Assembly (NCBI RefSeq): GCF_003019035.1 | Contig: NZ_CP027447.1 | DNA: 64,000 nt | Direction: 5' to 3' (one strand) | From: Escherichia coli | GTDB lineage: Bacteria; Pseudomonadota; Gammaproteobacteria; Enterobacterales; Enterobacteriaceae | In this document: positions 1 through 64,000 of the stretch, piece by piece | Layout of the letters: the number at the start of each line of letters is the position of its first letter | Numbering within the stretch: position 1 is the stretch's first letter | Notes under the pieces: model-generated | Seen by the model: the letters and a program-made list of their open reading frames with translations, nothing else | Database searches by the model: none | What the model was told of the DNA's origin: nothing | Made by a program: the position numbers and the translations under genes

Positions 1-19
1 CACGCAGAAAGAAAAGCGA

Positions 20-742
20 TCAAATTAAGCCAGTAGCGGCCGCGTAACAGGCCACCTGGGTCTTATTCGGTGCATTGATTTTTTTCTGCATGTTTTTCTG
101 ATGGAAATTGACCGTATTCTCAGAGATTGACAAAATCATCGCTATCTCTGCTGATGTCTTCCCTTCCGCCGTCCATTTCAGAATTTCTTTTTCGCGCTTG
201 CTGAAATTCATCTCTGGCGTCATCACTATTTCATCATTTAAACGCATTAGAGCCATCAGACTTTCGCGCACCAGTAACTGCATTTTTAATTGCAGTTCAT
301 CACTAAGAATGGGTATTTCGCGCGTGCTGCAACGGGAAAAGGACAAAAAGCCCAGCGCCCGATTTGGCAGCATTAAATACTGAGTGACACCGCGGCGTAA
401 ACCATGTGCGCGCGCAGCTTCCCATAACGGCTGTGCTTCGCTGAATAAGTCATCATTCCACATTAAATGGCCCTGACTAAAGTTTTCAGGGTTCAGCACA
501 GGATCAATTGCGAGAAAATTTTTTGCCTGATAATAACTAACCCACGACTCAGGGTAATTGGTGTAGAAAGCCACTTTAGGTCGCGTGAATGGTACCGGGT
601 GGCGAACACATAACGAATAGTAATCGTACTCCAGCTGCTGAGCCTGAAGCTCTATTTCATGGTAGACCTCTTCTGCGGCCTCCATCCTCTGAAAACGCAA
701 CAGCATCGTGCGAAGCCAGCTGAAAAAATCCGTATCCTGCAT
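20..742 (-). CDS. sdiA: LuxR-family quorum-sensing regulator SdiA
   Basis: ORF 20..754 translation recognised as SdiA; start trimmed to ATG at 742 (MQDTDFFSW), 240 aa. Confidence 0.93.
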   Translation of the reverse strand: MQDTDFFSWLRTMLLRFQRMEAAEEVYHEIELQAQQLEYDYYSLCVRHPVPFTRPKVAFYTNYPESWVSYYQAKNFLAIDPVLNPENFSQGHLMWNDDLFSEAQPLWEAARAHGLRRGVTQYLMLPNRALGFLSFSRCSTREIPILSDELQLKMQLLVRESLMALMRLNDEIVMTPEMNFSKREKEILKWTAEGKTSAEIAMILSISENTVNFHQKNMQKKINAPNKTQVACYAAATGLI

Positions 743-971
743 AGTAAACCGCAACGCCCCTGAGAGTGAGTATCATTTATAATGATAATTCAAACTATCA
801 CATAAATAAGATTTATATATAATTTATATTATTCAGGCAATGAATTACTTTTGCAAGCCATCGCATTCTCTTATGTTATTAATGAGTTATGCTGATTTGT
901 TAAGCAGTTTTATCACGTTTGAAGTGGCGCACCGCCCCGACTGGTGAATCGTCGGGGCTGATTTTTTCTTA

Positions 972-1724
972 TTATTGCAGCAGAAACTTCTCGAGGAACT
1001 GGCGGGTGCGAGGCTGCTGAGGATCGGCAAATAACGCTTTTGCTACCCCCTGCTCGACTATCCGCCCCTGGTCCATAAAAATCGCCCGGTCCGCAACATC
1101 CCGGGCAAAGCTCATTTCGTGCGTCACAATCACCATCGTGCGCTTTTCCTGCGCCAGCTGACGAATGGTGTTCAGGACTTCGCCCACCAGCTCTGGATCC
1201 AGCGCCGACGTTGGCTCATCAAACAAAATCACTTCAGGACGCATTGCCAGAGCACGCGCAATCGCAACGCGCTGCTGTTGACCGCCAGACAAACGACGTG
1301 GATAACTGGTTTCTTTACCGGCCAGCCCAACTTTCGCCAGCAGCTCGCGAGCGCGCGCCGTGGCCTCTTCTTTCGGTTCGCCTTTGACGATCACCGGCCC
1401 TTCAATAATGTTTTCCAGCACCGTACGATGCGGAAACAGATTAAAGTTCTGGAAGACAAACCCGACGTGCTGACGCAACTGGCGAATCAGCGATTTTTGC
1501 TGACTTAATGAACGTGCAGTATCAATAGTGATATCGCCAACGGTGATGGTTCCCGCTTCCGGTTGTTCCAGCAGATTTATGCTGCGTAGCAACGTGGTTT
1601 TGCCGGAACCACTTGGACCGATAATTGCCACTACTTCGCCAGGCTTTACCTCGAGGTCGATACCGTGCAGCACCGTCTGACCGTGGAATTTTTTCACCAG
1701 GTTCTTAACTTCAATGGCACTCAT
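972..1724 (-). CDS. tcyN: cystine ABC transporter ATP-binding protein
   Basis: 250 aa; Walker A GPSGSGKTT and ABC signature LSGGQQQR; adjacent to permease and dcyD. Confidence 0.93.
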   Translation of the reverse strand: MSAIEVKNLVKKFHGQTVLHGIDLEVKPGEVVAIIGPSGSGKTTLLRSINLLEQPEAGTITVGDITIDTARSLSQQKSLIRQLRQHVGFVFQNFNLFPHRTVLENIIEGPVIVKGEPKEEATARARELLAKVGLAGKETSYPRRLSGGQQQRVAIARALAMRPEVILFDEPTSALDPELVGEVLNTIRQLAQEKRTMVIVTHEMSFARDVADRAIFMDQGRIVEQGVAKALFADPQQPRTRQFLEKFLLQ

Positions 1725-2389
1725 TTGGGTTCCCTCTCCTGGCGATTAAGTTGATTCTCAAAATGGTTCTGCAACGTCGATAACACAGTCGCCATAATCC
1801 AGTAGATGAGCGAAGCCGCCAGGTACATGGTGAACACCTCCAGCGTGCGCGAGGTAATCAACTGCGCCTGACGGAACAGCTCCGGCACCTGGATTGTCGC
1901 GGCCAGCGACGTATCTTTTACCAGGCTGATAAAGCTGTTCGACAGCGGCGGCAACGCCACCCGCGCCGCCTGTGGCAAAATCGCGCGACGCATGGTCTGC
2001 CATGGCGTCATACCAATACTGGCTGCAGCTTCCCACTGACCTTTATCAATAGAAGAAATGGCGGCGCGCAGCGTTTCGGCAGCATAGGCGGCAGTGTTCA
2101 GCGACAGACCAATCATTGCTGACGGAATGGGATCTAGTTCGATGCCAAACTGCGGCAAGCCGTAATAGATCATAAACAGTTGTGCGATGAGTGGCGTACC
2201 ACGAAAAATAGAGATATAAAAACGCGCCAGCCAGCGCACGGGCCAGATTGGCGAAAGGCGCATCAGCGCGAGAATAAACCCTAGCAGTAAGCCAAAAAAC
2301 ATGCCGCCGATACTGAGTTGCAGCGTATACCCAGCCCCTTTCAGCAGGAACGGCAAGGAATCAATAACCAGTTGTATACTTTCTTGCAT
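1721..2389 (-). CDS. tcyL: cystine ABC transporter permease
   Basis: hydrophobic polar amino-acid permease-like protein; 4-nt overlap with tcyN; start trimmed to second ATG. Confidence 0.9.
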   Translation of the reverse strand: MQESIQLVIDSLPFLLKGAGYTLQLSIGGMFFGLLLGFILALMRLSPIWPVRWLARFYISIFRGTPLIAQLFMIYYGLPQFGIELDPIPSAMIGLSLNTAAYAAETLRAAISSIDKGQWEAAASIGMTPWQTMRRAILPQAARVALPPLSNSFISLVKDTSLAATIQVPELFRQAQLITSRTLEVFTMYLAASLIYWIMATVLSTLQNHFENQLNRQEREPK

Positions 2390-2403
2390 GAGCATTTCCG
2401 GAG

Positions 2404-4295
<1,892 letters not shown>

Positions 4296-4382
4296 ATTCA
4301 CCCCGAATGTTGTTATGTCTGTTTGCAGTGTAGAGCCATTGTTTGTAAACACAAAAACAACTCCGCTACATCTTATTCTTAT

Positions 4383-4934
4383 TTAATATATATCAGAAGC
4401 AGGCAGGCTGGAGGATTTCTGCACAAGTCCGGTACACGTTTGACGCTGATAGTGTTGATACTTCCGTAACGCGATGCGGTAATTGTTGGTGCTGGTGGAG
4501 GGCAGCCACGGGGCGAGGATTTCATCAAGGAAACCGTCCTGCAGCTGATCGAAGGAAATATTTTGCTCGTGTAGATGATTCCCCAAACGGCGCAGACGAA
4601 CGACATATTCACGCACCGTACCAGGGCTCATTTCAGTTTGCTCAAAAAGAAATTGCTTAAAGCCGATAATATCGAAAAAATCACTCTGCGTTTTGCAATG
4701 TAAATCACCGCAAAATCGGCACAATGCCGCCCATGATTGTTGTTCCACTTGCCAGCCGTTTTCATCAAGCAGCGTGTCCAGGCGGGAAATCTCGATTTTA
4801 TTCACTATCTTGCCGTCGCGAACGAGGGTAATGCGATCGAGTAATTTACGGCAATGCGCGCAATGGGTCTGGCTGTGTTTAAAGTCTTTAAGATAGCGGC
4901 TTAATGGCCGTCTTTTCAGGTGCTGCACCATCAT
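4383..4934 (-). CDS. fliZ: flagellar regulator FliZ
   Basis: translation recognised as FliZ; sits downstream of fliA; start trimmed to MMVQHLKRRPL. Confidence 0.9.
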   Translation of the reverse strand: MMVQHLKRRPLSRYLKDFKHSQTHCAHCRKLLDRITLVRDGKIVNKIEISRLDTLLDENGWQVEQQSWAALCRFCGDLHCKTQSDFFDIIGFKQFLFEQTEMSPGTVREYVVRLRRLGNHLHEQNISFDQLQDGFLDEILAPWLPSTSTNNYRIALRKYQHYQRQTCTGLVQKSSSLPASDIY

Positions 4935-4979
4935 TAAGAACTCCTGGTAGTCAAAATTAAAGTGCGGCATTTACTGACG

Positions 4980-5699
4980 TTATAACTTACCCAGTTTAGT
5001 GCGTAACCGTTTAATGGCCTGACTGTGTAACTGACTGACCCGCGATTCCCCGACCTCCAGCACCGCGCCAATCTCTTTGAGATTCAGCTCTTCCTGGTAA
5101 TAGAGGGTTAATACCAGTTTTTCGCGCTCCGGCAACGTTTCGATAGCTTCCATCACCCGCTGGCGCAGATTACTGTCCAGCAGTTGTTGTAGCGGGTTTT
5201 CTCGCTGATGATCATCAGTAACCAGTTCGATGCTATCGCCGTGCTCTTCGCGCCACTCATCGTAGGAGAAGAGCTGGCTGTTATTGGTGTCGAGCAACAT
5301 TTGGCGATAATCGGCAATATCGATCCCTAAACGTTCCGCAACCTCAGTTTCCGTGGCGTTGCGGCCAAGTTCCTGCTCCAGTTGCCCTATTGCCTGTGCC
5401 ACTTCACGCGCGTTGCGTCGCACGCTGCGCGGCACCCAGTCACGGCTGCGAAGTTCATCCAGCATAGCGCCACGGATACGCTGCACTGCGTAAGTTGTAA
5501 ATGCCGTTCCTTGTAGGGCGTCATAGCGTTCGACGGCATTAAGTAACCCAATGCCGCCCGCCTGTAGCAGATCGTCAAGTTCCACGCTCGCGGGCAGTCG
5601 AACCTGCAGGCGCAATGCTTCGTGACGCACCAGCGGGACATAACGCTGCCACAGCGAGTGTTTATCCATTACACCTTCAGCGGTATAGAGTGAATTCAC
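4980..5699 (-). CDS. fliA: RNA polymerase sigma-28 factor FliA
   Basis: 239 aa sigma-70-family protein recognised as FliA. Confidence 0.95.
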   Translation of the reverse strand: MNSLYTAEGVMDKHSLWQRYVPLVRHEALRLQVRLPASVELDDLLQAGGIGLLNAVERYDALQGTAFTTYAVQRIRGAMLDELRSRDWVPRSVRRNAREVAQAIGQLEQELGRNATETEVAERLGIDIADYRQMLLDTNNSQLFSYDEWREEHGDSIELVTDDHQRENPLQQLLDSNLRQRVMEAIETLPEREKLVLTLYYQEELNLKEIGAVLEVGESRVSQLHSQAIKRLRTKLGKL

Positions 5700-5821
5700 G
5701 ATAAACAGCCCTGCGTTATATGAGTTATCGGCATGATTATCCGTTTCTGCAGGGTTTTTAATCGGACGATTAGTGGGTGAAATGAGGGGTTATTTGGGGG
5801 TTATCGGTAAATTGCGGACAG

Positions 5822-5844
5822 AAAAAACCCCGCCGGTGGCGGGG
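5822..5844 (-). terminator. intrinsic terminator ending the fliC transcript
   Basis: GC hairpin ccccgccggtggcgggg followed by a T-run on the minus strand. Confidence 0.6.
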
Positions 5845-5876
5845 AAGCACGTTGCTGACAAATTACCATTCATGTT

Positions 5877-5977
<101 letters not shown>

Positions 5978-6018
5978 TTTGGCGTTGCCGTCAGTCTCAG
6001 TTAATCAGGTTACGACGA

Positions 6019-7299
6019 TTAACCCTGCAGCAGAGACAGAACCTGCTGCGGTACCTGGTTAGCTTTGGACAGCACGGAGTTACCTGCCTGCTGGATGATC
6101 TGCGCTTTCGACATGTTGGACACTTCGGTCGCATAGTCGGCGTCCTGAATACGGGACTGCGCTTCGGACAGGTTGGTAGTGGTGTTGTTCAGGTTGGTGA
6201 CTGCGGAATCCAGACGGTTTTGAACGGCACCGAGGGAGGAGCGGAAAGTATCAACCTGTGCAATAGCTTTGTCTAAAAGTGCCAGTGGATCAGCAGTGGA
6301 AGCCCCAGTAAATTCATCAGCCGTATCCAGATCAATGGTCTGAGCAATATCGGTTGGTGCAGCAGTGGACTGGTTTTTTACACCATCTGTAATTTCATAA
6401 TTCTTACCCTGAACGGTAGCGAAACCAACGGCCTCTCCGTCAGAATTAGCAGCAACTTTAATCAACGTATCATCTTTGGTAGCGCCGGTAATATCACCGC
6501 CTGAATAAGTAATATCCGTTTTATTAAGAGTTACAGTCCCGTCATCTGCAACAGATGCAGCGTAATTATCACTACCATAGCTAACAACATAGTTCTCAGT
6601 TGCCGCACCATCTTTGTCTAAGATATTGTGCAACGTTAAAGAACTTGCATTAACCTTTTGCCCCAAAGCAGTACCAATATCTGTTGCTGCTGCATCCAGA
6701 TCCACTTTAACTGGCGCGGCTGAACCATCGCCGACCTGCGTCACTGTATCGCTTAATTTTAGCGCCCCACCGGCAACACTAAAACCACTTAAACCAAGGG
6801 CAGAAGAGTCTATTTTCTGCAAATCGATAGAGATGGTCTGCCCATCATTCGCGCCAACCTGAATATTCAGAGAACCGTTTTTAGCCAGCACGTTCACGCC
6901 GTTGAACTGGGTCTGACCAGAGACACGATCGATTTCAGCCAAGCGGGATTTGATTTCGTCCTGGATTGAAGACAGGTCGGAATCAGAGTTGGTACCAGTG
7001 GTTGCCTGCACAGTCAATTCACGAACACGCTGCAGGTTGTTGTTGATTTCAGACAGTGCGCCTTCAGTGGTCTGCGCCAGAGAGATACCGTCGTTGGCGT
7101 TACGTGCGGCCTGAGTCAGACCTTTGATGTTAGAAGTGAAGCGGTTAGCAATCGCCTGGCCCGCAGCGTCATCTTTAGCGCTGTTAATGCGCAGACCAGA
7201 AGAGAGGCGCTCGATAGAAGTCGACAGCGCAGACTGGTTTTTGTTGATGTTGTTCTGAGTGATCAGCGAGAGGCTGTTGGTATTAATGACTTGTGCCAT
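6019..7299 (-). CDS. fliC: flagellin
   Basis: conserved flagellin N terminus MAQVINTNSLSLITQNN and C terminus SKANQVPQQVLSLLQG with a divergent central domain; 426 aa from ATG at 7299 (ORF-track start 7320 is TTG). Confidence 0.95.
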   Translation of the reverse strand: MAQVINTNSLSLITQNNINKNQSALSTSIERLSSGLRINSAKDDAAGQAIANRFTSNIKGLTQAARNANDGISLAQTTEGALSEINNNLQRVRELTVQATTGTNSDSDLSSIQDEIKSRLAEIDRVSGQTQFNGVNVLAKNGSLNIQVGANDGQTISIDLQKIDSSALGLSGFSVAGGALKLSDTVTQVGDGSAAPVKVDLDAAATDIGTALGQKVNASSLTLHNILDKDGAATENYVVSYGSDNYAASVADDGTVTLNKTDITYSGGDITGATKDDTLIKVAANSDGEAVGFATVQGKNYEITDGVKNQSTAAPTDIAQTIDLDTADEFTGASTADPLALLDKAIAQVDTFRSSLGAVQNRLDSAVTNLNNTTTNLSEAQSRIQDADYATEVSNMSKAQIIQQAGNSVLSKANQVPQQVLSLLQG

Positions 7300-7375
7300 G
7301 ATTTCTTTTCCTGTTTTCAAGTCTACGGTTTAAGTATTGGGCTTCCACCCTTCGGCTTCGTCGCCGTCAACCCTG

Positions 7376-7402
7376 TTATCGTCTGGTCACTCACAACCTT
7401 TA
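7376..7402 (-). promoter_or_regulatory. sigma-28 promoter of fliC
   Basis: minus-strand TAAAGGTT-N11-GACGATAA versus consensus TAAAGTTT-N11-GCCGATAA. Confidence 0.6.
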
Positions 7403-7475
7403 GAATTTTTTTCTAGCGGTCGAAATACTCCCCTTCCTCGTTGCTGTTCGTGTCATTAAACCAAAAAATAAATCG

Positions 7476-7502
7476 TAAACTTTGCCCCGCTTACGCCGAT
7501 AA
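7476..7502 (+). promoter_or_regulatory. sigma-28 promoter of fliDST
   Basis: TAAACTTT-N11-GCCGATAA about 45 nt upstream of fliD. Confidence 0.7.
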
Positions 7503-7544
7503 CCTCGATATTCGTTCTATACGTCGCATGATTAAGGAATCTAT

Positions 7545-8960
7545 ATGGCTAGTATTTCAACGCTTGGGGTTGGGTCGGGGCTGGACTTAAGCAGCATCCT
7601 TGACAGTCTGGAAGCGGCAGAAAAATCTACCCTGACGCCGATATCAAAACAGCAAAGCTCTTATACCGCGAAACTGAGCGCCTACGGGACGCTGAAAAGC
7701 GCACTAGAGAGCTTCCAGACAGCCAACACAGCACTGAACAAAGCCGATTTATTTACCGCCACCTCAACTACCAGCAGTTCATCGGCTTTCAGCGCCACCA
7801 CCACGGGCAGCGCGATTGCCGGGAAATACACCATTAGCGTTAGCCAACTGGCGCAGGCACAGACGCTGACCACCCAAAATAGTCAAAAAGACAGTAAAGC
7901 TGCCATCGCCACCAGCGATAGCGTACTAACCATCCAGCAAGGTGGCGGTAAAGATCCGGTCACGATTGATATCAGCGCGGCTAACTCGTCACTTTCCGGC
8001 ATTCGCGATGCCATTAACAACGCCAAAGCTGGTGTCAGCGCCAGTATCATCCATGTGGGTAACGGCGAGTATCGTCTGTCCATCACTGCTAACGATACGG
8101 GCAGCGATAACGCTATGAAACTTAGCGTCAGCGGCGACAGCGCCCTGGAAAGTTTTATGGGTTACAACGGAACGTCGGGTGATAGCAGCAATGGCATGAT
8201 TGAAAGCGTCACTGCGCAAAACGCCAAACTGACAGTCAATAACGTTGAGATTGAAAACAGCAGTAACACTATCAGCGACGCGCTGGAAGATATCACCCTC
8301 AACCTGAATGACGTCACCACCGGTAATCAGACACTGACCATCAGTAAAGACACATCCAAAGCTGAAAATGCGGTTAAAGCGTGGGTGGATGCCTATAACT
8401 CATTGCAGGATACGTTCAGCAGCTTAACCAAATACACCGCTGTCGATGCCGGAGCAGAGAGTCAGGACTCCAGCAATGGCGCATTACTCGGTGACTCCAC
8501 ACTGCGTACCATCCAGACTCAGCTTAAAACCTTGCTCGCCAATACTCACAGCAGTTCAAACTATAAAACGCTGGCACAGATTGGCATTACCAGCGATGCC
8601 AGTACCGGCAAGCTGGAAATCGCGACCGACAAACTGCAAACGGCGCTAAAAAAAGATGCCGCTGGCATCAGTGAAATGTTTATAGGTGACGGTAAAAGTA
8701 CAGGGGTAACCACCGGCATTAGTAGCAACCTAACCAGTTGGCTCTCTTCCACCGGGATAATCCAGGCCGCAAAAGATGGCGTCAGCAAAACGCTGAATAA
8801 TTTGACCGACCAGTACAACGCAGCCAGTGAGCGTATCGATACCTTAATGACGCGCTATAAAGCCCAGTTCACCCAATTAGATGTGTTAATGAACTCGCTT
8901 AACTCCACCAGTAGCTATCTGACACAGCAATTCGACACATCAAATAGCAACTCGAAATAA
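7545..8960 (+). CDS. fliD: flagellar filament cap protein
   Basis: 471 aa, recognised as FliD; divergent from fliC. Confidence 0.95.
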   Translation: MASISTLGVGSGLDLSSILDSLEAAEKSTLTPISKQQSSYTAKLSAYGTLKSALESFQTANTALNKADLFTATSTTSSSSAFSATTTGSAIAGKYTISVSQLAQAQTLTTQNSQKDSKAAIATSDSVLTIQQGGGKDPVTIDISAANSSLSGIRDAINNAKAGVSASIIHVGNGEYRLSITANDTGSDNAMKLSVSGDSALESFMGYNGTSGDSSNGMIESVTAQNAKLTVNNVEIENSSNTISDALEDITLNLNDVTTGNQTLTISKDTSKAENAVKAWVDAYNSLQDTFSSLTKYTAVDAGAESQDSSNGALLGDSTLRTIQTQLKTLLANTHSSSNYKTLAQIGITSDASTGKLEIATDKLQTALKKDAAGISEMFIGDGKSTGVTTGISSNLTSWLSSTGIIQAAKDGVSKTLNNLTDQYNAASERIDTLMTRYKAQFTQLDVLMNSLNSTSSYLTQQFDTSNSNSK

Positions 8961-8975
8961 TCTTCAGGAGAAACT

Positions 8976-9386
8976 ATGTACGCGGCAAAAGGCACCCAGG
9001 CCTATGCACAAATTGGCGTCGAAAGCGCCGTAATGAGCGCCAGCCAACAGCAGCTGGTCACCATGCTATTTGATGGAGTGCTGAGCGCACTGGTTAGAGC
9101 GCGCCTGTTTATGCAGGACAACAATCAGCAAGGCAAAGGCGTCTCTTTATCAAAAGCGATCAACATCATTGAGAACGGGCTGCGGGTGAGTCTTGATGAA
9201 GAGAGCAAAGACGAATTAACCCAAAACTTGATTGCTCTTTATAGCTATATGGTCAGGCGTTTGCTGCAAGCCAATTTACGCAACGATGTCTCCGCAGTCG
9301 AAGAAGTGGAAGCATTAATGCGCAATATTGCCGATGCCTGGAAAGAGTCTTTACTCTCCCCTTCTTTGATTCAGGACCCAGTCTGA
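8976..9386 (+). CDS. fliS: flagellin export chaperone
   Basis: 136 aa, recognised as FliS. Confidence 0.95.
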
Positions 9387-9751
9387 TGAACCACGCACCG
9401 CATTTGTATTTCGCCTGGCAACAACTCGTCGAAAAAAGCCAGCTCATGTTACGCCTGGCAACGGAAGAACAATGGGACGAACTCATCGCCAGCGAAATGG
9501 CGTATGTGAATGCGGTGCAGGAGATTGCACATCTGACTGAAGAGATTGACCCGTCCATCACGATGCAGGAGCAGCTCCGCCCGATGCTGCGCCTGATTCT
9601 CGACAACGAAAGCAAGGTAAAGCAGTTATTACAGATTCGGATGGATGAACTGGCGAAACTGGTCGGTCAGTCATCGGTGCAAAAATCGGTGTTAAGTGCC
9701 TATGGCGATCAGGGCGGCTTTGTGCTGGCTCCGCAAGATAACTTCTCGTGA
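9386..9751 (+). CDS. fliT: FliD chaperone / anti-FlhDC factor
   Basis: 121 aa; start overlaps fliS stop. Confidence 0.93.
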
Positions 9752-9828
9752 ATCTTAACGAGCTAATGGCTCGCGAATAATCCGATTACGGCTACGCTTC
9801 TAATGTTCCCCTTGAATGGAGTCGAAGA

Positions 9829-11316
9829 ATGCGTAATCCCACGCTGTTACAATGCTTTCACTGGTATTACCCGGAAGGAGGTAAGCTCTGGCCTGAACTG
9901 GCAGAGCGCGCCGACGGTTTTAATGATATTGGTATCAATATGGTCTGGTTACCGCCAGCCTATAAAGGCGCATCGGGCGGGTACTCGGTCGGCTACGACT
10001 CCTATGATTTATTTGATTTAGGCGAGTTTGATCAGAAAGGCAGCATCCCTACTAAATATGGCGATAAAGCACAACTGCTGGCCGCCATTGACGCCCTGAA
10101 ACGTAATGACATTGCGGTGCTACTGGACGTGGTAGTCAACCACAAAATGGGGGCGGATGAAAAAGAAGCTATTCGCGTGCAACGTGTAAATGCTGATGAC
10201 CGTACGCAAATTGACGAAGAAATCATTGAGTGCGAAGGCTGGACGCGTTACACCTTCCCCGCCCGTGCCGGGCAATACTCGCAGTTTATCTGGGATTTCA
10301 AATGTTTTAGCGGTATCGACCATATCGAAAATCCTGATGAAGATGGCATATTTAAAATTGTTAACGACTACACCGGCGAAGGCTGGAACGATCAGGTTGA
10401 TGATGAACTCGGTAATTTCGATTATCTGATGGGTGAGAATATCGATTTCCGCAATCATGCCGTGACGGAAGAGATTAAATACTGGGCGCGCTGGGTGATG
10501 GAACAAACGCAATGCGACGGTTTTCGTCTTGATGCGGTCAAACATATTCCGGCGTGGTTTTATAAAGAGTGGATCGAACACGTACAAGAAGTTGCACCAA
10601 AGCCGCTGTTTATTGTGGCTGAATACTGGTCGCATGAAGTCGATAAGCTGCAAACGTATATTGATCAGGTGGAAGGCAAAACCATGCTGTTTGATGCGCC
10701 GCTGCAGATGAAATTCCATGAAGCATCGCGCATGGGGCGCGACTACGACATGACGCAGATTTTCACGGGTACATTAGTGGAAGCCGATCCTTTCCACGCC
10801 GTGACCCTCGTCGCCAATCACGATACCCAACCGTTGCAAGCTCTCGAAGCGCCGGTCGAACCGTGGTTTAAACCGCTGGCGTATGCTCTAATTTTGTTGC
10901 GGGAAAATGGCGTTCCTTCGGTGTTCTATCCGGACCTCTACGGTGCGCATTACGAAGATGTCGGTGGTGACGGGCAAACCTATCCGATAGATATGCCAAT
11001 AATCGAACAGCTTGATGAGTTAATTCTCGCCCGTCAGCGTTTCGCCCACGGTGTACAGACGTTATTTTTCGACCATCCGAACTGCATTGCCTTTAGCCGC
11101 AGTGGCACTGACGAATATCCCGGCTGCGTGGTGGTCATGTCGAACGGGGATGATGGCGAAAAAACCATTCATCTGGGAGAGAATTACGGCAATAAAACCT
11201 GGCGTGATTTTCTGGGGAACCGGCAAGAGAGCGTAGTGACCGACGAAAACGGCGAAGCAACCTTCTTTTGCAACGGCGGCAGCGTCAGCGTGTGGGTTAT
11301 CGAAGAGGTGATTTAA
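9829..11316 (+). CDS. amyA: cytoplasmic alpha-amylase
   Basis: 495 aa glycoside hydrolase family 13 protein. Confidence 0.95.
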
Positions 11317-11349
11317 ATTCATCCCCGGCGGCAAGCCGGGGAGATTTCA

Positions 11350-11763
11350 TTACGGCAGTGGCGTCGGTAACGGCGCTTTATCCAGCGCGGCGGCACACTC
11401 TGCCGTCGGGCGATCCACACGCTCCATCGTCATACCATCGTACTCAATGGTGTTACCGTCACGCTCAACCTCGTACAGCTCACGTTTTACGGTAACGTTA
11501 GTGAGATCATCAGACATCAATGTCAACTTACCCGGCACAGCAATCACCCGCTGCCACTGACGGCAATCCAGAGTATCGCCCTCTTTAGTGACAATCAGGC
11601 TGCCTATCGCTTCCGGACTGACCAGCGCACGTTGCGGCCCTTTGGTCTGCCAGTAGCCCGCCAGCCAGTCCGGCGCGGGGGTTTTCACGACATTGTTATA
11701 GTTTTCGACTTCGGCACAGCCCGCCAGCAACATGAGCGCGCCTGCAATTGCGAGTTTTTTCAT
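11350..11763 (-). CDS. yedD: lipoprotein YedD
   Basis: lipobox LLAGC signal; start trimmed to MKKLAIAG. Confidence 0.9.
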   Translation of the reverse strand: MKKLAIAGALMLLAGCAEVENYNNVVKTPAPDWLAGYWQTKGPQRALVSPEAIGSLIVTKEGDTLDCRQWQRVIAVPGKLTLMSDDLTNVTVKRELYEVERDGNTIEYDGMTMERVDRPTAECAAALDKAPLPTPLP

Positions 11764-11949
11764 CATTCGTCCTGCATGAGAAGAAAAGAGGATTGTGGCA
11801 TTAAAGCCCTGATGTCGCCAGCCTTTCCAGGTTCAGAGAGAAATTTGATCTAACTATTATTTTTGTGAATTATTACCCCGAAAATAAATGTGCATGATGT
11901 ATGATTCGCGACTCTTGTTTCAAACCTTCTGAGTTCAGAGGCTACATTC

Positions 11950-13155
11950 ATGTCATGGCAGCAATTCAAACACGCCTGGTTGATTAAATTCTGGGCACCC
12001 ATCCCTGCGGTCATCGCGGCGGGTATTCTCTCCACTTACTATTTTGGCATTACTGGCACCTTTTGGGCTGTCACGGGTGAATTTACCCGTTGGGGCGGTC
12101 AGCTCCTGCAGCTGTTTGGCGTCCATGCTGAAGAGTGGGGTTATTTTAAAATTATCCATCTGGAAGGATCGCCATTAACCCGCATCGACGGGATGATGAT
12201 CCTCGGTATGTTTGGCGGCTGCTTTGCCGCAGCGCTGTGGGCCAACAATGTCAAACTACGCATGCCGCGCAGCCGTATCCGCATTATGCAGGCCATCATT
12301 GGCGGCATTATCGCCGGTTTTGGCGCGCGTCTGGCAATGGGCTGTAACCTGGCGGCGTTCTTTACCGGCATTCCTCAGTTCTCGCTGCATGCCTGGTTCT
12401 TTGCCATCGCCACTGCCATTGGTTCATGGTTTGGCGCGCGCTTTACCCTGCTGCCCATCTTCCGTATTCCCGTGAAAATGCAGAAAGTTTCTGCCGCCTC
12501 GCCGCTGACGCAAAAACCGGATCAGGCGCGGCGTCGTTTTCGTCTCGGGATGCTGGTCTTTTTCGGCATGCTGGGCTGGGCGCTGCTGACGGCGATGAAC
12601 CAGCCCAAACTGGGGCTGGCAATGCTGTTTGGCGTCGGCTTTGGTTTACTGATTGAACGTGCGCAAATCTGCTTTACTTCGGCGTTCCGCGATATGTGGA
12701 TCACCGGACGTACCCATATGGCGAAAGCAATCATTATCGGTATGGCGGTAAGTGCCATCGGGATCTTCAGTTACGTACAGTTAGGCGTTGAACCCAAAAT
12801 CATGTGGGCAGGACCAAACGCGGTAATTGGTGGTTTACTGTTTGGTTTTGGCATCGTGCTGGCAGGCGGCTGCGAAACCGGCTGGATGTACCGCGCGGTA
12901 GAAGGCCAGGTGCACTACTGGTGGGTCGGTCTGGGCAACGTGATCGGCTCAACGATTCTGGCGTATTACTGGGATGATTTCGCTCCGGCGCTGGCCACCG
13001 ACTGGGACAAAATCAACCTGCTAAAAACCTTTGGTCCGATGGGTGGCCTGCTGGTGACATATTTGCTGTTGTTTGCAGCTCTAATGTTGATTATCGGCTG
13101 GGAAAAACGCTTCTTCCGCCGTGCGGCACCGCAGACTGCTAAGGAGATCGCATGA
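11950..13155 (+). CDS. yedE: YedE/YeeE-family inner membrane transporter (selenium/sulfur-compound related)
   Basis: 401 aa polytopic membrane protein; followed by overlapping yedF. Confidence 0.93.
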   Translation: MSWQQFKHAWLIKFWAPIPAVIAAGILSTYYFGITGTFWAVTGEFTRWGGQLLQLFGVHAEEWGYFKIIHLEGSPLTRIDGMMILGMFGGCFAAALWANNVKLRMPRSRIRIMQAIIGGIIAGFGARLAMGCNLAAFFTGIPQFSLHAWFFAIATAIGSWFGARFTLLPIFRIPVKMQKVSAASPLTQKPDQARRRFRLGMLVFFGMLGWALLTAMNQPKLGLAMLFGVGFGLLIERAQICFTSAFRDMWITGRTHMAKAIIIGMAVSAIGIFSYVQLGVEPKIMWAGPNAVIGGLLFGFGIVLAGGCETGWMYRAVEGQVHYWWVGLGNVIGSTILAYYWDDFAPALATDWDKINLLKTFGPMGGLLVTYLLLFAALMLIIGWEKRFFRRAAPQTAKEIA

Positions 13156-13385
13156 AAAATATCGTTCCTGATTACCGTCTTGATATGGTGGGTGAACCCT
13201 GCCCTTATCCGGCAGTCGCCACCCTTGAGGCGATGCCGCAGTTAAAAAAAGGTGAGATCCTGGAAGTGGTGAGCGACTGTCCGCAGTCGATCAATAATAT
13301 TCCACTGGATGCGCGTAATCACGGCTATACGGTGCTGGATATTCAGCAAGACGGGCCGACCATTCGTTATTTAATTCAGAAGTAA
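13152..13385 (+). CDS. yedF: TusA-like sulfurtransferase family protein
   Basis: 77 aa with CPYP motif; 4-nt overlap with yedE. Confidence 0.93.
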   Translation: MKNIVPDYRLDMVGEPCPYPAVATLEAMPQLKKGEILEVVSDCPQSINNIPLDARNHGYTVLDIQQDGPTIRYLIQK

Positions 13386-13493
13386 TCCCTCATTCCCGCT
13401 GTGGCCCACAGCGGGAACATCGTTACCTCTGTATCACATAGATTTTACCCGCCCCCTCTCCTATTCTTTTCAGTATGATCTCAGGAGGTTTCT

Positions 13494-14162
13494 ATGTGTG
13501 GACGCTTTGCCCAATCCCAAACGCGTGAAGATTACCTTGCGCTTCTCGCGGAAGATATTGAACGCGATATTCCCTATGATCCCGAACCCATTGGCAGATA
13601 CAACGTCGCGCCGGGAACCAAAGTCCTTCTGCTCAGTGAACGTGATGAACACCTTCATTTGGATCCGGTTTTCTGGGGATATGCTCCCGGATGGTGGGAT
13701 AAACCGCCGCTGATTAATGCCCGCGTAGAAACTGCCGCAACCAGTCGCATGTTTAAGCCGCTCTGGCAACATGGTCGGGCAATCTGTTTTGCCGATGGCT
13801 GGTTTGAGTGGAAAAAAGAAGGCGACAAAAAACAGCCTTATTTTATCTATCGCGCTGACGGACAACCTGTTTTTATGGCCGCGATAGGTAGCACACCGTT
13901 TGAGCGTGGTGACGAAGCCGAAGGATTTTTGATCGTCACTGCGGCGGCAGATCAAGGTCTGGTAGATATTCATAACCGCCGCCCGCTGGTACTGTCGCCA
14001 GAAGCTGCACGGGAATGGATGCGGCAAGATATTGGCGGTAAAGAAGCCTCTGAAATCGCTACCAGTGGCTGTGTGCCAGCAAACCAGTTCACCTGGCACC
14101 CGGTATCGCGCGCGGTGGGTAATGTCAAAAACCAGGGCGCGGAGTTAATTCAACCTGTTTGA
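13494..14162 (+). CDS. yedK: SOS-response-associated peptidase (abasic-site processing)
   Basis: 222 aa starting MCGRFAQ, SRAP family with catalytic Cys2. Confidence 0.93.
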   Translation: MCGRFAQSQTREDYLALLAEDIERDIPYDPEPIGRYNVAPGTKVLLLSERDEHLHLDPVFWGYAPGWWDKPPLINARVETAATSRMFKPLWQHGRAICFADGWFEWKKEGDKKQPYFIYRADGQPVFMAAIGSTPFERGDEAEGFLIVTAAADQGLVDIHNRRPLVLSPEAAREWMRQDIGGKEASEIATSGCVPANQFTWHPVSRAVGNVKNQGAELIQPV

Positions 14163-14272
14163 TAAGCCTGGAGATTATTGATCAACAATACTGCGTCATA
14201 AGAAATCTCTATTAGACAAAGATTTCAGTACCTGTTGGCATATTGCAAAAATAATACCAATACGGAATCGTC

Positions 14273-14752
14273 ATGTTCACGATTAAAACAGATGATCTCA
14301 CCCATCCAGCAGTGCAAGCATTAGTGGCTTACCATATTTCCGGCATGCTGCAGCAGTCTCCCCCCGAAAGCAGTCATGCTTTAGATGTGCAAAAATTACG
14401 TAACCCGACAGTGACATTCTGGTCAGTATGGGAAGGCGAACAACTCGCAGGAATTGGTGCGCTGAAGTTGCTGGATGATAAACATGGCGAGCTGAAATCA
14501 ATGCGTACCGCGCCTAATTATTTACGTCGTGGTGTCGCCAGTCTGATTTTACGCCACATTTTGCAGGTCGCCCATGACAGATGCCTTCATCGCCTGAGCT
14601 TAGAAACGGGTACACAGGCTGGATTTACGGCCTGCCATCAACTTTATTTGAAGCATGGTTTCGTTGATTGCGAACCGTTTGCTGATTATCAACTTGATCC
14701 ACACAGTCGATTTTTGTCATTGACGCTATGCGAAAATAATGAATTGCCATGA
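14273..14752 (+). CDS. yedL: GNAT-family N-acetyltransferase
   Basis: 159 aa acetyltransferase fold. Confidence 0.9.
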   Translation: MFTIKTDDLTHPAVQALVAYHISGMLQQSPPESSHALDVQKLRNPTVTFWSVWEGEQLAGIGALKLLDDKHGELKSMRTAPNYLRRGVASLILRHILQVAHDRCLHRLSLETGTQAGFTACHQLYLKHGFVDCEPFADYQLDPHSRFLSLTLCENNELP

Positions 14753-15169
14753 GCCAGACGCAGCACATTCTTGCATTCGACGAGCTGCGCCTTTATTTAT
14801 TATCAGCCGCAAATGTCTTGTCCTTAGACGCTCTTTCCACATGCGCCACAAGAAACCTCTATTCCAGTGACACAATTATGCCTGATTATTTCCCTAGCCC
14901 GGAATATGAATAAAAACATCAAATAAGATGAAATTATCAAAATATTAATGTTGCGTCTGTGGTCGTAACAACAACCGACCTGGTGATGCGTGTTAAAGGA
15001 GACACTCTGATGTTCAGGGGGGTTATCACGTATACAGATCGTGGATGGCAGAAAACTTTCAGAATCAGGTTTCCATTTTAAACCAGAAATTGAGTGAGTT
15101 TGCCCCATCAATGCCCCACGCTGTGAGTTTGGATGTCATTAAACAAGCACAATCAACACGTAACACAAC

Positions 15170-15484
15170 CTACACCTGCATGCTCATCACTTCCTGATAC
15201 GCCGCTACCAGCTTATTACGCACCTGAATCCCCATTTGCATAGAAACTGAGGCTTTTTGCATATCGGTCATCACATCGTTTAGCGCCACGCCGGGCTCAC
15301 CGAGGGTGAATTTTTCTGCCTGGGTACGGGCGGCTGTTTGTGTATCGCTTATGCGATCGAGCGCGGCGTGCAGCTGCCAGGCAAAACTAATGGTCGGTTG
15401 CGGCAGTGATTCCTGCGCACGCGCACTCATCGCCGTGGTCTGTAACTGGCTGATAACCCCTTCAATCCCCTGTATCGCTGACAT
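15170..15484 (-). CDS. fliE: flagellar hook-basal body protein FliE
   Basis: ORF trimmed to [14 protein letters not shown], 104 aa. Confidence 0.93.
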
Positions 15485-15698
15485 TTTCATCTCCCGGATA
15501 ATTTCTGGTAGCAAAGCCTACCAGTAAGTCAATAAGACAAAGGCGCTAAATAGCAACAAAAAAACGGGTTTATTGGCGGATAGAAAAAAACGAAAGCACA
15601 AATAATGGGAGCGTCAATTTTTCGAGTTTGCTGACCCGGGAGTGAGTCTTGTTCCACTTTGCCAATAACGCCGTCCATAATCAGCCACGAGGTGCGCG
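15485..15698. promoter_or_regulatory. divergent fliE / fliF class-2 flagellar promoter region
   Basis: inferred from divergent gene arrangement and known FlhDC regulation; no motif mapped. Confidence 0.45.
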
Positions 15699-19023
<3,325 letters not shown>

Positions 19024-19024
<1 letters not shown>

Positions 19025-20397
19025 TGACCACGCGCCTGACTCGCTGGCTAACCACGCTGGATAACTTTGAAGCCAAAATGGCGCAGTTGCCTGCGGTACG
19101 TCGCTATGGGCGATTAACCCGCGCTACCGGGCTGGTGCTGGAAGCCACCGGATTACAATTGCCGCTCGGCGCAACCTGTGTCATTGAACGCCAGAACGGC
19201 AGCGAAACGCACGAAGTAGAAAGCGAAGTCGTTGGCTTTAACGGTCAACGGCTGTTTTTAATGCCGCTGGAGGAAGTGGAAGGTGTCCTGCCCGGCGCGC
19301 GTGTTTATGCCAAAAACATTTCGGCTGAAGGGCTGCAAAGCGGCAAGCAGTTGCCGCTCGGTCCGGCGTTATTAGGTCGCGTTCTGGACGGCAGCGGTAA
19401 ACCGCTCGATGGCCTCCCCTCCCCCGATACGACGGAAACCGGTGCGCTGATTACCCCGCCATTTAACCCATTGCAACGTACACCGATTGAACATGTGCTG
19501 GACACCGGCGTGCGCCCAATCAATGCCCTGCTTACCGTCGGGCGCGGGCAGCGCATGGGGCTGTTTGCCGGGTCCGGCGTTGGTAAAAGTGTGCTGCTGG
19601 GGATGATGGCCCGTTACACCCGCGCCGATGTCATTGTCGTGGGTTTGATTGGTGAACGAGGGCGCGAAGTAAAAGATTTTATTGAGAATATCCTCGGTGC
19701 CGAAGGACGTGCACGCTCCGTGGTGATTGCCGCTCCAGCGGACGTTTCTCCGCTCCTGCGAATGCAGGGTGCCGCCTATGCCACGCGCATTGCCGAAGAT
19801 TTTCGCGATCGTGGTCAGCATGTGTTGCTGATTATGGACTCCCTCACCCGCTACGCGATGGCCCAGCGTGAAATTGCGCTGGCGATTGGCGAACCCCCCG
19901 CCACCAAAGGTTATCCACCGTCGGTGTTTGCCAAATTACCGGCACTGGTCGAGCGTGCCGGAAATGGCATTAGCGGCGGAGGCTCGATTACCGCGTTTTA
20001 TACCGTGCTCACCGAGGGCGATGACCAGCAGGACCCCATTGCCGACTCCGCGCGGGCCATCCTCGACGGTCACATTGTGCTGTCTCGCCGACTGGCGGAA
20101 GCCGGGCACTATCCGGCTATCGATATTGAAGCGTCGATCAGCCGCGCAATGACGGCGTTGATCAGCGAGCAACATTATGCGCGAGTGCGCACCTTCAAAC
20201 AGCTGTTGTCGAGTTTTCAGCGTAACCGCGATCTGGTTAGCGTCGGTGCGTATGCCAAAGGCAGCGATCCAATGCTCGATAAAGCCATCGCCCTGTGGCC
20301 GCAGCTGGAGGGCTATTTGCAACAAGGCATTTTTGAACGCGCGGACTGGGAAGCGTCTCTCCAGGGGCTGGAGCGTATTTTCCCGACAGTGTCATAA
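19024..20397 (+). CDS. fliI: flagellum-specific ATPase FliI
   Basis: 457 aa; Walker A GSGVGKS. Confidence 0.95.
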
Positions 20398-20415
20398 CCC
20401 AGGAGATAACGGCAG

Positions 20416-20859
20416 ATGGCAGAACATGGTGCGCTGGCGACCCTGAAAGATCTGGCAGAAAAAGAGGTAGAGGATGCCGCGCGCCTGCTGGGTGAAATGC
20501 GTCGCGGATGTCAGCAGGCGGAAGAACAGCTCAAAATGCTGATCGATTATCAGAATGAATATCGCAATAACCTCAATAGCGATATGAGTGCCGGGATGAC
20601 CAGCAACCGCTGGATCAACTATCAGCAGTTTATCCAGACGCTGGAAAAAGCCATTACTCAGCATCGCCAGCAACTTAATCAGTGGACGCAGAAAGTTGAC
20701 ATTGCCCTGAACAGCTGGCGAGAAAAGAAACAACGTTTGCAGGCCTGGCAGACACTGCAGGAACGGCAATCCACGGCGGCACTGCTTGCAGAAAACCGCC
20801 TCGATCAGAAAAAGATGGATGAGTTCGCCCAGCGCGCCGCCATGAGGAAACCTGAATGA
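20416..20859 (+). CDS. fliJ: flagellar export protein FliJ
   Basis: 147 aa coiled-coil protein. Confidence 0.95.
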
Positions 20860-21983
20860 TTCGCATAGCGCCCTTGATTACCGCTGACGTTGATAACGCC
20901 ACATTGCCTGGCGGCAAAGCCAGCGATGCTGCACAAGATTTTCTCGCGTTGTTGAGCGAAGCATTAACAGGCGAGGCAACAACCGACAAAGCGGCCCCTC
21001 AGTTGCTGGTGGCAACAGATAAGCCCACGGCAAAAGGCGAGCCGCTGGTCAGCGATATTGTTTCCGACGCGCAACAAGCAGATTTACTGATCCCTGTGGA
21101 TGAAACACCGCCTGTCATCAACGACGAACAATCCACATTAACACCGTTAACCACCGCTCAGACGATAACGTTGGCTGCGGCGGCTGACAACAATACGGCA
21201 AAAGACGAAAAAGCGGATGATCTGAATGAAGACGTCACCGCAAGCCTGAGTGCCCTTTTTGCGATGTTGCCGGGTTTTGACAATACGCCCAAAGTGACTG
21301 ATGCACCGTCAACCGTGTTACCGACAGAGAAACCAACGCTTTTCACAAAACTGACTTCTGCGCAACTCACTACAGCACAGCCTGATGACGGCCCCGGCAC
21401 GCCAGCTCAGCCATTAACAGCGCTGGTAGCAGAAGCCCAGAGTAAAGCGGAAGTCATCAGCACACCTTCACCGGTGACCGCTGCCGCCAGCCCGCTAATC
21501 ACTCCACACCAGACACAGCCACTGCCCACCGTCGCCGCGCCTGTCTTGAGTGCACCGCTGGGTTCTCACGAATGGCAACAATCATTAAGCCAGCATATTT
21601 CGCTGTTCACCCGCCAGGGGCAACAAAGTGCAGAGTTGCGTCTGCACCCACAGGATTTAGGTGAAGTGCAAATTTCCCTCAAAGTGGATGATAACCAGGC
21701 GCAAATCCAGATGGTTTCACCGCATCAGCACGTACGCGCCGCCCTGGAAGCAGCGCTGCCGGTACTGCGTACGCAGTTGGCCGAAAGTGGCATTCAGTTA
21801 GGGCAAAGCAACATCAGTGGCGAAAGCTTTAGTGGTCAGCAGCAGGCCGCTTCCCAACAACAGCAAAGCCAACGCACAGCAAACCATGAACCTCTGGCGG
21901 GGGAAGACGACGATACGCTTCCGGTTCCCGTCTCTTTACAAGGGCGTGTAACAGGCAACAGCGGCGTTGATATTTTCGCCTAA
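20856..21983 (+). CDS. fliK: flagellar hook-length control protein
   Basis: 375 aa, Pro/Ala/Thr-rich. Confidence 0.95.
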
Positions 21984-22087
21984 CGTCAGAGGTAGCACCG
22001 TAATCCGCGTCTTTTCCCCGCTTTGTTGCGCTCAAGACGCAGGATAATTAGCCGATAAGCAGTAGCGACACAGGAAGACCGCAACAC

Positions 22088-22552
22088 ATGACTGATTACG
22101 CGATAAGCAAGAAAAGCAAGCGATCGCTTTGGATCCCGATTCTGGTATTCATTACCCTCGCGGCCTGTGCCAGCGCAGGTTACAGCTACTGGCATTCGCA
22201 TCAGGTTGCCGCTGAAGACAAAGCGCAGCAACGCGTCGTGCCCTCCCCGGTCTTCTATGCGCTGGATACCTTTACAGTCAATCTGGGCGATGCGGATCGC
22301 GTGCTTTATATCGGCATAACCCTGCGACTCAAAGATGAAGCTACCCGCTCGCGGCTGAGTGAGTATTTGCCGGAAGTCCGTAGCCGTTTGCTGTTACTGT
22401 TTTCGCGTCAGGATGCTGCCGTACTGGCGACAGAAGAAGGCAAGAAAAACCTGATTGCCGAGATTAAAACCACACTTTCCACCCCGCTTGTTGCCGGGCA
22501 ACCGAAACAGGATGTCACCGACGTGCTGTATACCGCTTTTATTCTGCGATAA
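22088..22552 (+). CDS. fliL: flagellar basal-body-associated protein FliL
   Basis: 154 aa with one N-terminal TM helix. Confidence 0.95.
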
Positions 22553-22556
22553 CGAC

Positions 22557-23561
22557 ATGGGCGATAGTATTCTTTCTCAAGCTGAAATTGATGCGCTGTT
22601 GAATGGTGACAGCGAAGTCAAAGACGAACCGACAGCCAGTGTTAGCGGCGAAAGTGACATTCGTCCGTACGATCCGAATACCCAACGACGGGTTGTGCGC
22701 GAACGTTTGCAGGCGCTGGAAATCATTAATGAGCGCTTTGCTCGCCATTTTCGTATGGGGCTGTTCAACCTGCTGCGCCGTAGCCCGGATATTACCGTCG
22801 GGGCCATCCGCATTCAGCCGTACCATGAATTTGCCCGCAACCTGCCGGTGCCGACCAACCTGAACCTTATCCATCTGAAACCGCTGCGCGGCACAGGGCT
22901 GGTGGTGTTCTCACCGAGTCTGGTGTTTATCGCCGTGGATAACCTGTTTGGCGGCGATGGACGCTTCCCGACCAAAGTGGAAGGTCGCGAGTTTACCCAT
23001 ACAGAACAGCGCGTCATCAACCGCATGTTAAAGCTGGCGCTTGAAGGCTATAGCGATGCCTGGAAGGCGATTAATCCGCTGGAAGTTGAGTACGTGCGTT
23101 CGGAAATGCAGGTGAAATTTACCAATATCACCACCTCGCCGAACGACATTGTGGTTAACACGCCGTTCCATGTGGAGATTGGCAACCTGACCGGCGAATT
23201 TAATATCTGCCTGCCATTCAGCATGATCGAGCCGCTACGGGAATTGTTGGTTAACCCGCCGCTGGAAAACTCGCGTAATGAAGATCAGAACTGGCGCGAT
23301 AACCTGGTGCGCCAGGTGCAGCATTCACAGCTCGAGCTGGTCGCCAACTTTGCCGATATATCGCTACGCCTGTCGCAGATTTTAAAACTGAAACCCGGTG
23401 ACGTCCTGCCGATAGAAAAACCCGATCGCATCATCGCCCATGTTGACGGCGTTCCGGTACTGACCAGTCAGTACGGCACCCTCAACGGTCAGTATGCGTT
23501 ACGGATAGAACATTTGATTAACCCGATTTTAAATTCTCTGAACGAGGAACAGCCCAAATGA
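22557..23561 (+). CDS. fliM: flagellar motor switch protein FliM
   Basis: ORF 22455..23561 trimmed to ATG at 22557 (MGDSILSQAEIDALL), 334 aa. Confidence 0.95.
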   Translation: MGDSILSQAEIDALLNGDSEVKDEPTASVSGESDIRPYDPNTQRRVVRERLQALEIINERFARHFRMGLFNLLRRSPDITVGAIRIQPYHEFARNLPVPTNLNLIHLKPLRGTGLVVFSPSLVFIAVDNLFGGDGRFPTKVEGREFTHTEQRVINRMLKLALEGYSDAWKAINPLEVEYVRSEMQVKFTNITTSPNDIVVNTPFHVEIGNLTGEFNICLPFSMIEPLRELLVNPPLENSRNEDQNWRDNLVRQVQHSQLELVANFADISLRLSQILKLKPGDVLPIEKPDRIIAHVDGVPVLTSQYGTLNGQYALRIEHLINPILNSLNEEQPK

Positions 23562-23971
23562 GTGACATGAATAATCCGGCCGATGACAACAACGGCGCAA
23601 TGGACGATCTGTGGGCTGAAGCGTTGAGCGAACAAAAATCAACCAGTGGCAAAAGCGCTGCCGACGCGGTGTTCCAGCAATTTGGCGGTGGTGATGTCAG
23701 CGGAACGTTGCAGGATATCGACCTGATTATGGATATTCCGGTCAAGCTGACCGTCGAGCTGGGCCGCACACGAATGACCATCAAAGAGTTATTGCGTCTG
23801 ACGCAAGGATCAGTCGTGGCGCTGGACGGTCTGGCGGGCGAACCGCTGGATATTCTGATCAACGGTTATTTAATTGCTCAGGGCGAAGTTGTCGTAGTCG
23901 CTGATAAATATGGCGTGCGGATCACCGATATCATTACTCCGTCTGAGCGGATGCGCCGCCTGAGCCGTTAG
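23558..23971 (+). CDS. fliN: flagellar motor switch protein FliN
   Basis: 137 aa. Confidence 0.95.
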   Translation: MSDMNNPADDNNGAMDDLWAEALSEQKSTSGKSAADAVFQQFGGGDVSGTLQDIDLIMDIPVKLTVELGRTRMTIKELLRLTQGSVVALDGLAGEPLDILINGYLIAQGEVVVVADKYGVRITDIITPSERMRRLSR

Positions 23972-23973
23972 TG

Positions 23974-24339
23974 ATGAATAACCACGCTACTGTGCAATCT
24001 CCCGCGCCGGTTTCTGCTGCGCCACTGCTGCAGGTGAGCGGCGCACTCATCGCCATTATTGCCCTGATCCTCGCTGCTGCCTGGCTGGTAAAACGGCTGG
24101 GATTTGCCCCGAAACGCACTGGCGTTAACGGTCTGAAAATTAGCGCCAGTGCTTCGCTGGGCGCGCGTGAACGGGTTGTGGTGGTCGATGTGGAAGATGC
24201 ACGGCTGGTGCTCGGCGTTACCGCAGGGCAAATCAATCTGCTGCATAAACTTCCCCCTTCAGCACCAACGGAAGAGATACCGCAGACCGATTTTCAGTCG
24301 GTCATGAAAAACTTGCTTAAGCGTAGCGGGAGATCCTGA
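23974..24339 (+). CDS. fliO: flagellar biosynthesis protein FliO
   Basis: ATG at 23974 (MNNHATVQ); ORF-track start 23971 is GTG. Confidence 0.9.
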
Positions 24340-25076
24340 TGCGTCGTTTGTTGTCTGTCGCACCTGTCCTTCTCTGGCTGGTTACGCCCCTCGCCTTCGC
24401 GCAACTACCGGGTATCACCAGCCAGCCGCTGCCTGGCGGTGGACAAAGCTGGTCGCTCCCGGTGCAGACGCTGGTGTTCATCACCTCGTTGACGTTTATT
24501 CCGGCAATTTTACTGATGATGACCAGTTTCACCCGCATCATCATTGTTTTTGGTTTATTGCGTAACGCGTTGGGAACACCCTCCGCGCCACCTAACCAGG
24601 TATTGCTGGGACTGGCGCTGTTTTTGACCTTTTTTATTATGTCGCCGGTGATCGATAAAATTTATGTCGATGCGTACCAGCCATTCAGCGAAGAGAAAAT
24701 CTCAATGCAGGAGGCGCTGGAAAACGGGGCGCAGCCGCTGCGTGAGTTTATGCTGCGTCAGACCCGTGAGGCGGATTTAGGGTTGTTTGCCAGACTGGCG
24801 AATACTGGCCCGTTGCAGGGACCTGAAGCTGTGCCGATGCGCATTTTGCTCCCGGCCTACGTGACCAGCGAGTTGAAAACCGCATTTCAGATAGGCTTCA
24901 CGATTTTCATTCCTTTTTTGATTATCGACCTGGTGATTGCCAGCGTGTTGATGGCATTGGGGATGATGATGGTTCCCCCAGCCACCATTGCTCTGCCCTT
25001 TAAACTGATGCTGTTTGTACTGGTGGATGGCTGGCAATTGCTGGTCGGTTCGCTGGCGCAGAGCTTTTACAGCTAG
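24339..25076 (+). CDS. fliP: flagellar export apparatus protein FliP
   Basis: 245 aa. Confidence 0.95.
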
Positions 25077-25085
25077 AGAGGCAAA

Positions 25086-25355
25086 ATGACACCTGAATCG
25101 GTCATGATGATGGGGACTGAAGCGATGAAAGTCGCGCTGGCACTGGCTGCCCCACTGTTGCTGGTGGCGCTGGTCACGGGTCTTATCATCAGTATTTTGC
25201 AGGCCGCCACCCAGATTAACGAAATGACGCTGTCGTTTATTCCGAAAATCATCGCCGTATTTATCGCCATTATTATTGCCGGACCGTGGATGCTCAATCT
25301 GTTGCTGGATTACGTCCGCACCTTGTTCACTAACCTGCCGTATATCATCGGGTAG
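25086..25355 (+). CDS. fliQ: flagellar export apparatus protein FliQ
   Basis: 89 aa. Confidence 0.95.
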
Positions 25356-25363
25356 GCCGTACA

Positions 25364-26149
25364 ATGATGCAGGTAACAAGCGATCAATGGCTTTCCTGGT
25401 TAAGCCTGTACTTCTGGCCGTTACTGCGCGTGCTGGCGCTCATTTCTACCGCACCAATTCTGAGCGAACGCAGCGTGCCGAAACGGGTAAAACTGGGTCT
25501 GGCAATGATGATCACGTTCGCTATTGCCCCATCATTACCTGCCAACGATGTTCCTGTTTTTTCGTTCTTTGCTCTGTGGCTGGCCGTGCAGCAGATCCTG
25601 ATCGGCATTGCGCTTGGTTTTACCATGCAATTTGCCTTTGCCGCTGTGCGAACCGCTGGTGAAATTATCGGTCTGCAAATGGGGCTGTCATTTGCGACGT
25701 TTGTCGATCCGGCCAGCCATCTCAATATGCCCGTTTTAGCGCGTATCATGGATATGCTGGCGTTACTGCTGTTCCTGACATTTAACGGTCATTTATGGTT
25801 GATTTCACTGCTGGTCGATACCTTTCACACCCTGCCAATTGGTGGCGAACCGTTGAACAGCAATGCGTTTCTGGCACTCACCAAAGCAGGGAGTTTGATT
25901 TTCCTTAACGGGCTGATGCTGGCATTACCGCTCATTACTCTGCTGCTGACCCTGAATCTGGCATTAGGCTTACTTAATCGTATGGCCCCGCAATTATCCA
26001 TTTTTGTTATTGGATTTCCATTAACTCTGACTGTCGGTATCTCTTTAATGGCGGCATTAATGCCGTTAATTGCGCCTTTTTGCGAACATTTATTCAGTGA
26101 AATATTTAATTTGCTGGCTGATATTATTAGCGAATTACCATTAATATAA
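25364..26149 (+). CDS. fliR: flagellar export apparatus protein FliR
   Basis: 261 aa. Confidence 0.95.
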
Positions 26150-26174
26150 TTCCGTAACGTTTATCATGTTATCC

Positions 26175-26188
26175 TAAGGATTATCCGA
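26175..26188 (+). promoter_or_regulatory. candidate RcsAB box upstream of rcsA
   Basis: TAAGGATTATCCGA resembles the RcsAB-box consensus; rcsA autoregulation is established knowledge. Confidence 0.45.
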
Positions 26189-26438
26189 AAAATAATACCT
26201 ACGAACATCTTCCAGGATACTCCTGCGGCGAAATATTTGTTTTAAGCTCACTCACATATCGCAACATTTACTTTACTTTAAGACAATTCCAGGCAAATTA
26301 TACAACACTTTACGGGATAGTAAGTCCGCCTGAAAAATCGCGAGAGTGGCGCATTAGGTGACCCATGTTGTTCCGTTTAGTCATGATGAAATATTCAGGT
26401 AAGGGGAATTATCGTTACGCATTGAGTGAGGGTATGCC

Positions 26439-27062
26439 ATGTCAACGATTATTATGGATTTATGTAGTTACACCCGACTAGGTTTAACCGGGTATCTGTT
26501 GAGTAGAGGGGTTAAAAAAAGAGAAATCAACGATATTGAAACCGTTGATGACCTTGCCATAGCTTGTGATTCACAGCGCCCTTCAGTGGTGTTTATTAAT
26601 GAGGACTGTTTCATCCACGATGCTTCTAACAGTCAGCGTATCAAGCTCATCATTAATCAACATCCCAATACGTTATTTATCGTTTTTATGGCAATTGCCA
26701 ATGTTCATTTTGATGAATATCTATTGGTCAGAAAAAATTTATTGATCAGTTCTAAATCGATCAAACCGGAATCTCTCGACGATATCCTTGGCGATATTCT
26801 GAAAAAAGAGACAACGATAACCTCGTTTTTAAATATGCCGACGTTATCATTGAGCCGAACCGAATCGAGTATGTTGCGAATGTGGATGGCAGGTCAGGGA
26901 ACCATTCAAATCTCTGACCAAATGAATATCAAAGCCAAGACCGTTTCATCGCATAAAGGTAATATTAAACGTAAGATCAAAACGCATAATAAACAGGTTA
27001 TCTACCATGTCGTCCGACTGACGGATAATGTGACTAATGGTATTTTTGTCAACATGCGCTAA
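26439..27062 (+). CDS. rcsA: capsule synthesis regulator RcsA (LuxR-type)
   Basis: 207 aa. Confidence 0.95.
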
Positions 27063-27105
27063 CACATTCTGACTGGTGGTTTCCCACCAGTCAGGCTGAA
27101 TTAGA

Positions 27106-27384
<279 letters not shown>

Positions 27385-27456
27385 CTATACTTAAGAGATG
27401 CCAGGCGGACTTAACGACTGGCGGCAACAACAGAGTAACGGTTGCGAGGAAAGATG

Positions 27457-27684
27457 ATGAAAACCGCAAAAGAGTACAGCGATACCGCAAAACGTGAGGT
27501 CAGCGTCGATGTCGATGCCCTGCTGGCGGCGATCAATGAAATTAGCGAAAGCGAAGTTCATCGCAGCCAGAACGATTCTGAACACGTTAGCGTCGATGGA
27601 CGTGAATATCATACATGGCGTGAATTGGCGGATGCCTTCGAACTGGATATTCATGACTTCAGCGTCTCTGAAGTGAATCGTTGA
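27457..27684 (+). CDS. yodD: small stress protein YodD
   Basis: ORF trimmed to MKTAKEYSDTAK, 75 aa. Confidence 0.88.
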   Translation: MKTAKEYSDTAKREVSVDVDALLAAINEISESEVHRSQNDSEHVSVDGREYHTWRELADAFELDIHDFSVSEVNR

Positions 27685-27697
27685 ATGCACAATAAAA

Positions 27698-27784
27698 AAA
27701 TCCCGACCCTGAGGGGGTCGGGATGAAACTTGCTTAAGCAAGAAGCACTTAAAAAATTCGTTACACCAGGAAATCTGATGTGTT
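27698..27784 (-). ncRNA. dsrA: DsrA small regulatory RNA
   Basis: minus-strand 87 nt AACACATCAGATTTCCTGGTGTAACG...CCCGACCCCCTCAGGGTCGGGATTT matches DsrA as I recall it, ending in its terminator hairpin. Confidence 0.92.
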
Positions 27785-27963
27785 CATCACCTTATCCGCA
27801 ATTTTTTTCGCTGACAAGAAAATATTCGTGATATGAATGATTAACGCTGCTTATGAATAGAAATGTGACGCGCGTCACCCCTTGGTGGCTCTGGTGTCAA
27901 CGGGATCGCTCCCGAAAAAATCATCTTTGATTATTTGTGCTGTTTTGAGAATCATCCTGGTAA

Positions 27964-30488
<2,525 letters not shown>

Positions 30489-30658
30489 CCTGACGACTCC
30501 CAACCTGCTTTTTTATGATTCTGGCATAACCCGGCGATAACGTACCGCAAAACAGCGATAATTTTATAATGGTGGCATGATAAGACGCGACTATCATTCA
30601 TTGCAGGCATTGGCACACCAGGCCGGATGTGATCCGGCCTGGTGTTAATGATACCCTT

Positions 30659-30841
30659 TCAAACTTCTTCCGCAGAACGACTCCCCTCCCCCGGAACAAG
30701 ATCGGTTTCATGAAAAGCTTCCCGCTTGACCCCGTAACCGTCATACCAACGACACTCAACCATACCGCTGGAGTATCCGGTGACAATCATCCGCGGGCCG
30801 CCCTCTTTAACCGTAACTTCCTCACTAACCATAAAGCTCAT
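30659..30841 (-). CDS. yodC: small protein YodC
   Basis: 60 aa. Confidence 0.85.
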   Translation of the reverse strand: MSFMVSEEVTVKEGGPRMIVTGYSSGMVECRWYDGYGVKREAFHETDLVPGEGSRSAEEV

Positions 30842-30919
30842 ACTCGCCTCCTTTTTTCGAGTGAAACTTGTTCACCTTAGTTGAAGATGGCGAATTTTGC
30901 ATAATAGCCAGTGCGAGTA

Positions 30920-31837
30920 TTAATGTGCATGACCGCGCATTTTCGCTACTGCTTTCACTCCCAGCACCACGATGCCGCCGATGATAAATCCAAGAATCAG
31001 ATTTAAAACAGTCGGTAATATCATCGCCACCACTGCACTTTGCTGCCCGGCGATATGTTCAATAGCGTGATGCAGCGGCGCAATACCATGTACCACAATC
31101 CCGCCGCCGACGAGGAACATCGCCAGCGTGCCGACAATCGATAATGCTTTCATCAGCCAGGGCGCGATAATCAATAACCCTTTACCTAATGCCTGCATCA
31201 GCGCGCTGGATTTTTCCGCCAGCCAATACCCCAGGTCATCAATCTTAACGATAACCCCTACCAGACCGTAGACGCCCACGGTCACTACCAGCGCGATGCC
31301 TGAAAGCACCAGCACCTGATTAAGCAACGGCGCCTCTGCCACAATCCCCAGCGTGATGGCGACGATTTCCGCAGACAAAATAAAATCGGTACGAATCGCC
31401 CCTTTAATTTTGTCCTTTTCAAACTTCAGCGGATCCTGCGCCGCCAGCTTCTCCAGACGCTGCTGGCTCTGCGCTGGATCTTCTTTATGTTTACGCGCCT
31501 CCAGCATATGCAGCACTTTCTCTACCCCTTCAAAGCAGAGAAACGCGCCACCAATCATCAACAGTGGCGTAATCGCCCACGGGATAAACGCACTGATGAT
31601 CAGCGCCAGCGGCACCAGAATCACTTTATTGATCAGCGATCCTTTCGCCACGCCCCAGACCACGGGAAGTTCCCGGTTGGCCCGCACGCCTGAAACTTGT
31701 TGCGCATTGAGCGATAAATCATCCCCTAATACACCGGCGGTTTTCTTCGCCGCCAGTTTGCCCATCACGGAGATATCGTCCAGCAGTGTGGCGATATCAT
31801 CGAGCAACGTCAGTAAACTACTCCCGGCCAAAAGCAT
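30920..31837 (-). CDS. yedI: DUF808-family inner membrane protein
   Basis: 305 aa. Confidence 0.92.
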
Positions 31838-32009
31838 TCCCTCTCATTTTTATTGTTGAAGGGTGTAAGTATGAAGCAAAAACGGCAGCTCTGATACTTG
31901 CTTCACAGATCAACATTTATTTAACAATCAAGTGCAATTATATCTCTCGCCAGCAGAATGATTTTCACGTTTACTATGACCCACCTTTTTATTTCCACCG
32001 TGAGGGATT

Positions 32010-32930
32010 ATGCGTTTCCGCCAGTTGTTACCGCTTTTTGGCGCGCTGTTTGCGTTGTATATCATTTGGGGCTCAACCTATTTTGTCATTCGGATTGGCG
32101 TGGAAAGCTGGCCGCCGTTAATGATGGCGGGCGTGCGATTCCTGGCAGCCGGTATTTTATTGCTGGCATTTTTGCTACTGCGCGGACACAAACTTCCCCC
32201 GCTACGTCCGCTGCTCAATGCCGCGCTGATTGGCCTGTTATTGCTGGCTGTCGGTAATGGCATGGTGACGGTTGCCGAACATCAAAATGTTCCTTCCGGC
32301 ATCGCCGCCGTTGTGGTTGCAACCGTGCCCCTCTTTACCCTGTGCTTCAGCCGCCTGTTTGGCATTAAAACGCGCAAACTGGAATGGGTGGGTATCGCCA
32401 TTGGGCTTGCCGGAATCATCATGCTCAATAGCGGTGGAAATTTAAGCGGCAATCCGTGGGGCGCGATTCTGATTTTAATCGGCTCGATTAGCTGGGCGTT
32501 TGGCTCGGTTTATGGCTCGCGCATTACATTACCTGTAGGGATGATGGCGGGTGCGATTGAGATGCTGGCGGCTGGCGTGGTGTTAATGATTGCGTCGATG
32601 ATTGCGGGTGAAAAACTAACGGCGCTCCCTTCCCTGTCAGGCTTCCTTGCGGTCGGCTATCTGGCGCTGTTTGGTTCGATTATCGCCATTAACGCTTATA
32701 TGTATTTAATCCGCAACGTCAGTCCGGCTCTCGCCACCAGCTACGCCTACGTTAACCCGGTGGTCGCGGTCTTGCTGGGTACGGGACTGGGTGGCGAAAC
32801 GCTGTCGAAGATTGAATGGCTGGCGCTCGGCGTAATTGTTTTCGCGGTGGTACTGGTCACGTTGGGAAAATATCTCTTCCCGGCCAAACCCGTTGTCGCG
32901 CCAGTTATTCAGGATGCATCAAGCGAGTAA
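32010..32930 (+). CDS. yedA: EamA/DMT-family transporter
   Basis: 306 aa, ten predicted TM helices. Confidence 0.93.
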   Translation: MRFRQLLPLFGALFALYIIWGSTYFVIRIGVESWPPLMMAGVRFLAAGILLLAFLLLRGHKLPPLRPLLNAALIGLLLLAVGNGMVTVAEHQNVPSGIAAVVVATVPLFTLCFSRLFGIKTRKLEWVGIAIGLAGIIMLNSGGNLSGNPWGAILILIGSISWAFGSVYGSRITLPVGMMAGAIEMLAAGVVLMIASMIAGEKLTALPSLSGFLAVGYLALFGSIIAINAYMYLIRNVSPALATSYAYVNPVVAVLLGTGLGGETLSKIEWLALGVIVFAVVLVTLGKYLFPAKPVVAPVIQDASSE

Positions 32931-33389
32931 ATGAATCCCCTGCGTGTCGATCTGCGCGCTGGCACCTTCGCCGCAGATCCACTCTTCCAGACGCTCGGTA
33001 AGCGCCGCATCCGTCAGCTTCTCGCGCCCACGTAACGCACACTCCCAGACAATCAGTACGCGCCAGCCGAGTTCCTGCAAGCGACTGATATCGCGGCGAT
33101 CGCGTTCAACATTTTTACCTATCTTCTCCAGCCAGAACTCGGTTCGAGTCGCTGGCACTTTAAACAGATAGCAGTGATGATGATGCCAGAAGCAGCCGTG
33201 GGTAAATATCACGCAGCGATATTCATCAACGACAAAATCCGGGCGTCCGGGGAGATCCGCGTCCTGAACGCGAAACGCCAGGCCCTGCCCGGTTAACAAA
33301 CTGGCGAGGCGCTTCTCAATCGCCGTATCACGCGTGGCAATCGCGCGCATATTTTTGCTACGAGTGGCCTTATCGTGAACGTCGGCCAT
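32919..33389 (-). CDS. vsr: very-short-patch-repair endonuclease
   Basis: ORF trimmed to [17 protein letters not shown], 156 aa; start overlaps 3-prime end of dcm. Confidence 0.93.
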
Positions 33390-34788
33390 GTTGTGCCTCT
33401 TGCTGACGCAACGCCACCGCCTGTTTGATTTTTGGCTCAAGCAGTTTTGCCACCGCGGCAAAGACCGGCACGACCACCGAGTTACCGAACTGGCGATAGG
33501 CCTGAGTGTCCGAAACCGGAATGCGGAATTTCACTTCTCCTGGCGCTTCAAAACCCATTAAGCGCGCACATTCCCGAGGCGTTAACCGACGTGGGCGATG
33601 TTGCTGATTCAGCGGATCGTCAAAGTCTTTCTCACCCGTTGCCATATCCCAGCCGCGGTCGATTAAAATTTCCGCGCCATCTTTGTAATAACGCGCAGAC
33701 AGTGTACGGGTGACGCTTTGCGGATTGTTCGGATAAACCATTCCATAGCCGAAGCCGTTACCGCGCGCCTGATGTTTTTTCGCATATCGATAGAGGTACT
33801 TCCACAGCACCGGCGTCAGGATATATTTCGCCTCGACCATCGGGTCCAGCAGCTGGGCCAGCGTCACTCGCTGCGCAGGGAAACATTCGCTGATATCACG
33901 CAGGGTAAAATCGGCTTTCAGATTCAGATCGCGACGAAAACCCACCAGCACGATGCGTTCACGGTGCTGCGGCAGGAAATGTTTGCCATCGATGATTTTC
34001 GGATCGTCCGGCCCGTTATCTTCTGCATCAGCCACGTCATAGCCCAGTTCGTCCAGCGTCTGCATGATGATGCGGAACGTTTTACCCTGGTCGTGACTTT
34101 TCAGGTTTTTGACGTTTTCGAGCACAAACATCGCCGGACGACGCGCGTCGATAATGCGCACCACATCAAAGAACAGCGTGCCCTGGGTATCGCAGGCAAA
34201 ACCGTGCGCCCGCCCGAGCGAGTTCTTTTTCGATACGCCAGCCAGCGAAAATGGCTGACAAGGAAAACCCGCCAGTAATACATCGTGTTCAGGAATGTGT
34301 TGACGAATATGTTCCGCCGCCGCCTCATCACTCACGCCTTCTTTATGGCTGAGGGTGATGTCGCGGATATCTTCATTAAAATGATGCGTCGCCGGGTCGC
34401 AATAATGATTGGCTTTATAAGTGCGTACCGCATGTTTGTTCCATTCGCTGGTAAAGACGCACTGTCCGCCAATCGATTCAAAACCGCGACGGATGCCGCC
34501 AATTCCGGCAAATAGATCGATAAAGCGAAACGCATAATGCGGATGATGTGCCGGTGGTTTGGGTAACAACGTTTGCAGATGGGCGAACTCTTTCTCACTT
34601 AAACGGTGCCATACCGAGTCATTCGCCAGCGCACGTTTTAAAATTGCCGCGCTCCAGTGATTCTCACCCACACCATTAAGCTGCGCCACCAGCGTTTTAA
34701 CATCATAAATTTGCAGCAGTTTCTCCAGCATTGCCTGTGCGGCATTCCCGGTGCTGTATGAATCGGTTACTGATATATTTTCCTGCAT
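33370..34788 (-). CDS. dcm: DNA-cytosine C5 methyltransferase
   Basis: 472 aa with PC catalytic motif (GFPCQPFS) and ENV motif. Confidence 0.95.
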
Positions 34789-34854
34789 AGATTTAACCGG
34801 CCATCTGAGATGGCCGACAGGTTAACATAATTACAGCCATTTAGGGCCACGCGC

Positions 34855-35550
34855 TCAGCCCGCGGGTGAAAACGCATCTATCACCTTGTGATCGACACCT
34901 TCATTCTCCCCCGCCAGTTCGGCACTGAGCTTCGCCATAAACTCGACTAAAAATTGCGCGTTGTGCTGCGCCAGCTGCTTGCCTCTTGCGGTTTGCATGG
35001 TTTGCGGTAGCTTCAGCAACTTAGTCTGGAAATGATCCAGCGCGTAGCGTTTATCATCAAGCGGACGATGCTGTGCGAACGGATCTTCACCATCAAACAG
35101 CGCCACGCCCAATGCCCCTGAAACGGCAAACACGCGCGCCAGGCCAATCGCCCCCAGGGCTTCCAGCCGATCCGCATCCTGGACGATTTTAGCTTCCGTT
35201 GTTAAGGGGGCGATTTGCGCGCTGAAACTGTGAGCGGCAATGGCATGACAAACGGCCTCGATTTTCTCCGCCGGAAATTGCACGAACTCTTCACGGAGCA
35301 GGCGACGCGTCTCTTCTGCCGCCAGGATTGAAGAACGCTGCCGTTGTGGATGATCTTTCGCCAGGCTCACAATATCGTGAAAATAACAGGCGGTTAAAAT
35401 CACCAGCATATCGACATCGTCATCTGCCGCCAGCTTCTGTGCCGTAGCCCAGACGCGGCGAAAATGACATACGTCATGGGCCGCGTCCTGGTGCTGATGA
35501 TGGTTTTTTAACCAGTTTTCGAACTGTGCCTGCCAGTGTTGTAAGTCCAT
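34855..35550 (-). CDS. yedJ: HD-domain phosphohydrolase
   Basis: ORF trimmed to ATG at 35550 ([10 protein letters not shown]); HD motif present. Confidence 0.9.
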
Positions 35551-35589
35551 ACGCGCTCCGTTGCCAAAGAGTCGCAACCTTAGCAGTTT

Positions 35590-35955
35590 TTATTCATAGC
35601 GTCTGCTACGTGCGGGACGAGGTCGGGTGTACCAGGCAATGCTGCCTAACAATGCCCCGACCAGAGCCATAAATAAAAAGCCGACCAGTGCCCCTAACCA
35701 CTTTCCCGCGGTAGAGCCTAAATCGCTTTCAAATCCCGACACGGGGGCATCGGGGATCCGGCTCATCACCCAGATGTAACGCGCCATTGCCCAGACGAAA
35801 TAGCCACACCATGTATAGAAAGCCCACAAAGCCAGTTTGCCACCAGGACTGCGAGAGAGTCTCTCTTCCATCTTTGTCGAACCGTATTCCATTTTGAGAT
35901 AACCCGGAAAATTCAGACTTAGTACTATTATGTGATAAAAGTCACATTTTTCCAC
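35590..35955 (-). CDS. yedR: inner membrane protein YedR
   Basis: two predicted TM helices; start uncertain (GTG 35955 chosen, TTG 35973 possible). Confidence 0.8.
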   Translation of the reverse strand: MEKCDFYHIIVLSLNFPGYLKMEYGSTKMEERLSRSPGGKLALWAFYTWCGYFVWAMARYIWVMSRIPDAPVSGFESDLGSTAGKWLGALVGFLFMALVGALLGSIAWYTRPRPARSRRYE

Positions 35956-36185
35956 ATTGGATGAGCCAGTCAAGACTCAATCATTTTTTGAACAAATAGA
36001 TAATTTTTGCGCAACGGCAATAATTACCGGAAAAACAGCAATAAAGATTTATTATTATCTATGGTAATGGTTTTATTAATTCACCTAAACAATATATTAG
36101 CACCGAATTCAATTATACCTTTTTTGATTTCTGTGTCATGATAACCCCGTTATTAGCCTTTTATCGTCTTGTTTATATTTTTTGG

Positions 36186-36209
36186 GCCGGCATGATGCCG
36201 GCTTTTTTT
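36186..36209 (+). terminator. orphan intrinsic terminator-like hairpin
   Basis: gccggcatgatgccggc followed by seven T on the plus strand; no annotated plus-strand gene upstream. Confidence 0.4.
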
Positions 36210-36371
36210 ATGTCTTCATTAATGTGCGCGTGATCACATCAGCCGTTTAGCGCAGCAATCATTGATACTTCCTATCTTTCCAATCAACTCATAACATATT
36301 GATATATATTCATAATCTTCATGAATATTTATATCTAGAATTCATAATTTTGAATTATATTAAATAGATTA

Positions 36372-36412
36372 GAAACATTTTGAAATCTTTTAAATACATT
36401 TGTTACATGTAA
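36372..36412 (+). promoter_or_regulatory. OmpR-box-like AT-rich repeats upstream of the porin gene
   Basis: gaaacattttgaaatcttttaaatacatttgttacatgtaat resembles ompC/ompF OmpR sites (TTTACATTTTGAAACATCTA-type); by eye only. Confidence 0.35.
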
Positions 36413-36520
36413 TCCTTAAAATAAAATGAACTTCATAGAATAGTATCCAAATGTGCTTTTTTTTGGATAACGGCACTTATTGATATATTCATGAAGATTA
36501 TAATCACAAGGGAATACATA

Positions 36521-37636
36521 ATGAAAAGAAAAGTTCTGGCAATGCTGGTCCCGGCGTTATTAGTTGCTGGCGCAGCAAATGCGGCTGAAATTTATAATAA
36601 AGATGGCAATAAAGTTGATTTCTACGGCAAGATGGTTGGCGAACGCATCTGGTCAAATACTGATGATAATAACAGCGAAAACGAAGATACATCCTATGCT
36701 CGTTTCGGTGTTAAAGGTGAAACCCAAATCACCAGCGAACTGACTGGTTTCGGTCAGTTTGAATACAACCTCGACGCCAGCAAACCTGAAGGTGAAAACC
36801 AGGAAAAAACCCGTTTAACCTTCGCCGGTTTGAAATATAACGAGTTAGGATCATTTGACTATGGCCGTAACTACGGTGTTGCTTATGATGCCGCAGCTTA
36901 TACCGATATGTTAGTTGAATGGGGTGGCGATTCCTGGGCTTCCGCTGACAACTTCATGAATGGTCGTACCAACGGTGTTGCAACCTACCGTAACTATGAT
37001 TTCTTTGGCCTGGTTGATGGTCTTGATTTTGCGATTCAGTACCAAGGCAAAAACAGCAACCGTAGCACTAAGAAACAAAATGGTGACGGCTATGCGTTGT
37101 CTGTAGACTATAACATCAATGGTTTTGGTATCGTTGGTGCATATAGCAAATCTGATCGCACCAACGATCAAGTTGCCGATGGAAACGGTTCAAATGCTGA
37201 ACTGTGGTCATTGGCTGCAAAGTATGACGCGAACAATGTCTACGCAGCTGTAATGTACGGTGAAACTCGTAATATGACTCCGGGTTCTATTGATACAGGT
37301 GTTGCCGATCGAGAAGGCAATACAATAATGCGTGATCAACTTATCAATGAAACCCAGAACTTTGAAGCGGTTGTTCAGTATCAATTCGACTTTGGTCTGC
37401 GTCCGTCCTTAGGTTATGTGTATTCTAAAGGTAAAGATATCAAAGGTGTACCTGGACATAGATATGTTGACGCTGACCGTGTGAACTACATTGAAGTTGG
37501 TACCTGGTACTACTTCAATAAGAACATGAACGTTTATACTGCATACAAATTCAACATGCTGGATAAAGATGACGCCGCCATTACTGGCGCAGCAGCTGAT
37601 GACCAGTTTGCAGTTGGTATCGTCTACCAGTTCTAA
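36521..37636 (+). CDS. yedS: OmpC/OmpF/PhoE-family general porin (yedS position, intact)
   Basis: signal peptide [22 protein letters not shown]-terminal ...VGIVYQF; 371 aa from ATG 36521 with SD aaggga. Confidence 0.88.
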
Positions 37637-37678
37637 TCAGCCAACGCGCCGCGGCGTGTTACTGTAAAACTTAACAAT

Positions 37679-37716
37679 AGCCTGAGTTCGTCCCTCATCG
37701 AACTCAGGCTTTTTTA
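37679..37716 (+). terminator. intrinsic terminator of the porin gene
   Basis: 12-bp stem agcctgagttcg / cgaactcaggct followed by a T-run. Confidence 0.65.
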
Positions 37717-38227
37717 TTGGCATTTCATCTCGATCTGCGGCGCACGCAATTGCCAAAGCATATCGATACAGCACCTTACCCCGCCCCCCTGGCTCAATAA
37801 AATCTACCAGCGTCTCTTCCAGCCAACACCCAAATGCATTTCTTTATAAATTTAATCTGTAACAAAACCGCTTCCCATATAGAAATATTTGCAAAAATAG
37901 TGCATGAAAAAAGCTTTTTCTCTGCCAATCCGGGATATAAATATTCATCCGTACCACAATATTCCACAGCACTAAATCTCTCCCCGCCCCCCCGGACTTC
38001 TGATAATGGTCTAAAATCATTGAGGCCACTTGCGACGACGTTGCTCAATAAGGAAAATTTGGCGTGAATAATATTCAACACCAGTGCAGCATCATCATTA
38101 CATACTTACACCCGCCGACTACCGCTTTCGATATATTGACTCAATTTTCCAGCCTGGTTAAAAATAGCGACCAGCTCAGTCGCAAATATAGTGACTACCC
38201 TAACTAAGCAACAATAAGGAATACACT

Positions 38228-39079
38228 ATGACTGTTCAAAAAAGTAAAAATCCGCAGGTCGATATTGCTGAAGATAATGCATTCTTCCCTTCAGAATATT
38301 CGCTTAGCCAATATACCAGTCCTGTCTCTGATCTTGATGGCGTGGACTATCCAAAACCGTATCGCGGTAAACATAAAATTCTGGTGATCGCCGCGGACGA
38401 ACGTTATTTGCCGACCGATAACGGCAAACTGTTTTCGACCGGTAACCATCCGATTGAAACGTTGCTGCCGTTGTATCATCTCCATGCTGCAGGTTTCGAA
38501 TTCGAAGTGGCGACCATTTCCGGTCTGATGACCAAGTTTGAATACTGGGCTATGCCGCACAAAGATGAAAAAGTAATGCCATTCTTTGAGCAGCATAAAT
38601 CGTTGTTCCGCAATCCGAAGAAACTCGCGGATGTTGTCGCCAGCCTCAACGCTGACAGCGAATATGCAGCAATCTTTGTTCCTGGTGGTCATGGCGCACT
38701 TATTGGTTTACCTGAAAGCCAGGACGTAGCTGCCGCTTTACAGTGGGCAATCAAAAATGACCGTTTTGTTATCTCCCTTTGCCACGGCCCGGCGGCATTT
38801 CTGGCGCTTCGCCACGGCGATAACCCACTGAATGGTTATTCCATTTGCGCATTCCCAGACGCCGCAGACAAACAAACGCCAGAGATAGGCTATATGCCGG
38901 GTCATCTCACCTGGTACTTCGGCGAAGAGCTGAAGAAAATGGGCATGAACATCATTAATGACGACATCACCGGGCGAGTACATAAGGACCGTAAAGTTCT
39001 CACCGGCGACAGTCCTTTCGCAGCGAATGCGTTGGGTAAACTGGCGGCGCAGGAAATGCTGGCCGCTTACGCGAGTTAA
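38228..39079 (+). CDS. hchA: Hsp31 glyoxalase / chaperone (DJ-1/PfpI family)
   Basis: 283 aa. Confidence 0.95.
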   Translation: MTVQKSKNPQVDIAEDNAFFPSEYSLSQYTSPVSDLDGVDYPKPYRGKHKILVIAADERYLPTDNGKLFSTGNHPIETLLPLYHLHAAGFEFEVATISGLMTKFEYWAMPHKDEKVMPFFEQHKSLFRNPKKLADVVASLNADSEYAAIFVPGGHGALIGLPESQDVAAALQWAIKNDRFVISLCHGPAAFLALRHGDNPLNGYSICAFPDAADKQTPEIGYMPGHLTWYFGEELKKMGMNIINDDITGRVHKDRKVLTGDSPFAANALGKLAAQEMLAAYAS

Positions 39080-39186
39080 TCCCTGTTACATTGTAATGTA
39101 AGCGCATAATCAATCGCAGCCACGTTAATACTCACGACGTGGCTGCGTTTTTTCATGGTTAATTTATGGCGTACTGAAGCCCTATG

Positions 39187-40545
39187 TTAATTTCTTTGCG
39201 GTAACGTAATCCGGAACACATTATGCTTATTGAGATAGTGATACGTAGCACTTCCCCCATGCAATTCGGCAATCGCTTTGACTAAAGAAAGACCAAGTCC
39301 CTGACCTACGGAATGACGCGAATTATCTCCCCGCCAAAATCTACGGAAGAGTTTTTCAGGCTCATGAATTTTCGTTCCAGGACTGGCGATATCAATATTA
39401 AGAGAACCGTTGGTATCAAGAAAACTGGTTATCTGAATACGCGATTTTTCTGGCGAATATCGAATAGCGTTAACAATAAGATTCGATAACATTCGTTGCA
39501 GTAAAATTTTATCCGCAAAGATTTGCTGATTGCACTCGACCTTAAAGCAAATCTCTTTCTCGTCTGAAAGGTATTCAAGATAGTCCAACAAATTTTCGAC
39601 TTCCTTATTGAGAGAAAGCGAGTCCAGTTTCACCAAAACATTATTTTTATCTGCCCTGGCAAGAAACAGTATGTTCTCTGTTAACCGCGAAATATTTTCC
39701 AGCTCTTCAATGTTTCCGGCAATTGTTTTTTGATATTCAGCGATACTTCTGGTTTGACTGAGCGTAACCTGATTCTGACCCAGTAATGCATTAATTGGCG
39801 TTCTAAGTTCATGAGCGAGATCGTCAGCAAACTGACTTAGACGCTCAAAATCTTTGACTAAAGCTTGGTGCATTTTATTCAACGCCTGCCCAAGAGGTTT
39901 TAGTTCTCTCGGTAATGCGCTAACCTCAACAGGCTCCCGGTTATCGTTATAATTCAGCGCTTCCGTTACACCACTCAACTTTTTGATCTCTCGTAACCCC
40001 GTTCTGATTAACAACGGACTTAATACTGAGCACAGTATAATGGCAACAATGCAAATTATAATGCTATTAATTTTATACTGTTCAAGCATGTTATGTCTGG
40101 CTGAAGCCAATTTAGCCACAGTAACCGTTAATGATGGCGAAACTTCATCAATATTAATTCGTAAAGCATCTATCTCTGTGTCATTAATAATGCTTCTGTA
40201 AATGCCAGCTGCGCTGATTGTCTCACTAGCAGGTATGTTATTTAACATGCCATCACTGACATTTGTCCGGTTAACAATTTTATTGATGCCATCACCATGA
40301 ATGAGCAAGATATCCTGACTAACATCCATCATCCGGTTAAAGTACACAGGTAACGTATCTGGATTTACCCCATCAATTAACAACTGCTTGATCTGCGCTG
40401 TCCGGTTAATGAGTGTTGTATCATCGCGCCATTTCAACTCACTTGCCAGGCCATTATAGAGAGTCCAGACAATTCCAGCGCCAGCAACAGACAGCAGCAA
40501 TATAAAAAGCAAGGTTAAACGGACGGTTATAGATAATCTTTTCAT
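39187..40545 (-). CDS. hprS: two-component sensor histidine kinase
   Basis: 452 aa; His-kinase H-box HELRTP. Confidence 0.93.
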   Translation of the reverse strand: MKRLSITVRLTLLFILLLSVAGAGIVWTLYNGLASELKWRDDTTLINRTAQIKQLLIDGVNPDTLPVYFNRMMDVSQDILLIHGDGINKIVNRTNVSDGMLNNIPASETISAAGIYRSIINDTEIDALRINIDEVSPSLTVTVAKLASARHNMLEQYKINSIIICIVAIILCSVLSPLLIRTGLREIKKLSGVTEALNYNDNREPVEVSALPRELKPLGQALNKMHQALVKDFERLSQFADDLAHELRTPINALLGQNQVTLSQTRSIAEYQKTIAGNIEELENISRLTENILFLARADKNNVLVKLDSLSLNKEVENLLDYLEYLSDEKEICFKVECNQQIFADKILLQRMLSNLIVNAIRYSPEKSRIQITSFLDTNGSLNIDIASPGTKIHEPEKLFRRFWRGDNSRHSVGQGLGLSLVKAIAELHGGSATYHYLNKHNVFRITLPQRN

Positions 40546-41216
40546 TATTTTTTTACCGCTACGAATGAATAGCCCATCCCCCGGATTGTGGCGATTAGCT
40601 TTTCAGGAAAAGGATCATCAACTTTTGCGCGGAGCCTGCGAATGGCGACGTCCACCGTATTGGTATCACTATCAAAGTTGATTCCCCAAATTTCACTCGC
40701 AATAACCGTTCTGGGGATAATCTCGCCAGCTCTGGAGGCCAGTAGCCAAAGTAACTGAAACTCCTTGCGCGTCAGTGTAATACTGATATTGTCCCTGCTC
40801 ACACTTTGACTAACAGAGTCCATTCTTAAGCCGCTGATTTCTAATGATGAATTCAGAGCGTGATGTTGCCTTAATTGTGCCCGAACCCTTGCCAGCAACT
40901 CAGAAAATGAAAAAGGTTTTACCAGATAATCATTTGCTCCACTGTCCAGCCCTCTGACTCTGTCATCGACAGAATCCCTTGCAGTAAGGCAAATAACAGG
41001 GGTTTGCTTTGCTGTTCTTAACGTTTGTAAGATCTGCCAGCCATCCATACCCGGAAGCATAATATCCAGAATGATCAATGCATAATCATCCTTCAGCGCA
41101 AGATAAAGCCCATCTCTGCCATCTGAAACGGCATCAATGACATAACCCGCTTCGGAAAGCCCCTGCGTTACCCATTCCTGGGTCCTTTGATTATCTTCAA
41201 TAAGTAGAATCTTCAT
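40545..41216 (-). CDS. hprR: OmpR-family response regulator
   Basis: ORF trimmed to MKILLIEDN, 223 aa. Confidence 0.93.
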   Translation of the reverse strand: MKILLIEDNQRTQEWVTQGLSEAGYVIDAVSDGRDGLYLALKDDYALIILDIMLPGMDGWQILQTLRTAKQTPVICLTARDSVDDRVRGLDSGANDYLVKPFSFSELLARVRAQLRQHHALNSSLEISGLRMDSVSQSVSRDNISITLTRKEFQLLWLLASRAGEIIPRTVIASEIWGINFDSDTNTVDVAIRRLRAKVDDPFPEKLIATIRGMGYSFVAVKK

Positions 41217-41348
41217 GAAAATAATATGCCATAAATCATATGTTATAGAAACAGCCTGGTTCATTACAAAATTGTAATGCTGCTGTAAGGTTACCCTGGA
41301 CGTTTTTTCGCTATCCTCAAAACTCATTCACATGACAAGGATATAAAC

Positions 41349-41762
41349 ATGTTAAAGCGTTATTTAGTACTCTCCGTAGTAACGGCTGCATTTTCATTAC
41401 CTTCTTTGGTCTATGCTGCACAACAAAACATTCTTAGCGTGCACATTTTGAACCAGCAAACAGGAAAACCCGCTGCCGACGTGACAGTCACTCTTGAAAA
41501 GAAAGCGGATAACGGCTGGTTACAACTTAATACCGCCAAAACAGATAAGGATGGACGAATTAAGGCACTGTGGCCCGAGCAAACTGCGACTACGGGCGAT
41601 TACCGTGTCGTATTTAAAACCGGGGACTATTTCAAGAAACAAAATCTTGAAAGTTTCTTCCCTGAGATCCCCGTTGAATTTCATATTAATAAAGTGAACG
41701 AGCATTATCATGTGCCTTTGTTACTCAGCCAATATGGGTATTCAACCTATCGTGGCAGTTAA
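41349..41762 (+). CDS. hiuH: 5-hydroxyisourate hydrolase (transthyretin-like)
   Basis: 137 aa with signal peptide and YRGS C terminus. Confidence 0.93.
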
Positions 41763-41864
41763 TGCGTAAATATGTAAAAGCTGATCTCTGCTACTGTTAG
41801 GGAGGTGACTCCCTGACAGATTAACAGTAAACGGCTCTTGTTGGCTAACGACAAAAAAGTGTGA

Positions 41865-42875
<1,011 letters not shown>

Positions 42876-43511
42876 ATGCGTCTGACAGCAAAACAGGTGA
42901 CATGGCTGAAAGTTTGCCTGCATCTTGCCGGATTGTTGCCGTTTCTCTGGCTGGTCTGGGCGATTAATCACGGTGGACTGGGTGCCGATCCGGTGAAAGA
43001 TATTCAGCATTTTACCGGTCGCACTGCACTGAAATTTTTGCTGGCGACCTTGTTAATCACACCTCTGGCACGCTACGCAAAACAGCCGTTATTGATACGC
43101 ACTCGCCGCCTGTTAGGATTATGGTGCTTTGCCTGGGCGACACTGCATTTAACCAGTTACGCATTGCTGGAGCTGGGCGTGAATAATCTGGCGTTATTAG
43201 GTAAGGAGTTAATTACCCGGCCTTATTTAACGTTAGGTATTATCAGCTGGGTAATTTTGCTTGCGTTAGCGTTCACTTCAACCCAGGCGATGCAGCGAAA
43301 ACTCGGCAAACACTGGCAACAGTTGCATAACTTCGTCTATCTTGTCGCGATCCTGGCCCCAATACATTATCTGTGGTCAGTGAAGATTATTTCACCGCAG
43401 CCACTCATCTACGCTGGGCTGGCTGTACTGCTTTTAGCCTTACGGTATAAGAAGTTGCTTTCCCTTTTCAACCGGTTACGCAAGCAGGTTCACAACAAAT
43501 TATCTCTATAA
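42876..43511 (+). CDS. msrQ: methionine sulfoxide reductase heme-binding membrane subunit
   Basis: 211 aa. Confidence 0.93.
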
Positions 43512-43544
43512 CTTGATATTGCCGACAAAGTACGCGTTATCCCT

Positions 43545-43577
43545 GCCGGATGCGGCGCGAGCGCCTTATCCGGCCCA
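43545..43577. repeat. REP element
   Basis: gccggatgcggcgcgagcgccttatccggcc. Confidence 0.7.
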
Positions 43578-43708
43578 CACAGATCGCATCAGGTTATGTT
43601 TCGTTTGTCATCAACCTCAAATCATCGACATAATTTATGTCATTTCAATAAGATAGGAAAATATACCTGAGGTAACTTTGCACTCGTTTCCTAAGAGTTG
43701 TTGCATTT

Positions 43709-43732
43709 TGTTATATGTTACAATATAACATT
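43709..43732 (+). promoter_or_regulatory. Zur box in the zinT promoter
   Basis: palindrome tgttatatgttacaatataacatt versus Zur consensus GAAATGTTATAWTATAACATTTC. Confidence 0.6.
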
Positions 43733-43767
43733 ACACATCATGTACATTAACTCTGGAGGAAACTGTT

Positions 43768-44418
43768 TTGGCGATTCGTCTTCATAAACTGGCTGTTGCT
43801 TTAGGTGTCTTTATTGTTAGCGCTCCTGCCTTTTCGCATGGTCATCACTCACACGGCAAACCCTTAACAGAGGTCGAACAAAAAGCTGCTAATGGTGTTT
43901 TTGATGATGCCAATGTACAAAACCGAACACTAAGTGACTGGGATGGAGTCTGGCAATCCGTTTATCCTTTACTGCAAAGTGGCAAACTTGACCCCGTCTT
44001 TCAGAAGAAAGCGGATGCAGATAAAACCAAAACATTTGCTGAAATTAAAGATTATTATCACAAAGGTTATGCGACAGATATCGAGATGATTGGCATTGAG
44101 GACGGCATTGTTGAATTTCATAGAAATAATGAAACAACATCCTGTAAATATGATTACGATGGATACAAAATACTCACCTATAAATCAGGTAAGAAAGGCG
44201 TTCGTTACTTATTCGAATGTAAAGATCCTAAAAGCAAAGCCCCTAAATATATTCAATTTAGCGATCATATAATTGCACCACGAAAATCATCTCATTTTCA
44301 CATTTTTATGGGTAATGATTCACAGCAATCTTTATTAAATGAAATGGAAAACTGGCCAACGTATTATCCCTATCAGTTGAGTAGCGAAGAAGTGGTCGAG
44401 GAAATGATGTCTCATTGA
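43768..44418 (+). CDS. zinT: periplasmic zinc/cadmium-binding protein
   Basis: 216 aa; TTG start with SD ggagga; His-rich N terminus HGHHSHGK. Confidence 0.93.
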
Positions 44419-44506
44419 TTTTTTTGCGCTGACTTCAATTATTTAACAGAACAGTGCCTGGTAGTAACGACAATAATTTACCAAGACAAATAAATAAGAC
44501 AAACTC

Positions 44507-44538
44507 AGACACGCTCATGCTTGAGACGTGTCTTTTTT
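44507..44538 (+). terminator. intrinsic terminator downstream of zinT
   Basis: stem agacacg / cgtgtct followed by a T-run. Confidence 0.6.
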
Positions 44539-45087
44539 ATTATGTCTGTAGAATAAAACTGAGAAAACGGCGAACAATAAATACACAACTCACCAATACA
44601 GACTGGCTGCGCCAATGTCTCCAGGAGCAAGTCATCTGTCATGGTAAAGCTAACCAGAAATATAGGTTAATTTTGGTATTTAAACCTTTTTTACTTGTTA
44701 GTATGATACAAAGGCTTTCAAAAAAGCTGGGAAATTCAACAACTCTTGGAAATTATGGACTTTGTCCCGCGGCTTTAATCTGACGGCCGCGTTCCTTTTT
44801 TTGCTCAATTATTGACCCCTTCTCTACGCAACTTCAGTTCCCACCACCAACTTTGCGGCAGCTTTGTAGGATCAATGTCTAAAAGAATAATGGTGACCGA
44901 TAAGAAAACGACTGAATAATTGCAGATTTTCGCTCGAAACCTTCCTGTCAGATCCATAGCGAATCAAGTGCTGAATGTCACAGTATCGAACAGAAAACAG
45001 TGACGATCTAACCCTTCAAGAATATTCTACGATTGTTCTGTTTAGGAAAAGCAAGGCGGGAAGTCGGGAGATAAGTCATTGATAAAG

Positions 45088-45149
45088 TGGCGGAGAGAGG
45101 GGGATTTGAACCCCCGGTAGAGTTGCCCCTACTCCGGTTTTCGAGACCG
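45088..45149 (-). other. 3-prime 62 nt of tRNA-Ser(CGA) (serU-type): prophage att junction
   Basis: minus strand reads CGGTCTCGAAAACCGGAGTAGGGGCAACTCTACCGGGGGTTCAAATCCCCCTCTCTCCGCCA (anticodon loop to CCA end); tRNA 5-prime half absent, match stops at 45150. Confidence 0.8.
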
Positions 45150-45494
45150 ATGATACAGAGTCGAAAAATCAAAGAGTTAAAAATTTTTCTTGGAATAAAT
45201 GTCTTAAAATCGTACACGAAAAATCAATGAATTACATAAATTAAAGAAGAATATTCCAAGCCTTCTTAAGTCCACCACCTGTTTTCAGGTGTCATTCAGA
45301 CGTGATTTGCCCCATATTGGGAAAGCACGCTTTTTTCTCAGCTTATTCCGTTTTGCCTGTGTGTTGAATAATTCCACTGCAGTTATATAAAATCGGTAAC
45401 GGCTGGAAATCATTCAATACTCGCACTATCGGAAGTTCACCAGCCAACCGCAGCACGTTCTTGCATACGACGTGCTGCGGCATAATCCCAATGA

Positions 45495-46079
45495 TTACTC
45501 CCTGACAGGGTTCGTAGGCCACTCAATATCAGGTGCAGTTGATGTATCAACACGGTTCAGCAACACCCGATACTTCTTCCAGGCTTCCAGCAACGAGTTT
45601 TCTTCCTCCGTTGCAATTTCCAGATCTACAGCATCCTGAAGCGGCGCAATATGCTCACTGGCTACCTGCATCAGGCTTTTTTTTGTTTCTTCCGCCTCCC
45701 GGATCCGGAACAGTTTTTCTGCTTCCGTATCCTTCACCCAGGCTGTGCCGTTCCACTTCTGATATTCCCCTCCCGGCGATAACCAGGTAACATTTTCCGG
45801 TAACGGACCGAGTTCAGAAATAAATAACGCGTCGCCGGAAGCCACGTCATAGACGGTTTTACCCCGATGGTCTTCAACGAGATGCCACGATGCCTCATCA
45901 CTGTTGAAAACAGCCACAAAGCCAGCCGGAATATCTGGCGGTGCAATATCGGTACTGTTTGCAGGCAGACCGGTATGAGGCGGAATGTATGCATCACCTT
46001 CACCAATAAATTCACTGGTTCCGGCCAGCAGATTATAAATTTTTATGGTCCGTGGTTGTTCACTCATTCTGAATGCCAT
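45495..46079 (-). CDS. tfa: tail fiber assembly protein (lambda Tfa-like)
   Basis: 194 aa, matches lambda Tfa as I recall it. Confidence 0.9.
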
Positions 46080-48403
46080 TATGCAAGCCTCACAATATAG
46101 TTAAATGCGATGTTTTTGACGGTGTTTTCCGCGTTACCAGCAGCGTTAACGGTGATGGTGTGTCCGTGTGAACCAATACTGAAAGAATGGGCATGAGCAC
46201 CGATAACAACCGGATGCTGGTGCGCACCAATACCAACTGTATGCGCATGTGCACCGGCACTCACAGCTGTACCGGACAATGAGTGACTGTGGTTGCCCTG
46301 ACTGTCCGTTTTCGATAAATAAGCAATACCCTGTGTGTTGGTTCCTTTAACTGTGGATAAACTTCCTGTAATGGTTGCTGTTCCATACTGACTCCAGCCA
46401 GAACTGTTCATCCTTAAACCACTTGTGTGGGCATGAGCACCCGCGGCCCCTGTTGAACCGCTCAGACTGTGAGCATGAGCCCCCGTGTTATTCGTCGATT
46501 TGGTGCCGTAATCGAAACTGCCTGTTGTTTTCGTCCCGTAATCAAACGACGATGTGGTTTTCGTCCCCAAATCCGTACCGGATGCACTGGCACTGTGGGT
46601 GTGCGACTTAATTCCATCCTGTTCCTGAGACAATACAGCACGACCGCTGGCGGGTTTCCCCTTGATTGTCCAGCCTCGCATATCAGGAAGCACACCCGAT
46701 GGATACGCGACAGCAAGTTTTGGGTAGGCTGATTTGTCAAACGCCTGCCCCTGCATCAGGACGTAGCCAGACGGAACGATATCTGATGGCCACGGGATCG
46801 GCGCACCTGCCGGAAAGGCCGAATTCTCTCCGGCTCCAAGGTATTCAAGAACATCTGCAACAGAATTTTTTGCCAGAATATCCCTGCCAACCTGAGTCAG
46901 TTCAGTCAGGCTGGCGGCATCATTTTCCGCAAAATACGGTAATTTATTTTTCGCCGTGGAAAGCCCTGCCAGCGCCGTCAGTGTCGCATTCTTCGGTTGT
47001 TTACCCGCAAGCGCGTTAGTCATGGTGGTAGCAAAATCTGGATCATTCCCGAGCGCTGCGGCCAGTTCATTCAGCGTATTCAGTGCGTCAGGTGACGCGT
47101 CGATAACATCTGCAATCGCGGCCAGTACAAAAGCGGTGTTCGCAATCTGGGTATTGTTTGTTCCCCTGAGCGCGGTTGGTGCTGTTGGCGTTCCGGTCAG
47201 TGCCGGACTATCCAGTGGGGCTTTTCTGTTCGTTTCATCCATTACCACCTTAACCGCCTTTGGCGTTGCAGCAAGCGTTTCAGACGTGCTGTTGGTTGCA
47301 CTGCTGAGCTGCACTATCCCCTTTCTCGTTGTGTCCGCATCCTCAAGCGCGACAGCTGAAGCTATATCTTCTGCACGTTTTGCCGAGTTTTCTGCACGTA
47401 TTGCCGCCGCTTCTGCCGCACTTTTGCTCTGCGATGCTGATACCGCACTTCCCGCAGCCTCTGTCGCCTTCGTGGATGCCGTTGACGCACTCCCCGCCGC
47501 CGCTGTTTTTGCGTCTGCCGCGGCAGAGGCGCTCCGTTCCGCTGCTGTTTCAGATGACCTGGCATTCGTCTCGGACGTTTTTGCCGCCCTGGCAGAATTT
47601 TCTGCCGCCGTTGCCGAGGAAGCTGCACGACCGGCACTTGATGATGCGTTCGTTTCTGATGATTTTGCTGCCTCTTTTGAGGCCACCGCATCTCGTGCTG
47701 AAGTGGCGGCCTCTGACGCTTTAGTGGTCGCGGTGGAGGCAGACGTGGCGGCTGATTGTTGTGACGCTGCAGCATTCGTTTCTGACGTTTTCGCCGCACC
47801 GGCACTGGTGGCCGCCGCGCTTTTTGAGGACTCTGCAGCGGCAGCACTTTTTTCCGCTTCAGTGGCCTTTGTTGATGCCGTTCCTGCGCTGGAAGACGCT
47901 GACTGAGCCGACGAAGCGGCCTGTCCGGCTGACGTGCTGGCTGCGCGTGCTGAGCCTGCAGCATCAGTCGCATGGGTTGCCGCCTCACGGGCTGATGTGC
48001 TGGCATCGCCGGCTGACTTCTTCGCGGCTGCCGTGTTCTGTGCCACCACGGACGCGTTACGCGCCACCTCTTCCACCATCAGTTCAAAACGGCGCAGTGC
48101 CTCAGGACGGGCATCATCCTCCGTCATGGCACCGAGAAAATCATTCAGCGTACCGGGTCGGGAATCTTCATACACGGTGATGGTCCCGGCATGTGACGGC
48201 GGGAATCCTTCCACCAACAGAATAACGCTGTACTGACCGTACTCAACGTCCATGCTGTAACGCCCGGCTTCATCCGGATTTTCTGAGGCCAGCGTGTTCA
48301 CCACCACCGTGGTACTGTTACGTTTTGCTTTCAGCTGGATTGTGCAGTTCTGTACCGGTTTTCCTGTGCCGTCTTTCAGTACACCTGAAATCTTTACTGC
48401 CAT
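46079..48403 (-). CDS. stf: side tail fiber protein (lambda Stf-like, full length)
   Basis: N terminus [20 protein letters not shown]; Ala/Ser-rich repeats; C-terminal GAHAH repeats; ATG at 48403 (ORF-track start 48409 is GTG). Confidence 0.9.
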
Positions 48404-48414
48404 ATTCACCCCAC

Positions 48415-48440
48415 AAAAAAGCCCGCCTGAACCGGCGGGC
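48415..48440 (-). terminator. intrinsic terminator after lom
   Basis: gcccgcc/ggcgggc hairpin followed by a T-run on the minus strand. Confidence 0.6.
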
Positions 48441-48467
48441 TGTCATAACACTGTGTTACCTGGCTAA

Positions 48468-49067
48468 TCAGAATTTATAACCGACACCCACGATGAAACC
48501 GTCAGTGCGCCAGTCGCCACTGCCGGAACCTTCATAAGCGACATCAACGGCCACGGATTCGGTCGGGTTAAACTGCACGCCAGCCCCCCACGCCAGAGAC
48601 GTGTTGCTGTGGCGACCGTCATCACTTCCGATCAGCACATCGTGCGTTTTCCCCGTATTGTCGGTCACCTGCAGATAATCCCCGGAGAAAGTCGACACAC
48701 GGCTGTAAGCCACACCCGCCATCGCATACGCGCTGAACCATTCATTCACGCGCACAGACGGCCCCGCCATCACGCTGAACCAGCGGTTACGCACGGAATC
48801 TTCATGCCAGCGGGTATCGCTGTAATGCGTTTTTTGCTCATCTTCAGCGTTGGCATAACTGAATGACGTAATCAGCCCCAGCGTGTCCGTAAACTCATAA
48901 CGGTATTTCACGTTAATCCCGTTCAGATTATCGCTGCCGGGAGCGTTCGTACGGGCATGAAGATACCCTGCGCTCAGTGTGGCCTGCTGCTCAGACGCCC
49001 ATGCAGGCGCACCGGATACGGCCAGACAGATGGCTGCGGACAAAATGGCTGCACAAACTTTACGCAT
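48468..49067 (-). CDS. lom: Lom-family outer membrane beta-barrel protein (Ail/OmpX-like)
   Basis: 199 aa with signal peptide and C-terminal GVGYKF. Confidence 0.9.
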
Positions 49068-49091
49068 AATTACCTCTCGCTTTTCTGCAAT

Positions 49092-49115
49092 AAAAAAGGC
49101 GCCATTTCTGGCGCC
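49092..49115 (-). terminator. intrinsic terminator after J
   Basis: ggcgcc atttct ggcgcc hairpin followed by a T-run on the minus strand. Confidence 0.55.
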
Positions 49116-49134
49116 CGTATATGGGTTATAAAAT

Positions 49135-52100
49135 TCAGCTGATACTGATGCCTGCGGTGGCTTTCTTCATCACCACAACCAGCAAATCGCTGATACTTGC
49201 TGTGGGATACCAGTCATTTACCAGCCATGCTGACACCGAAAACTCCAGCGTCATGTGGCCGTGACCAGCTGGCATATCAATAACACCACTGTAAATCAGC
49301 GTATTATCCAGCGCGGTACGGTTATAAATTTCAGCACCATTTTTCTTCACTATCAGGCGGCATGACGAATAAATATCGTTATTCTCCCGCTCATGTTTAG
49401 CGCCGCAGAATGCCACCGCCGGAATAACAATTTGCCTGTCAAAAGGCTGATCGTCATAAATCCTGACGGTAATGGTCCCTGATGGCCACCGCTCCGGTGC
49501 CCGGGAGTCCCGCGGGAAAGCCTTACCCACTGTTTTGACAATATCGCCTTCAATCTGGTTGGCTGACAGTTTCCCTTTAATCTGACAGTTCTCATTTATC
49601 GTAACGTTGTTGAGCGTCCCGGAGTTCGCATTCACACTGCCACTGATATCCGCATTTTTAGCGGTCAGCTTTCCGTCTGATGTCAGGGAAAATACCGGAG
49701 GACTGCCTCCGCTGGTAATGGTGGGTGCCGTCAGGCGTTTCAGGAACACGTCGTTCATGAATATCTGGTTGCCCTGCGCCACAAACATCGGCGTTTCATT
49801 CCCGTTTGCCGGGTCAATAAACGCGATACGGTTAGCGGCAACCAGAAACTGGCTCAGTTTGCCTTCCTCCGTGTCCTCCATGCTGAGGCCAATACCCGCG
49901 ACATAATGTTTGCCGTCTTTGGTCTGCTCAATTTTGACAGCCCACATGGCATTCCACTTATCGTTGGCGTCCTTCCACTCTTTCGAAAACTCCTCCAGTC
50001 TGCTGGCGTTATCCTCCGTCAGCTCGACTTTTTCCAGCAGCTCCTTGCCGAGATGGGATTCGGTTATCTTGCCTTTGAAAAAATCCAGGTAACCTTCCGC
50101 ATCATCGCTCGCCCGACCGACGGCCTCCACGAATGCCGATTTGCCAACGGTGTTCACACTGCGGATATAAAAGTAATAATCATGGCCCGGTTTGATATTG
50201 ATACTGGCGGCTATCCAGTACAGCCCCGTGCCAAGATAGCGGGCTGTGGTTTCAACCTGCCTGATATCAGTAATCCGCGTTTCCGAGAACCAGAACTCAA
50301 ACTGTACCGTCGGATCGTAAACCGCAAGATGCGGCGTGGCGGTTATCTGAAAATAGCCCGGCGTCAGCTCAATCCGCGACGGCGCTGCCGGTGCGGCAAT
50401 CCGGAACGATACCGACGCCGGATCGCCCTGCTGTCCCCACGCATTTACCGCCCGGACTGTCAGCCTGTAGTTCCCTGGCGCCAGTTGCGTGAAGCGGTAT
50501 GTGGTTTCCGTCGTCCGGGCCGTGCTGACCAGCCGCTCACTGCCGTCATCCGCTGCCACGGTCAGGCGAAGCAGGAAGCTCACGCCCTTCACCACTTTCG
50601 GCGTGTCCCAGCGGGCCAGCACCTGATATTCTCCGCTGTCTGCGGTGACTTCGGCAGTCAGGTGCTGCACCGCTGGCGGCGTGACACCATTCACCGTGCC
50701 GCTCTGGTCGCCGTCAAAGTGCGCCCCGTTATCCACGATGGCCTCTTTTTCCGGCACATGCTGCACGGCGGTGATGGCATACGTGCCGTCATCGTTCTCA
50801 CGGATACTCACGCAGCGGAACAGTCGCTGGCGCAGCGTCGGCAGCTTCAGCCCCCATACGCTGTATTCAGCAACACCGTCAGGAACACGGCTCACTTTTA
50901 CCTTCACGCCGTCGGTGACGGACTGAACCTCCACGCTGACCGGATTGCCACTTCCGTCAACCAGGCTTATCAGCGCGGTACCGGAGGATGGCAGCGTGAT
51001 TTCACGGTCGAGCGTCAGCGTCCGGGTCTGGCTGTTCACCGCCAGCACGCGACCACCGGTACTGATACCGGCATAGTCATCATCGCAGACTTCAATGACG
51101 TCACCCGGTACATGGCGAAGCCCTTCTGCACCCACGCTGAAGTCCACCGTCTGCGTCTCCAGCAGTTCCGTTTTAATCAGCCACAGCCCGGCGCGGTGCG
51201 CCTGCCCCCGGCTGGTACAGCCAAAGGCATCCATCTTCGTGACGTTACGACCGTAACGGGCAATAGCCTGCGTATCTTCAACCAGCTCCGTCGCCGTCTC
51301 CCAGCCGTTGTTCGGGTCAATCCAGTTCACCTCAACGGCATTATGGCGGTCCTTCAGGGCGCTGAAGCTGTAGCGGAACGGCGCGCCATCATCCGGCATC
51401 ACCACATTACTGCGGTTATAGGTCCACACCTTATCTGATGGTCGGTCCTGCACGAACGTCAGCGTCTGCCCGTTCCATACCGGCATACAGCGCATCGCCG
51501 AGCAGAAATCACTGAGCACATCCCACGCCTTGCGCTGCGTGGTCAGGTACGCATTACAGGTGATGCGCGGCTCCGTGCCGCCAAAGCCGTCCGGCACTGA
51601 CTGGTCGCAGTACTGGCCGATGACATACAGCGCCCATTTATCCACATCCGCCGCACCAAGACGTTTCCCCATGCCGTAGCGCGGATGGGTCAGCATATCC
51701 CACAGACACCAGGCCATGTTGTTGCTGTATGCCGGTTTAAACGTTCCGTCCCAGATACCGCTGTATTGCCGCGTCTGCGGGTTATAGTTCGACGGCACCT
51801 GCAGAATGCGCCCGCGAAGATGATAATTACGACTCACCTGCTGGCTGCCGAACTGCTCCGAGTCCACCTGTACACCGACCAGTGCCGTGTTCGGGTAGCC
51901 CTGTTTCACATCGATGATTTCGGTGTATGACGACCAGAGCGTTTTGTTCTGCAGCTGGTCTGTAGTGCTGTCCGGCGTCATCCTGCGCATCCGGATACTG
52001 AACGGGCGCGGCGGCAGGTTACCCACCACCACCGAGGCCAGATACTGCGAGGTGGTTTTACCCTTAATGGTGATGTCTTTTTCTGTCACCCAGGCACCGT

Positions 52101-52530
52101 TACGCTGTATCTGAACCAGCAGGCGGACTTCCGACGGATTCCGGTCACCCTTTGAGGTGGTTTCCACCAGAGCCTGCACACCGAAGGTAAAGCGCAGTCG
52201 GTCGATGTTTGCCGACGTGATGGTCCGGGTGATCGGCGTGTCATATTTCACTTCCGTACCCAGCACCGTCTCGGAGCCGGAGGATTCAAACCCCTCCGGC
52301 GGTGTCTGCTCCTGCTCACCTGCCCGGAACACCACCGTGACACCGGAGATGTTGGTATTCCCCTCAGTGTCCAGCACCGGCGTACTGTTCAGCAGCACGC
52401 TTTTTAATCCATCCACCGGACCTTCAATCGGTCCTTCACTGATGGCATCAATCACACTCAGCAACTGCGTGGACTTCAGGTTGTCCTTCGCTTCGCGCGG
52501 GGTATGCCCCTTACTGCTGCCTTTACCCAT
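49135..52530 (-). CDS. J: tail tip / host specificity protein J
   Basis: 1131 aa; N terminus [24 protein letters not shown] matches lambda J; C-terminal ~150 aa diverge. Confidence 0.93.
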
Positions 52531-52590
52531 TCGTCATGCTCCATAAACGACAAAACCGCCCTGAGGCGGTTTCACATAAAACGTTTTTCA

Positions 52591-53238
52591 TCATCGACCA
52601 ATCACCACAACCTGACCACCGTCCCCTTCGTCTGCCGTGCTGATTTCCTGAGAAACCACACGAGACCCCACACGCATTTCACCGTACAGAACAGGCAGAA
52701 CATTGCCCTGGGCAACCATGTTATCCAGTGATGAAAAATAGGTGTTCTGCTTACCGTTATCCGTGCTGGTCGCTGTGGGCGTCCGGGCTTTCGGTGCCAG
52801 CATCTGGGCCACACCACCCAGGATCATACTGGCCCCTGCCGCATACATGCCCGATACAGCCGCGGCACCCAGCCAGCCCACAGGGTTCCACCATGCCACA
52901 GCAATCAGCGCCGCCCCCAGCACCACCTGAAACACACCGCCACTTTTAGCTCCCGCCAGACGCGGCACGATGTGGATCACGGCACCATTTGCCAGCGGCT
53001 CATTAAGACGGGCAGATAATTCGGTTTCACCTGCATCACGCCCGGCAATGCGCACCTGATACCAGCCGTCATTCAGTTTCTGACGAAACGCCGGGAGCTG
53101 TGTGGACAACGCCAGGATGGCTTCAGCCCCCGTTTTTACACGAAGGTCGATGCGGCGGCCAAATCGTTGTAAATCCCCGTAAAGGCAGATGCGTGCCATG
53201 CCCGGTGACGCCAGAGGGAGTGTGTGCGTCGCTGCCAT
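52591..53238 (-). CDS. I: tail assembly protein I
   Basis: 215 aa, lambda I-like. Confidence 0.9.
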   Translation of the reverse strand: MAATHTLPLASPGMARICLYGDLQRFGRRIDLRVKTGAEAILALSTQLPAFRQKLNDGWYQVRIAGRDAGETELSARLNEPLANGAVIHIVPRLAGAKSGGVFQVVLGAALIAVAWWNPVGWLGAAAVSGMYAAGASMILGGVAQMLAPKARTPTATSTDNGKQNTYFSSLDNMVAQGNVLPVLYGEMRVGSRVVSQEISTADEGDGGQVVVIGR

Positions 53239-53879
53239 TTGTCGGTATACCTCTCTCGTTTGCTCAGTTGTTCAGGAATATGGTGCAACAGCTCACCGTC
53301 GCCGCAGTAAATGGCGGCATGATTCGGCACCGATGAACCAAAACAGCACAACAGCACATCGCCCGGTTGTGCTGATGACAACGGCACCTGATACAGCCCC
53401 GTGGCCTCCAGATTATCCAGATAGAGATTCTGACCGTGACGCCACCAGTCATCCCCGCGATGAAAATCCGGCATCTCAATCCCCGCCAGATGATAAGCAT
53501 CCCGGAACAGCGTGTAACAGTCCGTCACCCCGTGATCAAAGCGCCTTCCGGTCAGATGTGGCACGCAGCGGAATTTATGGAGAGCCCCCCGACAGACCAG
53601 CCACCACGGCAAATCACTCTGTACCTGCAGCTGACGGTCGGCTTCACTCAGCCAGGGCAGACCACCGGGATGGCTGTGGACCAGCGCCACCACCTCGCCC
53701 TGTATTTGTGCCCGCAGCCAGTCTTCCGGTACCATCCGGAAACACGCCTCCGGAGTACCGGAGATATTCACGCAGGGAAGATACCTTTCCCCCTCCGGCG
53801 TTCTCACCACGAAGCCGCACGACTCCGCTGGCGCACATCGCCGGGCGTGCGCCAGAATCGCTGATTCAGTCTCTGTCAT
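53136..53879 (-). CDS. K: tail tip assembly protein K (NlpC/P60 + JAB/MPN)
   Basis: ORF trimmed to MTETESAIL; lambda K-like; overlaps start of I. Confidence 0.88.
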   Translation of the reverse strand: MTETESAILAHARRCAPAESCGFVVRTPEGERYLPCVNISGTPEACFRMVPEDWLRAQIQGEVVALVHSHPGGLPWLSEADRQLQVQSDLPWWLVCRGALHKFRCVPHLTGRRFDHGVTDCYTLFRDAYHLAGIEMPDFHRGDDWWRHGQNLYLDNLEATGLYQVPLSSAQPGDVLLCCFGSSVPNHAAIYCGDGELLHHIPEQLSKRERYTDKWQRRTHSLWRHRAWHASAFTGIYNDLAAASTFV

Positions 53880-53883
53880 GGAT

Positions 53884-54582
53884 TTACTGCGAAAGTTTGT
53901 TAATGGAAAGGAAGCCGCCAAAGTTGCCGACGTTATTGCGAAACTTACAGCCACTCAGGCATTTGCTGCATTTATCCTTCGTGATATCGGACGTCGGCTG
54001 GTCATATTCATCCGCGACCGCCGGACCGTTATAACCGCACTCATCGCCTCGATAGGTCCAGGTGCAGGTGTTGGCCAGCATGATACGGCCCGGAAAAACA
54101 GCGCCATCCGTTTCCGTCGGTGTGGACAGTACAAAAGAGGCACTGACCGCACTCAGTTCGCTGCACTGCTCGATGCGCCAGCGGCTGATCACCTCCTGCT
54201 CCGGATCGGCGTCACTGTTTCCGTTGACGAAGTTCACCGCATCCAGAAAACGGGCGTAAACCTTACGCCGGACCACCGTTCCGCCGACCAGACTCTGCAG
54301 ATCTTCCGCCATCCCGGTGACCATGCCGTGCAGATTAGAGACTTTCAGCGTTGGCCTTGCACTGGCTCCTTTGCCGTTCATCTCAAATCCACTTCCCTGA
54401 ATGGGATAGGCCTGATACTGCCGCCCCTGCCAGGTGACTGGTTCACCTTTTTCGTTCTGCTCATTACAGAAGAAATAACGATCTCCGCCGACCTCTGTCA
54501 GATCAATTTCCCAGAGCACGACCAGCGCGGATTGCTCCGCTTTTGTACACTCATTCAGTGTTTCCTGCTGTATATCCTGCAT
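53884..54582 (-). CDS. L: minor tail protein L
   Basis: 232 aa, lambda L-like. Confidence 0.92.
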   Translation of the reverse strand: MQDIQQETLNECTKAEQSALVVLWEIDLTEVGGDRYFFCNEQNEKGEPVTWQGRQYQAYPIQGSGFEMNGKGASARPTLKVSNLHGMVTGMAEDLQSLVGGTVVRRKVYARFLDAVNFVNGNSDADPEQEVISRWRIEQCSELSAVSASFVLSTPTETDGAVFPGRIMLANTCTWTYRGDECGYNGPAVADEYDQPTSDITKDKCSKCLSGCKFRNNVGNFGGFLSINKLSQ

Positions 54583-54881
54583 CAGTGAGTGACCTCTTCA
54601 AAGGTACAGTTAAAATCGGTATACATGGCATTATCCGAAATACTCCACTCCCTGCAGACAACCCGGACGATTCTGTTGTGTTTTGGCGGACGCCACAAAA
54701 AAGCACGTATCCCGGCATGACGGGATAAAAAACTGTCCAGCGCAGCACGGGAATATTCATCTGTGACACGAAACACCGGTTTAAACGTTTTCAGATCCGC
54801 ATTCAGACCACCAGCCCGTCGCTGTTCATATCCGTCACCGAACTTTACCGTAATAACAGATGGCTTTCGTGTCGTCTCCAT
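54582..54881 (-). CDS. M: minor tail protein M
   Basis: lambda M-like motif VKFGDGYEQRRAGGLNADLKTF; start trimmed to ATG 54881, downstream of the H stop. Confidence 0.85.
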   Translation of the reverse strand: METTRKPSVITVKFGDGYEQRRAGGLNADLKTFKPVFRVTDEYSRAALDSFLSRHAGIRAFLWRPPKHNRIVRVVCREWSISDNAMYTDFNCTFEEVTH

Positions 54882-54915
54882 CCCCTCGCGGGGGATCCAG
54901 TTAAAAACTTCAGGC

Positions 54916-57900
54916 TCAGGCACTGTATAATCCTCCGTCCCGACGTGATGACTGCATAATTGACACAACCCTGCTGTCGATCAGATCCACCAGCCCCCTG
55001 GCTGACTGCGTATCTATCTCGCCATTGCTCCCTTTATTCTGAATACTGATGTGATACACGGGAGAATAGACAAATCCGCCGCCACCATTCACATTGCCAA
55101 TGGCTCTGACCCCAAGAGAGCCGTCCGCTGCCCGCGTCAGTGGCATGATAGCTTCAGGCCCGGCCTCGCCCATCAGTCCGGCACCTTTCGCAAAAGCAAA
55201 ATACGTCGGCGTATCCACAATAGTGTTACTGTAAGCACTCAGATTTGCCGATGTGTAAACACCACCTTTTGCGTTTGCTACTGCCCCCGAAATCCATCCG
55301 CCTACCGTACCAAGCCACCCTCCGGCGCCGGAGAGTGATTTCAGTCCGTTAACAATGGCCGCATTCATCAGAATTTTTGAAACTTCCTGGAGAACTGAAC
55401 TCCCCCAGTTCCTCCAGTCAACAACATTCCCGGCCAGTGCATCGGAAATATTTGATACCAGCCCGTCCATGGTGGAAACGACAGCATCTGCCGCCTGCGA
55501 AGCATAATCAGTGGCACTGTCTGCCCAGTTCGTCAGCCCCTCCTGGAGTCCGGCATTCCAGTTACTGCGTAAAGCATCAGCCTTTGCATAATAATCCTGC
55601 TGATCGCTGAGACGCTCTTCCAGATATTTTTTATTCAGTTCTTTCTCCTGTTTCCACAGGGCTTCTTCAATTTCTCCGGCCTGATACTGTCTCAGCAGCT
55701 CGTTATTTTTCTGCTCAAACGTCTGCCGGATACTCCACATTTCCTGGAGTCGTTCACGCATCCGTGAGCCTTCACCATATCCCAGCAACTGCGCGTCGTC
55801 AGATGCCCGGGCACTGGCATTACTGTCCGCCAGACTGCTCTCATACGCAGCAAGCTGCTCACGAATCTTTTTCTGGTCGATGAGTGCTGCATTCTGCAAA
55901 AGCGTTTTTTTCTGCGCTTCTGACAGGGTTGATAATTCGCCCTGACTGACCTGATATTTCATCTTAGCCAGTTCAGTATTCTGCCCTGCCAGTGCTATCT
56001 GCTCTTTCTGCTGTTTAATCAGCCGTTTATAAATATCTTCTGTTTTTTCCGCCTCGGTCTTTTTATGCGCTTTGGGTTTATTTGCCTGATTATTTCGCCA
56101 TGCATCCAGTGAGTTATTTATATAATTCAGTCTTGCTGTCTGATATGCCTCTCCCACAAAGCCGAGATCATCCGCAGCATAACCCAGGCGGGCACGCTCA
56201 CGGGCTTCCCCCTTCAGGCGGGACAGAGCCAGTTCGCGCTCGCTGTTATTCAGTGCGGTCTGCTGTTTATCATCCAGGGTTGCCTGTGGCAGCCGTAACG
56301 GTACATTCACCAGCCCCTGACGCTGCTGAAGTAACTCATTACCAAGCCCGAGAAGGCGATTAAACTCGGTATGCTGCCCATTCATGATCAACAGGGACTG
56401 ATACGCTTTGTTTTGTTCCGCTGCCTGTTGACGGATCAACGCAACCCGCCGCTCCTCCAGCCCGGCAAGCACATCCTGAATGGATTGCGCTTTGCCCTGC
56501 ATTTGTGTGAGGCGAGACTGTTCAACTGCCAGTTGATTTGTTGCTTCGGCAAGCCCTTCTGTGACAGTTTTTACCGACGTCATGTGGTTAATCATAAAAC
56601 CGTTATCGGTTGTCCAGCCCGGGTTTGCCAGCACGTACTGATAGCCAGCAATTTTTTCCTGTAAGGATTTAATCTTACTTTTCTGCTCGTCAATTAACCT
56701 GTTCTGCTCCTTCAGTGCCTGCCGCGTCTTTTCCTCATTATCTGACGCTTCAGGAAGCGACATTGCCGACGTTTTCTGGCGAATTTCGTCGATTGTTGCG
56801 GCATACTGGCGTGCAGATTCTCTGGCCTGCTCCTGATTCTGATACATCGTGTACCAGGCCGCGGCCCCCAGCATGACAAGCCCCGGCACACCCCCAACCA
56901 GTCCCAGTGCTCCACTTAACAGACGACTCCCCGCTGACGTGACAGTATTCAGCGTTGTCTGTGCTGCTGTTCTGGCCGCAATATTACGGGTAAGTGATGC
57001 CTGGGCAGCAGCCAGTTTCGCTTCTGCGGCTGCCTGCCTTTCGGTACCGCGAGCAGCAACAACCGCCTGTTGCGCACGATAAACCGCCGCACGCGCCCTG
57101 GCTGTTGCTATCTGTGTCCCCCGAAGTTGCGCTTCCGCAAGAGCCACTTCGTTTCTGGCTGCAGTAATTAATCCGGCAGTTGCAGATCCAGCAGAAGACG
57201 CCATATTGCCAAAATATCGGGCTACCCCGACGGCAACCAGAGCACCGGCAGCGGTTGCCACAGTGTCAATATTGCCTGCAATACCATTCAGCACACCAGA
57301 GAGCGTCTTTGTCACTCCGCTTGCCTCGTTCGCACCACCAACCCAGGCCATAAAGGCGTTTTCAACTTTGGTTGCAGAGGATGAAACAGTATCAGGCATT
57401 GCTGCATATTCATCACGTAACGCCCCAAGCTGACTAATCAGTGCAGGAACAACCTTATCGGCGGTCAGTTTTCCGTTATCCGCCATGGCCTTCAGATCCT
57501 TACGGGCAACACCCATTCCCGCAGCCAGCGCACGAATAACACGATCGCCGTTCTCATTCACAGAGTTAAATTCTTCACCGCGCAGCACTCCCTGCGCCAG
57601 TGCCTGACTGAACTGCGTGATCACCGAACTGGCTTCTGCTGTACTGGCACCGGATAATTTCAGCCCCGTGGAGATCGCCTCGGTGACTTTCAGTACCTCC
57701 TCAGAACTGTAGCCATACTCCCGCATGGAAGCTGCAGAGCGGGCAAAAAGGCTGGCGTTATCCGAAAACGCCGTCCCCGTTCTCTGGCTGATTGCCATTA
57801 ATTCACGTTGTGATGCCTGAAAATCATCACTGGACTGCGTGGCCTGCTTCAGACGGGCATTGACTGAATTCCACTCATCGGCGAGAGAAATAAGATGACC

Positions 57901-58149
57901 GGTAGCAAAAGCCCCGGCAAATGCCTCCGCCATATTCAGTGCCGAAGACTTAGCTGTATTTATCTGATCCGTCACTTCTACCAGTGCACGCCGCATTTCA
58001 CGGGATGCTGCAGCGGACTGTCGGCCTCCGTTCTGCATGGTGCGGTAGTAATCCTGCCCCATGCGCGAAGCCCGGGCGATCTCTGACTGGAATGACCGGG
58101 AGTTTGCCGAGATTTTAATAATCAGTTCACGTAATGTCGCCACACTCAT
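54916..58149 (-). CDS. H: tail tape measure protein
   Basis: 1077 aa, Ala/Gln-rich coiled-coil, position between GT and M. Confidence 0.92.
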   Translation of the reverse strand: MSVATLRELIIKISANSRSFQSEIARASRMGQDYYRTMQNGGRQSAAASREMRRALVEVTDQINTAKSSALNMAEAFAGAFATGHLISLADEWNSVNARLKQATQSSDDFQASQRELMAISQRTGTAFSDNASLFARSAASMREYGYSSEEVLKVTEAISTGLKLSGASTAEASSVITQFSQALAQGVLRGEEFNSVNENGDRVIRALAAGMGVARKDLKAMADNGKLTADKVVPALISQLGALRDEYAAMPDTVSSSATKVENAFMAWVGGANEASGVTKTLSGVLNGIAGNIDTVATAAGALVAVGVARYFGNMASSAGSATAGLITAARNEVALAEAQLRGTQIATARARAAVYRAQQAVVAARGTERQAAAEAKLAAAQASLTRNIAARTAAQTTLNTVTSAGSRLLSGALGLVGGVPGLVMLGAAAWYTMYQNQEQARESARQYAATIDEIRQKTSAMSLPEASDNEEKTRQALKEQNRLIDEQKSKIKSLQEKIAGYQYVLANPGWTTDNGFMINHMTSVKTVTEGLAEATNQLAVEQSRLTQMQGKAQSIQDVLAGLEERRVALIRQQAAEQNKAYQSLLIMNGQHTEFNRLLGLGNELLQQRQGLVNVPLRLPQATLDDKQQTALNNSERELALSRLKGEARERARLGYAADDLGFVGEAYQTARLNYINNSLDAWRNNQANKPKAHKKTEAEKTEDIYKRLIKQQKEQIALAGQNTELAKMKYQVSQGELSTLSEAQKKTLLQNAALIDQKKIREQLAAYESSLADSNASARASDDAQLLGYGEGSRMRERLQEMWSIRQTFEQKNNELLRQYQAGEIEEALWKQEKELNKKYLEERLSDQQDYYAKADALRSNWNAGLQEGLTNWADSATDYASQAADAVVSTMDGLVSNISDALAGNVVDWRNWGSSVLQEVSKILMNAAIVNGLKSLSGAGGWLGTVGGWISGAVANAKGGVYTSANLSAYSNTIVDTPTYFAFAKGAGLMGEAGPEAIMPLTRAADGSLGVRAIGNVNGGGGFVYSPVYHISIQNKGSNGEIDTQSARGLVDLIDSRVVSIMQSSRRDGGLYSA

Positions 58150-58160
58150 TCTCCGGACGA

Positions 58161-58185
58161 AAAAAAACCGCCGAAGCGGTTTTTG
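58161..58185 (-). terminator. intrinsic terminator closing the moron, immediately upstream of the tape measure start
   Basis: minus strand aaccgc ttcg gcggtt hairpin followed by seven T. Confidence 0.65.
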
Positions 58186-58191
58186 TATTCT

Positions 58192-58344
58192 TTAAAGAAG
58201 TCCGGCCTTACGCCTTGCTTCCTGAAGATATTCATCATCCGTTTTTTGTGAAACGGAACTATCTGCATTGCAAATTAAATCACTACCGCAATGCTTACAT
58301 TTAATCACCTCTTCTTTGTTCGGGTCTGCACAGGGATTCTTCAT
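58192..58344 (-). CDS. hypothetical small Cys-rich protein (50 aa), moron gene
   Basis: MKNPCADPNKEEVIKCKHCGSDLICNADSSVSQKTDDEYLQEARRKAGLL; starts 8 nt after the upstream ORF stop; no clear SD. Confidence 0.4.
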   Translation of the reverse strand: MKNPCADPNKEEVIKCKHCGSDLICNADSSVSQKTDDEYLQEARRKAGLL

Positions 58345-58352
58345 GTCATTGT

Positions 58353-58526
58353 TTACCATTTGTTATTCATATGGCTTCTCATTTCCAGGATTACAAGTGA
58401 ATGGATCAGAGCAACAATAAAGATCATCGAGCCATATATCCACCACCTTAAAAATGAGCAACCTTTGCTTTTCGTGATAATCGCCGGAATCAGCCCTAAA
58501 ATTATTGAAATAAGTACGAATTCCAT
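58353..58526 (-). CDS. hypothetical small membrane protein (57 aa), moron gene; candidate superinfection-exclusion protein
   Basis: SD AAGGAGG 5 nt before ATG; product MEFVLISIILGLIPAIITKSKGCSFLRWWIYGSMIFIVALIHSLVILEMRSHMNNKW with two hydrophobic segments. Confidence 0.55.
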   Translation of the reverse strand: MEFVLISIILGLIPAIITKSKGCSFLRWWIYGSMIFIVALIHSLVILEMRSHMNNKW

Positions 58527-58583
58527 CGATGCCTCCTTACTTACTCAATAAAACGGGAATAATAATTCAGTTATGTGGAAAAT

Positions 58584-58874
58584 TCATCGGGATGCAACAA
58601 ATAACGCCCTCTCAATCTCAGCAAGTGGATCGCCCATATTATTTTCACAGGCGCATTCCCACTGAAGAAGTGCATCATTCAGTGGAACTTTAACCCCCTG
58701 CGCACCGTAAACAGCTGAAACAATCTGGGCAGCACGGATATCAGCCCGTTCGTCCCCCAGCGGGCTGAACCTGTCAAATTCTGCCCACATCATGATTTCT
58801 GATGCGGACATTTCCCGGCGTAATTCTGACAATGTACGCCCCATCCTGAGTGCCAGCATCATCAGAAAACGCAT
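58584..58874 (-). CDS. T: tail assembly chaperone T segment (made as G-T fusion by -1 frameshift)
   Basis: ORF in the -1 frame relative to G, open from the slippery site; lambda G/GT paradigm. Confidence 0.8.
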   Translation of the reverse strand: MRFLMMLALRMGRTLSELRREMSASEIMMWAEFDRFSPLGDERADIRAAQIVSAVYGAQGVKVPLNDALLQWECACENNMGDPLAEIERALFVASR

Positions 58875-58885
58875 CCCCGGAAGCG

Positions 58886-59272
58886 CTACTTTTTTTTAAC
58901 CTCGCCGGCATCACTGATCAGTTCCAGAGACTGCCGAAGAAGCCGCGCATGCACCGGGCCATACACGGCAATCACCTGTTCACGATCATCCTCTGAAAAT
59001 ACAGGTTGCAGTCCGGTATCACACAGAACATCAATGAACAGTTCAACATCTGCCTCCAGATTTCGGCGGGCGCGCTCCGCAACGGATAACGGTGTCTCAT
59101 CATCTTTTGCTTTAACGATCTCCTGCCAGCGCAACCAGGCTTCTGCAGAAGGTTCCCGTAATACAACCGTTGCTCCTTCCCATTCAGGCACATCAACAGT
59201 TTTATGGCGAAACCCCGACATCGTTGCCAGTGCCAGATTACGGATATTTTTAGTCATCACACCCATCCTCAT
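58886..59272 (-). CDS. G: tail assembly chaperone G
   Basis: 128 aa acidic protein between the major tail gene and T. Confidence 0.85.
   Translation of the reverse strand: MRMGVMTKNIRNLALATMSGFRHKTVDVPEWEGATVVLREPSAEAWLRWQEIVKAKDDETPLSVAERARRNLEADVELFIDVLCDTGLQPVFSEDDREQVIAVYGPVHARLLRQSLELISDAGEVKKK
58889..58895 (-). promoter_or_regulatory. programmed -1 ribosomal frameshift slippery heptamer A AAA AAG
   Basis: G frame ends GAG GTT AAA AAA AAG TAG; shifting back one nt reads AAA GTA GCG CTT CCG GGG ATG into the T ORF. Confidence 0.75.
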
Positions 59273-59976
59273 TAACTGACGGTTACAGTGCAGGAAGTGG
59301 AGGTCACTTTGTTAACCGGGCTTGCTGAATCAGAAATCTCGCAGGTATATGCGCCCGCATCACCGGATACTGCCAATGCCTTACTGAACGTTGCCGCCGT
59401 CTGTCCGGAAACAGGAGAACTACCTTTCTTCCAGACATAAGAATAAGGCGGCACACCTCCGGCAGCCTCAACCACCATTTCGAGTTTCGCTCCGGCAGAA
59501 ACCTGCAGCGTGCTGTTTAAATCGACCTTCACTTTCAGCGGCTCTGTCGCCAGCACAGGTTTACCTTTCAGGCGCAGGGAAAACGTTGCAGCCACAACAC
59601 CATTGGTTCCTGCAGACCAGGTATGCTGACGCACCTCTGCCATAAAGGTAAATCCGTTTCCTGACGGAAAAATAACTTTAAAGCCATACGTGGTGTCATT
59701 GTCATAGGCACTGCGCAACGCGTTCTGGGCAGCATTGAGGTAAAAGTTGCCTGACATGGAAATCTCTGACGCGGCACCAAGACCGTTAATATTTTCCTGC
59801 TCAACAGAACACAGCGTGGTGACATCAATATCCTGCTTTTGTCCTGCGGTAAACTGCACCTCTTTGATTGTACAGCTCAGGCCAAGATAGCTGGCAGAAT
59901 CCAGGGTTTCTGCTGTTACCGGTGCAGACGAAATCATAATTTTCGTCAGTTGCGAACGCTCAAAATTAGAGGACAT
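59272..59976 (-). CDS. major tail protein with C-terminal Ig-like domain
   Basis: 234 aa; position upstream of G/GT; Ig-like assignment is by eye. Confidence 0.8.
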   Translation of the reverse strand: MSSNFERSQLTKIMISSAPVTAETLDSASYLGLSCTIKEVQFTAGQKQDIDVTTLCSVEQENINGLGAASEISMSGNFYLNAAQNALRSAYDNDTTYGFKVIFPSGNGFTFMAEVRQHTWSAGTNGVVAATFSLRLKGKPVLATEPLKVKVDLNSTLQVSAGAKLEMVVEAAGGVPPYSYVWKKGSSPVSGQTAATFSKALAVSGDAGAYTCEISDSASPVNKVTSTSCTVTVS

Positions 59977-59993
59977 ACTCGTCTCCTGAAAAT

Positions 59994-60015
59994 AAAAAAA
60001 CCCGCCAGCGGCGGG
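59994..60015 (-). terminator. terminator-like hairpin upstream of the major tail gene
   Basis: cccgcc agcg gcggg hairpin followed by a T-run on the minus strand. Confidence 0.45.
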
Positions 60016-60036
60016 TGGGTAAAATCATTAACGACC

Positions 60037-60381
60037 TCAGGCTATTACCTGAAATTCAAGCGTGGCTCTGCTCAGACGGGAATCAGGATCATAACCCTGA
60101 GTTTTAGAAATAACGGAGGGTACAAGTTGCCTTACCGCATCAAGCGCCTGTTCCCGGATATCATCTGCGTCATCAGGCACCGTTGCCCAGACATCGATCT
60201 GCACGGTAATTCTGGATTCAGCCTGACCATCAAGCACATCAGACGCCGTGTCAGACACCACAGAAAACACCAGCCACGGCGGAGATACCGCAGGCTTTCC
60301 CTCCGTCAGCGGGACCACATAAGGATAAACCTGTCCTCCGGCCAACTGAGACAGCAGGGAATACAGTGTGGCTTCCCTCAT
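60037..60381 (-). CDS. tail terminator / tail completion-like protein
   Basis: 114 aa; call is positional (immediately upstream of major tail gene). Confidence 0.6.
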   Translation of the reverse strand: MREATLYSLLSQLAGGQVYPYVVPLTEGKPAVSPPWLVFSVVSDTASDVLDGQAESRITVQIDVWATVPDDADDIREQALDAVRQLVPSVISKTQGYDPDSRLSRATLEFQVIA

Positions 60382-60827
60382 TTACTTAAGACCTCATCAA
60401 TAGCCTGATTCATTCGCTGTATGGCAACCTGCGCCGCCAGCTCCTCTGTCGTATCGAAAGCCGGGCGAATGAATGGATGCGCGGGCATGTTTATCGTTCC
60501 CAGCTCCACAAAGCGCCAGTAAAACGCATTTCGGGGATCGCTGGCTTTCATGCTGTTATCACTGTTTCCGGTTCGTAGGTTCCGTCCGCGAATGTGGACA
60601 CCCGAGATAATTTCCCCCCGACGCTTTGAACGCTGCGTGAGAACAACCACATTTTTCTTCAGTTTCCCGGTTCGCTCCGGCGCACGTTCAACAACTGCAT
60701 CCCGCATAACTTCAGCACCTGCACGGGTGGCATCGCGCAGAACCTTATTGTTTTCTGCCCTGCTGAGCGTCTCCAGATCCCGTGCAATATCCGCCAGGCC
60801 TGAAAAATCAAGACTGAAATCCATCAC
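60378..60827 (-). CDS. HK97 gp10-like head-tail joining protein
   Basis: 149 aa; position and size in an HK97-type module. Confidence 0.6.
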   Translation of the reverse strand: MMDFSLDFSGLADIARDLETLSRAENNKVLRDATRAGAEVMRDAVVERAPERTGKLKKNVVVLTQRSKRRGEIISGVHIRGRNLRTGNSDNSMKASDPRNAFYWRFVELGTINMPAHPFIRPAFDTTEELAAQVAIQRMNQAIDEVLSK

Positions 60828-61162
60828 ACATTCCCCTTCAGGCTGCAGAGTATTTCAAGCCGGGTGGCGCGTGCATCCGGTATTGGTGGCCCTTCTATAC
60901 CAAGAGTGGCCCCTTTAAATGCACCGGTCAGCACTTTCAGACGTGAAGTCGCTGTCACATCGTGCCGAAATCGCATCCAGACTCTGACCGTAGCCTGAGC
61001 GGTTTCTGCACCTCCTGATATTCTCTCCCTCCCGCTGATACCCTTAACTTCTGCCCATACGGTAGCTCCCTCCGTCACCGTCTCCACCGGATGCCCTGAC
61101 GGAGAGCGGGCGGTGGTGACATTCAGAATAGTTACGCGATCACGTAATCTGCCCGCCTGCAT
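60824..61162 (-). CDS. head-tail adaptor / head closure protein
   Basis: 112 aa; positional call. Confidence 0.6.
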   Translation of the reverse strand: MQAGRLRDRVTILNVTTARSPSGHPVETVTEGATVWAEVKGISGRERISGGAETAQATVRVWMRFRHDVTATSRLKVLTGAFKGATLGIEGPPIPDARATRLEILCSLKGNV

Positions 61163-61170
61163 GGTTCCTC

Positions 61171-61533
61171 CTACAAAGGAATAAAACGATAAGGCTCCAG
61201 CAGAGAAGAAAAACCAAACGGGACTGGTGCCTTGCTGACATCTGAGGAATTTTCCCGGTTTTCGTACCAGTGTCCGACCAGCAACATGAGCGCCAACAAA
61301 ACATCATCAGCTATAAGCACCCCTTCAGGATCACCTTCCGGCACCATCTCCTCATAAAGCTTACGGTTGATAAAATTTTCTGCCTTGCGGCAGGCAGCCC
61401 GGAAATACAGCATCAGTAACTCATCATCAGTTGCATCATCTGTATCAATACGGCACTGCGCCCTGAGTTTTTCCACTATTGCTGCCATCAGAAACTCCTG
61501 CCCGTAACACTGTGCGGGCATAAAAAACTGCAT
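61171..61533 (-). CDS. gp6-like head-tail connector protein
   Basis: 120 aa directly downstream of the capsid gene; start may be an internal Met. Confidence 0.6.
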   Translation of the reverse strand: MQFFMPAQCYGQEFLMAAIVEKLRAQCRIDTDDATDDELLMLYFRAACRKAENFINRKLYEEMVPEGDPEGVLIADDVLLALMLLVGHWYENRENSSDVSKAPVPFGFSSLLEPYRFIPL

Positions 61534-62756
61534 TACGCAGCGGCTTTCTGGCGGGTTGCAGCACCGATCTTCATCAGCTTAATCGCCTGAGAATCCACCA
61601 GCATACCGCCGGTTCGTTTGGTTGTATAAAAGCCCACAAACGGTTTGTTGGTGTAAGGATCGCGCAGGATGCGGGTGCCGATACGATCAACGATGGTATA
61701 GCCGCGTTTGAAGTTACCAAACGCAATAGCTTTTGCATCGGCAGCAATATCCGGCATCTGCTCATTCTCAACGATGCCATACCCCGCCAGTGAAGAAGGC
61801 TGACCCAGCTCAATGCCCGGACGCCACAGATAATTTCCGTCGTTATCCTTCAGCAGGCGAATGGCAAACAGGCTGCTGTTATTCATCATGAACTTCGCGC
61901 CGCTGCGATGCGCCTTGCGCAGGGTGTAAATCAGTTTAATGATCGCATCGGCAGTCGCGCCAGAAGCCACACCGGAAGCGATGTGCTGAAGTTTGCCAAA
62001 CGCACGGGTCTTGTCATCTTCATCGGTGGACTCATAAGCCAGAAAACCTTTTGGTTTTTTGCTGCCGTCGCCACTGGTAAAGGCAATTTCTTCCTGTTCG
62101 GCAAATTCCAGCGCCAGCTCACTGTTGATCCAGTCTTCCACATTGAAGAAAGCGTCATCGAGCATTTTCTGGGTGGCCTGCGGGTTGCCGTAGATTTCCC
62201 CCATAAAGGGTTCAATCAGCCCCAGTTTTGAGGTGGCGGTTTCCGGACGTGCATCCGTTTCCCCCACCCATCCGGACGTTGTGCCGCCCAGATTCACCAG
62301 TTTTTTATAATCCGAGCCCCCGAGGGTGATCACAGTGGCTTCCTGGCGCATCACCACCTCATCTTTCAGTAGCGTCAGAATGGTGCGATCCAGTTCTTCC
62401 GGAATGGCATAACCGCCATCTTCATCATTGCCCACCTGCAGCGCCTTACGCTCCAGCTCACGCAGGCCGTCTTCACGCCCCTTGCGCATAAATCCGATAA
62501 ACGCTTCTTTGTGTTCACTGGCAACTTTATTTTGCGTGCCGCCTGCCGGACGCTTGATGTCTGCCAGCTCTTTTTCCAGGTCGCTTTTCAGGTTCTCCAG
62601 CTCGCTGATTTGCCCGTTCAGGCTTTCCACCTGTTCGGCCAGCTTGCCTTTTTCCTGTTCGATCGCGTCAATGCGCTTGTCGTTTTTTGCCTTAAAATCG
62701 TCAAACTTCTGCTGCAGCTCCTGCGCGACCTGCTCCACATCTTTAATGTCAGCCAT
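61533..62756 (-). CDS. HK97-family major capsid protein
   Basis: 407 aa with N-terminal coiled-coil delta domain then HK97-fold-like body. Confidence 0.88.
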   Translation of the reverse strand: MADIKDVEQVAQELQQKFDDFKAKNDKRIDAIEQEKGKLAEQVESLNGQISELENLKSDLEKELADIKRPAGGTQNKVASEHKEAFIGFMRKGREDGLRELERKALQVGNDEDGGYAIPEELDRTILTLLKDEVVMRQEATVITLGGSDYKKLVNLGGTTSGWVGETDARPETATSKLGLIEPFMGEIYGNPQATQKMLDDAFFNVEDWINSELALEFAEQEEIAFTSGDGSKKPKGFLAYESTDEDDKTRAFGKLQHIASGVASGATADAIIKLIYTLRKAHRSGAKFMMNNSSLFAIRLLKDNDGNYLWRPGIELGQPSSLAGYGIVENEQMPDIAADAKAIAFGNFKRGYTIVDRIGTRILRDPYTNKPFVGFYTTKRTGGMLVDSQAIKLMKIGAATRQKAAA

Positions 62757-62770
62757 TATTTTTCTCCTGG

Positions 62771-63451
62771 TTAAAATTTAAGATTTTTCAGTGCATTCAG
62801 TGCGGCATCCACATCCTCAGCATCACGCAGGGATAAAGCGCCATATCCCCCGGCCATGAATGCTTTGGCCTGGGTTCGCGAGAGTCCAACATCGCGCAGG
62901 ACTCGCTCAATAATTTTCTGATCAGGGATCTCCCCACGCGCCAGCGCATTTTTCACATCGCTGATGCGTGCCTCATCATTGGAAGGAAACGTCACCAGAC
63001 TGACCTCCCACAGGTCGATCTCTTTCAGCAGGAATACCCCTTTTTCACGGTCGTACTCCCAGTCTTTCAGGATGTAGCCAATAGAAAGGCCGGTTAAAGA
63101 ACCGGCCTTCATATGAGCATGTGCACGTTTTGCCAGGGGATCATCATCAACGAGTAATCGCCCCCTGACATAAAGCCCGACATCATCTTCTTTCATTTCG
63201 GTGTACACACCGATGGGCTCATCCATGCGGTGCTGCCAGAGCAACGCAGGCAGCGCCTTTTTTTCGCTCCATTTCTGGAGTGTTGTGGTAAAGGCACCGG
63301 GGACCACCACATCATCATGGCTGTCCTTAACACCAAAAACAGAGCCGTAACCTTCAAACTCCCCGGAATCACTGACTGATTTCAGGTTCAGCGGTATATC
63401 AAGACGCTGTTTTGTCTGCATCTCCACTCTCCTTTTTCTTACCGTTGCCAT
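62771..63451 (-). CDS. HK97-family prohead maturation protease
   Basis: 226-aa ORF between portal and capsid genes; true start may be ATG at 63421. Confidence 0.8.
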   Translation of the reverse strand: MATVRKRRVEMQTKQRLDIPLNLKSVSDSGEFEGYGSVFGVKDSHDDVVVPGAFTTTLQKWSEKKALPALLWQHRMDEPIGVYTEMKEDDVGLYVRGRLLVDDDPLAKRAHAHMKAGSLTGLSIGYILKDWEYDREKGVFLLKEIDLWEVSLVTFPSNDEARISDVKNALARGEIPDQKIIERVLRDVGLSRTQAKAFMAGGYGALSLRDAEDVDAALNALKNLKF

Positions 63452-64000
63452 TGCCAGCAGAGGGACTGGTGGTCATGTTCATCGGTGTCAGATACACATC
63501 ACCACCCGGTCGGGGATTCATATCCTCCAGATCACGGCAGTCATTAGGGGAATAAATCCCCCAGTTGATCCCCGTGGCATACGCTTCAAAGCGGGATTTC
63601 ATGTCACCACGCAACAACGCCCCGGCATTAAATTTGGCGTAAAATTTTCCCTTTTTATTCTCCCTCACCAGCCCTGTATTGATCCGCTGTTCAATACGGG
63701 TCAGATACGGCACAAGGGAATAGTTAATGAAGCCAAGCCCCAGCTCTTCAATATTGTTGAAGGTGGCGCGGTCAGTGTTCTGCACCATATGCAGTGGCAC
63801 GCGGAAAAGACGACAGATTTCTTCCAGCTGAAACTTGCGGGTTTCCAGGAACTGGCTGTCCTCGGCATTTAGTGCCACCGGCTTCCAGTCCAGCCCCATT
63901 TCCAGAATCATCGGACGGTGCGCATTACCCAGCCCAAGATGACGCTCCTCAAAATCCCTCTTCATGCGCTCATAAGCATCCGGCGTGAGCTTTTGTTCCG
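63399..64000 (-). CDS. portal protein, C-terminal part (5-prime end beyond window)
   Basis: HK97-type portal C-terminal region; frame appears open to position 64000. Confidence 0.75.
   Translation of the reverse strand, partial: EQKLTPDAYERMKRDFEERHLGLGNAHRPMILEMGLDWKPVALNAEDSQFLETRKFQLEEICRLFRVPLHMVQNTDRATFNNIEELGLGFINYSLVPYLTRIEQRINTGLVRENKKGKFYAKFNAGALLRGDMKSRFEAYATGINWGIYSPNDCRDLEDMNPRPGGDVYLTPMNMTTSPSAGNGNGKKKESGDADKTAS

What the first reader, a model, noticed from the sequence alone, without database searches (positions are those of the whole stretch)
58192..58526. Two-gene moron between the GT chaperone and tape measure genes
A ~430-bp insert sits between T (58584..58874) and the tape measure start (58149); lambda has nothing there. 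On the minus strand it encodes a 57-aa ORF (58353..58526) with a strong Shine-Dalgarno (AAGGAGG) and two hydrophobic segments, then 8 nt later a 50-aa ORF (58192..58344) with four Cys spaced C-x10-C-x2-C-x5-C, closed by a strong intrinsic terminator (58161..58185). Both are under the 60-aa ORF-track cutoff. HK97 gp15, a small inner-membrane superinfection-exclusion protein, sits in the equivalent position (established knowledge), so the membrane protein may be a functional analogue; I cannot judge sequence relatedness. I know of no precedent for the Cys-rich partner.
Basis: partly seen in the sequence, partly recalled or inferred. Interest (0 to 1): 0.6.

Follow-up and report, generated by a model that had tools for sequence, protein, structure and literature searches.

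The report
Broken one-gene moron, not two genes
The two small reading frames between the prophage's tail-chaperone and tape-measure genes are the halves of one inserted gene for a small membrane protein with a zinc-ribbon tail; here that gene is broken by a frameshift, a stop codon and a deletion, so it is a decayed copy, not a new gene pair.

Summary
The sequence features are real: a roughly 395-440 bp AT-rich insert (38% GC against 50-53% in the flanks) lies between T and the tape measure gene. It holds a 57-aa ORF with an AAGGAGG ribosome-binding site, a 50/55-aa Cys-containing ORF, and a hairpin-U8 terminator.

The "two-gene" reading is wrong. Both ORFs match one profile, phrog_8436: ORF1 covers positions 1-51 and ORF2 positions 69-108. 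Sixteen complete E. coli genomes, Salmonella phage FSL SP-016 and 79 of 80 IMG/VR loci carry one intact 110-115-aa gene in this slot. It encodes two TM helices plus a Zn_ribbon_3 domain (CPxC-x10-CxxC).

The window copy has three lesions:
- a 1-bp deletion that shifts the frame;
- a CAA>TAA stop in the original frame;
- a 6-bp deletion that removes the first zinc-ligand Cys.

It also has substitutions at invariant residues (A18T, R23C, E>D, A>V).

The broken allele is real: the same lesions occur in independent assemblies, on more than 260 contigs. HK97 gp15 occupies the same slot but is unrelated (YebO family).

The function of the intact family is unknown. It is a stable resident of this slot, mostly with a conserved promoter-like element of its own. 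A prophage-expressed envelope role, such as superinfection exclusion, is inferred and untested.

The parts
58144..58583 (-). T-to-tape-measure intergenic region that holds the moron insert. It is about 394 bp longer than the 46-bp junction of insert-less relatives.
   Evidence: Searches show insert-less phages. One search gives GC 38% against 50-53% in the flanks; in a 60-row sample of the 870 E. coli genomes carrying this T/TMP module, nearly all have the short junction.
58353..58526 (-). ORF1, 57 aa. It is the N-terminal fragment: residues 1-46 form the conserved 2-TM hairpin, and an 11-residue out-of-frame tail (LEMRSHMNNKW) follows. It carries A18T and R23C at invariant or near-invariant positions.
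   Evidence: phrog_8436 positions 1-51, E 6.9e-17; (the exact sequence occurs on 211 contigs).
58192..58359 (-). ORF2, 55 aa (50 aa from ATG 58344). It is the C-terminal fragment: a zinc ribbon lacking its first Cys, plus the C-terminal helix. Its start codons are internal Met codons of the intact gene, and there is no SD.
   Evidence: phrog_8436 positions 69-108, E 8e-11. Zn_ribbon_3 match is only E 0.0075 over model positions 8-26, against 1.6e-8 for the intact protein..
58387..58388 (-). Site of the 1-bp deletion (frameshift) relative to intact alleles: ...GTAATCC|TGG...
   Evidence: Alignments A1 and A3. The same lesion is present in L020 and L021.
58363..58365 (-). TAA stop codon in the original, downstream reading frame (CAA in intact alleles). 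It blocks any frame-restoring read-through.
   Evidence: translation ...PYE*QMVNND....
58336..58337 (-). Site of the in-frame 6-bp deletion (KCPY > NP) that removes the first zinc-ligand Cys and the conserved Pro.
   Evidence: this Cys is invariant in the 119- and 68-homologue alignments.
58532..58538 (-). Shine-Dalgarno sequence AAGGAGG, 5 nt upstream of the ORF1 ATG.
58569..58574 (-). ATAACT, at the position where intact E. coli alleles have the -35-like TTGACT. No sigma-70-like promoter is called upstream of ORF1 in the window.
   Evidence: For contrast, more distant alleles carry a conserved GTGAC[AT]-N17-TAGGAT.
58160..58185 (-). Intrinsic terminator: A-run, CCGC-UUCG-GCGG hairpin, U8. 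It is shared with insert-less relatives.
58584..58874 (-). Tail assembly protein T (upstream flank).
   Evidence: phrog_337 and phrog_14766; PGAP annotation.
54916..58143 (-). Tape measure protein gene (downstream flank). The probable start is GTG 58143.

Best explanation
The insert is a single-gene moron in the T/tape-measure slot of an HK97-type prophage tail operon. Its cargo belongs to a large uncharacterised family of small membrane proteins. The family architecture is an N-terminal two-helix hairpin (GLIPAxIAxxKGRSFxxWWxYG...H), a CPxC-x10-CxxC zinc ribbon (Pfam Zn_ribbon_3) and, in the versions that occupy this slot, a short C-terminal helix.

In this window the gene is a decayed copy. 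A 1-bp deletion shifts the frame after codon 46. The original frame then carries a TAA. A 6-bp deletion has removed the first zinc ligand. Several invariant residues are substituted, and the -35-like hexamer of the intact E. coli alleles is altered.

At most the 57-aa hairpin fragment, which keeps its strong SD, is still made. The Cys-containing fragment has no SD and an incomplete metal site, so it is most likely not a functional protein.

Shown: the homology, the lesions, the slot, and the conservation of the intact family. Inferred: that the intact protein is expressed from the prophage and acts at the inner membrane (for example against incoming phage, like gp15), and that the window copy has lost that activity.
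For: One profile spans both ORFs.

An intact 113-aa gene occupies the same place in 16 complete E. coli genomes. It is annotated as one CDS, WP_000394908.1.

The base-level alignments show the -1 and -6 deletions. The translation of the original frame shows the extra stop.

Across 119 homologues the window deviates at A18 (100% conserved), R23 (96%), the first Cys (100%), E of CAE (100%) and A of EAxKC (100%). The Pfam zinc-ribbon score drops from E 1.6e-8 to 0.0075.

The family is large and uniformly a single chain: 1623 hits, and 4276 representatives at E<=1e-10.

All 80 best IMG/VR loci lie between T and the tape measure gene, and 79 of them have an intact ORF.

A promoter-like GTGAC[AT]-N17-TAGGAT sits at a fixed distance in 35 of 46 distinct upstream sequences, and each locus has a terminator.

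The AF2 model shows two long helices, a beta knuckle region and a C-terminal helix, with pLDDT 77.

PGAP annotates no CDS here in the identical genome.
Against: The broken allele is not a one-off. The exact ORF1 sequence is on 211 contigs and close variants are on 51 more, so it has persisted and spread.

ORF1 keeps an excellent SD and start codon.

Natural stand-alone hairpin-only homologues of about 50 aa end almost exactly where the frameshift falls. A hairpin alone could therefore be functional.

The two amino-acid variants seen among the broken alleles both fall in the out-of-frame tail, not in the hairpin. This is only three sequences.

Codon differences from the intact allele in the hairpin are 9 synonymous and 8 non-synonymous, which does not show free decay.

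No expression or phenotype data exist for any member of the family.
Confidence: 0.85

Rival explanations
1. The truncated 57-aa hairpin (ORF1) is a functional mini-version of the protein, and only ORF2 is debris. The membrane hairpin would be the active module, for example interfering with channel formation by an incoming tape measure protein, and the zinc ribbon would be dispensable.
For: Stand-alone hairpin-only homologues of 49-62 aa exist, ending just after HSLVIK. They lie in other genomic contexts with no zinc-ribbon gene next to them. ORF1 keeps its AAGGAGG and ATG. The allele is widespread. The variants among the broken alleles map to the junk tail only.
Against: ORF1 carries A18T and R23C at positions that are invariant or near-invariant, including in the stand-alone homologues. 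The -35-like TTGACT of intact E. coli alleles is changed to ATAACT, and no promoter is called. No hairpin-only form appears among the 80 related loci in this slot.
Confidence: 0.12
2. It is a genuine two-gene moron. The membrane protein and the Cys-rich protein would be translated separately, coupled through the overlapping ATGGTAA, and would work as two subunits.
For: The ORF2 ATG (58359) overlaps the ORF1 stop, which could allow termination-reinitiation. Both fragments retain recognisable homology. The allele has persisted.
Against: No conserved split arrangement was seen. In the 120 best family hits and in 79 of the 80 slot loci the hairpin and ribbon are one chain. The hairpin-only homologues that were checked have no ribbon gene beside them. 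The first zinc ligand is deleted and other invariant ribbon residues are changed. ORF2 has no SD. The split coincides with three independent lesions, which is the signature of decay and not of a designed gene pair.
Confidence: 0.03
3. The frameshift is a sequencing or assembly error, or a programmed ribosomal frameshift, and the full-length protein is made.
For: Frameshifts in complete genomes assembled from long reads are often artefacts. The neighbouring G/T genes do use a programmed -1 frameshift (established knowledge for lambda-like phages).
Against: The same -1 and -6 deletions occur in independent assemblies L020 and L021 and on more than 260 contigs. The deletion is not in a homopolymer and is surrounded by substitutions. 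The original frame contains a TAA between the deletion and the ribbon, so no frameshift could restore the protein. No slippery heptamer is present (read).
Confidence: 0.01

Closest known systems
RefSeq 'zinc ribbon domain-containing protein' WP_000394908.1 / phrog_8436 (the 2-TM hairpin + Zn_ribbon_3 family found in HK97-like prophage tail operons)
   Same: It is the same gene in the same slot. Over the 451-bp insert region the DNA is about 88% identical: 76-87% in the 5' two-thirds and about 100% in the 3' third and the terminator. ORF1 and ORF2 together cover the profile.
   Different: The window copy is split by a frameshift, has a stop in the original frame, lacks the first zinc ligand, and has substitutions at invariant residues. 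The function of the family itself is unknown: NCBIfam, PADLOC, PHROG annotation, Foldseek and the literature searches all return nothing.
HK97 gp15 moron (YebO family, PF13974, phrog_5031), the superinfection-exclusion protein of Cumby et al. 2012 (summarised in PMC3594210)
   Same: Both are small AT-rich inserts between T and the tape measure gene. Both encode a small inner-membrane protein behind a strong SD and are followed by an intrinsic terminator.
   Different: There is no sequence relationship (BLASTP E 0.3) and they fall in different PHROG and Pfam families. gp15 has one TM helix and no Cys. The family here has two TM helices and a zinc ribbon. gp15 is experimentally characterised and this family is not.
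Other morons in the same slot of the same E. coli prophage group, e.g. the 113-aa predicted lipoprotein WP_071605788.1 (phrog_2320)
   Same: It is in the same T/TMP junction, has a similar insert length, and has its own SD and terminator. Its product is also targeted to the cell envelope.
   Different: The sequence is unrelated. It has a lipoprotein signal peptide (lipobox ISAC) instead of a TM hairpin, and its function is unknown.
Classical membrane superinfection-exclusion proteins (T4 Imm, P22 SieA)
   Same: These are small phage-encoded inner-membrane proteins thought to block genome entry. The analogy is functional only and rests on established knowledge.
   Different: No Pfam, PHROG or PADLOC match to any of them was obtained. 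The Pfam scan of the intact protein lists only zinc-ribbon families. PADLOC returned only weak matches to unrelated models.

Membership tests
Moron (Juhala et al. 2000 sense, as summarised in PMC3594210) | Extra DNA between two genes that are adjacent in related phages | tested here: met
   Insert-less relatives are 97-98% identical in the flanks. In a 60-row sample of the 870 E. coli genomes with this module, nearly all have the short junction.
Moron (Juhala et al. 2000 sense, as summarised in PMC3594210) | Base composition different from the neighbouring genes | tested here: met
   Insert GC is 38.2%, against T 50.5%, G 50.4% and the tape measure gene 52.6%.
Moron (Juhala et al. 2000 sense, as summarised in PMC3594210) | Own promoter | tested here: inconclusive
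   No sigma-70-like site is called upstream of ORF1 in the window or in the intact E. coli allele. More distant alleles have a conserved GTGAC[AT]-N17-TAGGAT. The window has ATAACT where E. coli alleles have TTGACT.
Moron (Juhala et al. 2000 sense, as summarised in PMC3594210) | Own terminator | tested here: inconclusive
   A canonical hairpin-U8 follows ORF2. The identical terminator is also present in the insert-less PhiR49_2 directly after T.
Moron (Juhala et al. 2000 sense, as summarised in PMC3594210) | Expression from the repressed prophage | not testable with these tools
   This needs lysogen RNA-seq or Ribo-seq.
2-TM hairpin + Zn_ribbon_3 family (phrog_8436, WP_000394908.1) | N-terminal hairpin motif G-x-IPA-x-IA-xx-KGRSF-xx-WW-x-YG...A..H | tested here: met
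   ORF1 residues 1-46 align to the profile at E 6.9e-17. However, A18T and R23C depart from invariant or 96%-conserved residues.
2-TM hairpin + Zn_ribbon_3 family (phrog_8436, WP_000394908.1) | Four-Cys zinc ribbon, CPxC-x10-CxxC | tested here: not met
   The first Cys and the Pro are removed by the 6-bp deletion. The Pfam match falls to E 0.0075 and covers only model positions 8-26.
2-TM hairpin + Zn_ribbon_3 family (phrog_8436, WP_000394908.1) | Hairpin and ribbon on one polypeptide | tested here: not met
   There is a frameshift at 58388|58387 and a TAA at 58363-58365 in the original frame. The copy is a member by descent but a pseudogene by state.
HK97 gp15 / YebO family (PF13974, phrog_5031) | Sequence similarity to gp15/YebO | tested here: not met
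   BLASTP gives E 0.3. ORF1 has no phrog_5031 hit. The only match is a weak 18-residue one in the C-terminal tail, E 0.0013, and it was not reproduced in the gp15 homologues retrieved.
HK97 gp15 / YebO family (PF13974, phrog_5031) | Single N-terminal TM helix followed by a charged helix | tested here: not met
   The family here has two hydrophobic helices. gp15 has one.
HK97 gp15 / YebO family (PF13974, phrog_5031) | Exclusion of HK97-like phages at the DNA-entry step | not testable with these tools
   This needs plating assays.

The most novel reading that the evidence does not exclude
The intact 2-TM/zinc-ribbon family could be a previously unrecognised class of prophage-encoded proteins that act on the inner membrane. 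One possibility is an injection-blocking superinfection-exclusion factor tuned to the tape measure protein beside which it has long resided. It has been stably resident in the T/tape-measure slot of HK97-like prophages across Enterobacterales, mostly with its own conserved promoter-like element. The window's truncated hairpin would then be a naturally minimised, still active version.
Probability: 0.2. Interest if true: 0.55.

Novelty: new member of a known kind. Interest (0 to 1): 0.27.

Why it matters
For this window it matters little. It corrects an over-reading: two novel small proteins are really one pseudogenised gene that PGAP leaves unannotated.

At the family level it points to something testable.
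- A very common, well-conserved, wholly uncharacterised small membrane/zinc-ribbon protein occupies the same tail-operon slot as the only characterised moron of that slot, gp15.
- In most lineages it has a conserved promoter-like element and a terminator.
- That slot holds at least three unrelated cargoes, all directed to the cell envelope.

This makes the intact allele a reasonable candidate for a new superinfection-exclusion or lysogenic-conversion function. The naturally broken allele is a ready-made negative control.

Tried and rejected
- NCBIfam and PADLOC scans of the intact protein and both fragments gave only sub-threshold noise.
- Foldseek of the AF2 model against AFDB50 returned only uncharacterised "zinc ribbon domain-containing" or "phage-related membrane" proteins.
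- Four of the five literature searches found nothing on this family: zinc ribbon + moron + tape measure; the WP accession; zinc ribbon + transmembrane + superinfection exclusion; and moron/tape-measure/chaperone terms. The fifth returned only papers on gp15 and morons in general. Two defence papers that were checked mention gp15 only as a citation.
- Homology to HK97 gp15 was rejected.
- Programmed frameshifting and sequencing error were rejected.
- Rfam gave only sub-threshold rsmX and isrK matches over the terminator.
- The antisense ORFs (86 aa at 58291..58551 + and 56 aa at 58134..58304 +) have no family match.
- Topology by the positive-inside rule is ambiguous. The loop has 2.4 K+R, against 3.3 for the N-tail plus the C-flank, so I do not claim on which side of the membrane the ribbon sits.
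- The codon comparison of the hairpin (9 synonymous, 8 non-synonymous) is not decisive on selection.

Full report
**Observation.** On the minus strand between T (58584..58874) and the tape measure gene (ATG 58149; more probably GTG 58143, which gives MATLREL as in HK97 and in PGAP), the sequence reads as follows.
- T stops at TGA 58586-58584.
- A 57-nt spacer ends in AAGGAGG (58538-58532).
- A 57-aa ORF runs from 58526 to 58353.
- A second ORF starts either at ATG 58359, which overlaps the first ORF's stop in ATGGTAA, or at ATG 58344, and runs to 58192.
- A hairpin CCGC-UUCG-GCGG followed by eight U lies at 58185-58160.

The insert is 38% GC, against 50-53% in T, G and the tape measure gene. 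The closest sequenced phages (vB_EcoS-569R6, PhiR49_2, Evi, phi467 and others) are 96-98% identical in G/T and the start of the tape measure gene but lack the insert.

**What the two ORFs are.** Both ORFs hit the same PHROG, phrog_8436, a 110-position profile. ORF1 covers positions 1-51 (E 6.9e-17) and ORF2 covers positions 69-108 (E 8e-11). In 16 of 5426 complete E. coli genomes the homologous insert, about 88% identical, is annotated as a single CDS, "zinc ribbon domain-containing protein" WP_000394908.1, 113 aa. Salmonella phage FSL SP-016 has an intact 111-aa homologue in the same place. The window is 100% identical over the queried insert region to E. coli JNEC-KY180, where PGAP annotates no CDS between T and the tape measure gene.

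**The lesions.** The base-level alignment shows that the window differs from the intact allele by a 1-bp deletion (between 58388 and 58387) and a 6-bp in-frame deletion (at 58337|58336).
- The 1-bp deletion makes ORF1 run out of frame after codon 46 and end after 11 junk residues.
- The 6-bp deletion changes MKKCPYCAE to MKN--PCAD.

Translating the original frame upstream of ORF2 gives ...PYE*QMVNND. A CAA>TAA change (58365-58363) has therefore put a stop in that frame as well. This rules out any frame-restoring mechanism.

**The intact protein and family.** The intact protein has two hydrophobic helices and a Pfam Zn_ribbon_3 domain (E 1.6e-8). ORF2 alone scores only E 0.0075, over the second knuckle. 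In an alignment of 119 homologues the window copy departs from the consensus at these positions:
- A18 (100% conserved);
- R23 (96%);
- G61 and K64;
- the first Cys (100%) and the following Pro (97%);
- the Glu of CAE (100%);
- the Ala of EAxKC (100%).

**Artefact or real allele.** The same two deletions are present in independent assemblies (L020 from an SRA run, L021 from a GenBank draft). The exact ORF1 sequence is recorded on 211 contigs, and two single-substitution variants on 51 more. The intact protein is on at least 1000 contigs. The broken allele therefore circulates; it is not a sequencing error.

The window's prophage and the KY173 prophage are 96-100% identical over 6.4 kb except for a patch of about 400 bp. 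This patch, from the 3' end of T to the first zinc knuckle, is 76-87% identical, and downstream of it identity returns to about 100%. The damaged part therefore sits in a recombination patch of different ancestry.

**The family and its setting.** The family is large.
- The indexed search gave 1623 hits.
- The exhaustive profile search gave 4276 representatives at E<=1e-10.
- At least 570 IMG/VR viral contigs encode a relative.

All 80 best viral loci (61-100% protein identity) have the gene between T and the tape measure gene. Of these, 79 are intact, with 34 distinct proteins of 110-115 aa. L064 has an independent nonsense mutation at codon 31.

More distant members sit elsewhere:
- in other tail-operon gaps, between L and K in Edwardsiella and between K and I in Atlantibacter;
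- near a tailspike gene in Enterobacter;
- in a non-phage region in Pantoea.

Hairpin-only versions of about 50 aa also exist.

In 35 of 46 distinct upstream sequences of the slot-resident subfamily, an exactly spaced GTGAC[AT]-N17-TAGGAT lies 56-61 nt before the ATG, with its first hexamer overlapping the T stop codon. The scan tool calls it as a promoter-like site in FSL SP-016 and in Cronobacter. The E. coli alleles have a different upstream sequence containing TTGACT. The window has ATAACT at that position, and no promoter-like site is called there.

Each locus is followed by a hairpin-U-run. In this phage group, however, the identical terminator also follows T directly in the insert-less PhiR49_2. 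The terminator therefore cannot be claimed as part of the insert.

**Comparison with gp15.** HK97 gp15 (62 aa, one TM helix) lies in the same slot with a similar SD and its own terminator. It is unrelated in sequence (BLASTP E 0.3) and belongs to the YebO family (PF13974, phrog_5031). A weak 18-residue match of the C-terminal tail to phrog_5031 (E 0.0013) was not reproduced in the gp15 homologues I retrieved. I treat it as unproven.

In the same E. coli prophage group, the slot is empty in nearly all of a 60-row sample of the 870 genomes that carry the module. Seventeen genomes hold the zinc-ribbon gene. Two of the sampled genomes hold an unrelated 113-aa predicted lipoprotein. The slot is a small hotspot, and its three known cargoes are all directed to the cell envelope.

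**Function.** Nothing is known for any member. NCBIfam, PADLOC, PHROG annotation, Foldseek and the literature searches all came back empty. Three things are shown:
- strong purifying conservation of the intact protein (18 invariant columns among 68 sequences that are 47-85% identical to the reference);
- long residence beside the tape measure gene;
- a conserved promoter-like element plus a terminator in most lineages.

From these, and from the gp15 precedent (PMC3594210), I infer that the intact protein is made in lysogens, inserts in the inner membrane, and most plausibly interferes with entry of other phages. I give this about 0.3 probability. Which side of the membrane the ribbon faces cannot be decided from charge counts.

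**Verdict.** For the window copy, the most likely state is loss of function (0.85). The main reservation is that the hairpin fragment keeps its translation signals, resembles natural hairpin-only proteins in length, and belongs to an allele that has spread. The finding is a decayed copy of an annotated but uncharacterised moron gene, not a two-gene system with an unprecedented Cys-rich partner.

Noticed in passing
L023:550-891 (E. coli UR21/11-869, NZ_OU342919.1); also hit H96: The same T/tape-measure slot of the same prophage group carries a different moron in some genomes. It is a 113-aa predicted lipoprotein (MRKSVVTLACLFFISAC..., WP_071605788.1, phrog_2320, unknown function) with its own SD and terminator. 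The slot therefore holds at least three unrelated envelope-directed cargoes.
   Followed up: partly
L003:3941-3969, L006:4940-4968 and 56 of the 80 loci L027-L106: An exactly spaced promoter-like element, GTGAC[AT]-N17-TAGGAT, is conserved 56-61 nt upstream of the zinc-ribbon gene. It is present across alleles that are only 61-70% identical in protein, and its -35 overlaps the T stop codon. It is absent from the E. coli-type alleles and from the window.
   Followed up: partly
window 58160-58185 and L022:676-710: The identical intrinsic terminator (CCGCTTCGGCGG-T8) follows T directly in insert-less phages such as PhiR49_2. Either the tail operon of this group has a resident terminator before the tape measure gene, or the insert-less phages are deletion derivatives that kept the moron's terminator.
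   Followed up: partly
window ~58290-58700 (L001 ~2890-3282): There is a patch of about 400 bp, from the 3' end of T to the first zinc knuckle, that is only 76-87% identical between two prophages otherwise 96-100% identical over 6.4 kb. This looks like a short recombination tract with one end inside T and the other inside the moron gene.
   Followed up: partly
L064:3501-3842: This is an independent decay event in the same gene family: a Cronobacter-type allele with a single nonsense codon at position 31 (WWF*GF) in an otherwise intact 113-codon frame.
   Followed up: yes
residues 95-112 of the intact protein (window ORF2 residues 37-54; window ~58198-58251): The C-terminal tail KTDDEYLQEARRKAGLL is conserved in the versions resident between T and the tape measure gene, and absent from versions in other slots. 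It gives a weak match (E 0.0013) to the last 18 positions of phrog_5031, the gp15 PHROG. Whether this reflects a shared 3' module or chance is open.
   Followed up: partly
window 58161-58263 (-): There are sub-threshold Rfam matches to rsmX (24.7 bits, gathering 56) and to the Hfq-binding prophage sRNA isrK (18.1 bits, gathering 50) over the 3' end of the gene and the terminator. A 9/12 promoter-like site (TTCACA-16-TATCTT, 58252-58225) lies inside ORF2. This is probably chance, driven by the terminator.
   Followed up: no
window 58886-58905: G ends with GGTTAAAAAAAAGTAG. The A-run is the expected slippery site for the -1 frameshift that produces the G-T fusion chaperone. PGAP annotates T as a separate CDS.
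   Followed up: no
window 1-45000: The left ~45 kb of the window looks like host chromosome, with the prophage tail end near 45.5 kb (tail-fibre-size ORFs at 46079..48409 and 49135..52530 on the minus strand). It was not examined further.
   Followed up: no

What the first reader, a model, noticed from the sequence alone, without database searches (positions are those of the whole stretch)
58584..59272. Programmed -1 frameshift at A AAA AAG producing the G-T fusion
The last sense codons of G are GTT AAA AAA AAG TAG. The A AAA AAG heptamer (58889..58895) is the classic dnaX-type slippery site. The -1 frame is closed just upstream (TAA at 58896..58898) and open from the slip site through the whole T ORF, as expected for a GT fusion. 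Lambda uses G GGA AAG at the same junction.
Basis: partly seen in the sequence, partly recalled or inferred. Interest (0 to 1): 0.4.

Follow-up and report, generated by a model that had tools for sequence, protein, structure and literature searches.

The report
Phage tail chaperone G-T frameshift site
This is the well-known programmed -1 frameshift that lets a lambda/HK97-type prophage make a short and a long tail-assembly chaperone from one message; the site is real, conserved and correctly interpreted, but ordinary.

Summary
On the minus strand, a 123-aa gene (58886..59257; the longest ORF starts at 59272) ends GTT AAA AAA AAG TAG. The heptamer A AAA AAG is at 58895..58889. The -1 frame is closed by TAA (58898..58896), then open for 101 codons to TGA (58586..58584).

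Pfam places the upstream protein in Phage_TAC_1 (HK97 gp13 type, 64% identical) and the -1 ORF in Phage_tail_T (lambda T family). The pair lies between the major tail gene and the tape measure gene.

Across about 160 related loci T is always in the -1 frame. The Lys codon AAG preceded by A is invariant, and the -1 peptide V-A-x-P-G-x-[RK]-F-L-M is conserved from the first codon after the slip.

HK97 carries an annotated "-1 frameshift" CDS at the aligned position. An identical A AAA AAG TAG junction from a 68%-identical Stx-prophage homologue gave 7% frameshifting in a published E. coli reporter.

Corrections:
- The junction peptide is ...EVKKK-VALPGM, with three Lys.
- G is not in lambda's G family.
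- No dnaX-like stimulator is established.

Unresolved: whether the 8-A run adds transcriptional slippage, and whether the adjacent stop codon stimulates the slip. Low interest; RefSeq's automated annotation (NCBI PGAP) simply omits the fusion.

The parts
58886..59257 (-). Gene G: tail assembly chaperone of 123 aa (13.9 kDa). The longest ORF starts 15 nt further upstream at 59272, where its ATG overlaps the TAA of the major tail gene as TAATG.
   Evidence: Pfam PF06222 Phage_TAC_1, E 2.8e-58, 195.7 bits against a cut-off of 25. PHROG 344. 64% identical to HK97 gp13. The start NCBI's PGAP pipeline chose in a 99.9% identical genome corresponds to 59257.
58889..58895 (-). Slippery heptamer A AAA AAG, the last two sense codons of G.
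   Evidence: Read directly. It is the only one of 34 AAAAAAG copies in the window with the right phase and ORF context. It is invariant in the close clade while flanking synonymous sites vary.
58890..58897 (-). Run of 8 A that contains the heptamer; a possible RNA polymerase slippage tract.
   Evidence: Relatives have runs of 3, 4, 6, 8 or 9 A at the same place.
58896..58898 (-). TAA in the -1 frame; it closes the T frame immediately 5' of the slip site.
58886..58888 (-). TAG stop codon of G, directly 3' of the heptamer (a possible 'shifty stop').
   Evidence: A stop follows AAG directly in most enterobacterial clades of the family.
58584..58889 (-). T segment in the -1 frame: 101 codons (VALPGMRFLMM...FVASR) plus TGA. 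The GT fusion is 59257..58889 joined to 58889..58584, giving 224 aa and 25.2 kDa.
   Evidence: Pfam PF06223 Phage_tail_T, E 9e-19. PHROG 14766, a 224-position profile, matches G at 1-121 and T at 123-222. Translation verified.
58812..58882 (-). Imperfect hairpin that starts 6-7 nt 3' of the heptamer; a candidate stimulator, not established.
   Evidence: The 75-nt stretch 58810..58884 folds at -27.2 kcal/mol, z -2.9, with 1 of 200 shuffles as good. It is not conserved across the family: the consensus fold is only -6.7 kcal/mol with negligible covariation. In one search a single divergent sequence gave both the compensated and the broken pairs.
58899..58903 (-). Shine-Dalgarno-like GAGGT, 3 nt 5' of the heptamer; probably incidental.
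   Evidence: It is lost in relatives with GAAGTT, GAAGTTATT or TCGGCCAGA at that position.
59272..59976 (-). Major tail protein gene with a C-terminal Ig-like domain (upstream neighbour).
   Evidence: PHROG 158 major tail protein, E 1.7e-107. Weak, sub-threshold Pfam hints to Ig-like and tail-tube families, only Ig_2 just reaching its cut-off.
54916..58149 (-). Tape measure protein gene, 1077 aa (downstream neighbour).
   Evidence: Pfam Phage_HK97_TLTM E 8.7e-92, TMP_3 and Tape_meas_lam_C. PHROG 339.

Best explanation
Most ribosomes translating the tail-chaperone gene G terminate at TAG and release the 123-aa G protein.

A few per cent slip back one nucleotide on A AAA AAG. tRNA-Lys re-pairs from AAG to AAA, and the preceding tRNA-Lys from AAA to AAA. 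These ribosomes read GTA GCG CTT CCG GGG ATG... in the -1 frame and make a 224-aa G-T fusion (...EVKKK-VALPGMRFLMM...).

By analogy with lambda (inferred, not tested here), many copies of G and a few of GT coat the tape measure protein. The T domain then recruits the major tail protein, and a fixed slip frequency sets the G:GT ratio needed for tail assembly.

Shown here: the sequence anatomy, family membership of both parts, gene order, and conservation of the slip codon and of the -1 reading frame.

Inferred: that the shift happens at this locus, its frequency, and the chaperone function.
For: - Anatomy: heptamer in phase, -1 frame closed by TAA just before it and open for 101 codons after it.
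- Families: G is Phage_TAC_1 and T is Phage_tail_T. Lambda T is in the same Pfam family. A 224-position PHROG profile spans G plus T.
- Gene order: major tail gene, G, T, small inserted accessory gene ('moron'), tape measure gene, identical to HK97. HK97's record has a joined CDS 'translated due to a -1 frameshift'.
- Position: the window's K123 (AAG) aligns with the K of HK97's CGG GAA AAG.
- Other annotated relatives: HK446, HK106 and Burkholderia phage Bcep176 (GGA AAA AAG) also carry joined CDSs.
- Conservation: in about 160 IMG/VR (public viral contig collection) loci T is always -1 relative to G. 'A AAG' is invariant. The -1 peptide V-[AST]-x-P-G-[MIV]-[RKQ]-F-L-M is conserved with synonymous third-position changes (GCG/GCA/GCC/GCT, CCG/CCC/CCT, GGG/GGT/GGC/GGA) starting at the first codon after the slip and upstream of any conserved Met.
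- Experiment on a homologue: a 75-nt insert identical to the Stx2 phage 1717 junction (AGA AAA AAG TAG; that phage's G is 68% identical to the window's) gave 7% +/- 0.79 frameshift product in an E. coli GST-MBP reporter (PMC3711429 Table S2). A G GGA AAG member of the same cluster gave 6%.
- The lambda G:GT ratio of about 30:1 and its role in tail assembly are reviewed in PMC5009743.
Against: - There is no protein or reporter data for this exact sequence.
- RefSeq (NCBI's PGAP pipeline) annotates G and T as separate CDSs, with T starting at ATG 58862.
- A weak GGGGA lies 11 nt before that ATG, so some independent initiation of a shorter T cannot be excluded.
- The 8-A run could also give the same product through RNA polymerase slippage.
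- No stimulatory element is demonstrated. No Rfam family matches, including none of its curated frameshift elements. The SD-like element is at the wrong spacing, and the hairpin is not conserved.
Confidence: 0.86

Rival explanations
1. The fusion arises mainly from transcriptional slippage. RNA polymerase adds one extra A on the 8-A tract, and standard translation of the A9 mRNA gives the same ...VKKKVALPGM... protein.
For: - The run is 8 A, and relative L070 has 9.
- PMC3711429 states that homopolymers of eight or more are typical of transcriptional realignment. In the same reporter A7 gave 10% and A9 gave 40%.
- Adding one A predicts exactly the same protein as a -1 ribosomal slip, so the product cannot tell the two routes apart.
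Against: - Homologues with the same junction logic have only 6 A (Stx2 phage 1717, Bcep176), 4 A (HK97-like) or 3 A (G GGA AAG clade).
- The 6-A version still gave 7%.
- What is conserved is the tRNA-Lys slip codon in phase, not the run length.
- High-efficiency slippage in bacteria is described for runs of 9 A or T (PMC5009743).
Confidence: 0.09
2. There is no recoding. T is an independent gene started at ATG 58874 or 58862, as annotated by NCBI's PGAP pipeline, and the heptamer is coincidental.
For: - PGAP calls a separate 92-aa 'phage tail assembly protein T'.
- AAAAAAG is common in this window (34 copies).
- PMC9307594 reports A AAA AAG in 68 E. coli genes.
Against: - The ATG at 58874 is ATT, ATA or GTA in relatives, yet the peptide upstream of the conserved Met stays conserved in the -1 frame right back to the slip codon.
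- There is no good Shine-Dalgarno sequence.
- Curated HK97-group records join the two ORFs.
- A homologous junction frameshifts at 7%.
- Only this heptamer has the required context.
Confidence: 0.03
3. G-T is one gene broken by a frameshift mutation in a decaying prophage (a pseudogene).
For: - The neighbouring inserted accessory gene ('moron') is split by indels.
- Single-ORF G-T proteins exist in the databases (P0001-P0003).
- A7 variants of the tract occur.
Against: - The two-frame arrangement is the norm in 901 E. coli genomes and in all clades, including viable phages such as HK97, HK446 and HK106.
- The rare single-ORF forms differ from the wild-type junction by small indels: two A missing in P0001 and an 11-nt deletion in P0002 (compared by eye). 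Each is seen on one contig.
Confidence: 0.02

Closest known systems
Phage HK97 gp13 / gp14 (NC_002167; joined CDS 'translated due to a -1 frameshift'), and HK446 and HK106
   Same: - Same Pfam families and the same gene order: major tail gene, G, GT, small inserted accessory gene ('moron'), tape measure gene.
- G is 64% identical.
- The fusion has the same length, 224 aa.
- The slip Lys codon is at the same aligned position.
   Different: - HK97-type sites read CGG GAA AAG, a non-canonical heptamer G GAA AAG, and the G stop is five codons further on.
- The window has the canonical A AAA AAG abutting TAG.
- The accessory gene in the slot is different: HK97 has gp15, the window a split zinc-ribbon membrane protein.
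Tail assembly chaperone pair of Stx2-converting phage 1717 and E. coli O157 prophages, tested by Antonov et al. 2013 (PMC3711429, 'Phage_TAC' cluster)
   Same: - G is 68% identical.
- The heptamer is the same A AAA AAG, followed directly by TAG.
- The -1 linker V-A-x-P-x-I-R-F-L-M is the same.
- It is experimentally shown to frameshift at 7% in E. coli.
   Different: - The run is 6 A (AGA AAA AAG) rather than 8.
- T is shorter in that record (80 codons).
- The window's own sequence was not the one tested.
Phage lambda G / G-T (G GGA AAG; Levin, Hendrix & Casjens 1993; Xu, Hendrix & Duda 2004, 2013, 2014)
   Same: - Same position in the tail operon and the same logic: a -1 shift near the end of G.
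- The T domain is in the same Pfam family, PF06223.
- A low-level shift sets the G:GT ratio.
   Different: - Lambda G is PF06894 (Phage_TAC_2), and BLAST finds no similarity to the window's G.
- The heptamer is G GGA AAG.
- Lambda's G stop is five codons after the heptamer, and lambda T is longer.
E. coli dnaX frameshift signal
   Same: The heptamer A AAA AAG is identical and relies on the same shift-prone tRNA-Lys(UUU).
   Different: - dnaX has a Shine-Dalgarno-like element about 10 nt upstream and a stem-loop about 6 nt downstream, reaches about 50% efficiency, and gives a shorter product.
- Here the SD-like element is 3 nt upstream and not conserved, and the hairpin is unproven.
- The expected efficiency is a few per cent, and the product is longer.
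- No Rfam family matches.
Burkholderia phage Bcep176 gp69 / gp69' (also phiE125 gp13-like)
   Same: It is a distant member of the same G family (29% identity) with the same heptamer, GGA AAA AAG, and an annotated joined CDS noted as 'lambda T equivalent'.
   Different: The heptamer lies 13 codons before the G stop, and the -1 frame is open for hundreds of nucleotides upstream.

Membership tests
G/GT-type tail assembly chaperone frameshift (lambda paradigm; Xu, Hendrix & Duda 2004 class) | The gene pair lies between the major tail (tube) gene and the tape measure gene. | tested here: met
   Major tail gene 59272..59976, G 58886..59257, T 58584..58889, tape measure gene 54916..58149, all on the minus strand. 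A small inserted accessory gene lies between T and the tape measure gene, as in HK97.
G/GT-type tail assembly chaperone frameshift (lambda paradigm; Xu, Hendrix & Duda 2004 class) | The second ORF is in the -1 frame relative to the first and overlaps or abuts its 3' end. | tested here: met
   T is in the -1 frame in every relative where it could be located, apart from the two A7 loci.
G/GT-type tail assembly chaperone frameshift (lambda paradigm; Xu, Hendrix & Duda 2004 class) | A slippery sequence that allows tRNA re-pairing lies within the window where both frames are open. | tested here: met
   A AAA AAG exactly fills the two-codon window between the -1-frame TAA and the 0-frame TAG.
G/GT-type tail assembly chaperone frameshift (lambda paradigm; Xu, Hendrix & Duda 2004 class) | The downstream ORF has no independent translation start; T is made only as the fusion. 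| tested here: inconclusive
   The -1 peptide is conserved upstream of any conserved Met, and ATG 58874 is not conserved. However, ATG 58862 exists with a weak GGGGA 11 nt upstream, and NCBI's PGAP pipeline calls it as the start.
G/GT-type tail assembly chaperone frameshift (lambda paradigm; Xu, Hendrix & Duda 2004 class) | Two proteins, G and GT, are actually produced at a fixed low ratio. | not testable with these tools
   Only indirect evidence: the junction of the 68%-identical homologue with the same heptamer and stop gave 7% in a reporter.
Pfam PF06222 Phage_TAC_1 (HK97 gp13-like chaperone) | Score above the curated gathering threshold over the full profile. | tested here: met
   195.7 bits against a cut-off of 25, profile positions 1-124 of 124. 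64% identity to HK97 gp13.
Pfam PF06223 Phage_tail_T (lambda T-like domain) | Score above the curated gathering threshold. | tested here: met
   68.1 bits against a cut-off of 25.9, profile positions 1-70 of 73. Lambda T scores 54.1 bits in the same family.
Pfam PF06894 Phage_TAC_2 (lambda gpG family) | Sequence similarity to lambda gpG. | tested here: not met
   The window's G hits only PF06222, while lambda G hits PF06894. BLASTP between the two GT fusions finds nothing better than E = 2.1. It works like lambda G but is not in that sequence family.
dnaX-type tripartite frameshift signal | Heptamer A AAA AAG in phase. | tested here: met
dnaX-type tripartite frameshift signal | A Shine-Dalgarno-like stimulator about 10-14 nt 5' of the heptamer. 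| tested here: not met
   The only SD-like element (GAGGT, 58903..58899) is 3 nt upstream and is lost in relatives. The spacing rule is from my own knowledge of Larsen et al. 1994.
dnaX-type tripartite frameshift signal | A stable stem-loop about 5-9 nt 3' of the heptamer. | tested here: inconclusive
   The window clade has a hairpin at 58812..58882; the 75-nt stretch containing it folds at -27.2 kcal/mol, z -2.9. The family consensus is only -6.7 kcal/mol, starts 22 nt downstream and shows negligible covariation. No Rfam family matches.
Programmed transcriptional slippage site | A homopolymer of A or T long enough for efficient RNA polymerase realignment (9 or more in well-studied bacterial cases). 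| tested here: inconclusive
   The run is 8 A. Reviews describe high efficiency at 9, while PMC3711429 counts 8 or more as typical. Homologues manage with 3-6 A.

The most novel reading that the evidence does not exclude
In this chaperone family the conserved event may not be the textbook two-tRNA slip. It could instead be a single tRNA-Lys slip on A-AAG while a stop codon waits in the A site (a 'shifty stop').

The only invariant is A AAG followed by G. Several clades have heptamers that cannot re-pair in tandem (G GCA AAG, A GAA AAG, G GAA AAG), and most clades place TAG or TAA directly after AAG.

In the window's clade, the expansion to 8-9 A would additionally allow RNA polymerase slippage. 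GT output would then come from two routes, and homopolymer indels (A7 variants are seen) could switch GT off.
Probability: 0.3. Interest if true: 0.3.

Novelty: already known. Interest (0 to 1): 0.1.

Why it matters
Its value is mainly for annotation. RefSeq's pipeline lists G and T as two separate proteins in the two genome records inspected; similar DNA occurs in 901 of 5426 complete E. coli genomes, where both genes are listed by name. The biologically required 224-aa GT fusion is therefore missing from protein catalogues and from proteomics search databases. The site adds nothing new to the understanding of recoding or tail assembly. The family-wide table of slip sites is a small comparative data set for asking whether a single tRNA-Lys slip next to a stop codon suffices for low-level programmed frameshifting.

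Tried and rejected
- **dnaX-like stimulators.** The upstream GAGGT is 3 nt from the heptamer and not conserved, so I rejected it as a stimulator.
- **Small hairpin directly after the heptamer.** It starts 2 nt downstream, too close to act, and the 60-nt fold containing it scores z = -0.03.
- **The 70-nt hairpin at 58812..58882.** It scores z -2.9. An 8-sequence alignment gave 4 compensated and roughly as many broken pairs, all from one divergent sequence. A 21-sequence family alignment gave only a weak consensus with negligible covariation. I kept it as unproven.
- **Rfam.** An E-value scan of 58500..59300 gave one chance-level hit and no other family.
- **Direct similarity to lambda G/GT.** BLASTP found none; only the T domain is linked, through Pfam.
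- **Heptamer rarity as an argument.** I rejected it because the heptamer is over-represented in the window. I replaced it with a context test.
- **Supplement search.** A word-start search of the PMC3711429 supplements for 'tail assembly' found nothing. A substring search then found the Phage_TAC rows.
- **Not done.** I did not run structure prediction or the large protein-representative search, because family membership was already unambiguous.

Full report
**What is in the sequence**

The feature is on the minus strand. Reading 59300 down to 58540, an ORF that begins at ATG 59272 (longest form) or ATG 59257 ends with GAG GTT AAA AAA AAG TAG.
- The heptamer A AAA AAG occupies 58895..58889 and is in phase with G.
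- The A run is eight long (58897..58890).
- The G stop TAG is at 58888..58886.
- In the -1 frame the triplet TAA (58898..58896) sits directly before AAA AAA. From GTA (58889..58887) that frame is open for 101 codons to TGA (58586..58584). All of these were re-verified by script.

- The junction peptide is ...GEVKKK-VALPGM..., with three lysines.
- The run is A8.
- The likely G start is 59257. That ATG has a GAGGA 7 nt upstream, is the start chosen by NCBI's PGAP pipeline in a 99.9% identical genome, and matches the N-termini of homologues and position 1 of the Pfam profile.

**Is it more than chance?**

The bare heptamer is not informative. The window holds 34 AAAAAAG copies against 14.8 expected from shuffles. 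PMC9307594 notes A AAA AAG in 68 E. coli genes. Context is what counts. Of the 34 copies, only this one is in phase at the end of a long ORF, with 139 open codons upstream, 0 codons to the 0-frame stop and 101 open codons in the -1 frame. The stretch in which a -1 shift could yield a fusion is bounded by TAA and TAG. It is two codons long and is exactly the heptamer.

**What the genes are**

- The upstream protein is Pfam PF06222 Phage_TAC_1 (E 2.8e-58, full-length match).
- The -1 ORF is PF06223 Phage_tail_T (E 9e-19).
- PHROG 14766, a 224-position 'tail protein' profile, matches G at positions 1-121 and T at 123-222, so fused versions are already in phage databases.
- The flanking genes are a major tail protein with an Ig-like domain (59272..59976) and a 1077-aa tape measure protein with HK97-type and lambda-type domains (54916..58149).
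- Lambda T falls in the same Pfam family as the window's T. Lambda G is in a different family (PF06894), and BLAST finds no similarity between the two fusions. The system therefore works like lambda G/GT, but its G part belongs to the HK97 gp13 family.

**Origin**

The window is E. coli chromosome carrying an HK97-like prophage. The region matches 901 of 5426 complete E. coli genomes, one of them at 99.9%, and 11 E. coli phage records. In the two RefSeq records inspected, PGAP annotates 'phage tail assembly chaperone' and 'phage tail assembly protein T' as separate CDSs with no slippage.

**Comparative evidence**

- HK97 itself has gp13 plus a joined CDS noted 'translated due to a -1 frameshift'. 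A 'moron product' gp15 (a small inserted accessory gene) and then the tape measure gene follow, which is the same order as here.
- The window's G is 64% identical to gp13, and its last Lys (AAG) aligns with the Lys of HK97's CGG GAA AAG.
- HK446 and HK106 carry the same joined CDS. Burkholderia phage Bcep176 (29% identical G) has GGA AAA AAG and a joined CDS labelled 'lambda T equivalent'.
- Two scans of IMG/VR (public viral contig collection) gave 160 loci, some of them the same contigs twice. In every locus where T could be located it is in the -1 frame.

In the window's own clade the heptamer is invariant while adjacent codons vary synonymously (GGC/GGT/GGA, GAG/GAA, CTG/CTA/TTG). One 78%-identical relative has A AAA AAA TAG.

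Across clades the heptamers are AAAAAAG, GGGAAAG, GGAAAAG, AGAAAAG and GGCAAAG. The only invariant is A AAG followed by G.

Immediately after that codon the -1 frame encodes V-[AST]-x-P-G-[MIV]-[RKQ]-F-L-M-x-L-A-L-R-[ML]-G-R-T-L in all enterobacterial clades. The third-position changes are typical of purifying selection in that frame (GCG/GCA/GCC/GCT, CCG/CCC/CCT, GGG/GGT/GGC/GGA). This conserved stretch lies upstream of the only conserved Met. In the window's clade it starts six bases after a -1-frame stop. It can therefore be translated only by ribosomes arriving from G.

**Experimental evidence from a homologue**

Antonov et al. 2013 (PMC3711429) report a 'phage tail assembly chaperone' cluster of 41 genes similar to an HK97 protein. 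Two tested members frameshifted at 6% and 7% in an E. coli GST-MBP reporter. [quoted passage not shown]. This is identical to the G-T junction of Stx2-converting phage 1717 (L087:1246-1320). That phage's G is 68% identical to the window's, and it has the same heptamer abutting TAG.

**Mechanism and open details**

The most likely mechanism is -1 ribosomal slippage of tRNA-Lys on A AAA AAG. It would give a few per cent of a 224-aa, 25.2 kDa GT beside a 123-aa, 13.9 kDa G. The function would follow the lambda model, in which G and GT bind the tape measure protein and T recruits the tail tube protein (PMC5009743). That function is inferred, not tested here.

Three details are unresolved.

1. Stimulators.
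   - The SD-like GAGGT is 3 nt upstream, whereas the stimulatory spacing known from dnaX is about 10 nt (my knowledge of Larsen et al. 1994). It is lost in relatives.
   - A 70-nt hairpin at 58812..58882 begins 6-7 nt after the heptamer; the 75-nt stretch 58810..58884 folds at -27.2 kcal/mol and z -2.9.
   - The family-wide consensus is only -6.7 kcal/mol, starts 22 nt downstream and has negligible covariation.
   - The region also encodes a conserved peptide, which confounds any structural signal.
   - No Rfam family matches.
2. The adjacent stop codon. Most clades put TAG or TAA directly after AAG, and some have heptamers that cannot slip in tandem (G GCA AAG, A GAA AAG). This fits a single tRNA-Lys slip while the A site holds a stop, the 'shifty stop' idea of Weiss et al. 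1987 as listed in PMC5009743. It is a hypothesis, not a result.
3. Transcriptional slippage.
   - Eight A is at the edge of what slips in bacteria. Reviews describe high efficiency at 9, and PMC3711429 counts 8 or more as typical.
   - Adding one A to the mRNA gives the identical protein.
   - Homologues with 3-6 A keep the arrangement, and the 6-A version gives 7%. So ribosomal slippage is the conserved route, and polymerase slippage is at most an additional contribution here.

**Rivals**

- Independent initiation of T is contradicted by the conserved -1 peptide upstream of any Met, by the non-conservation of ATG 58874 (ATT, ATA or GTA in relatives) and by the curated joined CDSs.
- A pseudogene reading is contradicted by the universality of the two-frame layout, which includes viable phages. 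The rare single-ORF G-T proteins (P0001-P0003) differ from the normal junction by small indels and are each seen on one contig.

**Verdict**

It is a textbook feature. The frameshift class is known (lambda; Xu et al. 2004). This gene family has annotated frameshifts (HK97, HK446, HK106, Bcep176), and the same heptamer-plus-stop junction has been tested in a homologue. The only gap is annotation of this prophage lineage. Interest is low.

Noticed in passing
window 58192..58526 (minus strand), with a hairpin at 58163..58184: The slot between T and the tape measure gene holds a small inserted accessory gene ('moron'). Two ORFs (57 aa with a membrane helix, 55 aa with a zinc ribbon) are the halves of a single 113-aa protein. 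That protein is intact in E. coli NZ_OW967966 (WP_021543566.1). The window copy has a 1-nt and a 6-nt deletion. This is the same slot as the HK97 gp15 moron, and a terminator-like hairpin with a T-run follows it.
   Followed up: partly
L046 and L051 (IMG/VR) at the A tract; protein clusters P0004-P0006: Some copies have 7 A instead of 8. G then runs on for about 36 codons in the +1 frame, and T can no longer be reached by a -1 shift. About 63 deposited sequences show this form, against several hundred with A8. Whether these are sequencing errors or real homopolymer indels was not resolved.
   Followed up: partly
L167, L119, L128, L073, L085, L169 (G-T junctions of relatives): Several clades of the same chaperone family have non-canonical heptamers (G GCA AAG, A GAA AAG, G GAA AAG) in which only tRNA-Lys can re-pair. 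Most clades place a stop codon directly after AAG. This hints at a single-tRNA slip next to a stop rather than a tandem slip.
   Followed up: partly
P0002 (222 aa, JGI metagenome) and P0003 (225 aa): These are single-ORF G-T fusions related to the Stx-prophage type. P0002 reads ...SARKK-EIRFLM..., which is consistent with an 11-nt deletion removing TAG and the linker. Such a variant would make only GT and no free G.
   Followed up: no
window 59272..59276 (minus strand): The stop of the major tail gene and the ATG of the longest G ORF overlap as TAATG, while the better-supported G start is 15 nt downstream. HK97 and HK446 instead have an annotated terminator between the two genes. Control of G dosage relative to the tube protein may therefore differ.
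   Followed up: no
L001 (ON470580.1, phage vB_EcoM-606R7), locus 1428..2101: In this phage record the G-T region is annotated as three separate 'tail assembly chaperone' CDSs, with T split in two. This is another sign that automated annotation handles the locus badly.
   Followed up: no
window 27698..27784 (-), 36120..36209 (+), 45538..45736 (-): Rfam gathering-level hits to the sRNAs DsrA and rseX and to the 'IS009' element. They show that most of the window left of about 46 kb is E. coli chromosome, not prophage. No tRNA genes are present in the window.
   Followed up: no
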